From: a virus
Virus genome (UHGV): UHGV-0365264
Reading direction: 5' to 3' (one strand)
Length of the DNA: 10,300 nt
In this document: one piece after another, positions 1-10,300 of the stretch
Position numbering within the stretch: the stretch's first letter is position 1
Layout of the letters: every line of letters begins with the position of its first letter
The notes under the pieces: generated by a model
The model's database searches: none
The model's input: only the letters and a program-made list of their open reading frames with translations
What the model was told of the DNA's origin: nothing
Position numbers and translations under genes: made by a program

Positions 1-285
1 TAGTGGTTTACCGCTGGCGCTTTTACCCTGTCCCTGCCGGATGAATAACAGATTGCCATTTTTCACCGACGCAATAGCACCGTACTGGCGCGCCAGCCGC
101 ATCAGAAAACTGCCGTCACTCTCATTGGTCTGGTCTATATGTTCCACGGGTTTATCTGACAGGTCTTTACCCAATGCCATCTTCAGTTTGTGCCGCACAG
201 CTATTTCCTTCACCACTTTCCCGACGGTGGTCTTGTGCCACGACTTTTCACGGCGGGTACAGTAGCTGCACGACTCACCATCGCT
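1..285 (-). pseudogene. D: Fragment of P2 gpD-like tail protein (late control gene D family); N-terminal part missing, C-terminal part continues beyond window start
   Basis: Minus-strand translation reads ...RREKSWHKTTVGKVVKEIAVRHKLKMALGKDLSDKPVEHIDQTNESDGSFLMRLARQYGAIASVKNGNLLFIRQGQGKSASGKPL, which matches the central region of P2 gpD as I recall it (RREESWH...HIDQSQESD..FL.RLA...SVK.G.LLF.R.GQG..ASGK). An in-frame TGA at 286-288 lies 9 codons upstream of the first matching residues, and no gpD N-terminal sequence is seen in any frame. Confidence 0.5.
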
Positions 286-563
286 TCACCGCCTTTTGCG
301 GGAAGCGCCAAAGGATGCAACGGTGGAAGCTCTGCTGGCGCGGCAGCAACCCCCATCATTCCGGCGACAACGGCAGCCAGTGCAGCTGTATTTCTCCGGC
401 TGGTCACGTTTGCCGGGCCGTTAACAATTTCCGGCCCGTTTTCACCGACGATGCCAAACTGCCCGCGCGGGATATAGCCGCCGCTGTCATACATCCCCGC
501 AAAGCCATATCCCCATGACGGAAAATCACCCGATGGCATCATCACTTTACCGTCTGCATTCAT
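210..563 (-). pseudogene. Tail tape measure protein C-terminal fragment (gpT-like remnant)
   Basis: Frame open from 615 to the TGA at 210-212. It contains GYGFAGMYDSGGYIPRGQFGIVGENGPEIVNGPANVTS, a Gly-rich segment with a VGE.GPE-type motif typical of tape measure C-termini. Only about 100 aa are present, overlapping the 3' end of the M-like ORF and the 5' edge of the gpD-like fragment in other frames. Confidence 0.4.
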
Positions 564-954
564 CCGCCATTTCTTCCGCCAGAACGGTCTGCACGTTACG
601 GTTGCCCAGCGGCATCACCCAGCCATGGCGCAGCGCATGACGCCCGATTTCCAGCGCACCGGCATAATCACCGGCGTCGATACGCCACAGCATCACGTAC
701 ATCAGCACGTCATCCTGCTGCGCACCTCCGGCAGCCAGCACGCCCTCCGCCCAGGCGGCATACTTCGGCAGAAGCTCCACCTTGATTGCCGCCTTTTTCA
801 CGGTGGACTGGATACCCTTAAGGCGGCGGCGGTCTTCTGCCAGCTGCAGCAGCATCAGGTCATAGCCGGACGCATGGCGAACACTGCCGCCCTCCCGGGC
901 GGCCTGTTCGGCCTGAATGCGCAGGCGGTGCTGCCGTGCGGGACTCAGGCTCAT
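547..954 (-). CDS. M: Terminase small (endonuclease) subunit, gpM-like; apparently C-terminally truncated (135 aa versus about 247 aa in P2)
   Basis: Position immediately downstream of the capsid gene in O-N-M order. Start is preceded by GAGGAG with a 6-nt spacer. N-terminal region is Arg/Ala-rich like the gpM family. ORF ends at TAA 547-549, where tape-measure-like sequence begins in another frame. Confidence 0.65.
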   Translation of the reverse strand: MSLSPARQHRLRIQAEQAAREGGSVRHASGYDLMLLQLAEDRRRLKGIQSTVKKAAIKVELLPKYAAWAEGVLAAGGAQQDDVLMYVMLWRIDAGDYAGALEIGRHALRHGWVMPLGNRNVQTVLAEEMADECRR

Positions 955-957
955 GCG

Positions 958-2052
958 TTACTCCTCAGTTTCTGTTTCGGCGGGTTCTTCCACAGGCGCA
1001 GACTGCACCGCAGCTGGCTCGCTGAAGTCACCGATAGTGATGTTTTCGACCAAGGCCGCGCAGCGGTAGTCTTCAATCACATACGCTTCGTTGACGGATT
1101 CGAAGTTCTCAATCCGGTCACGTTTCGGGTTGTCGATAACAGAACGGCGGCGGGTGTCCTCCTGCCAGTAGATGGACAGGTTATCCAGACGGGTGATCAG
1201 CAGGGCATTAGCCGGGAAGAACGGCGCACGCACCGCCTGCAGGCCGCCCATGCGTTTCTGGCTGATAATCAGATCGGCGGCGATTTTCTCGCTGTTTTCC
1301 TGCTCTTTGTTAACCAGCGGGAAATACTTATCGGACAGCAACTCGCGGCTGCAGATAACAACCAGCTCATCATCATCCTGATACACCACGTCGATCAGCT
1401 CGTTAACCGCATCCATCACCACGGCGTCCAGGTTGGTATAGTCGCCGCCCTTGCCCACCTTTACCGCGCCTGCGGTGGTGGTGCCGTCCTGGGTGGTGCT
1501 GCCCATAACGTGGTCCGGCGCGTCTTCGCGGATTTTCTGCAGCCAGCCCTTATTCACGTCCTGCAGCAGCGGGTTTTCTGCGCGGTTGGAGGTTTTGGCG
1601 CGCTTCACTCCGTTAAAGCCGATCATAATGCGGTCCAGCGCCTGGCGCTTGACAATGGCGTTACGGATACGCACCTGGAAGTCCTGAAATTTCGCCCACA
1701 GGTCCAGCTTTGCGTAGGTCAGCACCGTGTCAAAGTTGGTCTGTTCGCATTTATATTCCACGTCCTCCATCAGCATCGGATCGGTAGGTTCGCGCTCTTT
1801 GGTGGTGGTGTCGGTGGTTCCGGCAATGGTGGAGCCAACGCCCAGGCCAAGCAACTGGCCGGACTGTTCCGCAACCGGCGTGATGTTAATCAGCGTCAGA
1901 AAAGCGGCGGACTGCTGGATCTGGTCTTCCAGCGTCTGCTGCACGGACGGGTCCACGGTGAACTTGCTGGAAAGTTCTTCCACTTCCACGTTGTTCAGGC
2001 GTGCCAGCTGCTGCAGGTAGGCGTTAAAGGCAAAGCGGGTATTCTTTTTCAT
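958..2052 (-). CDS. N: Major capsid protein, P2 gpN family
   Basis: 364-aa ORF. N-terminus MKKNTRFAFNAYLQQLARLNN...KFTVDPSVQQTLE and internal KGGDYTNLDAVVMDA, VICSRELLSDKYFPLVNKEQENSEKIAADLIISQKRMG and LITRLDNLSIYWQ are colinear with P2 gpN as recalled. AGGAG lies upstream of the ATG. Confidence 0.93.
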   Translation of the reverse strand: MKKNTRFAFNAYLQQLARLNNVEVEELSSKFTVDPSVQQTLEDQIQQSAAFLTLINITPVAEQSGQLLGLGVGSTIAGTTDTTTKEREPTDPMLMEDVEYKCEQTNFDTVLTYAKLDLWAKFQDFQVRIRNAIVKRQALDRIMIGFNGVKRAKTSNRAENPLLQDVNKGWLQKIREDAPDHVMGSTTQDGTTTAGAVKVGKGGDYTNLDAVVMDAVNELIDVVYQDDDELVVICSRELLSDKYFPLVNKEQENSEKIAADLIISQKRMGGLQAVRAPFFPANALLITRLDNLSIYWQEDTRRRSVIDNPKRDRIENFESVNEAYVIEDYRCAALVENITIGDFSEPAAVQSAPVEEPAETETEE

Positions 2053-2068
2053 CGGGTTTTATGCTCCT

Positions 2069-2902
2069 TCAGCAATTGGTCAGGGTGCCTGCCGGTGCGT
2101 CACCGCCCGGCGCGCGCTGGCGGTAATCTTTACGACTGTCTTCACGGCTCAGCTGCTGGTGAAGCTCGGCAAAGGCGGCCTGCTGCTCCTGCAGCGAGGA
2201 TTCAAGCTCAGAAATGCGCGCGTCCTGGTCGGACAGGGATTTATCAGTGCGCTCGCTCAGGTTCTGCTGCTCGGTGGCGACCAGCTCAACGGCTTTGTGC
2301 ACGTCTGAGAAACGCGCATCATCGGTCTGCTCTTTTTTGGTGAACAGGGCGGTGACGCGGGCAAAGAGGGACGGCTTTTCGTCCTGGGTTTCTTCCAGTT
2401 CGATCAGCGTTTCTTCGGCGGCGGTAAACAGGTTTTCAGGACTCTGCTTGCGGTTTGCCAGCGGGTTGTGCGCGGCGCTGGCGCTGAAGGTCAGCATCTC
2501 AGTGCCCAGGCTCGCCGGATCGTCAGTGGCGGCCAGGCCCACAAGGTAGGCTTTGCCGGTGTCGGCAAACTTCGGGCTGACTTCCATGGAGGTGAAAAGC
2601 TTCTGGCCTTTCTTGACCAGTTCAACCAGTGCGCTGGTCGGCTCCACGTCGGCATACAGCGCCATCTTGCCCTTCAGGGGGCCATCCTGAATTTCTTCAG
2701 CAACCAGCGCCGTCACCCTGCCGTAGCGGTTGAAGGTGCTTTCCGGCAGATATGACTTGATGTGCTCAAGGTTAATCAGGGCGGTGTAGACCTCCGGGTT
2801 GTAGCTGGCCGCCATCTGCTCCAGCCATTCGCGCTGGATTTCGCGTCCGTCGGTGGTGGCACCTTCCACCCCAATGCGGAAACGCTTTGTTTTCACTGTC
2901 AT
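2069..2902 (-). CDS. O: Capsid scaffolding protein, P2 gpO family
   Basis: 277-aa ORF directly upstream of N on the same strand, with an acidic, coiled-coil-rich C-terminal half. GGAG lies 8 nt upstream of the ATG. Position is that of P2 O, transcribed divergently from P. Confidence 0.88.
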   Translation of the reverse strand: MTVKTKRFRIGVEGATTDGREIQREWLEQMAASYNPEVYTALINLEHIKSYLPESTFNRYGRVTALVAEEIQDGPLKGKMALYADVEPTSALVELVKKGQKLFTSMEVSPKFADTGKAYLVGLAATDDPASLGTEMLTFSASAAHNPLANRKQSPENLFTAAEETLIELEETQDEKPSLFARVTALFTKKEQTDDARFSDVHKAVELVATEQQNLSERTDKSLSDQDARISELESSLQEQQAAFAELHQQLSREDSRKDYRQRAPGGDAPAGTLTNC

Positions 2903-3041
2903 GCCGTGCTCCGTTAGAAATTACTTACTTGAGCCTTATGTTTGCGGTGATGGGGGAGTGAAACAACGCGCGGCGCTTGTACGGTCAGCCACACAAACCG
3001 CAGCCGGGGAAAGCCGCGGGGCAAGGCCGTATGTTTGGGCC
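2903..3041. promoter_or_regulatory. Divergent late promoter region between O and P, with a TGT-N12-ACA element (2978-2995) of the Ogr/Delta activator type
   Basis: 139-bp intergenic region between divergent O and P starts. tgtacggtcagccacaca at 2978-2995 fits TGT-N12-ACA. Its centre is about 85 bp upstream of the O start codon, compatible with a -55 activator site for leftward transcription. Confidence 0.35.
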
Positions 3042-4808
3042 ATGAACACGACAATGACCCCCGCAGACCTCGATCCCCGTCGGCAGGCCATGCTGCTGTA
3101 CTTTCAGGGATACCGCGTAGCCCGCATTGCAGAAATGCTGGGCGAGAAAGTTGCAACCGTTCACAGCTGGAAGAAGCGCGACAAGTGGGGCGAGTATGGG
3201 CCGCTGGATCAGATGCAGCTCACCACCGCCGCGCGCTACTGCCAGCTCATTATGAAGGAGCAGAAAGAAGGGAAAGACTTCAAGGAAATTGACCTGCTGG
3301 CGCGCCAGTCAGAGCGCCACGCCCGGATCGGTAAATTTAACGATGGCGGCAACGAGGCAGATTTAAATCCGAAGGTTGCCAACCGCAACAAAGGCCCGCG
3401 CCGCAAGCCCGAAAAGAACGTTTTTACCGACGAACAGATCGAGAAGCTGCAGGAGGTTTTCCACGGCTCGATGTTCGCCTACCAGCGCCACTGGTACGAG
3501 GCAGGCAACCGCCACCGTATCCGCAACTTGCTCAAATCGCGCCAGATCGGGGCGACCTTCTTTTTTGCCCGGGAGGCGCTGATTGACGCCATCACCACCG
3601 GCCGCAACCAGATTTTTCTTTCAGCCAGCAAGGCACAGGCGCACGTCTTCAAGCAGTACATCATCGACTTTGCAAAAGAGGTGGATGTGGAGCTGAAGGG
3701 CGACCCGATGACGCTCAGCAACGGCGCGTGCCTGTACTTCCTCGGCACCAACGCCCGCACGGCGCAGAGCTACCACGGCAACCTGTACCTGGATGAATAT
3801 TTCTGGATACCGAAATTCCAGGAGCTGCGCAAGGTGGCCTCCGGCATGGCCATTCACAAGAAATGGCGGCAGACCTACTTCTCCACGCCGTCCAGCCTGA
3901 CCCACAGCGCCTATCCGTTCTGGTCCGGCGCCCTGTTCAACCGGGGCCGCGCCAAAGCGGACAAGGTGGATATTGACCTGACCCACGGCAATCTGGCCCC
4001 GGGCCTGCTTTGCCCGGACGGCCAGTACCGCCAGATCGTCACCGTGGAGGATGCGGTGCGCGGCGGCTGTAACCTGTTCGATCTGGATCAGCTGCGGATG
4101 GAGTACAGCCCGGACGAATACCAGAACCTGCTGATGTGCGAATTCATTGACGATCTGGCGTCAGTGTTCCCGCTGAGCGAGCTGCAGGCGTGCATGGTGG
4201 ACAGCTGGGAAGTCTGGTCAGATTTTCAGGCGCTGGCGCTGCGCCCGTTTGGCTGGCGTGAAGTCTGGATCGGCTATGACCCGGCGAAAGGTACGCAGAA
4301 CGGCGACAGCGCCGGATGCGTGGTGGTGGCACCACCCACAGTGCCGGGCGGCAAGTTCCGCATTCTGGAGCGGCACCAGTGGCGCGGGATGGACTTCCGC
4401 GCCCAGGCTGACGCCATTAAAAAGCTGACCCAGCAATATAACGTGACCTATATCGGCATCGACTCGACCGGCGTCGGCCACGGCGTCTATGAGAACGTTA
4501 AGGCGTTCTTCCCTGCCGTGCGCGAATTCGTTTACAACCCCAACGTTAAAAACGCCCTGGTGCTCAAGGCATACGACATTATCAGCCACCGGCGCCTGGA
4601 GTTTGACGCCGGGCACACCGACATTGCGCAGTCCTTTATGGCAATCCGCCGCACCACTACCGCCAGCGGCAACCGCCCCACCTACGAAGCCAGCCGCAGC
4701 GAAGAAGCCAGCCATGCAGATCTGGCCTGGGCAACGATGCACGCACTGTTTAACGAACCGCTGCAGGGCGAAGCCGCCAATACCAGCAACATTGTGGAGA
4801 TTTTTTGA
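3042..4808 (+). CDS. P: Terminase large (ATPase) subunit, P2 gpP family
   Basis: Long ORF whose N-terminus MNTTMTPADLDPRRQAMLLYFQGYRVARIAEMLGE is gpP-like. It has Walker-type and nuclease-like segments and is the first gene of a P-Q operon as in P2. Start chosen at ATG 3042 rather than the upstream in-frame ATG 2853, which would overlap O; no strong SD, so the start is uncertain. Confidence 0.88.
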   Translation: MNTTMTPADLDPRRQAMLLYFQGYRVARIAEMLGEKVATVHSWKKRDKWGEYGPLDQMQLTTAARYCQLIMKEQKEGKDFKEIDLLARQSERHARIGKFNDGGNEADLNPKVANRNKGPRRKPEKNVFTDEQIEKLQEVFHGSMFAYQRHWYEAGNRHRIRNLLKSRQIGATFFFAREALIDAITTGRNQIFLSASKAQAHVFKQYIIDFAKEVDVELKGDPMTLSNGACLYFLGTNARTAQSYHGNLYLDEYFWIPKFQELRKVASGMAIHKKWRQTYFSTPSSLTHSAYPFWSGALFNRGRAKADKVDIDLTHGNLAPGLLCPDGQYRQIVTVEDAVRGGCNLFDLDQLRMEYSPDEYQNLLMCEFIDDLASVFPLSELQACMVDSWEVWSDFQALALRPFGWREVWIGYDPAKGTQNGDSAGCVVVAPPTVPGGKFRILERHQWRGMDFRAQADAIKKLTQQYNVTYIGIDSTGVGHGVYENVKAFFPAVREFVYNPNVKNALVLKAYDIISHRRLEFDAGHTDIAQSFMAIRRTTTASGNRPTYEASRSEEASHADLAWATMHALFNEPLQGEAANTSNIVEIF

Positions 4809-5833
4809 TGGGCAAGAGGAATAAAAACCGCGCTGCAGCTAAACAGAACGTTCAACAGAGCAGCGGCATATCTGCAGAAGCATTCAGCTTTGGCGACCCG
4901 ATCCCGGTACTGGACCGCCGGGAATTGCTGGATTATGTGGAGTGCGTGCAGATGGACCGCTGGTATGAGCCGCCGGTGAGTTTTGACGGGCTGGCGCGCA
5001 CCTACCGCGCCGCCGTGCATCACAGCTCACCGATTGCCGTTAAGCGTGACATTCTCAGCAGCACCTATATCCCGCACCGCCTGCTCAGCCAGCAGGCTTT
5101 TTCCCGTTTCGTTCAGGACTATCTGGTATTCGGCAATGCCTACCTTGAGAAACGCACCAACCGGCTCGGTGGCGTTCTCTCGCTGGAGCCCGCCCTGGCG
5201 AAATATACCCGCCGCGGCGTTGACCTGGACACTTACTGGTTTGTGCAGTACGGATTCACCACGCAGCCCTACGAATTCACGCCGGGAAGCATTTTCCATC
5301 TTCTTGAACCTGATATTAACCAGGAAATATACGGGCTGCCCGGCTACCTCTCAGCCATTCCGTCCGCGCTGCTCAACGAGTCCGCCACGCTGTTTCGCCG
5401 CAAATATTATATTAACGGCAGCCATGCGGGCTTTATCATGTACATGACCGACGCCGCGCAGAACCAGGAGGACGTAAACAACATCCGCCAGGCCATGAAA
5501 AGCGCCAAGGGCCCGGGCAACTTCCGCAACCTGTTCATGTACTCTCCCAACGGCAAAAAAGACGGGATCCAGATCATCCCGCTGTCAGAGGTGGCGGCGA
5601 AAGATGAATTTCTGAATATCAAGAATGTGAGCCGCGATGACATGATGGCTGCGCACCGCGTACCGCCGCAGATGATGGGGATTATGCCAAATAATGTCGG
5701 GGGTTTTGGGGATGTAGAAAAAGCGAGTAAAGTTTTTGTTCGAAATGAGCTCTATCCATTGCAGAAAAAACTAAGAGAGCTTAACACTTGGCTTGGAGAA
5801 GAAATCATTAAGTTTGACGAATACATTTTATAA
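4808..5833 (+). CDS. Q: Portal protein, P2 gpQ family
   Basis: N-terminus MGKRNKNRAAAKQNVQQSSGISAEAFSFGDPIPVLDRRELLDYVEC and later segments (FHLLEPDINQEIYGLPGYLSA, ATLFRRKYYINGSHAGFIMY, IIPLSEVAAKDEF, KVFVRNELYPLQ) are colinear with P2 gpQ as recalled. ATG 4808 overlaps the P stop TGA 4806-4808. Confidence 0.9.
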   Translation: MGKRNKNRAAAKQNVQQSSGISAEAFSFGDPIPVLDRRELLDYVECVQMDRWYEPPVSFDGLARTYRAAVHHSSPIAVKRDILSSTYIPHRLLSQQAFSRFVQDYLVFGNAYLEKRTNRLGGVLSLEPALAKYTRRGVDLDTYWFVQYGFTTQPYEFTPGSIFHLLEPDINQEIYGLPGYLSAIPSALLNESATLFRRKYYINGSHAGFIMYMTDAAQNQEDVNNIRQAMKSAKGPGNFRNLFMYSPNGKKDGIQIIPLSEVAAKDEFLNIKNVSRDDMMAAHRVPPQMMGIMPNNVGGFGDVEKASKVFVRNELYPLQKKLRELNTWLGEEIIKFDEYIL

Positions 5834-5839
5834 AAGAAT

Positions 5840-5863
5840 AGGCCGCAGAAAGCGGCCTTTATT
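5840..5863. terminator. Bidirectional rho-independent terminator between convergent Q and the 454-aa cargo gene
   Basis: aggccgc-agaaa-gcggcct stem-loop followed by TTTATT on the plus strand and a T-rich tract on the minus strand. It lies between the Q stop (5833) and the cargo gene stop (5878). Confidence 0.55.
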
Positions 5864-5877
5864 ATTCCCCAAAAGTA

Positions 5878-7242
5878 TTATTCTTCTTCATCATGTACAA
5901 CTTTTTTTTCGGGAATATCTTCATTTATCTTCTTCGTTCTTGTCAGTCCCGCCTTTCCCAGAACAGCATCCATTTTATCACCACCTTTTTCCACCAAACT
6001 TTTGAAACCATCAGAGGATAACATTTCCATTATTGGAGATGAATGAGCGGTTTCCTCAACGAATCTCAACGGTGGCTCTTCAAGTCGAGTAAGTGCATTG
6101 CCAAAAAGACGCTGTGAGAAATCAGAGTCTAATTGCATCGCTTCTCTACGATAACCTTCATAGGCTTTAGAAACGCTAGCTTTGAATTCATAATCTTCGG
6201 CCAATCTGAATCGTTGACCAATTTGCTTAGTAGCTAACCAAGCAAACCAAAGCGGGGCACCTACACTGAGAATCGATAAGATAAGCTGTATGGTTAGTTT
6301 GATACCAGAGGCATTAGGATTCGATAAGTATGCCTCCAGAGCATGCAATCGAGTATAACCAACAACGGCTCCAGCCCCAAGGGCTGCGATTAAGCCTGCT
6401 ACCCATAGCCTGATACTGGCGTTAAGTTTTCTTGCTTTATCTTCAAAAGCTCCAGCTAAACCTTTAGATGTCGTTGTTCTAAAGGCCTCCTCACATTTAT
6501 CGATATATCCTTGAGCTTCAACCTTAAGTTCAGCCAAATAATCGTTAGCTTCTTTCGCTACATTTTTATGTAATTGTGCAATCGTATTTTTTATGTCATT
6601 TAACTCTTTACCATCAAGCTTTGCCTGTTCTAATCTTTCATTGATTGAATCAGCATTTTTCTCTGAAAGTTCATTTAATTGATTAATTTCCTCATTTGTC
6701 TCCCTAAGAGATTTTAAGGTTGTGGGTAAACTCTCTGCAGCATCATAAGCTTCATTGATTACATTTATCTTGCTATCGAGGTCACCACTTTTCTCCTCAA
6801 TAGTTTGAAGATTAGATTGATACAAACCTAGTCTGTTTATTATTTTTTTTGGAAGAAGTTCTTTGTTATTTAAAACTTCAAACGAAAATAGCTCATTTAT
6901 TTCCGTACTTATATAAAGCATAGAAACAAAATACGATGCAATGGCTGGCCCCGATACATTAGTATTGCTGTGGTTTAAATGGTTTAAATTGGGTTGTGCT
7001 TTATCTAACGAATAAATTATAGAATCTATAATTTCAACGTCATGTTCAGAAGGTTCAAACTTAGTCATCTTGCCTATCTTTTCAGATAGCATTTTCGGGA
7101 AAGATACTAAATCTTCTGAATGTAAGAAGGGATATTGATAATTGTTAACATCAATAAAATCTTGCTGTGGAAAACTTATTGCACTAATAGTGGTATGTAA
7201 ATTATCCAGTTTTTCTTTTAGTTGGTTCAACTTTTCATTCAT
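5878..7242 (-). CDS. Hypothetical cargo protein, 454 aa: coiled-coil N-terminal and central region, two predicted transmembrane helices, about 100-aa acidic C-terminal tail
   Basis: Long ORF in markedly AT-rich DNA. The two hydrophobic helices are LWVAGLIAALGAGAVVGY and IKLTIQLILSILSVGAPLWFAWLA. Heptad-like Lys/Glu/Leu/Asn-rich stretches precede them. A possible promoter (TTGTAA, 18-nt spacer, TACAGT) lies upstream. Confidence 0.7.
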   Translation of the reverse strand: MNEKLNQLKEKLDNLHTTISAISFPQQDFIDVNNYQYPFLHSEDLVSFPKMLSEKIGKMTKFEPSEHDVEIIDSIIYSLDKAQPNLNHLNHSNTNVSGPAIASYFVSMLYISTEINELFSFEVLNNKELLPKKIINRLGLYQSNLQTIEEKSGDLDSKINVINEAYDAAESLPTTLKSLRETNEEINQLNELSEKNADSINERLEQAKLDGKELNDIKNTIAQLHKNVAKEANDYLAELKVEAQGYIDKCEEAFRTTTSKGLAGAFEDKARKLNASIRLWVAGLIAALGAGAVVGYTRLHALEAYLSNPNASGIKLTIQLILSILSVGAPLWFAWLATKQIGQRFRLAEDYEFKASVSKAYEGYRREAMQLDSDFSQRLFGNALTRLEEPPLRFVEETAHSSPIMEMLSSDGFKSLVEKGGDKMDAVLGKAGLTRTKKINEDIPEKKVVHDEEE

Positions 7243-7325
7243 GGCTTCGCCTTTGATTACTGTATGTAAAAGATAAACGTCCTTACAATATCACACTCAT
7301 GACAACTATCAGAGGGTAAGCGCGC

Positions 7326-7347
7326 GCTCGTATCCCCGCCACGCCTG
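7326..7347 (-). other. Candidate cos (cohesive end) site, P2-like
   Basis: The reverse complement of 7327-7345 is GGCGTGGCGGGGATACGAG, matching the recalled P2/P4 cohesive end GGCGAGGCGGGGAAAGCAC at 14 of 19 positions. It sits in a GC-rich island inside AT-rich cargo, in the A-to-Q interval where P2 cos lies. Confidence 0.3.
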
Positions 7348-7394
7348 CCCGCTTTATGTAGTGGTTTTCATGCAGGTGCATGATCTACGCAAAA

Positions 7395-7414
7395 GCCCGC
7401 CAGTTCTGGCGGGC
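7395..7414 (-). terminator. GC-rich hairpin followed by a T-run on the minus strand (terminator-like)
   Basis: gcccgcca-gttc-tggcgggc stem-loop. On the minus strand it is followed by TTTTGCG. Confidence 0.4.
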
Positions 7415-7687
7415 CTTAGCAAAAACGATCCTCAAACGATCATGCAATCTCATGCAGCATAGACATGCACAGACGAGTAAAGCGAATCGGACCTTACGCA
7501 AGGTGAACTCCTCAGCGGGCATAATCAGTATGTCGGAAGATCTCTAAAAATAAATAATTCGGTTAACAGGTATGCTTACAAAAGCATATATTTGATTAAA
7601 AATCATGTAAGGGGGAGGATCTCAAACTGAATCGCCACGGGTTTTACAAATTTCGATAGTCTCTCTAACGTTTCGGCTGAGGTCAAA

Positions 7688-8113
7688 ATGAAAAGCTTTT
7701 ACGTATTAATTTTAATTCTGGTTGCAAGCTTTGTTAGCGTCCCAGTTCAGGCGGTAACAGCTAAAAACTATGAGAAAGGAACTAAAGCTCAACAGAAATC
7801 AATATCTTACCTTTCATGTGCATTCTATGGCAGTAGCACACAATTAGATCCTAGCTACACGGAGCAAGTACCTACAGCCGATATCAAGATATTACAGAAA
7901 GCAGCTTACCACGCTTACAACGATGCGCTCTCATACTTTGGCTATGAGGAACCAGATCACGAACAACGCATAATTGATTATGCTGAATTTGTGGCGTCGC
8001 AAGAAGCTGTGTTATGGGATAAGCCGGGAATGAATGGAAAGCAGGTAACACTAATTGCTCGTTCTCTCTACAATGAGAGTAACTGTAACTTGTTACTGGA
8101 CTCAATTAAGTAG
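7688..8113 (+). CDS. Hypothetical secreted or periplasmic protein, 141 aa, with N-terminal signal peptide
   Basis: MKSFYVLILILVASFVSVPVQA|VTA has the n-h-c organisation of a signal peptide with an AxA-type cleavage site. GAGG lies 7 nt upstream of the ATG. AT-rich codon usage like the neighbouring cargo gene. Two Cys in the mature part. Confidence 0.7.
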   Translation: MKSFYVLILILVASFVSVPVQAVTAKNYEKGTKAQQKSISYLSCAFYGSSTQLDPSYTEQVPTADIKILQKAAYHAYNDALSYFGYEEPDHEQRIIDYAEFVASQEAVLWDKPGMNGKQVTLIARSLYNESNCNLLLDSIK

Positions 8114-8272
8114 GAAAAAGATGGTATTTTGCCCGTAGTTTCAACCTTAATCTCCGAACCTGTCGCAGAACGGGCGTTCACTCATCAAATAAACGCCACA
8201 CCTAACGCCTCACTGTACTCGTTGTTCAACCTTGCTGACGCCAGAACCAAGTTCAGACGCCAGCAACTTTTC

Positions 8273-8506
8273 TTAATGCAGCCAGCTGTCGTCTTCCCAC
8301 ACCTTCTGCATAATCTTCATCACTTGTTTTCTTTCTTCGTCCAGTTGCAGTCCGGTCAGTTCCACACCGTTAGAGCTACCTTTGCGGATGCGAATTACCA
8401 TTTTGGGATACAGGGGGCGCAGATTGCGGTAAAGCTCGGATTCAAGGGCGTCCAGGGTAGACTGGCTAATCTTCTGCTCTTTATCGATCATTATTTCAAT
8501 GCGCAT
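8273..8506 (-). CDS. DinI-family protein (DNA-damage-inducible protein I-like; possible Tum C-terminal-type module)
   Basis: MRIEIMIDKEQKISQSTLDALESELYRNLRPLYPKMVIRIRKGSSNGVELTGLQLDEERKQVMKIMQKVWEDDSWLH aligns along its length with E. coli DinI as recalled (MRIEVTIAK...ALAGELSRR...QETWESADDW). GAGGTG RBS upstream. Start taken at internal ATG 8504-8506 rather than the track start at 8578. Confidence 0.8.
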   Translation of the reverse strand: MRIEIMIDKEQKISQSTLDALESELYRNLRPLYPKMVIRIRKGSSNGVELTGLQLDEERKQVMKIMQKVWEDDSWLH

Positions 8507-8516
8507 AAAGGTCACC

Positions 8517-8705
8517 TCAGCTGATGACATCCATTGAGCGGTTGTATTCGTGGGTTCTGATTTTTGCCATGAGTTCATCAGTCAATTCAGAAACCCACTG
8601 CAGAGCCAGCCCCTTCTCTTCATCACTACACTCACTAGCCGCTACAAGCTTAAGAAAAAAATCAATGCGCTGGAGCTTCAAAGACTCCAAAAAATAGTCC
8701 TGCAT
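8517..8705 (-). CDS. Small hypothetical protein (62 aa), first gene of the LexA-box operon; possible antirepressor (Tum N-terminal-like) module
   Basis: AGGAGG lies 5 nt upstream of the ATG. Its TGA stop overlaps the RBS of the DinI-like gene, suggesting translational coupling. Sits immediately downstream of the LexA box. Confidence 0.6.
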   Translation of the reverse strand: MQDYFLESLKLQRIDFFLKLVAASECSDEEKGLALQWVSELTDELMAKIRTHEYNRSMDVIS

Positions 8706-8745
8706 CTTTCCTCCTATGACACCAAAGTAATACTGTATATATAAC

Positions 8746-8765
8746 CACTGTTTATATTTACAGTA
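8746..8765 (-). promoter_or_regulatory. LexA (SOS) box, with a second degenerate box overlapping at 8733-8748, in the promoter of the minus-strand operon
   Basis: cACTGTttatatttACAGTA is a perfect CTGT-N8-ACAG core with consensus-like flanks. The adjacent tACTGTatatataaCCAC has one good half-site. Candidate -35 TTTACA and a TA-rich -10 on the minus strand overlap or abut the boxes. Confidence 0.65.
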
Positions 8766-8857
8766 TATAATAATCTTACTGATGTAAAACGTTTTTTTAC
8801 GTTCATCAGCCTGATATGCCTGGTATTATTAAGAGCACGAATTGTTAACCCGCGTAA

Positions 8858-10300
8858 TTAATACAGGTTCCGCCACTTATCATCTTCCTGCAAACGCTGG
8901 TTCCGATAGAAGATACGCAGGCCTGCTCCTGACGGAATACTGCCGCCGCGAAGGAGTAAATCGACCTCTTTCTCGCTGCCATCAAATCCTCTGGACTTCA
9001 GTTCATAGACGAGCTGCTGTCGCTGATGGTCTGTAATTCGCTGTTTGTAGTCTTTACGCCGTTTCGGTTTCACCAGGCGTAACCTTGCAGCCAGTTCCCG
9101 GCGCTCTTTTTTGCTCATACTGTGCAAGTAATCGTGCAACTCCTTGTCATCCATGCGGGTAATGTCCGTTCTGGTGTCCCCATCAGCTGATTTATCTTTC
9201 TCCTGTTGGTTCAAATTTTCAGCAAGGGGACAGTTATTGCCACGAGTCCAAGGGGACAGTTATTGCCACGAGTCCAAGGGGCGCAAGCGCCCTGGTCGGC
9301 TGCCGCCTCCTGAACGTCAACGGCCTTACGAACCATTTTCCACTTCACTACATGAGTGCAGATCTTGCCCTCTGCAATGGGTGACCAGATGCCATAAATA
9401 CGAATACCGTGATCACCATAGGCGGTCGGCTCTTCGTTGATTTCATAAGCGGTTCTGATCAAGTGATATTTGCGGGGAACCAACACGCCGCCCTGCTTCA
9501 TAATGTAGGTGGCAAAACAGCCAGCATCAGCAGCAGCCAGAATGGCATCAAGACGCGGATCATCCAGTACCGGCGCACCTGCTTTTTTGTCACCCTGCTG
9601 CCTTGCCGCCTGACCAGCCAGCAATCGCAGTTCACGGTAAGCCTGACGCCCCGGAATGCCAAAGAAGCGGAATTGCTGAACACGATGCAGAGACGCCCAG
9701 GCATTAACGTATTCAGCGTTATCACGCAGGGATTTACCCGTTTCCTTGCTGATCTCGCCAGCCAGACCACGCCCGTCAATGTTCTTACTGATGTATTTCG
9801 CGATGTAGCTTGTCGGCGTTCCTTTGCGCGGGTTAATCAGCTCAGACTTAAAGCGTGGCCCCGTGTTATTGCCCAGTTCCTCGCGGTCTTCACGGATGGC
9901 AAACTTACGCAGTAATGCAGTGATGGCGCGGCGGTCTTTTTTACGCATGAAGCACATGAGATGCCAGTGCACAGTACCGTCATGATGCGGCTCAGCCACC
10001 CGCACGCCATACCACCGCAATCCGGCTTTGTGCATCGCCTTACGAAATGCAGCAAACATGCCGACCAGATAATCACTGCTTTGTCTTACCGTCGCATTTG
10101 TCCAGGTCGGGTTTGGTCTGCCGTTATTGAGCGTGGAATGGAAACGTGACGGACAGGTGATGGTGTAGAAAACGGCGCAGTCACCGCGCATTTCCGCGAT
10201 AAGCTCCAGACCTTTAACGCAGGCCATCATCTCATTGCGGCGATGTGCCGGGTTGCTGCTGCTGGCGTTTACCACATCTTCCATATCCAGCGTGTCTCCG
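8858..10300 (-). pseudogene. A: Rolling-circle replication initiator, P2 gpA family, split by a +26-bp tandem duplication; 5' end lies beyond the window
   Basis: All three RCR motifs are present: FYTITCP (motif 1), TVHWHLMCF (HUH) and SYIAKYISK (paired catalytic Tyr). The reading frame ends at TGA 9211-9213 just after the duplicated 26-mer. Removing one 26-bp copy joins this frame exactly to the downstream 118-codon ORF (8858-9214). Confidence 0.7.
9223..9281. repeat. Tandem direct repeat, 26 bp x 2 plus a 7-bp partial third copy
   Basis: caaggggacagttattgccacgagtc occurs at 9223-9248 and again identically at 9249-9274, followed by caagggg at 9275-9281. Confidence 0.95.

Follow-up and report, generated by a model that had tools for sequence, protein, structure and literature searches.

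A deletion-scarred and very probably decaying P2-like prophage of Escherichia coli

What kind of element keeps the genes for a phage head and for packaging DNA into it, when next to nothing is left of its genes for the tail? The question is raised by the stretch of DNA analysed here, 10,300 nucleotides of the virus genome UHGV-0365264 (hereafter, the window), at the left end of which pieces of three late genes follow one another. The original prediction, made from the sequence alone, took the element to be a decaying P2/186-like prophage or, more speculatively, a capsid-encoding element that depends on a helper for its tails. Our analysis speaks for the former. Namely, given the deletions that we could map, the homologies of the three truncated late genes (M', T' and D') and a lesion in the replication gene A, there is very little doubt in our minds that the window is part of a deletion-scarred, decaying (that is, cryptic) P2-like prophage of Escherichia coli, from the 186/Fels-2-like branch of Peduoviridae. 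In other words, it is an object of a known kind, a case of ordinary sporadic prophage decay and not a new type of element. None of the evidence gathered contradicts decay.

All 10.3 kb of the window belong to a 186/Fels-2-type P2-like prophage, reversed relative to the usual phage map; it covers the capsid-proximal half of the prophage and ends before the host flanks, the integrase and the immunity region. Intact P2-like relatives (the E2348/69 prophage, Fels-2, RE-2010 and 4LV2017) share the common order D-U-T...M-N-O / P-Q, cargo, cos-like block, DinI-like gene and A, and, depending on the segment, the DNA of the window is 85-100% identical to theirs. Compared with them, however, the window lacks 13.8-14.7 kb of the late region, and its gene A is frameshifted. 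The divergent Q-P / O-N-M cluster, with its P2-family capsid, GPO scaffold, portal and terminase genes, is present and collinear with 4LV2017 and Fels-2/RE-2010. In particular, four of its genes are of full length by profile matches and by comparison of lengths, namely those for the major capsid protein gpN (958..2052, minus strand; 364 aa; PF05125 positions 1-327 of 327, E = 2e-151), the capsid scaffold/protease gpO (2069..2902, minus strand; 277 aa; PF05929 positions 1-268 of 268, E = 2e-114), the large terminase (ATPase) gpP (3042..4808, plus strand; 588 aa; Terminase_5, 6N and 6C in metagenome loci) and the portal protein gpQ (4808..5833, plus strand; 341 aa; TIGR01540, E = 4e-103; PF04860). 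The gpP protein has the same length in E2348/69 and NCTC_13148, and one metagenome copy is 100% identical over the gene. We found no lesion in N-O-P-Q within the window, and the closest finished genome, NCTC_13148, differs from it at 1 position in 4.85 kb over these genes (99.96% identity). The reading of P, Q, O and N as apparently intact, next to a partial M, is hence borne out, and the four genes are most simply regarded as genes that decay has yet to reach. As a side observation, gpN carries a 12-residue acidic C-terminal extension (…PVEEPAETETEE), which brings it to 364 aa as against 352 aa in E2348/69, LH10-b-1 and 4LV2017; the gene is identical in NCTC_13148, acidic extension included.

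Is the small terminase gene, which had been said to stop after 135 codons, truncated or is it naturally short? The ORF (547..954, minus strand) does encode 135 aa, but positions 563-954 of the same strand are genuine gpM codons 1-131 of 216, and what follows codon 131 is four foreign codons and a stop, an out-of-frame reading of the T' sequence. Residues 1-131 are 95-96% identical to gpM of E2348/69, Salmonella phage RE-2010, Klebsiella phage 4LV2017 and LH10-b-1, the four homologues aligned, and the DNA of the M fragment is 94% identical to that of RE-2010. All three intact homologues in the alignment (E2348/69, RE-2010 and 4LV2017) have a gpM of 216 aa; what is more, the window's gpM' spans positions 1-99 of 130 in the PF05944 profile (E = 3e-33), whereas intact gpM spans positions 1-130. 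With intact homologues of 216 aa and a Pfam domain that breaks off at 99/130, M must be regarded as truncated, and a gpM of naturally about 135 aa in this lineage is ruled out.

Directly beyond M', the gpT' fragment (256..562, minus strand) represents residues 868-970 of the 1025 residues of the tape-measure protein, as identified by BLASTP, DNA identity and the PHROG tape-measure families. It is contained in ORF 210-563 (minus strand, 117 aa), which lies in a different frame from M' and in which 102 of 103 residues are identical to E2348/69 gpT residues 868-970 (BLASTP, E = 2e-69); at the DNA level, the piece is 95.5-99.7% identical to the T genes of phage 4LV2017 and E. coli prophages. This is the stretch of about 100 aa with tape-measure C-terminal character that had been noticed after M; more precisely, the last 55 gpT residues are absent, and the piece comes from near the C-terminus, not from the C-terminus itself. 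The ATG with which the ORF starts was made by the junction itself, the parental codon being GTG (Val868), and the ORF continues out of frame into D'. The gpD' fragment (tail/late control gene D; 1..259, minus strand), in turn, contributes residues ~116-201 within the window and continues beyond its left edge. Translated on the minus strand, positions 1-285 match E2348/69 gpD residues 113-201 of 366 with 85 of 89 residues identical (BLASTP, E = 3e-61), and D' matches positions 78-161 of the 305 in the PF05954 profile. The missing N-terminus of the gpD-like fragment is also real: the first ~115 codons are absent, and so is a start codon at the proper place. Overall, the T and D fragments of the window show 99-100% identity to the prophages of E2348/69 and NCTC_13148, with 100% DNA identity to D in the latter, and these matches, which go well beyond what chance would give, exclude that ORFs 210-563 and 1-285 are unrelated to the tape-measure protein and gpD.

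The breakpoints between the three fragments were mapped, as the original prediction had proposed, by alignment to a complete relative; the references were one complete phage (4LV2017, locus L001) and three E. coli prophages, including that of E2348/69 (locus L008). The expectation had been of two or more internal deletions, one from M into T and one from T into D, with junctions near 545-565 and 255-290; both junctions could be located to the base, junction 1 (T|M) at 561..562 and junction 2 (D|T) at 256..259. Deletion 1 amounts to 12.8 kb relative to 4LV2017 and 13.75 kb relative to the E2348/69 prophage. Everything from M codon 132 through T codon 867 is gone, and M codon 131 now abuts T codon 868, the junction corresponding to positions 18163 and 30986 in 4LV2017 (18164-30985 removed) and to positions 21557 and 35307 in the E2348/69 locus. 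With it were lost the end of M, L, X, holin, endolysin, spanins, R, S, V and W, as well as J, I, H, G, FI, FII, E/E' and 85% of T. Deletion 2, of ~995 bp, took away T codons 971-1025, the whole of U and D codons 1 to ~115, and T codon 970 is now followed by D from about its codon 116. The expectation that there is no room for L or for the lysis, baseplate, fibre, sheath and tube genes and U agrees with the ORF table and the alignments, in which we found no sequence of these genes, or of X and E/E', in the window. A complete P2-like late region (L-X-lysis-R-S-V-W-J-I-H-G-FI-FII-E/E'-T-U-D), which a viable phage needs, is absent, and T codons 868-970 and D from about codon 116 are what remains of it. 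The element belongs to the P2-like lineage by descent, as a defective member that is no longer a working phage.

A base-by-base comparison of the product with both parental positions in the E2348/69 prophage revealed 2 bp (CA) of microhomology at junction 1 and ~1 bp of exact microhomology at junction 2, where a GGCGG motif lies close to both parental breakpoints. The short direct repeats that had been anticipated at the junctions come down to this 1-2 bp. A 12-bp near-repeat at 559-581, reported by TRF, was considered as a junction repeat and rejected, being intrinsic to M and present in intact relatives. Since the junctions share merely 1-2 bp with their parents, the comparison points to both of them being typical scars of illegitimate recombination. 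We would therefore picture the history of the locus as follows, on the understanding that it is a reconstruction. Two illegitimate recombination events, either separate or parts of one complex event, would have cut the late region, a loss of 12.8-13.75 kb fusing M codon 131 to T codon 868 and one of ~995 bp fusing T codon 970 to about D codon 116. Such microhomology-poor deletions, in removing lethal lysis and tail genes, may have been neutral or even favoured for the host. Later, a 26-bp duplication would have frameshifted gene A in the window copy. Among the loci compared, no intermediate with a single deletion was found.

The duplication just mentioned is a third inactivating lesion, which the original prediction had missed. 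The C-terminal part of the replication endonuclease gpA (PF05840) occupies positions 8858..10300 on the minus strand, with the gene leaving the window at its right edge, and it is interrupted at 9223..9281 by a 26-bp tandem duplication (CAAGGGGACAGTTATTGCCACGAGTC, 2.3 copies; TRF score 118, 100% matches), which shifts the frame and splits the gene into ORFs 9211-10284 and 8858-9214. The gpA orthologues in NCTC_13148 and in one metagenome contig (L004) are uninterrupted and 804 aa long, and in alignments with the NCTC_13148 locus (L002) and with two metagenome loci (L004 and L005), the duplication appears as a single 26-nt gap. Because it is absent from all three, it must be younger than both deletions; among the loci compared, it belongs to the window only. 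The window copy therefore lacks an intact gene for the gpA rolling-circle endonuclease. Due to the deletions in M, T and D and to the gpA frameshift, the element would be unable to replicate, to package its DNA, to lyse the cell or to build tails.

Between the portal gene and gene A, the window contains a 454-aa cargo gene (5878-7242, minus strand), a cos-like site (7327-7345, minus strand), a 141-aa gene (7688-8113, plus strand) and a 62-aa gene (8517-8705, minus strand), both taken from the ORF table, and a DinI-like gene (8273-8506, minus strand). A search with the P2 cos consensus, allowing up to 3 mismatches, gave no match in the window, and the cos-like site was then spotted by eye. Its sequence, GGCGTGGCGGGGATACGAG, agrees at 14 of 19 bases with the P2 cos sequence, and it lies in a conserved 150-bp block (7319-7468) that is 92.7% identical to 4LV2017 and is flanked by stretches that do not align with that phage. 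We consider it a probable cos site. Its position at 7327-7345 places the cargo slot between cos and Q, and in relatives the same slot holds DprA with a phosphoribosyltransferase, a retron, or DUF262 or DUF4062 genes. The N-terminal part of the 454-aa protein is a long coiled coil, and two membrane helices are predicted in the protein, which matches a phage family with no assigned function (phrog_34659; PHROG, E = 3e-86); Pfam and NCBIfam gave no family, and PADLOC gave weak coiled-coil-type matches only. It may be viewed as a candidate anti-phage gene of unassigned type.

How widespread is this arrangement? Four ENA metagenome contigs, assembled from different samples, code for exactly the same M' protein. 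In all of them N is followed by M' (135 aa), T' (117 aa), a D' of 231 aa that starts at an internal Met, and ogr, and one of the four is 100% identical to the window over positions 1-8977. On the metagenome contigs, D' reaches the normal D stop and ogr comes next (loci L004 and L005); the contigs end before the host flank. Since the same junctions are found in four independent metagenome assemblies, they are real and not artefacts. Outside of these, neither junction was found in any of 5,426 complete E. coli genomes, a 34-mer across the T|M junction was absent from GTDB representative genomes and from JGI metagenomes, and the exact M' and T' ORFs occurred nowhere else among 15 billion proteins. 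Judging from these searches, the allele appears to be rare and clonal.

In other E. coli strains, the prophage has been cut as well, and in different places. To look at such cases, we searched the complete E. coli genomes with a query that joined ogr-D-U to M'-N-O, and the targets were prophages with both ends within 2.45 kb, so that the survey is biased towards deletions retaining both ends of the late region. Approximately 12 of the 1,337 matching E. coli genomes bring ogr-D-U that close to M'-N-O. Seven deleted loci were inspected, and all of them lie at the ybjL site, which the intact E2348/69 prophage also adjoins. As in the window, internal deletions have brought ogr-D near the capsid genes, with a truncated M, N or O fused to a truncated sheath gene, T, U or D, and NCBI's pipeline annotates the remains as pseudogene fragments. 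The fusions are nonetheless all different: M|T in two versions, M|D, N|U, O|sheath, O|T and lysozyme|D-ogr spacer. In coordinates of the E2348/69 locus (T/D side first, capsid side second), they run from M codon 30 to T in NCTC_13148 (22001, 35609), from M codon 174 to T in LH10-b-1 (22886, 35178), from M to D in cM2a (20108, 35154), from N to U in UMNF18 (20985, 36662), from O to T in NCTC9041 (22001, 36834) and from lysozyme to the D-ogr spacer in E300010 (19804, 33622), while STEC308 combines O to sheath with sheath to U (endpoints not tabulated) and has, in addition, a frameshifted P. In other words, the endpoints are scattered over O, N, M and lysozyme on one side and over sheath, T, U and D on the other, and several of the deletions destroy the capsid genes N or O. 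The pair M131|T868 and T970|D116 belongs to the window and the four metagenome contigs only; the breakpoints of the seven relatives differ from it. Six junctions that were compared base by base with the parental sequences have 0-3 bp of microhomology. All deletions remove tail genes, and most remove lysis genes as well. According to published surveys, the genes that incomplete prophages lose preferentially are those for lysis, lysin, portal and terminase (PMC7744054). The pattern at the ybjL site reads as one of independent, essentially random internal deletions, and the P2-like prophage at this site has undergone at least eight of them, with microhomology-poor junctions.

Of these relatives, the NCTC_13148 prophage is the nearest to the window, with 99.96-100% identity in the flanks. 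The window retains M codons 31-131, which are absent from NCTC_13148, and NCTC_13148 retains T codons ~719-867 and 971-1025, U and the start of D, which are absent from the window. It is impossible to derive the window allele from the NCTC_13148 allele, or the reverse, by simple deletion; since each keeps sequence that the other lacks, the two are independent deletions in one lineage. Further lesions were seen in NCTC_13148, with an IS1 insertion in the portal gene Q and an integrase truncated at the start of a Mu-like prophage (Mor, gp16, DDE transposase); these are covered by positions 21903-22746 and 32181-33190 of locus L002. Together with the different M|T deletion, they show that the lineage to which the window's prophage belongs is decaying.

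Could the remnant nonetheless have been kept for a reason? One can imagine that the host has shed the lethal functions and retained the rest for the sake of the 454-aa cargo gene (5878-7242), of immunity or of both, with the capsid genes as passengers. The cargo in the Q-cos slot does vary between relatives, independent deletions of tail and lysis genes do recur at the ybjL site, and the presence of the allele in four samples implies that its lineage persists. However, the cargo has no match to a known defence family beyond the weak coiled-coil-type ones, and the recurrence of deletions comes from a survey biased towards cases that keep both ends of the late region. We regard host selection of this kind as possible, if somewhat doubtful; it should be stressed that it elaborates the explanation by decay and does not replace it.

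The speculation that the element depends on a helper fares far worse. According to it, the element would make heads from its own N, O, P and Q, and would obtain tails, lysis, M and L from a co-resident P2-like phage. It is true that the four genes are intact, that the cos-like site at 7327-7345 is retained and that ogr is kept in the metagenome copies; moreover, P2-like sequence is present in about one in four complete E. coli genomes, and potential helpers are therefore common. However, the small terminase breaks off within its conserved domain, deletion 1 has taken the head-completion/adaptor gene L, and the window copy has a frameshift in gpA. T' and D' persist as useless pieces, the allele, besides being rare, is clonal, and the sister deletions, whose endpoints differ, fail to spare the capsid genes. 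In addition, the remaining genome of ~19-20 kb would be expected to underfill a P2-size head made of unmodified N and O. The modules specific to capsid-forming satellites, the cfPICIs (PMC10085698), are absent too, which is best seen in a direct comparison. The cfPICIs (e.g. EcCIEDL933) are a separate satellite family, conserved across many species, with a PICI-type integrase-regulator-primase module and with complete terS, terL, portal, head-tail adaptor and connector genes (PMC10085698). The window resembles them on the surface only, in that capsid and packaging genes are present and tail and holin genes absent. Namely, where cfPICIs have complete small and large terminases, the window has an intact large terminase and a small one cut at residue 131 of 216. 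Where they have adaptor and connector genes, gpL of the window's relatives (head completion; adaptor Ad1 in 4LV2017) falls inside deletion 1, and no other candidate ORF is present. In place of an integrase-regulator (alpA/merR)-primase/replicase module, the replicon gene of the window is the phage gpA (PF05840), and the relatives carry P2-type CI, CII and integrase. Like cfPICIs, the window has neither a holin gene nor a complete tail gene, but because dead T and D fragments remain, this absence reflects recent loss and not design. Finally, the cfPICI architecture is conserved, while the window allele occurs in 4 ENA contigs and in 0 of 5,426 complete E. coli genomes. All in all, we consider a helper-dependent, capsid-making element highly improbable.

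A weaker form of dependence can be conceived, in which the Ogr-type activator of a helper would switch on O-N-M' and P-Q of the remnant, with M, L, tails and lysis likewise supplied by the helper, so that the remnant might occasionally be packaged via cos, or its capsid proteins might mix or interfere with those of the helper. Copies without the gpA frameshift, such as those in loci L004 and L005, would be the candidates for such a helper-responsive remnant, which, if true, would represent an early stage on the way from a P2-like phage to a capsid-encoding satellite. We think it very improbable as well. As for an assembly artefact or chimeric contig that joins non-adjacent pieces of prophage, P2-like prophages are repeated within genomes and may mislead short-read assemblers, but with the same junctions in the four assemblies, one of them identical over 8,977 bases, and with analogous deletions in finished E. 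coli chromosomes, this is scarcely credible.

The locus matters little beyond its correct annotation. Namely, M', T', D' and A' are best entered as pseudogene fragments that belong to a cryptic P2-like prophage; to call them three small ORFs, or the whole a satellite, would be wrong. The deletions at the ybjL site are of some, if modest, value as a ready natural series in which to study the disarming of prophages. The comparison also guards against mistaking such remnants for capsid-forming satellites in automated screens for elements with a capsid and without tail or holin genes.

Two minor observations concern the relatives. First, NCTC_13148 and NCTC9041 (L002 16973-17032 and L012 4280-4339, respectively) have an identical T-side breakpoint, …GCAGAGCACCTA|G, at position 22001 of the E2348/69 locus, joined to different partners (M codon 30 in the former and the end of O in the latter), both of which begin with TAG(C/T)CC. 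The probability that a pair would share this breakpoint by chance is roughly 1 in 3,000, so a coincidence is unlikely; a local hotspot is possible, as is a shared ancestor that was reshaped later. Second, in the E2348/69 prophage the baseplate/fibre segment V-W-J-I-H (L008 26483-31889) is inverted relative to the other late genes and adjoins a gene for a recombinase (invertase), and S is cut short; because of this inversion and truncation, even this 'intact' reference has to be regarded as rearranged.

Follow-up and report, generated by a model that had tools for sequence, protein, structure and literature searches.

The cos-proximal hotspot of phage P2, with which the work of Odegrip et al. 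2006 is reportedly associated, is said to carry the genes old and tin in that phage. In E. coli, 1,650 gene arrangements were recorded for the interval gpA-cos-gpQ by Rousset et al. 2022 (PMC9122126), who defined it as a hotspot of diversity and defense, and Vassallo et al. 2022 (PMC9519451) named the same gpA-gpQ region P2 defense hotspot #1. More than one third of the cloned hotspot systems were active, while about two thirds were inactive against the test panel (Rousset et al. 2022; PMC9122126).

The window analyzed here, a stretch of 10,300 nucleotides, is recognizable from its genes as a defective P2/186-type prophage of E. coli. Its flanking portal, GpA (Phage_GPA, 2.8e-83) and DinI genes are matched by Pfam, and the gene order agrees with that of annotated related prophages; tail genes have been deleted, M is truncated and gene A has a frameshifting 26-bp duplication. 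The interval of interest, bounded by replication gene A on one side and portal gene Q on the other, adjoins cos, which is the location of the hotspot, and it resembles the P2 cos-proximal hotspot in this position, in its variable content among near-identical prophages and in its foreign composition. It differs in two respects: whereas the hotspot papers (PMC9122126, PMC9519451) treat gpA-gpQ as one locus, the window has two independently assorting slots around cos, and neither of its genes is a validated or named system. Table S5A of Rousset et al. 2022 (PMC9122126) already contains both proteins, labeled "hypothetical". Taken together, the interval is almost certainly horizontally acquired hotspot cargo held in two independent slots. 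The features are as follows:

5745-5833, + strand: last ~28 codons of portal gene Q, an AT-rich and hypervariable 3' tail marked by GC content and a drop in identity
5840-5858, both strands: bidirectional rho-independent terminator (7-bp stem, T-runs) between the convergent Q and 454-aa genes
5878-7242, - strand: open reading frame of the left-slot cargo, a predicted 454-aa inner-membrane protein (WP_089647510.1)
7305-7470, no strand assigned: conserved cos core, common to all related prophages, which splits the two variable slots
7328-7346, - strand: putative 19-nt cohesive-end homologue (cosL), by likeness to the annotated 186 and P2 cos
7388-7414, - strand: strong hairpin followed by UUUUG (RNA fold -23.7 kcal/mol, z = -4.45, 0 of 200 shuffles as stable)
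7563-7592, + strand: promoter-like site upstream of the 141-aa gene (TTAACA-18-TATATT, 10 of 12 matches), called by consensus match alone, with a site count in the region not above shuffle expectation
7688-8113, + strand: right-slot cargo, a small helical 141-aa protein with a predicted Sec signal peptide (WP_000834899.1)
8273-8506, - strand: DinI-like gene (Pfam DinI, 1e-22; 77 aa in annotated related prophages)
8517-8705, - strand: 62-aa conserved hypothetical gene of the WP_001154434 family (phrog_698, 3.6e-38)

The DinI-like gene is a semi-conserved neighbor and forms the right limit of the right slot, and the 62-aa gene, between it and gene A, is kept in most related prophages. The first-pass annotation of this DNA had omitted both genes, which lie between the AT-rich block and gene A, as well as the cos site between the cargo genes. 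A 55-aa reading frame within the cos core (7380-7547) was rejected as spurious, having no matches and overlapping conserved non-coding elements, and an Rfam search of 5700-8900 returned no RNA family.

The interval had been judged by eye to be far more AT-rich than the adjoining phage genes, and this was confirmed: GC content is 39.2% across 5864-8270, against 57.9% in the left flank (1-5863) and 50.1% in the right flank (8271-10300). In 300-nt windows the interval ranges from 0.30 to 0.46 compared with 0.53-0.65 in the structural genes, and codon composition shows the same pattern, with GC3 values of 27.5% for the 454-aa gene and 38.7% for the 141-aa gene versus 66-79% for the structural genes M, N, O, P, and Q. 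The initial estimate of a GC content in the mid-30s applies to the larger gene alone, because the 454-aa gene has 36.1% and the 141-aa gene 40.4%, and the ~60% ascribed to the flanks is too high for the right one, which is near 50%. Likewise, 5864-8270 captures the AT-rich core but not its full extent, which is broader: low GC begins at ~5745, within the portal gene, and intermediate values of 38-48% continue to ~8850. The two divergent genes were found as described, and their different localizations, one in the inner membrane and one secreted, are supported by sequence rules (hydrophobic segments and a signal peptide, respectively).

What was not borne out is the description of the cargo as a single block, since the conserved cos core separates two independently assorting cassettes. 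Because cos lies between the two genes, the "block" resolves into two slots, one per end of the virion DNA, and the cargo consists of two single-gene cassettes that were acquired independently and are kept apart by cos. The cos core is the sole part of 5834-8262 that can be aligned to prophages with different cargo, and a related core was found in 1274 of 5426 complete E. coli genomes. Within it, the putative cosL homologue reads GGCGTGGCGGGGATACGAG and then CGCGCGC on the - strand; the annotated cos of phage 186 reads GGCGTGGCGGGGAAAGCAT and then TGCGCGC, and that of P2 reads GGCGAGGCGGGGAAAGCAC and then TGCGCGC. The hairpin at 7388-7414 is a probable terminator of leftward transcription arriving from the A/DinI side, placed just before cos.

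The left slot lies between cos and the end of Q; its gene is convergent with Q, and one terminator is common to both. The terminator hairpin has 6 G-C pairs in its stem and T-runs on either side, is terminator-like on both strands, and matches in position the annotated tQ of P2 and tW of 186. The slot is empty in these two phages, where the Q stop lies 187 bp from cos (P2, tQ only) or 196 bp from it (186, tW only), as against ~1.5 kb in the window. Elsewhere among E. coli prophages it is occupied by a KAP NTPase, an AIPR gene, an Old-like ATP-dependent endonuclease, a STAS-like operon or a DUF262 gene, all with the same strand and orientation as the 454-aa gene. An identical 454-aa gene was seen with at least five right-slot contents (a 225-aa gene, a DUF8087 gene, the 141-aa gene, an 85-aa gene, or none), and the 141-aa gene is found opposite a left-slot KAP NTPase as well as together with HIRAN or DUF262/DUF1524 partners. 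Among the 5426 complete E. coli genomes, the 141-aa gene is present in 101, this 454-aa allele in 1 and a distant allele in 57, with both window genes together in a single genome. Set beside the 1274 genomes that carry the cos core, these counts contradict the possibility that all related prophages hold both genes with matching base composition. Quite different genes occupy the same positions, and the flanks are 83-99.9% identical between related prophages whose slots carry unrelated genes. Locus identity, composition and variable gene content thus support the proposal that a P2-like prophage here holds horizontally acquired cargo in its A-cos-Q region.

The cargo had also been called a pair of morons. 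As with the morons described by Juhala and Hendrix, the window genes are extra between elements that are adjacent in relatives, are atypical in composition and have a terminator after the gene. They differ in that an autonomous promoter is only weakly predicted for the 141-aa gene and none is predicted for the 454-aa gene (a consensus scan between cos and its start codon detected none), and in that the left junction falls inside the Q coding sequence and not in an intergenic position. The moron label therefore holds for the insertion between otherwise adjacent elements and for the foreign composition, and is only partly shown with regard to an own promoter and terminator.

The junction within Q was apparent from several measures. 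GC content is 35% in the last 150 nt of the gene versus 57% in its first 700 nt, while the same tail region in P2 and 186, with their left slots empty, has 51-55%. Among relatives the identity of the portal tail is 0.39-0.79 versus 0.85-0.98 for the portal body, and nucleotide homology to prophage E308 stops at 5749. These results suggest that the left cassette junction falls inside the last ~28 codons of Q and that the tail acts as part of the exchanged region. Portal-tail identity correlates with both cargo identity and portal-body identity (Spearman 0.77 and 0.83, respectively), so that the test of whether the tail tracks the cargo is suggestive and not decisive.

The 454-aa protein of the left slot consists of a variable helical/coiled-coil N-terminal half (residues 1-242), a conserved core (243-410) and a variable tail. 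The core holds two hydrophobic segments, 277-299 and 314-338, bordered by K/R-rich stretches and joined by a short loop free of charges. From these features a two-helix membrane hairpin with both termini inside (N-in/C-in) is predicted. Invariant residues of the core are E349/D350/Y351, K354, R386 and R393. The AF2 model is all-helical with a pLDDT of 71.5, the membrane core being modeled with moderate confidence (pLDDT 50-77). The most conserved part of the protein is the cytoplasmic segment directly after TM2, whereas variation resides in the N-terminal half and in the loop on the periplasmic side. Relatives with 50% identity or more share 48-50% identity in the N-terminal half and 85-89% in the core; for distant relatives the values are 21% and 52-64%, and relatives of 360-380 aa in other phages have the core alone in common with it. 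For the N-terminal half dN/dS is 0.08-0.14; for the core it is 0.014-0.03. The gene is real and selected, under strong purifying selection.

The family is large, with at least 426 clusters at 50% identity (E <= 1e-30) distributed over Proteobacteria, Bacteroidota, Spirochaetota, Verrucomicrobiota, and Bacillota. In IMG/VR it was found on 70 contigs, 20 of them P2-type with the gene beside the portal gene even at 37-44% cargo identity, and one cultured Providencia phage encodes a homologue. An allele of 463 aa occurs in E. coli HS. Examination of 80 species-representative loci revealed no conserved partner gene. Outside P2-like phages the neighbors are a mixture of housekeeping and mobile genes, and as only few of 103 scanned against Pfam and PADLOC were defense-like (Old/ATPase, methyltransferase, integrases), enrichment in defense islands is not claimed. 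A literature search by accession, within the papers covered, returned no paper on WP_089647510.1 or WP_000834899.1.

Searches of Pfam, NCBIfam, PADLOC, and PHROGs with the 454-aa protein gave nothing beyond phrog_34659, a PHROG without assigned function, and coiled-coil noise, and 37 diverse family members likewise matched no specific model in the family libraries. PADLOC-DB v2.0.0 returned weak LmuB, LeoBC, ZorA, and JetC matches in the coiled-coil region (E 5e-6 to 3e-3), and such matches scatter in the same way over unrelated families and across the 37 members. With the C-terminal half alone, a Pfam search at E <= 10 gave only DUF4126 (E = 0.035, below the cut-off), and none of the 37 members matched the SLATT_1-6, SieB or other membrane-exclusion models of Pfam. 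A profile search of the PDB with the family alignment found designed and natural coiled coils in the N-terminal region only, leaving the core unmatched, and the protein showed neither a catalytic domain nor a recognized effector domain. The JGI name "F0F1-type ATP synthase subunit b" attached to some family members was rejected as a coiled-coil artifact. The defense-model searches proposed at the outset were run on both cargo proteins; there was no specific PADLOC match.

The closest resemblances of the 454-aa protein to known systems are architectural. Like the single-gene abortive-infection or exclusion proteins by which prophages and plasmids act at the membrane (lambda RexB, SieB, P22 SieA, HK97 gp15) and the predicted SLATT effectors, it is a small predicted inner-membrane protein of a mobile element with no enzymatic domain, but it has no detectable sequence homology to any of them and, unlike them, carries its hairpin C-terminal to a helical/coiled-coil domain of ~240 residues. 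Foldseek gave two viral matches annotated as SLATT, which were not significant (E 0.5-1.3). It is similar to these systems, predicted two-TM pore-forming effectors among them, in having two TM segments followed by conserved cytoplasmic helices, with a variable "sensor" part that precedes the conserved membrane part. A further comparison is offered by SNIPE, a DUF4041 membrane-bound GIY-YIG nuclease found also in P2-like prophages (PMC13190303). Both proteins are membrane-anchored, elongated, helical and carried by prophages, and the helical domain of SNIPE diversifies with its phage targets (PMC13190303); SNIPE, however, has one N-terminal TM helix, a DUF4041 domain and a nuclease domain, none of which is present in the 454-aa protein with its C-proximal two-TM hairpin.

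The 141-aa protein of the right slot begins MKSFYVLILILVASFVSVPVQA and then VT, with hydropathy above 1.6 over residues 1-25 and no Cys at +1; the hydrophobic segment ends in VQA before VT and has no lipobox cysteine. In the AF2 model, helix 3-16 stands separate from the body. A Cys44-Cys133 disulfide is putative. Sequence rules, applied in place of a dedicated predictor, predict a Sec-secreted, periplasmic protein. It has no PADLOC match, the other libraries give only a function-unassigned PHROG, and its family is a narrow orphan limited to a few Enterobacterales. As a working guess, it may be an unrelated periplasmic accessory factor serving envelope superinfection exclusion or lysogenic conversion.

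On a slight balance of probability, we consider the best overall explanation of the interval to be two-slot cargo that includes a 454-aa membrane anti-phage protein. Taken by itself, an anti-phage role of this protein has an even chance. It would be a single-gene factor expressed from the prophage, anchored in the inner membrane by its hairpin so that both termini face the cytoplasm. Recognition of an infection cue would fall to the helical/coiled-coil N-terminal half, which evolves fast. The effector would be the near-invariant two-helix core together with the amphipathic segment on its cytoplasmic side; this core probably oligomerizes and would thereby disturb membrane integrity or energetics (abortive infection); obstruction of genome entry by the core is less likely. 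The occupation of the left slot elsewhere by KAP, AIPR, Old-like, and DUF262 genes counts for the anti-phage role, and the variable N-terminal half beside a conserved core across the family counts for the division into sensor and effector. Also in favor are the activity of more than one third of the cloned hotspot systems (Rousset et al., PMC9122126), the low dN/dS, the stand-alone nature of the gene and its frequent carriage by phages. Against the role counts the finding that the N-terminal half is under purifying and not positive selection, and likewise the empty outcome of the defense-model and effector-domain searches, the mixed neighborhoods outside P2-like phages, the failure of the consensus scan to detect a promoter ahead of the gene and the moderate model confidence for the membrane core. 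The specific membrane-effector mechanism is itself doubtful. It is possible, and we propose it tentatively, that the protein is the founder of a widespread, unmodeled and often prophage-borne family of single-gene membrane-embedded anti-phage proteins, in which a diversifying coiled-coil sensor controls a near-invariant two-helix effector.

Superinfection exclusion at the membrane, in which the 454-aa protein would block entry of the incoming genome without killing or arresting the host, is distinctly unlikely. It might engage an entry factor of the inner membrane or else the tape-measure or ejection proteins of the phage, in the manner of P22 SieA and HK97 gp15 and with a spatial logic like that of SNIPE, and it would suit a prophage-encoded hotspot protein with a predicted inner-membrane hairpin, a large cytoplasmic helical domain, and its variation in the periplasmic loop and N-terminal half. 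There is precedent for membrane-anchored defense proteins whose diversifying helical domains bind to tape-measure proteins (PMC13190303), and exclusion of the SieA type is reportedly a prophage function (PMC10461980). The periplasmic loop, however, spans ~14 residues, so that little of the protein would be exposed to an incoming tail tip; the conserved cytoplasmic segment after TM2 better fits a conserved effector activity than a phage-specific plug; and Pfam and PADLOC show no homology to SieA, SieB, gp15 or SNIPE/DUF4041. That neither gene is anti-phage, both being lysogenic-conversion or fitness morons that act on the host envelope (stress tolerance, colonization, bacteriocin or host-factor resistance) or contribute to the biology of the phage itself, is on the unlikely side. 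Hotspot position is circumstantial, given the share of inactive cloned loci (Rousset et al., PMC9122126), and machine-learning scoring rated only 15-32% of uncharacterized P2 proteins as defense-like; the 454-aa family lies mostly among ordinary genes in species-representative genomes, and the 141-aa protein is predicted to be secreted, as conversion factors commonly are. Against these points, all sampled annotated alternative occupants of the left slot are defense-associated, the patchy distribution, phage linkage and fast N-terminal half are typical of conflict genes, and the family-library searches detected no virulence-type or transport domain.

Two further readings are very improbable. 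Adjacent, divergent and AT-rich as they are, and both predicted envelope proteins, the two cargo products might be thought to form one two-component system, a membrane protein with a periplasmic partner, divergently expressed from the intergenic region between them. The cos site and its conserved core lie between the genes, however, and with cleavage predicted there the two would be placed at opposite ends of the packaged DNA. They also assort independently, an identical 454-aa gene having been seen beside each of the right-slot contents listed above and the 141-aa gene being accompanied by it in 1 of 101 complete genomes, and the 141-aa family, limited to a few Enterobacterales, stands against a 454-aa family spread over many phyla. 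This reading is effectively refuted by the co-occurrence data. The remaining suggestion is that the reading frames are decaying or silenced junk of a prophage that is clearly defective. Silencing of foreign DNA rich in AT is common in E. coli. Both frames are intact, however, and identical or near-identical to copies in many genomes, and the dN/dS of the 454-aa gene (0.014-0.14 overall) and the size of its family likewise speak against decay.

The type of locus was already established, and the understanding of P2-like phages is unchanged by this example. The two-slot arrangement, in which either end of the virion chromosome carries its own slot, matters for how "systems" at this hotspot are counted and for the choice of genes to be cloned together, and the 454-aa family, which has no Pfam, NCBIfam or PADLOC model, offers a cheap single-gene candidate for anti-phage testing. 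If the left junction does fall in the 3' end of the portal gene, this would bear on how cassettes can be swapped without breaking an essential gene; P2-like phages would then exchange cassettes with the C-terminal tail of the portal traveling alongside the cargo. Should the 454-aa protein prove to be the founder of a family of membrane-embedded anti-phage proteins, its core would represent a new effector module for abortive infection.

By gene calls and Pfam matches, the window is a piece of a P2/186-type prophage, and its gene order is that of the annotated E. coli prophages among the compared loci.

Features of the window around the two cargo genes (gene calls and Pfam matches for M to A, with gene calls for the 62-aa gene; the first two entries form a patchwork at the left end)
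1-259, fragment of gpD (late control D)
252-566, fragment of a tape-measure gene
547-954, minus strand, small-terminase gene M, truncated
958-2052, minus strand, capsid gene N
2069-2902, minus strand, scaffold gene O
about 3042-4808, plus strand, large-terminase gene P
4805-5833, plus strand, portal gene Q
8273-8506, minus strand, DinI-like gene
8517-8705, minus strand, conserved 62-aa gene
from 8858 and running off the window, minus strand, replication gene A

The predicted gene content is that of a defective remnant, without tail and lysis genes. M is 3'-truncated, from 561, and fused to the gpD and tape-measure fragments of positions 1-566. Within gene A (minus strand) is a perfect tandem duplication of 26 bp, CAAGGGGACAGTTATTGCCACGAGTC, at 9223-9274 (2.3 copies, to 9281), which is missing from the otherwise 99%-identical prophage of E. 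coli NCTC 13148; because of this duplication the frame is shifted and A is split into ORFs at 9211-10284 and 8858-9214. Related remnants (L001, the NCTC 13148 locus, as well as L005 and L008) have deletions that differ from those of the window.

The first-pass annotation had described 5864-8270 as an AT-rich block of horizontally acquired cargo in the A-cos-Q region, holding two divergent genes for an inner-membrane and a secreted protein. The compositional difference is real, with 39.2% GC in the interval vs. 57.9% in the left flank and 50.1% in the right, and 0.30-0.46 in 300-nt windows of the interval vs. 0.53-0.65 in the structural genes. Low GC begins within Q, at about 5745, and an intermediate composition persists to about 8850. 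The two genes are indeed divergent, at 5878-7242 (minus strand; 454 aa, WP_089647510.1) and 7688-8113 (plus strand; 141 aa, WP_000834899.1), with GC3 values of 27.5% and 38.7% vs. 66-79% for M, N, O, P, and Q, and both localizations hold under simple sequence rules (two hydrophobic segments and a Sec signal peptide, respectively).

Between these genes lies a cos site that the first-pass annotation had missed, and the "block" is therefore two slots. The minus strand from 7346 to 7328 reads GGCGTGGCGGGGATACGAG, then CGCGCGC, homologous to the annotated 19-nt cohesive ends of phage 186 (GGCGTGGCGGGGAAAGCAT, then TGCGCGC) and P2 (GGCGAGGCGGGGAAAGCAC, then TGCGCGC). The surrounding core, 7305-7470, is the sole part of the interval that can be aligned to related prophages with different cargo, and of 5426 complete E. 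coli genomes, 1274 contain it.

The two slots flanking the cos core
5834-7304, left slot, bounded by cos and the end of Q; left end of the packaged DNA
7471 to about 8262, right slot, bounded by cos and the DinI-like gene; right end of the packaged DNA

The right-slot position is that of old and tin in P2 (PMC9122126). In P2 and 186 the left slot is empty: cos and the portal stop codon are 187-196 bp apart, with only a terminator between them.

The cargo reading is supported because the slots vary among relatives, independently of each other, at the published P2 hotspot (PMC9122126; PMC9519451; bioRxiv 2026.02.27.708500); the locus itself is thus already known, as P2 hotspot #1, and the two genes are not conserved together across related prophages. 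Beside an identical 454-aa gene, the right slot of compared prophages is empty or holds a 225-aa protein, a DUF8087 protein, or the 141-aa protein, and beside a 65%-identical homologue it holds an 85-aa protein. In strain E308 the left-slot companion of the 141-aa gene is a KAP-type P-loop NTPase, and the partners of the 141-aa gene in Table S5A of Rousset et al. (2022) are HIRAN or DUF262/DUF1524 (PMC9122126). Among the 5426 complete genomes, 101 carry the 141-aa gene (all at least 99% identical), one (NCTC 13148) carries the window's 454-aa allele and is the only one with both genes together, and 57 more, including E. coli HS, carry a distant 454-aa allele, there too in the left slot. In a sample of other prophages, spread over the ranking of cos-core matches and supplemented with E308, the left slot was occupied by a KAP NTPase, a member of the AIPR family, an Old-like ATP-dependent endonuclease, a set of three STAS-like genes, or a DUF262 protein, all sharing the strand of the 454-aa gene; right slots held nothing, DarT with a macro-domain protein, hypothetical proteins, or a DUF6694 lipoprotein. 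In NCTC 13148 the portal gene is interrupted, directly upstream of the cargo, by an IS1B element (L001 19157-19854), and a Mu-like prophage adjoins the P2-like remnant. Prophages with an identical 454-aa gene also have a second variable spot, next to the CI repressor, with other defence-type genes: an AAA_15/AAA_21 ATPase in one (L005 1-379) and a SNIPE/T5orf172 protein in the other (L006 1-631).

The left cassette junction appears to lie within the portal gene, an essential gene, since the 3' end of Q is hypervariable and low in GC: its last 150 nt have 30-39% GC in every compared prophage with left-slot cargo, vs. 51-55% in P2 and 186, whose left slot is empty. In the window the portal tail (the last ~28 codons, ~5745-5833) has 35% GC. 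The last 28 portal residues are 39-79% identical to the window's where the portal body is 85-98% identical, and tail identity drops together with cargo identity, from 1.00 or 0.96 (cargo 100% or 99% identical) through 0.79 (85%) and 0.61-0.75 (about 65%) to 0.39-0.54 for unrelated cargo. Over the full sample the identity of the tail is correlated with that of the portal body as well, and these data are therefore suggestive, but not proof, of a portal C-terminal tail that travels with the cargo.

Within the conserved cos core, the minus strand at 7388-7414 can form a very stable hairpin, GGCCCGCCAG-AACU-GGCGGGC, then UUUUG (-23.7 kcal/mol, z = -4.45), which a consensus terminator scan did not pick up because its T-run is short. 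The hairpin probably terminates transcription that runs leftward from the A/DinI side, immediately ahead of cos, and expression of the 454-aa gene would then depend on a promoter of its own in 7243-7385, where a consensus scan found none. A predicted bidirectional terminator at 5840-5858 is common to the convergent Q and 454-aa genes. A 55-aa ORF on the plus strand (7380-7547) is all within the cos core, overlaps the hairpin, has no PHROG or Pfam match, and most likely does not represent a gene.

The 454-aa protein has hydrophobic segments at 277-299 and 314-338, joined by a 14-residue loop with uncharged or acidic residues; with K/R-rich stretches on the flanks, the positive-inside rule predicts an N-in/C-in hairpin. 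Searches of Pfam, NCBIfam, and PADLOC, extended to the C-terminal half alone at E <= 10 and to 37 diverse relatives, gave weak coiled-coil matches and no specific match, and the protein is assigned to PHROG 34659, which has no annotated function. The family is nevertheless large, with 1574 proteins by word-indexed search and 426 clusters at 50% identity (exhaustive search, E <= 1e-30), from Enterobacterales, Pseudomonas, Acinetobacter, Burkholderiales, Rhizobiales, Bacteroidota, Leptospira, Verrucomicrobiota, Acidobacteriota, and Bacillota. A member is also encoded by one cultured phage, Providencia PSTCR8lys, and by 70 IMG/VR contigs, 20 of which are P2-type with the gene beside the portal, a position kept even at 37-44% identity to the window's protein.

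Alignments of the family divide sharply. The N-terminal half (1-242, a helical bundle and coiled coil) is 48-50% identical among relatives of at least 50% identity and 21-22% among distant ones, vs. 85-89% (outside TM1 and the loop) and 52-64% for the core (243-410), which comprises a juxtamembrane helix, TM1, TM2, and an amphipathic segment and in which W332, W335, T338, Q340, F345, E349-D350-Y351, K354, G363, R386, E389, P391, R393, and P403 are invariant. The two-TM core behaves as a portable module: in contigs of non-P2 phages, relatives 360-380 aa long (L154 5506-6588 and L164 5428-6570; one flanked by a YqaJ-like exonuclease and RecT, the other just after the large terminase gene) have the core only, behind an unrelated coiled coil, and in two family representatives, P0224 and P0247, of about 225-230 aa, the match is limited to the core. 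Relative to close alleles, dN/dS is 0.08-0.14 in the N-terminal half and 0.014-0.03 in the core, which marks the gene as functional and constrained, with an N-terminal half that evolves several times faster than the core but is not under overall positive selection. No conserved neighbour was found across 80 species-representative loci, so the gene is stand-alone. The neighbourhoods there are mixed, with integrases, resolvases, and a small number of Old/ATPase or methyltransferase genes alongside housekeeping genes, and we claim no defence-island enrichment.

The 141-aa protein is a narrow orphan, with homologues in seven clusters, all from Enterobacterales and 69-99% identical, and an assignment to PHROG 7437, which likewise has no annotated function. 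Upstream of its gene are a promoter-like site (7563-7592) and a GAGG Shine-Dalgarno sequence. The protein begins with a Sec signal peptide of typical form, with VQA|VT as the cleavage motif and no lipobox, followed in the structural model by a compact five-helix bundle (pLDDT 76, pTM 0.68). Cys44, invariant in 7 of 7 aligned sequences, and Cys133, present in every homologue that reaches that far, could form a periplasmic disulfide. From its location, we would guess at periplasmic superinfection exclusion or envelope conversion.

Defence-system model searches, proposed in the first-pass annotation, gave no specific match for either cargo protein, and neither could be placed in any modelled defence family; both genes are unnamed, and we met no test of either in the literature covered, which included part of the Rousset supplements (PMC9122126). 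A single two-gene system is effectively excluded, because the genes assort independently and a cos site intervenes between them, and the evidence of selection likewise effectively excludes "junk". The 454-aa protein is a selected, stand-alone, predicted inner-membrane hairpin protein of many temperate phages, and its slot in P2-type phages otherwise holds recognised defence genes. We rate the chances as about even that it is an anti-phage protein expressed from the prophage. A more specific proposal, which we advance tentatively, assigns the sensing of infection to the variable cytoplasmic coiled-coil half and the role of a membrane effector, acting by abortive infection, to the conserved two-helix core. 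Of the main alternatives, a conversion or fitness factor outside defence is rather improbable, and an exclusion protein that blocks injection is unlikely.

For specialists the locus is an ordinary one. Its two slots make the anatomy of the hotspot clearer, and the 454-aa gene offers a concrete candidate, a single gene whose family is large and unmodelled.

Follow-up and report, generated by a model that had tools for sequence, protein, structure and literature searches.

A low-GC cargo gene beside cos in a P2-like prophage: a candidate anti-phage protein of the inner membrane

The open reading frame (ORF) at 5878-7242 on the minus strand of a 10,300-nucleotide stretch of viral DNA (the window) is, on balance, best read as horizontally exchanged cargo of a P2/186-like prophage, whose product is most likely an anti-phage defence or exclusion protein acting at the inner membrane. 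The gene stands alone, has a terminator of its own and lies in a slot used for known and candidate defence genes, which supports a defence reading. Further support comes from the occupancy of two P2 hotspots by its family, from the low-GC, mobile distribution of the members, and from the features of a transmembrane (TM) hairpin in the protein.

The cargo gene and its genomic setting

The ORF is complete (454 codons plus a stop, ATG start) and its product belongs to an unnamed family. The sequence AAAGG lies 9 nt upstream of the ATG, and M1 is nearly invariant across homologues. Pairwise dN/dS is 0.01-0.18 across the structured parts of the protein; as this is well below 1, the ORF is a real gene. 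A protein 100% identical to the product, P0001, is present on 189 contigs. The ORF has a GC content of 36.1%, compared with 58.2% for positions 1-5800 of the window, in agreement with the first-pass annotation of AT-rich cargo on a GC-rich backbone.

The portal gene Q (4805-5833, plus strand; Pfam Phage_portal in identical loci) forms the left-hand boundary of the cassette. Q and the cargo ORF converge, as had been noted from the sequence, on a common bidirectional hairpin resembling an intrinsic terminator at 5840-5858; it has a 7-bp stem with six G-C pairs and T-rich tails on both strands. The right-hand boundary is the cos region at 7305-7400, a block conserved across 45 records of P2-like phages and 1,277 of E. 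coli. Within this block is the 19-mer GGCGTGGCGGGGATACGAG (7345-7327, minus strand), which resembles the cohesive end of P2/186; the cargo gene is therefore placed between the portal gene and cos, with its start about 85 nt from the cohesive-end sequence. In alignments, conservation ends at GCGCGCGC (about 7318), and cassettes diverge from that point.

A sigma-70 scan upstream of the cargo ATG found no promoter. By eye, a possible extended -10 element, TGTGATATT, can be placed at 7287-7295 (minus strand), about 45 nt upstream of the ATG, and TGTGATAWT is present again in the 85% and 68% alleles of the gene. This is a weak consensus match, which counts against the defence reading.

The gene order is Q, cargo ORF, cos (about 7305-7400) and gpA (from 8858 onward). 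The earlier placement in the interval between portal and replication genes is thus correct: the ORF lies within the gpA-gpQ cos-proximal hotspot of P2-like phages defined by Rousset et al. 2022 (PMC9122126) and Vassallo et al. 2022 (PMC9519451), in the part between Q and cos. Slot content varies between otherwise related prophages. In the same orientation, four related prophages or phages carry AbiU, a HEPN protein, PDC-S49 or PDC-M35A/B in the Q-cos slot: Fels-2 has AbiU (PADLOC E=2.7e-112), while other P2-likes have a HEPN/PD-Lambda-3_B-like protein, a KAP NTPase (PDC-S49) or an S1 peptidase pair (PDC-M35A/B). The adjacent 141-aa gene is constant while the slot cargo swaps. Other E. coli, strain HS among them, have a 65%-identical allele in this slot. 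A member with 40% identity (E=3e-96) lies between tail-fibre-assembly and sheath genes; this is Z/fun, the second P2 hotspot (PMC9519451). Table S5A of PMC9122126 includes WP_089647510 under the label 'hypothetical'; a search of supplements of that paper did not find the cargo protein sequence.

In a 2026 preprint (10.64898/2026.02.27.708500), six of eight P4 hotspot loci of unknown function proved protective when tested, which favours the defence reading; a machine-learning predictor in the same work classed only 15-32% of unknown P2 proteins as antiviral, which counts against the defence reading.

The family comprises at least 426 clusters at 50% identity (E<1e-30) from several phyla, including Proteobacteria, Bacteroidota and Spirochaetes, and its members are found on 73 viral contigs and 10 plasmids. 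GC content is lower than that of the flanks in 89 of 92 family loci. Median intergenic gaps around members are 174 nt upstream and 112 nt downstream. Members are always solo genes and have no conserved partner gene; among 96 non-redundant groups, every neighbour family is limited to 11 or fewer. Genes directly next to members encode, among others, integrases, resolvases, UmuCD, GmrSD, Old, NsnA, PD-T4-2 and type III R-M; some members adjoin housekeeping genes (e.g. recBCD in Luteimonas), which counts against the defence reading. The cargo protein is truly homologous to phrog_34659 and phrog_30912 (E=2.8e-86 and 1.4e-12), two PHROG entries that carry no function, name or description; these phage proteins had therefore been grouped before. 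No paper on the family was found in literature searches by accession, by PHROG id or by description.

Architecture and conservation of the protein

The protein is all-helical. Both of its large parts are cytoplasmic, and a hairpin of two helices, joined by a periplasmic loop of 14 residues, holds it in the inner membrane, according to hydropathy, AF2 models and the distribution of K/R. The layout first described, a helical region followed by two TM helices and a charged tail, is borne out by hydropathy and AF2.

Residues 1-125 (6868-7242, minus strand, as for all segments below) form a variable N-terminal bundle with helices at 3-20, 42-57, 66-81 and 94-118 (AF2 pLDDT 80-93); this is a putative sensor or regulatory domain. 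Residues 126-250 (6493-6867) form a long cytoplasmic helix or coiled-coil stalk, which includes a conserved patch at aa 161-180 (INxAYxAAExLPTxLxxL). The coiled-coil call is based on a hydrophobic periodicity of 3.5 residues in aa 156-200, on a single AF2 helix of about 150 residues (156-306; pLDDT up to 96), and on the coiled-coil type of the background matches in databases.

The conserved core, aa 251-410 (6013-6492), consists of a pre-TM helix with the motif TTSKGLAGAF, TM1, a short loop, TM2, a near-invariant post-TM2 helix (KQIGQRFRLAEDYxFKAS..AYEGYR) and the motif RLEExPLR. Modelled alone by AF2, the core folds as an antiparallel hairpin of 242-306 against 313-369. The two hydrophobic stretches, at about 277-299 and 314-338, reach Kyte-Doolittle 19-mer means of up to 1.84. 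By hydropathy and column counts, TM1 (aa 277-299; 6346-6414) has a ladder of small residues (G283-A287-G291-G295) and invariant W280 and L288, and TM2 (aa 314-338; 6229-6303) has a polar stripe (Q319/S323/S326), G328-A329-P330 and invariant W332 and W335. The loop between TM1 and TM2 contains no K or R, compared with three in each 15-residue cytoplasmic flank. The C-terminal tail, aa 411-454 (5881-6012), is variable, charged and disordered; AF2 pLDDT is below 50 from residue 432, and column entropy is highest here.

Constraint within the family is by far strongest in the hairpin and its cytoplasmic flanks. Distant members share 54% identity in the core and 21% in the N-terminal domain. Column entropy is 0.5 bit for aa 339-368, and 19 of the 20 invariant columns fall within the core. 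Pairwise dN/dS is 0.01-0.04 in the core, 0.08-0.18 in the N-terminal domain and about 0.3 in the tail. Variants of 360-380 aa on viral contigs lack the N-terminal bundle and keep the stalk and core.

Two aspects of this pattern count against the defence reading. Since pairwise dN/dS in the N-terminal domain is 0.08-0.18 (from few close pairs), there is no gene-wide signal of diversifying selection in it; the domain is under purifying, not visibly diversifying, selection. In addition, a hairpin that simply disrupts membranes would not usually have cytoplasmic juxtamembrane helices conserved to such an extreme; a conserved host partner that they bind could be an alternative source of this constraint.

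Candidate functions

As stated in the first-pass annotation, the protein cannot be placed in a named family. Searches of Pfam, NCBIfam and PADLOC with the protein, with 72 family members, and with each half of the protein (N- or C-terminal) yielded nothing beyond coiled-coil noise, and PDB sequence and profile searches gave no real match. In PADLOC-DB v2.0.0 there is no significant full-length match; the best (LmuB, 5.4e-6; LeoBC, 3.7e-5) are partial. The matches to LmuB, LeoBC, ZorA and JetC are of coiled-coil type, and the same pattern is found across the 72 members. Fold searches returned only generic helical hairpins. When the N-terminal 190 aa were used as a query for alternative architectures, only four partial proteins were found.

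Homology to a chemoreceptor or a tail protein, which would have spoken for a housekeeping or structural protein, is likewise absent, and TM helices are present. The PDB profile match to a chemoreceptor (MCP, E=0.03) falls in the coiled-coil region and there is no Pfam MCPsignal match; the PHROG matches to tail or tape-measure proteins (E=0.007-0.09) all lie in the coiled-coil region too. A holin or lysis protein is rejected on the basis of length (454 aa), position between the portal gene and cos, orientation against the late operon, and distance from the P2 lysis genes, which in related loci lie beyond gpX.

The proposal of a coiled-coil sensor joined to a membrane-disrupting effector therefore survives in part. 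The layout is as described; the sensor role and membrane disruption are unsupported, and searches of Pfam, NCBIfam, PADLOC and PDB revealed no homologue among proven Abi effectors.

Several other readings can be weighed. Rather than causing abortive infection, the protein may act in superinfection exclusion, as a constitutive inner-membrane prophage protein that blocks genome entry or an early membrane-associated step and does not kill the cell; P22 SieA and T4 Imm exclude phages at such steps without cell killing. This is unlikely, even though the protein is a prophage-encoded inner-membrane protein in an exclusion-gene locus, and its highly conserved membrane and juxtamembrane part would be compatible with a binding partner in the membrane that is itself conserved and serves DNA entry. 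With only about 14 residues in the periplasm and about 400 in the cytoplasm, it offers little surface toward an injecting phage; known Sie proteins are small and have no similarity to it, and the phyla in which the family occurs have phages with very different entry routes. SieB itself is among the hotspot cargo in Table S5A of Rousset et al. (PMC9122126), which is in favour of exclusion. Equally improbable is a moron with no defence function, that is, a membrane-associated lysogenic-conversion or fitness factor (e.g. envelope stress tolerance, membrane remodelling or colonisation). Fold matches do not exceed those to long helical hairpins in general, and a conflict function is favoured by the sporadic, low-GC distribution on mobile elements and by the presence in two P2 defence hotspots alongside AbiU, HEPN and PDC genes.

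A role in serving the phage itself, either lytic or in counter-defence (lysis timing, attachment of replication or packaging to the membrane, or blocking of a membrane-bound host defence), is less probable still. The cargo gene does adjoin cos and the packaging genes. In the Providencia temperate phage PSTCR8lys, a member lies just upstream of late-region genes, where the annotation continues with hypotheticals, 'structural protein P5' and, after these, terminase, and a Delftia member lies at a prophage end after a lysozyme gene. However, the cargo gene is transcribed against the late Q-P operon and has its own terminator. It is also dispensable, because most P2-likes lack it: any allele is found in 58 of 5,426 complete E. 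coli genomes, compared with 1,272 that have this cos region. Its position differs among phages (Q-cos, Z/fun, or the early-late interval in Providencia), and the existence of members on plasmids and at chromosomal sites free of phage speaks against packaging or lysis. A cos or packaging role in particular is rejected, since the family also occurs on plasmids, in chromosomes and at sites other than cos.

For a defence protein acting at the membrane, the following mechanism can be proposed from the predicted structure. The N-terminal bundle and stalk would hold the protein inactive until a cytoplasmic infection cue appears; the conserved hairpins would then pack through the G/A ladder of TM1, and the Gln/Ser/Ser stripe of TM2 may line a polar path. 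Such an oligomer could leak ions or depolarise the membrane, so that the infecting phage would be stopped at the cell's cost (abortive infection). More broadly, and only tentatively, the family may represent a new class of single-protein immune effectors of many phyla, in which a cytoplasmic helical sensor and stalk would control a near-invariant module (juxtamembrane helix, glycine-ladder TM, polar-stripe TM, juxtamembrane helix). Assembled from the inside, the module would conduct ions as a pore and bring about abortive infection; it would be unrelated to those of SLATT proteins, holins and gasdermins.

The family is missed entirely by current defence-annotation tools. If it is defensive, a function would be assigned to a large unnamed family on phages, plasmids and islands, and a structurally distinct membrane effector would be added to the known set. 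If it is not, it provides a useful counter-example to guilt-by-location in P2 hotspots. The gene would be cheap to test, as it works as a single-gene unit in layout and has alleles in strains as tractable as E. coli HS, and the strongly conserved juxtamembrane module offers clear targets for mutagenesis.

Comparison with known systems

SLATT/DUF4231 proteins, the TM effectors of CBASS and Pycsar, Csx23 and Cam1 resemble the cargo protein in having a cytoplasmic domain and a short TM hairpin. In these two-TM modules the hairpin is thought to oligomerise and breach the membrane, and conserved juxtamembrane helices flank the TM helices, as they do in the 454-aa protein. Unlike these systems, the cargo gene has no signalling partner enzyme (SMODS, SLOG, TIR etc.; 96 non-redundant groups), because it is a solo gene, and its product has no recognisable nucleotide-binding domain. 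Membership of SLATT_1-5, DUF4231 or DUF6161 is rejected: Pfam gives no match for the whole protein at E<=1, for the 72 members, or for the C-terminal 205 aa alone at E<=10.

LeoBC (Eleos), of the bacterial dynamin-like or mitofusin type, has a 'helix - hydrophobic hairpin - helix' stalk and paddle. The cargo protein is not assigned to this group, as the HMM overlap is only partial, no GTPase or P-loop family is found in Pfam or NCBIfam, and there is no LeoA partner. The E-value of the overlap is in the range of the LmuB, JetC and ZorA noise; it is a lead only, not membership.

Among alpha-helical pore-forming toxins, fold scores to ClyA, NheA/Hbl, YaxAB and AhlC do not exceed those to unrelated helical hairpins (prefoldin, the PI3K iSH2 domain, BAR domains). 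In contrast to these toxins, the cargo protein lacks a signal peptide, is not secreted and would act on the membrane from within the cytoplasm.

The other P2 cos-proximal cargo (old, tin, the AbiU of Fels-2, PDC-S49 and PDC-M35) has no sequence or fold relationship to the 454-aa protein. These genes share with it the Q-cos slot and the orientation, and like it they are self-contained low-GC cassettes that are swapped between near-identical prophages. Their products are nucleases, NTPases, HEPN proteins and proteases, whereas the cargo protein described here is membrane-anchored and all-helical.

Position of the cargo gene in the prophage

The window covers a P2/186-like prophage from its packaging genes to its replication genes; gene order is taken from ORF calls and the Pfam labels on identical loci. 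M (547-954), N (958-2052) and O (2069-2902) lie on the minus strand, followed on the plus strand by P (to 4808) and the portal gene Q (4805-5833). The 454-aa ORF (5878-7242, minus strand) lies between Q and cos. To the right of cos are a 141-aa ORF, a DinI-like gene, a 62-aa ORF and, last, the 3' portion of replication gene A.

GC content is 36.1% in the 454-aa ORF versus 58.2% in the structural genes. Q and the ORF converge at a single G+C-rich hairpin (5840-5858) with T-rich tails on both strands. On the other side, the block 7305-7400 is conserved among 45 records of P2-like phages and 1,277 of E. coli; within it, GGCGTGGCGGGGATACGAG (7345-7327, minus strand) is similar to the P2/186 cohesive end. 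The ATG of the ORF is ~85 nt from this sequence. Six aligned alleles are conserved across the cos element as far as GCGCGCGC (~7318), beyond which the cassettes diverge all the way to each ATG. Given the conserved cos block and the hairpin, the ORF therefore fills the whole interval from portal terminator to cos. The first-pass annotation had described an AT-rich gene between portal and cos that shares a terminator with Q; it was right in all checkable respects.

Three neighbouring genes have features of their own. The 141-aa ORF (7688-8113, plus strand; WP_000834899, phrog_7437, function unknown) has a signal-peptide-like N-terminus, MKSFYVLILILVASFVSVPVQA. It stays identical while the cargo between Q and cos changes (KAP NTPase, PDC-M35, 454-aa gene); it is entered 32 times in Table S5A of Rousset et al. 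2022 (PMC9122126), and no PADLOC match was found for it. The DinI-like ORF (8273-8578, minus strand) is 101 aa long from its first ATG versus 77 aa as annotated in related records; its true start is probably internal, because the PHROG and NCBIfam matches cover it only from residues 18 and 25 onwards. Gene A reads as two ORFs (9211-10284 and 8858-9214, both on the minus strand): at 9223-9281, the 26-bp unit CAAGGGGACAGTTATTGCCACGAGTC (2.3 copies, 100% identity) is present in one tandem copy too many, which frameshifts the gene. A near-identical prophage with one copy fewer has an intact 804-aa gpA. The best matches in complete E. coli genomes cover only 173-175 nt of a 201-nt query. The frameshift suggests that the window prophage cannot replicate.

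Constraint and predicted architecture

The product of the 454-aa ORF is a real, strongly constrained protein, with the tightest constraint on the membrane hairpin and its collar of cytoplasmic flanking helices. Distant members are identical to the query at 21% of positions in the N-terminal domain (1-125), 26% in the stalk (126-250), 54% in the core (251-410) and 14% in the tail (411-454). Compared in pairs, alleles 85-97% identical have a dN/dS of 0.01-0.04 for the core, 0.08-0.18 for the N-terminal domain and ~0.3 for the tail; the stalk value of 0.46 comes from a single 97%-identical pair with few substitutions there. The core holds 19 of the 20 invariant columns, including W280, L288, W332, W335, F345, E349, D350, Y351, K354, G363, R386, E389, P391 and R393; the remaining column is A165.

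Hydropathy places the hydrophobic segments at 277-299 (TM1) and 314-338 (TM2). TM1 carries a conserved ladder of small residues with i+4 spacing: among 72 sequences, G283 is G in 54, A in 6 and S in 3, A287 is A in 57 and S in 12, G291 is G in 50 and A in 17, and G295 is G in 70. TM2 has a polar stripe along one helical face, formed by Q319 (Q, N, H or E in 62 of 72), S323 (58 S) and S326 (61 S); G328-A329-P330 and the two invariant tryptophans follow. Residues 339-368, the helix that follows TM2 (KQIGQRFRLAEDYxFKAS..AYEGYR), hardly vary: their column entropy is 0.5 bit.

The AlphaFold2 model, built on a 72-sequence alignment (mean pLDDT 76.9), is all-helical. It opens with a bundle at the N-terminus (helices 3-20, 42-57, 66-81 and 94-118; pLDDT 80-93) and a helix at 132-151, which precede one unbroken helix, 156-306, that enters TM1. 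TM2 and its cytoplasmic continuation form a helix at 313-368, followed by shorter helices to ~430 and a disordered, charged tail. Modelled alone, residues 241-454 give an antiparallel hairpin, 242-306 against 313-369. The protein is likely N-in/C-in, with both large parts cytoplasmic, because the 14-residue loop between the TM helices has no Lys or Arg versus three in each 15-residue cytoplasmic flank, and no signal peptide is found in the 276-residue N-terminal part.

Two further conserved elements have no obvious role. C249 (CEEAYR motif; nt 6496-6498) is nearly invariant and directly precedes the core. A patch at residues 161-180 (nt 6703-6762; INxAYxAAExLPTxLxxL), which includes A165, lies at the membrane-distal end of the long helix.

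A solo, mobile family in two defence hotspots

Searches of Pfam, NCBIfam, PADLOC and PDB with the 454-aa protein, 72 family members and the two halves separately gave only coiled-coil-type noise; the sole real match is phrog_34659 (function unknown, E=2.8e-86). None of the named families with which the protein was compared could be shown to include it. The family comprises >1,500 proteins in a 90%-clustered collection, and an exhaustive scan of 1.84 billion representatives gives 1,402 matches at E<=1e-3, of which 426 reach E<=1e-30. Of the best 150 matches listed, nearly all are 400-490 aa long and align across most of their length; natural variants of 360-380 aa on viral contigs lack the N-terminal bundle and retain stalk and core. 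Peptide-pattern scans place the family in 160 GTDB species, from alpha-, beta- and gamma-Proteobacteria, Bacteroidota, Leptospira, Verrucomicrobia, Planctomycetes, Nitrospinota and others; it is also found on 73 IMG/VR viral contigs and 10 plasmids. Source names are all 'hypothetical' or coiled-coil misnomers (ATP synthase subunit b, YoxC, gas vesicle protein).

The family gene travels alone. No neighbour family recurs in more than 11 of 96 non-redundant groups (70% identity), and those that do recur are P2 backbone genes (portal 11, gpA 10, terminase 9). Gaps to the adjacent genes have medians of 174 nt (upstream) and 112 nt (downstream), and GC content is below that of the flanks in 89 of 92 loci (median difference -8.7 points). 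The 146 immediate neighbours include portal proteins, integrases, resolvases, UmuC/UmuD, methylases, defence genes (GmrSD, Old, NsnA, PD-T4-2, PD-Lambda-5, type III R-M, NERD+UvrD, PDC-S02) and ordinary housekeeping genes. Members lie between early- and late-region genes in the temperate Providencia phage PSTCR8lys, after the lysozyme gene where a Delftia prophage ends, and in a Pectobacterium island that carries AlpA. In E. coli, the identical protein is always between Q and cos, while the gene beyond cos differs (141 aa, 225 aa, DUF8087 or none).

Rousset et al. 2022 (PMC9122126) described the gpA-gpQ interval as the P2 defence hotspot, which Vassallo et al. 2022 (PMC9519451) then confirmed. 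Table S5A of the former enters the 454-aa protein (WP_089647510) as 'hypothetical'; it was not found among the cloned or curated systems in the available part of that supplement. Inspection of the Q-cos sub-slot in six related elements gave four distinct cargoes, which were scored against PADLOC. STM2723.1 of Salmonella phage Fels-2 matches AbiU (E=2.7e-112), and a Hypoth_Ymh (HEPN) protein of vB_EcoM-813R9 matches PD-Lambda-3_B (2.4e-14). A KAP-type P-loop NTPase in E. coli E308 (same annotated product in 07D18CPO002) matches PDC-S49 (1.7e-25); an S1 peptidase and a small protein in E. coli CUVET17-972 (same annotated products in SF-468) match PDC-M35A/B (4.5e-94 and 3.1e-58). Judged by these matches, all four alternative occupants are known or candidate defence genes. 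All cargoes examined have the same orientation, convergent with Q, and begin beside cos. The AbiU match of STM2723.1 (Fels-2 locus L170, 1735-3432) is full-length; the deposited record reads 'hypothetical protein', without AbiU annotation.

Some family allele is present in 58 of 5,426 complete E. coli genomes (~1%). A 463-aa allele occupies the same slot in 13, strain HS among them, and a more distant allele is found in ~44. In RS571, the one genome opened of these ~44, a 433-aa member (locus L177, 6718-8019; 40% identical to the query, E=3e-96) sits between the tail-fibre-assembly and tail-sheath genes. This is the Z/fun locus, the second P2 defence hotspot of Vassallo et al. (PMC9519451); one protein family thus uses both hotspots. 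In both validated defence hotspots, the family gene is a solo, mobile cargo of low GC content.

NCTC 13148 (locus L001, 18330-20131) is the only complete E. coli genome with the window allele. IS1 lies inside its portal gene, and the tape-measure and integrase genes are truncated; the cargo gene is intact within this decaying prophage.

Possible function and comparison with known systems

We lean towards anti-phage defence or exclusion of some kind as the function of the 454-aa protein; a pore mechanism specifically is put forward only tentatively. The TM1 ladder and the TM2 polar stripe are features of a type that may allow TM helices to assemble into oligomers around a polar lumen. Until infection is signalled in the cytoplasm, the protein would be kept inactive by its variable N-terminal bundle and stalk; hairpin assembly would then depolarise or permeabilise the membrane, resulting in abortive infection. 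The strong conservation of the collar (E349, D350, K354, R386, E389, R393) could equally reflect binding of a conserved host partner.

Superinfection exclusion at the membrane is an improbable role, weakened by the tiny periplasmic exposure of the protein. Generic fold matches to PspA, ESCRT-III and BAR hairpins, together with some housekeeping neighbourhoods of family members, are the whole of the support for a membrane or fitness moron unrelated to defence, which we also consider unlikely. A lytic or counter-defence role serving the phage itself is less likely still: the ORF is transcribed against the late operon, the gene is dispensable, and the family also occurs on plasmids and at phage-free sites.

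The observation is real, and the cautious first-pass reading of an undescribed exclusion or defence candidate stands. Among the many such candidates in the P2 hotspots, this unnamed yet widespread family is a good one, cheap to test, for a new single-gene defence protein acting at the membrane.

In architecture, the protein comes closest to SLATT domains and to the two-TM effector modules of CBASS, Pycsar and type III CRISPR systems; homology to these was not detected, and no signalling partner accompanies the 454-aa gene. In placement and mobility, the gene resembles the cargo of the P2 hotspots.

Follow-up and report, generated by a model that had tools for sequence, protein, structure and literature searches.

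The window, by which we mean the whole stretch of 10,300 nucleotides (10.3 kb) that was analysed, is a piece of a P2/186-like (Peduoviridae) E. coli prophage. On its minus strand, immediately following replication gene A in the same orientation, lies an operon of two small genes, one for a 62-aa protein and one for a 77-aa DinI-like protein, preceded by two overlapping LexA boxes (Table 1). The Phage_GPA open reading frame ends at 8858, with the start of the operon close by, near 8790. The same succession, from gene A to an operon of this kind, is common to 186, PSP3, Fels-2 and six further phages.

Table 1. Positions of the operon, its control elements and the neighbouring genes in the window.
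Feature	Position	Strand	Remark
Capsid gene	958-2052	minus	
Scaffold gene	2069-2902	minus	
Terminase gene	2853-4808	plus	
Portal gene	4805-5833	plus	
Two cargo genes	between portal gene and tum-like operon in the gene list		
15-bp stem-loop	8232-8266	minus	7 nt past the tumB stop codon; main feature of the minimum-free-energy fold
tumB-like gene, 77-aa DinI-family protein	8273-8506	minus	Pfam DinI match
Shine-Dalgarno GAGGTG of the DinI-like gene	8513-8518	minus	read from the sequence
tumA-like gene, 62-aa antirepressor candidate	8517-8705	minus	homology to the N-terminal domain of 186 Tum
Shine-Dalgarno AGGAGG of the 62-aa gene	8710-8715	minus	read from the sequence; 4 nt before the ATG
Proximal degenerate LexA box CAGTGGTTATATATACAGTA	8731-8750	read 8750-8731	good right half-site, degenerate left half-site
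Distal LexA (SOS) box TACTGTAAATATAAACAGTG	8746-8765	read 8765-8746 on the minus strand	near-consensus
Putative -10 hexamer TACTGT	8760-8765	minus	first six bases of the distal LexA box; by analogy with 186 p95
Alternative -10 TATACT	8762-8767	minus	15-nt spacer
Putative -35 hexamer TTTACA	8783-8788	minus	5/6 positions as in TTGACA; 17 nt upstream of TACTGT
Replication gene A, 3' part	8858-10300	minus	Pfam Phage_GPA, 2.8e-83

Of the cargo genes, one is convergent and codes for a secreted protein of 141 aa, and the other codes for a membrane and coiled-coil protein of 454 aa. Positions 5840-8900 of the window are found with 100% identity in the chromosome of E. coli NCTC 13148, and this region, whole or in part, is matched in 1285 of 5426 complete E. 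coli genomes. The NCTC 13148 prophage as a whole is 99-100% identical to window positions 863-10300, except for an IS1 insertion in its portal gene. Further afield, the ~700 bases surrounding the operon share 90-97% identity with many Escherichia and Klebsiella phage records, and the module itself is common in Klebsiella and Salmonella phage records. No Rfam family was found in the window.

A preliminary description of this DNA, made from its letters, had proposed a minus-strand operon of two genes, the first of them with a strong ribosome-binding site, and both the layout and the AGGAGG motif in front of the 62-aa gene agree with it. The Shine-Dalgarno sequence of the DinI-like gene overlaps the TGA stop codon (8517-8519) of the 62-aa gene; the cistrons do not overlap each other, the intercistronic gap being 10 nt, and translational coupling between them is plausible. 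For the DinI-like gene the start codon is the ATG at 8506, which gives 77 aa, as annotated in Fels-2, PSP3 and RefSeq. An upstream ATG at 8578, from which a mechanical list of open reading frames gave 101 aa, was rejected. Beyond the second gene, the stem-loop lacks a U tract and was not called by a terminator scan; it is possibly a weak terminator or an RNA-stability element, and the corresponding site in 186 is occupied by the partial terminator t95a.

The pattern CTGT-N8-ACAG occurs a single time in the window, at 8748-8763, where 0.09 occurrences would be expected by chance, and the 20-mer of the distal box has 3 mismatches to the LexA consensus, a fit that none of 200 shuffled sequences equalled. 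The proximal box overlaps it by 5 nt, the bases CAGTG being common to both. The two boxes were compared by a symmetrised heterology-type score, computed with a matrix of our own from 17 chromosomal E. coli LexA sites, with the colicin sites excluded. On this scale, whose values are relative only and are not the published heterology index (an earlier matrix did not reproduce the published indices), the distal box scores 4.7 and the proximal box 7.5; no other 20-mer in the window does better than 15.9, and 200 shuffles yielded 7.6 at best. By the same matrix both boxes fall inside the range of the training sites (2.1-11.8), and the distal box lies in the range of the recA box. The claim of a consensus-quality LexA box with an overlapping degenerate one, made in the preliminary description, is thus upheld for both boxes.

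The operator is shared with relatives to different extents. The distal box is kept in Fels-2, 813R9, SopEphi and Yersinia phage MLG42, all of which have the double box as the window does, while ESSI2-like phages, PSP3 and 186 have one stronger LexA box; it is the proximal box that aligns with the single box of 186 and PSP3. In nine out of nine phages compared, representing at least five Peduoviridae genera, the start codon of the Tum-N homologue has a LexA box in front of it, at a distance of 38-67 nt. By its sequence, the operator in the window is a dual overlapping SOS box of the colicin type, a small addition to a known module.

A scan of 8100-8900 for strict sigma-70 consensus promoters and terminators called nothing, and the promoter hexamers are weak. 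They were assigned by comparison with p95, a promoter annotated in 186. In p95, TTCACA is followed after 18 nt by TACTGT inside the LexA site; the geometry in the window is alike, with TTTACA, 17 nt and TACTGT. By this analogy we infer that TACTGT serves as the -10 hexamer of a p95-like promoter. A -35-type hexamer 17-18 nt before the LexA box recurs in the nine phages, where it reads TTTACA or TTCACA except in PSP3 (TTCCCA), and the remaining promoter sequence is not conserved.

The second gene is the easier of the two to place. Its product matches Pfam DinI (PF06183) at 81.5 bits against a cutoff of 24.2 (5e-23), over profile positions 1-63 of 63, which agrees with the DinI-family assignment that had been made for it from its translation. 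With E. coli DinI (PDB 1ghh) it shares 29% identity in a full-length alignment, with PSP3 TumB it shares 77%, and it is identical to Fels-2 STM2726.1 at 76 of 77 positions. The statement, in the preliminary description, that the C-terminal part of 186 Tum is DinI-like proved correct: the protein aligns with Tum residues 71-145 without gaps, at 40% identity (E 2e-23), and this segment of Tum is annotated in the 186 record as a separate, GTG-initiated truncated Tum that 'modulates SOS induction'. Against the NCBIfam DinI equivalog (NF007893), it reaches 41.3 bits and stays below the cutoff of 111. The far lower equivalog score and the 29% identity with DinI indicate, as judged from sequence comparison, that the protein is a DinI-like paralogue of the phage TumB type and not an orthologue of chromosomal DinI itself. 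Compared with DinI, the protein has a less acidic C-terminal helix, in which K64 and K68 take the place of E, although function is not readable from such residues.

The first gene required more sensitive methods. Its 62-aa product is identical to Fels-2 STM2728 at 61 of 62 positions, and it has no match in Pfam, NCBIfam or PADLOC; in PHROGs it meets only families of unknown function and belongs to PHROG 698. Pairwise BLASTP found no match between it and 186 Tum or PSP3 TumA, nor between PSP3 TumA and 186 Tum, so that profiles were needed for the homology with the N-terminal part of Tum (Tum-N). The family of the 62-aa protein comprises 484 clusters at 90% identity, with 66 representatives at 50%, across Enterobacterales, and a family HMM was built from 33 diverse members. 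This HMM matches 186 Tum at 35 bits (E 8e-10) over about residues 4-48, nearly ungapped, and all 120 of 120 relatives of the N-terminal 70 residues of Tum at 31-43 bits, whereas 1210 shuffled controls gave at most 7.5 bits. By hhalign, the 62-aa family and 186 Tum-N match with a probability of 96.8% (E 2.6e-10, 41 ungapped columns), and 186 Tum-N and PSP3 TumA with a probability of 90% (E 1.5e-6). The direct comparison of the 62-aa family with PSP3 TumA is weak (probability 12%, E 0.0025), with the same register as the other two comparisons, so that the 62-aa family is connected to TumA by way of 186 Tum-N. When all three types are aligned together, the alignment extends over ~45 residues essentially without gaps, with M1, C26 and A34 invariant. 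Taken together with the profile scores, the 62-aa protein is demonstrably, at the level of sequence, a homologue of the Tum N-domain.

AlphaFold models the 62-aa protein as a two-helix hairpin (H2-23 and H28-61; mean pLDDT 89.6), in which the invariant cysteine lies in the turn. A sequence search of the PDB found no match at E up to 10, and Foldseek of the hairpin against BFVD gave none at E <= 0.001, a comparison that is uninformative for so simple a fold. The homology also brings a gain in annotation, as neither Pfam nor NCBIfam has a family for the small antirepressor and RefSeq lists it as a 'hypothetical protein'.

Sequence features, homologies, synteny and the conservation of the LexA site are what is known of the operon here, and from them it is very probably the SOS operon of a Fels-2-type (P2/186-like) prophage, in which 186 tum takes the split form of tumA and tumB. 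The preliminary description had suggested a Tum-type module in which Tum appears as two cistrons, and this suggestion holds by the alignment to the C-terminal part of Tum, the profile match to Tum-N, the position after gene A and the 98-99% identity with the Fels-2 pair. Of the alignments to Tum and DinI that it had named as a check, the one for the DinI-like protein succeeded pairwise, and the one for the 62-aa protein failed pairwise and succeeded by profile. The module is real but ordinary, being already known from Fels-2, PSP3 and 186.

LexA binding, SOS induction and antagonism of CI would be expected at this operon by analogy with 186, Fels-2 and PSP3. In an undamaged cell, LexA would occupy the double overlapping operator, which covers the -10 region and the transcript start, and would keep the promoter shut. 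After DNA damage, activated RecA would bring about the self-cleavage of LexA, and the promoter would fire. The two-helix 62-aa product would then bind the 186-type CI of the prophage and keep it off its operators without cleaving it, and the lytic promoter would in consequence be de-repressed. The DinI-like product is the counterpart of the C-terminal half of Tum; its most likely role is to modulate either RecA filaments or induction timing, and antirepression can most likely do without it. ESSI2-like phages keep the LexA box and the small Tum-N gene without a DinI gene, which places the essential induction function in the small protein. A mechanism of this kind would explain how a class of P2-like prophages can be SOS-inducible without repressor cleavage.

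The preliminary description had also offered a RecA-modulating moron as an alternative. In its fullest form such a reading would have the DinI-like protein, induced in the SOS response, tune the SOS response of the host, with the 62-aa protein an unrelated leader or accessory product that plays no part in induction. Such a view would suit a downstream protein that is a clear DinI-family member, aligning with E. coli DinI over its full length and carrying the PHROGs family name 'RecA filament binding protein DinI', and it would also suit a module that is intact in a prophage seemingly unable to replicate and a region that is matched, at least in part, in so many complete E. coli genomes. Yet the 62-aa proteins are homologues of the antirepressor half of Tum, the DinI-like protein falls far under the equivalog cutoff, and it is the DinI gene, not the small gene, that ESSI2-like phages do without. 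In the Gifsy phages, furthermore, non-polar dinI deletions are without effect on induction, whereas the small antirepressor is essential (PMC3121763). We therefore regard the proposal as very improbable for the operon as a whole: RecA modulation is not needed to account for the upstream gene, and it may still describe what the DinI-like gene does.

The state of this copy has to be considered as well, as the prophage around the operon is damaged. A perfect tandem duplication of 26 bp (9223-9281) shifts the reading frame of gene A and is absent from the otherwise 99% identical NCTC 13148 copy. The duplicated unit begins where the annotated 186 origin aligns, and the 7-nt repeat CCCCTTG on its flanks suggests that the duplication arose by slippage. 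At the left end of the window, positions 1-862 consist of joined fragments of gpD-like and tape-measure genes, so that this end is rearranged. In the NCTC 13148 prophage, the closest complete genome, the integrase is truncated in addition to the IS1 insertion in the portal gene. The prophage in the window is probably unable to replicate or to form particles, in which case no phage would come of its induction. With a duplication at the predicted origin, a rearranged end and lesions in the nearest relative, one might take the Tum operon for an inert relic in a decaying remnant, transcribed after DNA damage with no further consequence. This is very improbable in our judgement: both open reading frames, both ribosome-binding sites and both LexA boxes are intact, and identical alleles occur in functional phages, among them 813R9, Klebsiella prophages and Fels-2. 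Moreover, a trans-acting antirepressor can act on co-resident prophages, as was shown for Gifsy and Fels-1 (PMC3121763). The intact tum operon in the window could likewise act in trans.

Which repressors the 62-aa protein might reach is a question for the relatives, as the cI gene is not part of the window. In the NCTC 13148 prophage the switch is of the 186 type and comprises CI, an Apl-like gene, CII and Fil; the CI of this prophage is 33% identical to 186 CI over the full length. Among prophages of the NCTC 13148 type, 813R9 and Fels-2, the small antirepressors are 98-100% identical, while the CI proteins share 66-76% identity in the N-terminal DNA-binding domain and only 25-41% in the C-terminal domain. 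Because nearly identical antirepressors are paired with CI proteins that diverge in the C-terminal domain, the 62-aa protein might be an antirepressor of broad specificity, which recognises the conserved N-terminal domain of CI and not the divergent C-terminal one. We put this forward tentatively, as a possibility that we consider rather unlikely, and the same reserve applies to the accompanying idea that the double box may make induction delayed and bimodal. If the broad specificity were true, a single allele, even one from a dead remnant, could trans-induce heteroimmune Fels-2-like or 186-like prophages in the same cell. Modest leads on the timing of induction and on crosstalk between prophages come from the double operator and from the contrast of a conserved antirepressor with diverging CI proteins.

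Among the known systems, the tum locus of Fels-2 (STM2728 and STM2726.1) is the closest, with gene A, the LexA double box, the 62-aa gene and the 77-aa DinI-like gene in the same order. Its promoter and operator are nearly identical to those of the window, a single base being different, in the proximal box. The two loci differ in their hosts (Salmonella for Fels-2 and E. coli for the window), in the cargo downstream, where Fels-2 has an orf97-like gene and the window the genes for the secreted and the membrane and coiled-coil proteins, and in that the copy in the window sits in a defective prophage. The CI proteins of Fels-2 and of the closest E. coli relative share only 40% identity. Bunny, Liu and Roth (2002) reportedly traced the lethal effect of lexA null mutations in Salmonella to the tum homologue of Fels-2.

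In 186, as in the window, the p95-tum operon follows gene A, its LexA box overlaps the -10 hexamer TACTGT, and an N-terminal antirepressor module is followed by a C-terminal DinI-like module; the DinI-like part of Tum is also made separately, from an internal GTG start. The differences are that 186 Tum is one polypeptide of 146 aa, whereas in the window it is split by a stop codon and the short gap, that 186 has a single, stronger LexA box where the window has two overlapping ones, that the N-terminal modules are only ~20% identical, and that orf97 follows tum in 186. Tum of 186 is a LexA-controlled factor that inhibits CI by sequestration, and SOS induction of p95 transcription has been reported (PMC7708051); Tum binds CI and blocks its binding to the operators (Shearwin 1998, as cited in PMC3121763 and PMC7708051). 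Compared with 186, the double operator of the window would be expected to give tighter repression and later induction.

PSP3 has the same split layout of two genes, tumA and tumB, under one LexA box, and TumA is a different sequence type of small protein from the 62-aa protein of the window. The PSP3 record describes tumA as 'similar to 5' end 186 tum; UV induction of prophage', and names the second gene tumB. The split was already described by Lemire, Figueroa-Bossi and Bossi (2011, PMC3121763), who noted that Tum resembles a fusion of an antirepressor with DinI, that in Fels-2 and PSP3 tum is split in two by a stop codon, with the antirepressor upstream and the DinI homologue downstream, and that in PSP3 the antirepressor activity resides in the upstream gene. 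Their statement on the split tum rests on Bunny, Liu and Roth (2002) and on a personal communication from G. E. Christie, and the evidence for CI antagonism by the split forms of Fels-2 and PSP3 is genetic or a personal communication (cited in PMC3121763). The dinI-gfoA and dinI-gftA operons of the Gifsy phages likewise combine a LexA-controlled DinI homologue with a small, non-cleaving antirepressor (PMC3121763), but in reversed order, with dinI first, in lambdoid phages and with antirepressor and repressor families unrelated to Tum and 186 CI.

The operator, finally, also has a counterpart outside the phages. The double SOS box of a pore-forming colicin gene on plasmid pF2_18C_Col agrees with the 35-nt double box of the window at 31 of 35 positions, and about a thousand plasmid records, mostly of small mobilizable plasmids, match the double-box part of the query. 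The genes of the colicin operon are unrelated to the LexA-controlled genes of the window. Transfer of a whole colicin promoter cassette was rejected: beyond the boxes there is no similarity, and the two promoters are built differently, with the colicin boxes lying downstream of the -10 hexamer (TTGACA, 17 nt, TAATTT, 3 nt, box), whereas in the window the distal box supplies the -10 hexamer. For these two reasons we read the similarity, which is one of sequence, as pointing to a common constraint and not to a common cassette. On the dual SOS boxes of colicin genes, two LexA dimers are bound, repression is very tight and no basal expression is detectable (PMC2994835). A double SOS box of this colicin type might give delayed, bimodal induction in the lineage of the window, unlike in the single-box lineages of 186 and PSP3.

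The prophage in the window is, as judged from its sequence, a remnant. Its left end (window 1-862) is rearranged with respect to relatives, with pieces of a gpD-like gene and of the tape-measure gene abutting the terminase small-subunit region directly. This join therefore leaves out the late genes, among them those for tail and lysis, that separate the tape-measure gene from the small-terminase region. The closest complete genome, that of E. coli NCTC 13148, carries an IS1 inside its portal gene (L006, 11151-11848), where the alignment blocks overlap by 9 bp at the junction. This IS1 is missing from the window, which therefore represents a different, closely related prophage copy.

The replication gene A is frameshifted by a perfect 26-bp tandem duplication, present in 2.3 copies (CAAGGGGACAGTTATTGCCACGAGTC), which the 99% identical copy in NCTC 13148 lacks. 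Read in the sense of the gene, the 26-bp unit begins at a point that aligns with the annotated origin nick region of 186 and P2, ccctctcg|gagttctgtcaataactgt. Because a 7-nt direct repeat, CCCCTTG, flanks the duplication, the sequence suggests slippage at the origin as its source.

Features of the window, with the matches and families assigned to them
Feature	Window position	Strand	Remark
gpD-like gene match	1-259		vs NCTC 13148 prophage
Tape-measure gene match	252-566		vs NCTC 13148 prophage
454-aa protein	5878-7242	-	PHROG 34659, function unknown
141-aa protein	7688-8113	+	PHROG 7437, function unknown
15-bp stem-loop	8232-8266	-	7 nt past tumB stop codon
26-bp tandem duplication	9223-9281	-	in gene A

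The CI repressors (L006, E. coli NCTC 13148, 20464-21033; L002, 35-631; L013, 2692-3324) were compared among prophages whose 62-aa antirepressors, homologous to the N-terminal domain of 186 Tum (Tum-N), are 98-100% identical. Their N-terminal domains share 66-76% identity, and their C-terminal domains only 25-41%.

The portal gene is separated from the DinI-like (tumB-like) gene by two cargo genes. The 454-aa product, judged by eye, resembles an extended coiled coil with two hydrophobic, transmembrane-like segments after it, and its PADLOC matches are only weak and of coiled-coil type (LmuB, LeoBC and ZorA); the 141-aa product begins with a hydrophobic, signal-peptide-like stretch. Relatives fill this slot with other genes: RE2010 has an AIPR abortive-infection protein there, 813R9 a Hypoth_Ymh protein, and Fels-2 an unnamed 243-aa gene (in 186, orf97). 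The slot thus resembles a hotspot of variable cargo or defence.

The stem-loop that follows the DinI-like gene is without a U tract, and at the equivalent position 186 has the partial terminator t95a. The ESSI2-like phages (L009, 1079-1413; L010, 1082-1368) lack a DinI-like gene after their Tum-N homologue, but they retain this homologue and a single strong LexA box after gene A, and the genes that come next lie on the opposite strand.

What the first reader, a model, noticed from the sequence alone, without database searches (positions are those of the whole stretch)
8858..10300. Replication initiator gene A is split by an exact 26-bp tandem duplication
With two copies of the 26-mer, the A frame reads ...[29 protein letters not shown] and stops. 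With one copy it would read ...[26 protein letters not shown]... and continue through the whole 118-codon downstream ORF to the stop at 8858. The repeat length (26, not a multiple of 3) and the exact frame restoration show the two ORFs are one gene interrupted by a duplication. This leaves a truncated initiator carrying all three catalytic motifs plus an orphan C-terminal ORF, so the prophage is probably replication-defective. Alternatively this is a slippage-prone switch or a sequencing or assembly artefact.
Basis: seen in the sequence. Interest (0 to 1): 0.65.

Follow-up and report, generated by a model that had tools for sequence, protein, structure and literature searches.

The report
Phage replication gene broken at its origin
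The replication-initiator gene of a decayed P2/186-like prophage in E. coli is knocked out by an exact 26-base tandem duplication that sits exactly on the phage's own replication-origin nick site, and the same duplication has arisen independently many times, so the origin is a mutational hotspot rather than a one-off accident.

Summary
An exact 26-bp tandem duplication (9230-9281, plus a third copy of its first 7 bases at 9223-9229) frameshifts gene A. Removing one copy restores the reading frame of the intact 804-aa protein carried by about 1,260 complete E. coli genomes. It starts at the position homologous to the nick annotated in P2 and 186 (CTCG|GAG; here CCCCTTG|GACTC). It runs through the conserved core CAATAACTGT to a second CCCCTTG. 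The same duplication occurs in 8 complete E. coli genomes, all annotated "frameshifted", including the otherwise complete prophage of strain S88. It also occurs in 6 IMG/VR contigs, plus one triplication, on at least 11 flanking haplotypes, each closer to a one-copy allele than to another duplicated allele. Twelve comparable microhomology pairs in the same gene give no duplications, and the reciprocal deletion is never seen. A second repeat (GACTCG, 2 to 5 copies, in frame) begins at the same nick. This is therefore a real, recurrent, origin-associated duplication that makes an A pseudogene. It is most likely linked to nicking or priming at ori, though plain slippage is not excluded. The host prophage is already a deletion remnant. 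Interest is moderate.

The parts
9211..10300 (-). Gene A (P2/186-family HUH rolling-circle replication initiator). This is the part from the window edge to the premature TGA at 9211-9213 created by the frameshift. It holds the HUH motif ([11 protein letters not shown]) and the two-tyrosine motif (YIAKYISKN).
   Evidence: ORF list. Translation. Pfam PF05840 Phage_GPA, E=8.8e-85. Alignment to P2 A.
9256..9281 (-). Copy 1 of the 26-nt unit, CCCCTTG|GACTCGTGGCAATAACTGT. This is the complete origin copy: it keeps the upstream GC hairpin, and the predicted nick lies between G9275 and G9274.
   Evidence: TRF. Homology to the annotated nick sites of P2 (29892) and 186 (28576). Alignment.
9230..9255 (-). 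Copy 2 of the 26-nt unit, an exact duplicate. It lacks the hairpin on its 5' side. The second predicted nick position lies between G9249 and G9248.
9223..9229 (-). Third CCCCTTG. In the one-copy allele this is the second CCCCTTG, 26 nt downstream of the one that precedes the nick. It provides the 7-nt microhomology or pseudo half-site that bounds the duplication.
   Evidence: Lineages with CCCCCTG at this position show no 26-bp duplication.
9279..9292 (-). GC-rich inverted repeat GGGCGC-TT-GCGCCC immediately 5' of the nick. A hairpin at the same place occurs in 186 (GGGCGC-TTCT-GCGCCC), P2 (GCGGC-ATC-GCCGC) and another lineage (GGGCGGC-CCT-GCCGCCC). Within the family the loop varies (TT, TC, TA, AA).
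   Evidence: Read directly from the sequences. The thermodynamic fold of the whole stretch is not better than shuffles.
8858..9214 (-). C-terminal ~120 codons of gene A, now out of frame with the N-terminal part. It appears as a 118-codon ORF only because a TTG follows the last in-frame stop. It is not an independent gene.
   Evidence: No Pfam or NCBIfam family. Always fused to A in one-copy relatives.

Best explanation
The window carries the 3' two-thirds of gene A of a 186/P2-like prophage remnant in E. coli. Gene A encodes the HUH nickase that starts rolling-circle replication by cutting the phage origin, and that origin lies inside gene A itself. The 26-nt unit that is duplicated is this origin core. 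It begins at the position homologous to the nick (CCCCTTG|GACTC) and ends at a second CCCCTTG 26 nt downstream. The extra copy shifts the frame, so A is truncated 19 codons later and loses its C-terminal ~120 residues: a pseudogene. The proposed mechanism is as follows. DNA synthesis primed from the A-made nick, or read-through of the regenerated origin at the end of a round, reaches the second CCCCTTG. The new 3' end then looks like the natural 3' end at the nick. It either re-pairs with the first CCCCTTG (nick-stimulated slippage) or is joined by A to the 5' end at the nick (aberrant strand transfer). Both routes give exactly the observed tandem duplication, and a repeat of the process gives the triplication. 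The steps that are shown are the duplication, the frameshift, its coincidence with the origin core by homology, its recurrence, its site specificity, and the absence of the reciprocal deletion. The steps that are inferred are that nicking or priming by A drives it, and that the truncated A is inactive.
For: Exact duplication and frame restoration. Origin assignment: the P2 record places the 'nick site at ori' at 29892, the first G of CTCGGAG. The 186 record places it at 28576, the second G of the same motif. Together these imply CTCG|GAG. The protein and DNA alignments place the window's CCTTG|GACTCGTGGCAATAACTGT on P2's CCTCG|GAGTCCTGTCAATAACTGT. This block is nearly invariant at the nucleotide level across A genes of 78-98% amino-acid identity, and the sequence diverges right after it. 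Recurrence: the junction 45-mer occurs in 8 of 5,426 complete E. coli genomes and 5 IMG/VR contigs. There is also one copy-variant allele and one triplication. On 1,050 nt of flanks, the 13 duplicated or triplicated alleles with enough flanking sequence fall into 11 haplotype groups, each nearer to a one-copy allele than to any other duplicated allele; one further two-copy contig had too little flank to place. One pair differs by 1 nt in 1,050. The window's near-isogenic relative NCTC 13148 has one copy. Site specificity: junction probes for 12 other direct-repeat pairs of at least 7 nt in the same gene hit 0 genomes, against 8 for the origin pair. There were only two 1-nt indel alleles, apart from two poorly aligning loci, in 1,050 nt of flanks across the 106 aligned loci. 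Directionality: the reciprocal 26-bp deletion junction has 0 hits in E. coli, phage records and IMG/VR. Dependence on the second 7-mer: 0 duplications in the 1,229 genomes that share only the core, and 0 of 121 in P2-type origins. A second repeat, GACTCG with 2 to 5 copies, starts at the same nick position in at least 14 E. coli genomes and 10 IMG/VR contigs of several lineages. The prophage of S88 is otherwise complete, and A is its only lesion.
Against: There is no direct evidence that A protein is involved. Ordinary slippage between the two 7-mers gives the identical product. The strand that is nicked, and hence the direction of priming relative to the repeat, could not be verified, because the primary paper is not held. 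The nick position rests on annotation transferred by homology. The window's prophage is a remnant in which expression of A is uncertain, and its differences from NCTC 13148 form a short recombination patch across the origin. The allele could therefore have been imported rather than made in place. The control junction probes were built from one allele, so polymorphism lowers their sensitivity. The absolute numbers are small: 8 genomes, about 5 lineages, in E. coli. The absence from isolated phages (0 of 58) has no statistical power at a frequency of 0.6%.
Confidence: 0.6

Rival explanations
1. Ordinary replication slippage, with no role for origin function. During normal chromosomal replication of the prophage, the nascent strand misaligns between the two GC-rich CCCCTTG 7-mers 26 nt apart, perhaps helped by the adjacent GC hairpin. 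That this is the origin would be coincidental, or relevant only because origin constraints keep both 7-mers conserved.
For: The duplication is bounded by a perfect 7-nt direct repeat. It is absent where the second 7-mer is imperfect or missing. Once duplicated, 26-nt repeats can expand further, as the triplication in L005 shows. In the window it occurs in a prophage remnant that may never express A.
Against: Twelve other direct-repeat pairs of at least 7 nt with similar spacing in the same gene show no duplication in 5,426 genomes. The reciprocal deletion, which slippage should also produce, is never seen. A hexamer duplication with only 1-nt microhomology starts at the same nick position in several lineages.
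Confidence: 0.3
2. A selected, reversible on/off switch. Copy number of the 26-mer would toggle gene A, and hence prophage replication, as a contingency locus. For example, it could silence a dangerous in-situ origin in a defective prophage and allow rare reversion.
For: Alleles with 1, 2 and 3 copies exist among close relatives. The two copies are identical in 13 of the 14 two-copy alleles, which is compatible with recent and possibly reversible events. The two-copy state is stably shared by three clonally related strains, S88, MS7163 and N53.
Against: The two-copy state is rare: 8 genomes against about 1,260 with the one-copy origin. Neither three nor four copies restore the frame, because there is a stop inside the repeat in the shifted frame. 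No within-strain heterogeneity is available. Nothing suggests a function for the off state.
Confidence: 0.05
3. Sequencing or assembly artefact in this genome.
For: Short tandem repeats can be mis-assembled, and the reads for this window were not available.
Against: The identical junction is present in 8 complete genomes from different laboratories and in 5 IMG/VR contigs. At 59 bp the repeat array is far shorter than a read.
Confidence: 0.02

Closest known systems
Bacteriophage P2 gene A protein and its ori inside gene A
   Same: Same Pfam family (Phage_GPA), with the HUH motif and the YxxxY motif. The origin lies within the coding sequence, and the nick core GGA-TC-TG-CAATAACTGT is conserved with a GC hairpin 5' of it.
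   Different: Only 32% amino-acid identity, and homology ends exactly at the origin, so the C-terminal module is unrelated. P2's origin has no second copy of the 5' half-site downstream and shows no length variation in 121 loci.
Coliphage 186 gene A / ori and the SOS-controlled tum operon
   Same: Same gene order (cI-apl-cII-fil ... A, then a LexA-controlled DinI/Tum-like gene), as seen in S88 and in the window. Same hairpin arms, GGGCGC/GCGCCC, 5' of the nick.
   Different: 186 A has 694 aa and reads TCTCG|GAGTTCTGTCAATAACTGTACGG at the origin, without the downstream CCCCTTG. The window type also carries a Dam methylase gene upstream of A.
Errors of termination or re-initiation by rolling-circle initiators: phiX174 protein A with two tyrosines, pT181/pC194-type plasmids, and read-through by IS91, ISCR and Helitron transposases
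   Same: In these systems a Tyr-linked initiator cleaves a regenerated origin and joins the ends. Synthesis runs some nucleotides past the nick before termination. Missed or pseudo termination sites give rearrangements anchored at the nick (reviews read). The 26-bp unit here starts at the nick and ends at a look-alike of the 5' half-site.
   Different: No experiment links A to this duplication. The replicon here is a 30-kb dsDNA prophage, and the product is a 26-bp tandem duplication that destroys the initiator's own gene.
Simple-sequence contingency loci (phase variation by repeat-number change)
   Same: A tandem repeat inside a coding sequence whose copy number (1, 2 or 3) changes the reading frame. 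An in-frame hexamer tract of 1 to 5 copies lies beside it.
   Different: The off state is rare, the unit is long, only one state gives a full-length protein, and there is no evidence of switching within a strain.

Membership tests
P2/186 gpA rolling-circle replication initiators (Pfam PF05840) | Significant match to the Phage_GPA profile | tested here: met
   The window fragment 9214-10299(-) matches with E=8.8e-85 over profile positions 144-321. The intact relative matches with E=3.5e-128 over the full profile.
P2/186 gpA rolling-circle replication initiators (Pfam PF05840) | HUH metal-binding motif and the pair of active-site tyrosines (Y-x3-Y) | tested here: met
   [11 protein letters not shown] and YIAKYISKN are present in the translation and align with the same residues of P2 A. 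That the tyrosines are catalytic is established for P2, as cited in the paper read.
P2/186 gpA rolling-circle replication initiators (Pfam PF05840) | Origin with its nick site inside the gene's own coding sequence | tested here: met
   This is by homology only. The block CCTTGGACTCGTGGCAATAACTGT aligns with the annotated nick regions of P2 and 186.
P2/186 gpA rolling-circle replication initiators (Pfam PF05840) | Uninterrupted full-length reading frame (about 804 aa in this subtype) | tested here: not met
   A +26 frameshift gives a premature stop at 9211-9213. PGAP marks the same allele 'frameshifted'. The gene is therefore a pseudogene member of the family.
P2/186 gpA rolling-circle replication initiators (Pfam PF05840) | Site-specific nicking and joining activity at ori | not testable with these tools
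   Needs biochemistry.
Nick-site-anchored rearrangement of rolling-circle replicons | The rearrangement junction coincides with the initiator's nick | tested here: met
   The junction can be placed at any of 8 positions across CCCCTTG, and the homology-inferred nick (after the final G) is one of them. The hexamer repeat GACTCG starts at the same position.
Nick-site-anchored rearrangement of rolling-circle replicons | The second end lies at a sequence resembling the nick half-site | tested here: met
   The 5' half-site CCCCTTG recurs exactly 26 nt downstream. The hexamer unit ends in ACTCG, which resembles P2's CCTCG. Lineages without the second 7-mer lack the 26-bp duplication.
Nick-site-anchored rearrangement of rolling-circle replicons | Dependence on the active initiator protein | not testable with these tools
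   Needs genetics or biochemistry.
Phase-variable contingency locus | Repeat-number polymorphism among close relatives | tested here: met
   Alleles with 1, 2 and 3 copies were found. The window (2 copies), strain 2547 (1 copy) and GZ2408P (+6) differ by 1% or less in their flanks.
Phase-variable contingency locus | Reversible switching within a strain, with both states in use | not testable with these tools
   No read-level data are available. The off state is present in only 8 genomes against about 1,260 carriers of the one-copy origin, which argues against a maintained switch.
Programmed ribosomal frameshift | Both frames decoded into one product by a -1 or +1 shift at a slippery site | tested here: not met
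   The offset is caused by 26 extra bases that are absent from about 1,260 intact alleles. The frame is restored only by deleting one copy.

The most novel reading that the evidence does not exclude
The initiator protein A itself makes the duplication. After a round of rolling-circle synthesis, or an abortive start, it cleaves or joins at the look-alike half-site CCCCTTG 26 nt past the true nick. This would write a tandem copy of the origin into its own gene and inactivate itself. Genomes carrying this footprint could no longer grow lytically but could still lysogenise, so they would accumulate as otherwise intact, replication-dead prophages such as the one in S88. A supplied from a related phage could resolve two copies back to one. 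The recurrent 26-bp and hexamer repeats would then be natural footprints of HUH-enzyme termination errors in a dsDNA phage, and a built-in route to prophage domestication.
Probability: 0.25. Interest if true: 0.7.

Novelty: new member of a known kind. Interest (0 to 1): 0.45.

Why it matters
On its own, this is one more pseudogene in a decaying prophage. The wider pattern is more useful. The commonest recognisable way in which this large family of E. coli P2/186-like prophages loses its replication gene appears to be a precise duplication of the origin nick site. The family's one-copy origin is present in about a quarter of complete E. coli genomes. The duplication recurs on many genetic backgrounds and has no reciprocal deletion. 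This gives a natural, sequence-level read-out of what happens at a rolling-circle origin in vivo. It points to a minimal 5' half-site (C-T-Y-G before the nick) that can be tested with oligonucleotides. It gives annotators a simple diagnostic for replication-dead but otherwise intact P2-like prophages. It also flags that the origin is the boundary at which the C-terminal module of A is exchanged between lineages.

Tried and rejected
- GTDB representative genomes have no copy of the junction 45-mer, so the window's source is not among the species representatives.
- Folding the origin strand as DNA gave an energy no better than shuffled sequence (z = 0.09). The hairpin is supported only by its conservation across lineages.
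- The primary paper mapping the P2 nick (Liu and Haggard-Ljungquist 1994, PMC332061) is not held. Six literature searches found no description of origin-site duplications in P2-like phages.
- Pfam and NCBIfam find nothing in the C-terminal 118 residues, so the function lost by truncation is unknown.
- I considered whether further copies could restore the frame. Three copies still frameshift, and four copies meet a stop inside the repeat.
- I considered using the absence of the two-copy allele from isolated phages as evidence of lethality. With 58 one-copy phage records and a 0.6% prophage frequency, the expected count is below one, so this is uninformative.
- I considered that the 118-codon ORF might be an independent conserved gene. 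This is rejected, because it is always fused to A in one-copy relatives.
- I considered spread of a single duplication by recombination. This is unlikely to explain every case, because the haplotypes within 100-200 nt on either side differ between duplicated alleles. It cannot be excluded for the window itself, which differs from NCTC 13148 by a short patch across the origin.

Full report
**1. The observation**

The minus strand of 8858-10300 encodes the C-terminal two-thirds of a P2/186-family replication initiator. The fragment matches Pfam Phage_GPA with E=8.8e-85. Tandem Repeats Finder finds a single strong array in the window, at 9223-9281, with period 26, 2.3 copies and 100% identity.

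Read on the coding strand, the array is gcgc[CCCCTTGGACTCGTGGCAATAACTGT]x2 CCCCTTGctgaaaat. It is therefore a 26-nt unit bounded by a 7-nt direct repeat.

With two copies the frame ends ...[17 protein letters not shown] at 9211-9213. With one copy it runs on through 121 further codons to the stop at 8858. Every statement of fact in the finding is correct.

**2. Source and context**

The window is E. coli DNA. Positions 863-5711 are 99.98% identical to a prophage of strain NCTC 13148 (NZ_OZ510750), and positions 5703-10300 are 99.3% identical.

The annotation of that relative, together with Pfam hits on the window ORFs, gives this gene order for the window:
- a gpD fragment (1-259);
- a tape-measure fragment (252-566);
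- a small-terminase fragment (547-954);
- capsid (958-2052);
- scaffold (2069-2902);
- terminase ATPase;
- portal (to 5833);
- two cargo ORFs;
- a DinI/Tum-like gene;
- a 62-codon ORF;
- gene A.

All tail, baseplate and lysis genes are missing. The element is a deletion remnant whatever the state of A.

NCTC 13148 carries a one-copy, intact 804-aa A gene. Apart from the 26-bp gap, 7 of the 9 substitutions between the two sequences lie at 9127-9350, and 6 of them fall within about 100 nt of the repeat. They correspond to a haplotype that exists elsewhere in the population. The window therefore differs from its near-twin by a short recombination patch across this site, plus the duplication.

**3. 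What the repeat is**

The P2 reference record annotates the "nick site at ori" at 29892, inside gene A, in ...GCGCCTC[G]GAGTCCTGTCAATAACTGT.... The 186 record places its origin on the second G of the same CTCGGAG motif. Taken together, the two annotations put the nick at CTCG|GAG.

Protein alignment puts P2 A ...APRSPVNNC(626) on ...APWTRGNNC(681) of the window-type protein. The DNA aligns as CCTCG|GAGTCCTGTCAATAACTGT against CCTTG|GACTCGTGGCAATAACTGT.

The 26-nt unit therefore starts, within its 7-nt junction ambiguity, at the inferred nick. It spans the whole conserved core 3' of the nick. This predicts nicks at 9275|9274 in copy 1 and 9249|9248 in copy 2.

Three further points support an origin here:
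- The block from the hairpin to ...ACTGTCCCC is almost invariant at the nucleotide level in 80 A genes of 78-98% protein identity, and the sequence diverges immediately after it.
- A GC hairpin sits 4-6 nt 5' of the nick in every lineage. Its arms differ between lineages (GGGCGC/GCGCCC, GGGCGGC/GCCGCCC, GCGGC/GCCGC) and its loop is free to vary.
- Homology between P2 A and this A stops exactly at this point, as expected if the nick is a module boundary.

A published comparison also states that the P2 origin lies inside gene A.

**4. It is a recurrent allele, not a private accident**

A 45-mer that can only match the duplication junction hits 8 of 5,426 complete E. coli genomes. It also hits 5 IMG/VR contigs. 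It hits no phage record and no GTDB representative genome. The annotations of seven of the eight E. coli genomes were fetched, and all seven call the gene "frameshifted"; the eighth is the sister isolate of one of these.

It returned 3 two-copy alleles and 2 alleles with a 6-bp duplication.

On 1,050 nt of flanking sequence, the 13 duplicated or triplicated alleles with enough flank fall into 11 groups. Each is closer to a one-copy allele (1-46 differences) than to any other duplicated allele. Only S88, MS7163 and N53 are identical to one another. Haplotypes within 200 nt of the site also differ between duplicated alleles.

Strain 19KM1863 (two copies) differs from a one-copy contig at 1 position in 1,050. 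About 1,260 E. coli genomes carry the one-copy origin with both 7-mers, so the two-copy allele has a frequency of about 0.6%. In S88 the prophage is otherwise complete, from int/cI to ogr.

**5. It is site-specific and one-directional**

- Gene A contains 12 other direct-repeat pairs of at least 7 nt with a period of 60 or less. A concatenated set of junction probes for hypothetical duplications at all 13 pairs hit only the origin pair, in 8 genomes against 0 for the rest. The caveat is that the probes derive from one allele.
- In the flank alignment of 106 loci, the only other indels, apart from two poorly aligning loci, are two singleton 1-nt deletions.
- The reciprocal 26-bp deletion junction is absent from E. 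coli, phage records and IMG/VR.
- Origins lacking a perfect second 7-mer show no 26-bp duplication. This holds for 121 of 121 P2-type loci and for the 1,229 E. coli genomes that share only the core.
- A second tandem repeat begins at the same position. GGACTC/GACTCG occurs 2, 3, 4 or 5 times. It is in frame (W(TR)nG) and annotated as intact. It is found in at least 14 E. coli genomes and 10 IMG/VR contigs, including lineages with unrelated flanks whose normal state is one copy.

**6. Mechanism**

Two things are shown. The origin nick region of this phage subtype is a hotspot for tandem duplication. The 26-bp event needs the downstream copy of the 5' half-site.

The following is inferred. The 3' end made by A (...CCCCTTG-OH) is extended. 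After 26 nt it again ends in CCCCTTG. It then either slips back onto the first 7-mer's complement or is joined by A to the 5' end held at the nick. Read-through of a regenerated origin to the look-alike site at termination gives the same product.

After 6 nt the end is ...ACTCG, which resembles P2's own CCTCG half-site. C-T-Y-G occurs only at +6 and +26 in the 40 nt after the nick, matching the two observed unit lengths. Reviews of rolling-circle systems describe synthesis running past the nick before termination, two-tyrosine initiators, and frequent read-through of termination sites by related transposases.

Plain slippage during chromosomal replication remains a serious rival. It yields the same sequence, and the window's remnant may not express A. 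The site specificity, the missing deletions and the hexamer repeat argue against it, but they do not exclude it. I could not verify which strand is nicked.

**7. Consequence**

The truncated product keeps the GPA domain and the catalytic motifs but loses about 120 C-terminal residues of unknown function. Whether it is inactive is not known.

The one-copy origin occurs in 58 phage records and the two-copy origin in none, but this comparison has no statistical power. Neither three nor four copies restore the frame, so only reversion to one copy would repair the gene.

**8. Comparison and novelty**

The gene is a pseudogenised member of the P2/186 gpA family, and NCBI's annotation pipeline already flags the allele as frameshifted. 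What I did not find described is that the lesion is a duplication of the origin nick core and that it recurs independently.

In kind, it belongs with nick-site-anchored rearrangements known from other rolling-circle replicons. I therefore rate it a new member of a known kind, of moderate interest.

The most novel reading still open is that A writes the duplication itself and thereby disables itself, leaving intact but replication-dead prophages. I give that reading a probability of about 0.25.

Noticed in passing
window 9270-9275 (homologous site); L135 1217-1246, L136 1217-1240, L137, L003, L259-L266: The hexamer GGACTC/GACTCG at the inferred nick is expanded to 2, 3, 4 or 5 tandem copies in other E. 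coli prophages and IMG/VR contigs. The expansion is in frame (W(TR)nG) and the genes are annotated as intact. It occurs in several lineages with unrelated flanks.
   Followed up: partly
window 1-954 versus L134 3501-5591: The prophage is a deletion remnant: a gpD fragment (1-259) is joined to a tape-measure fragment (252-566), which is joined to a small-terminase fragment (547-954). The near-identical prophage of NCTC 13148 has different deletion joints, with more tape measure and less terminase. The two remnants therefore lost their tail and lysis genes by at least partly separate deletions.
   Followed up: partly
window 5703-5711; L134 10349-11115: NCTC 13148 has an IS1 inserted in the portal gene, and the 9 bases 5703-5711 appear on both sides of it (a target-site duplication). 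The window has the uninterrupted portal gene.
   Followed up: no
window 9127-9350: Seven of the nine substitutions separating the window from NCTC 13148 cluster here, immediately around the origin. They match a haplotype found in other prophages, so this is a short recombination patch spanning the origin and the duplication.
   Followed up: partly
window 9222/9223 boundary; P2 residue 626 aligned with residue 681 of the 804-aa protein: Homology between P2 A and this A ends exactly at the origin. Within the window-type family the DNA also diverges right after ...AATAACTGTCCCC. The nick site is therefore a module boundary at which different C-terminal domains of A are attached.
   Followed up: partly
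window 8748-8763 (-), upstream of ORFs 8517-8705 (-) and 8273-8578 (-): A consensus LexA box, CTGT-N8-ACAG, lies in an AT-rich promoter-like stretch just downstream of gene A. It precedes a 62-codon ORF and a DinI-family gene (Pfam E=1e-22). This layout matches the SOS-controlled p95/tum operon annotated in phage 186.
   Followed up: no
window 5878-7242 (-) and 7688-8113 (+): Two cargo ORFs lie between the portal gene and the Tum-like gene, a position reported to be a variable hotspot for anti-phage genes in P2-like phages. The 454-aa protein gives only weak matches of a coiled-coil kind to PADLOC models (LmuB 5e-6, LeoBC 4e-5). The 141-aa protein has no family.
   Followed up: partly
L123 (IMG/VR), origin region: This two-copy allele has copies that differ at one base (AATAACTAT, then AATAACTGT). 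One-copy alleles with ACTAT also exist (L285). The allele is either an older duplication or an unequal exchange between two different alleles.
   Followed up: no
L005 (IMGVR_UViG_3300029508_000048), origin region: This allele has three tandem copies of the 26-mer, in a lineage about 13% divergent from the window in its flanks. It is also frameshifted.
   Followed up: partly
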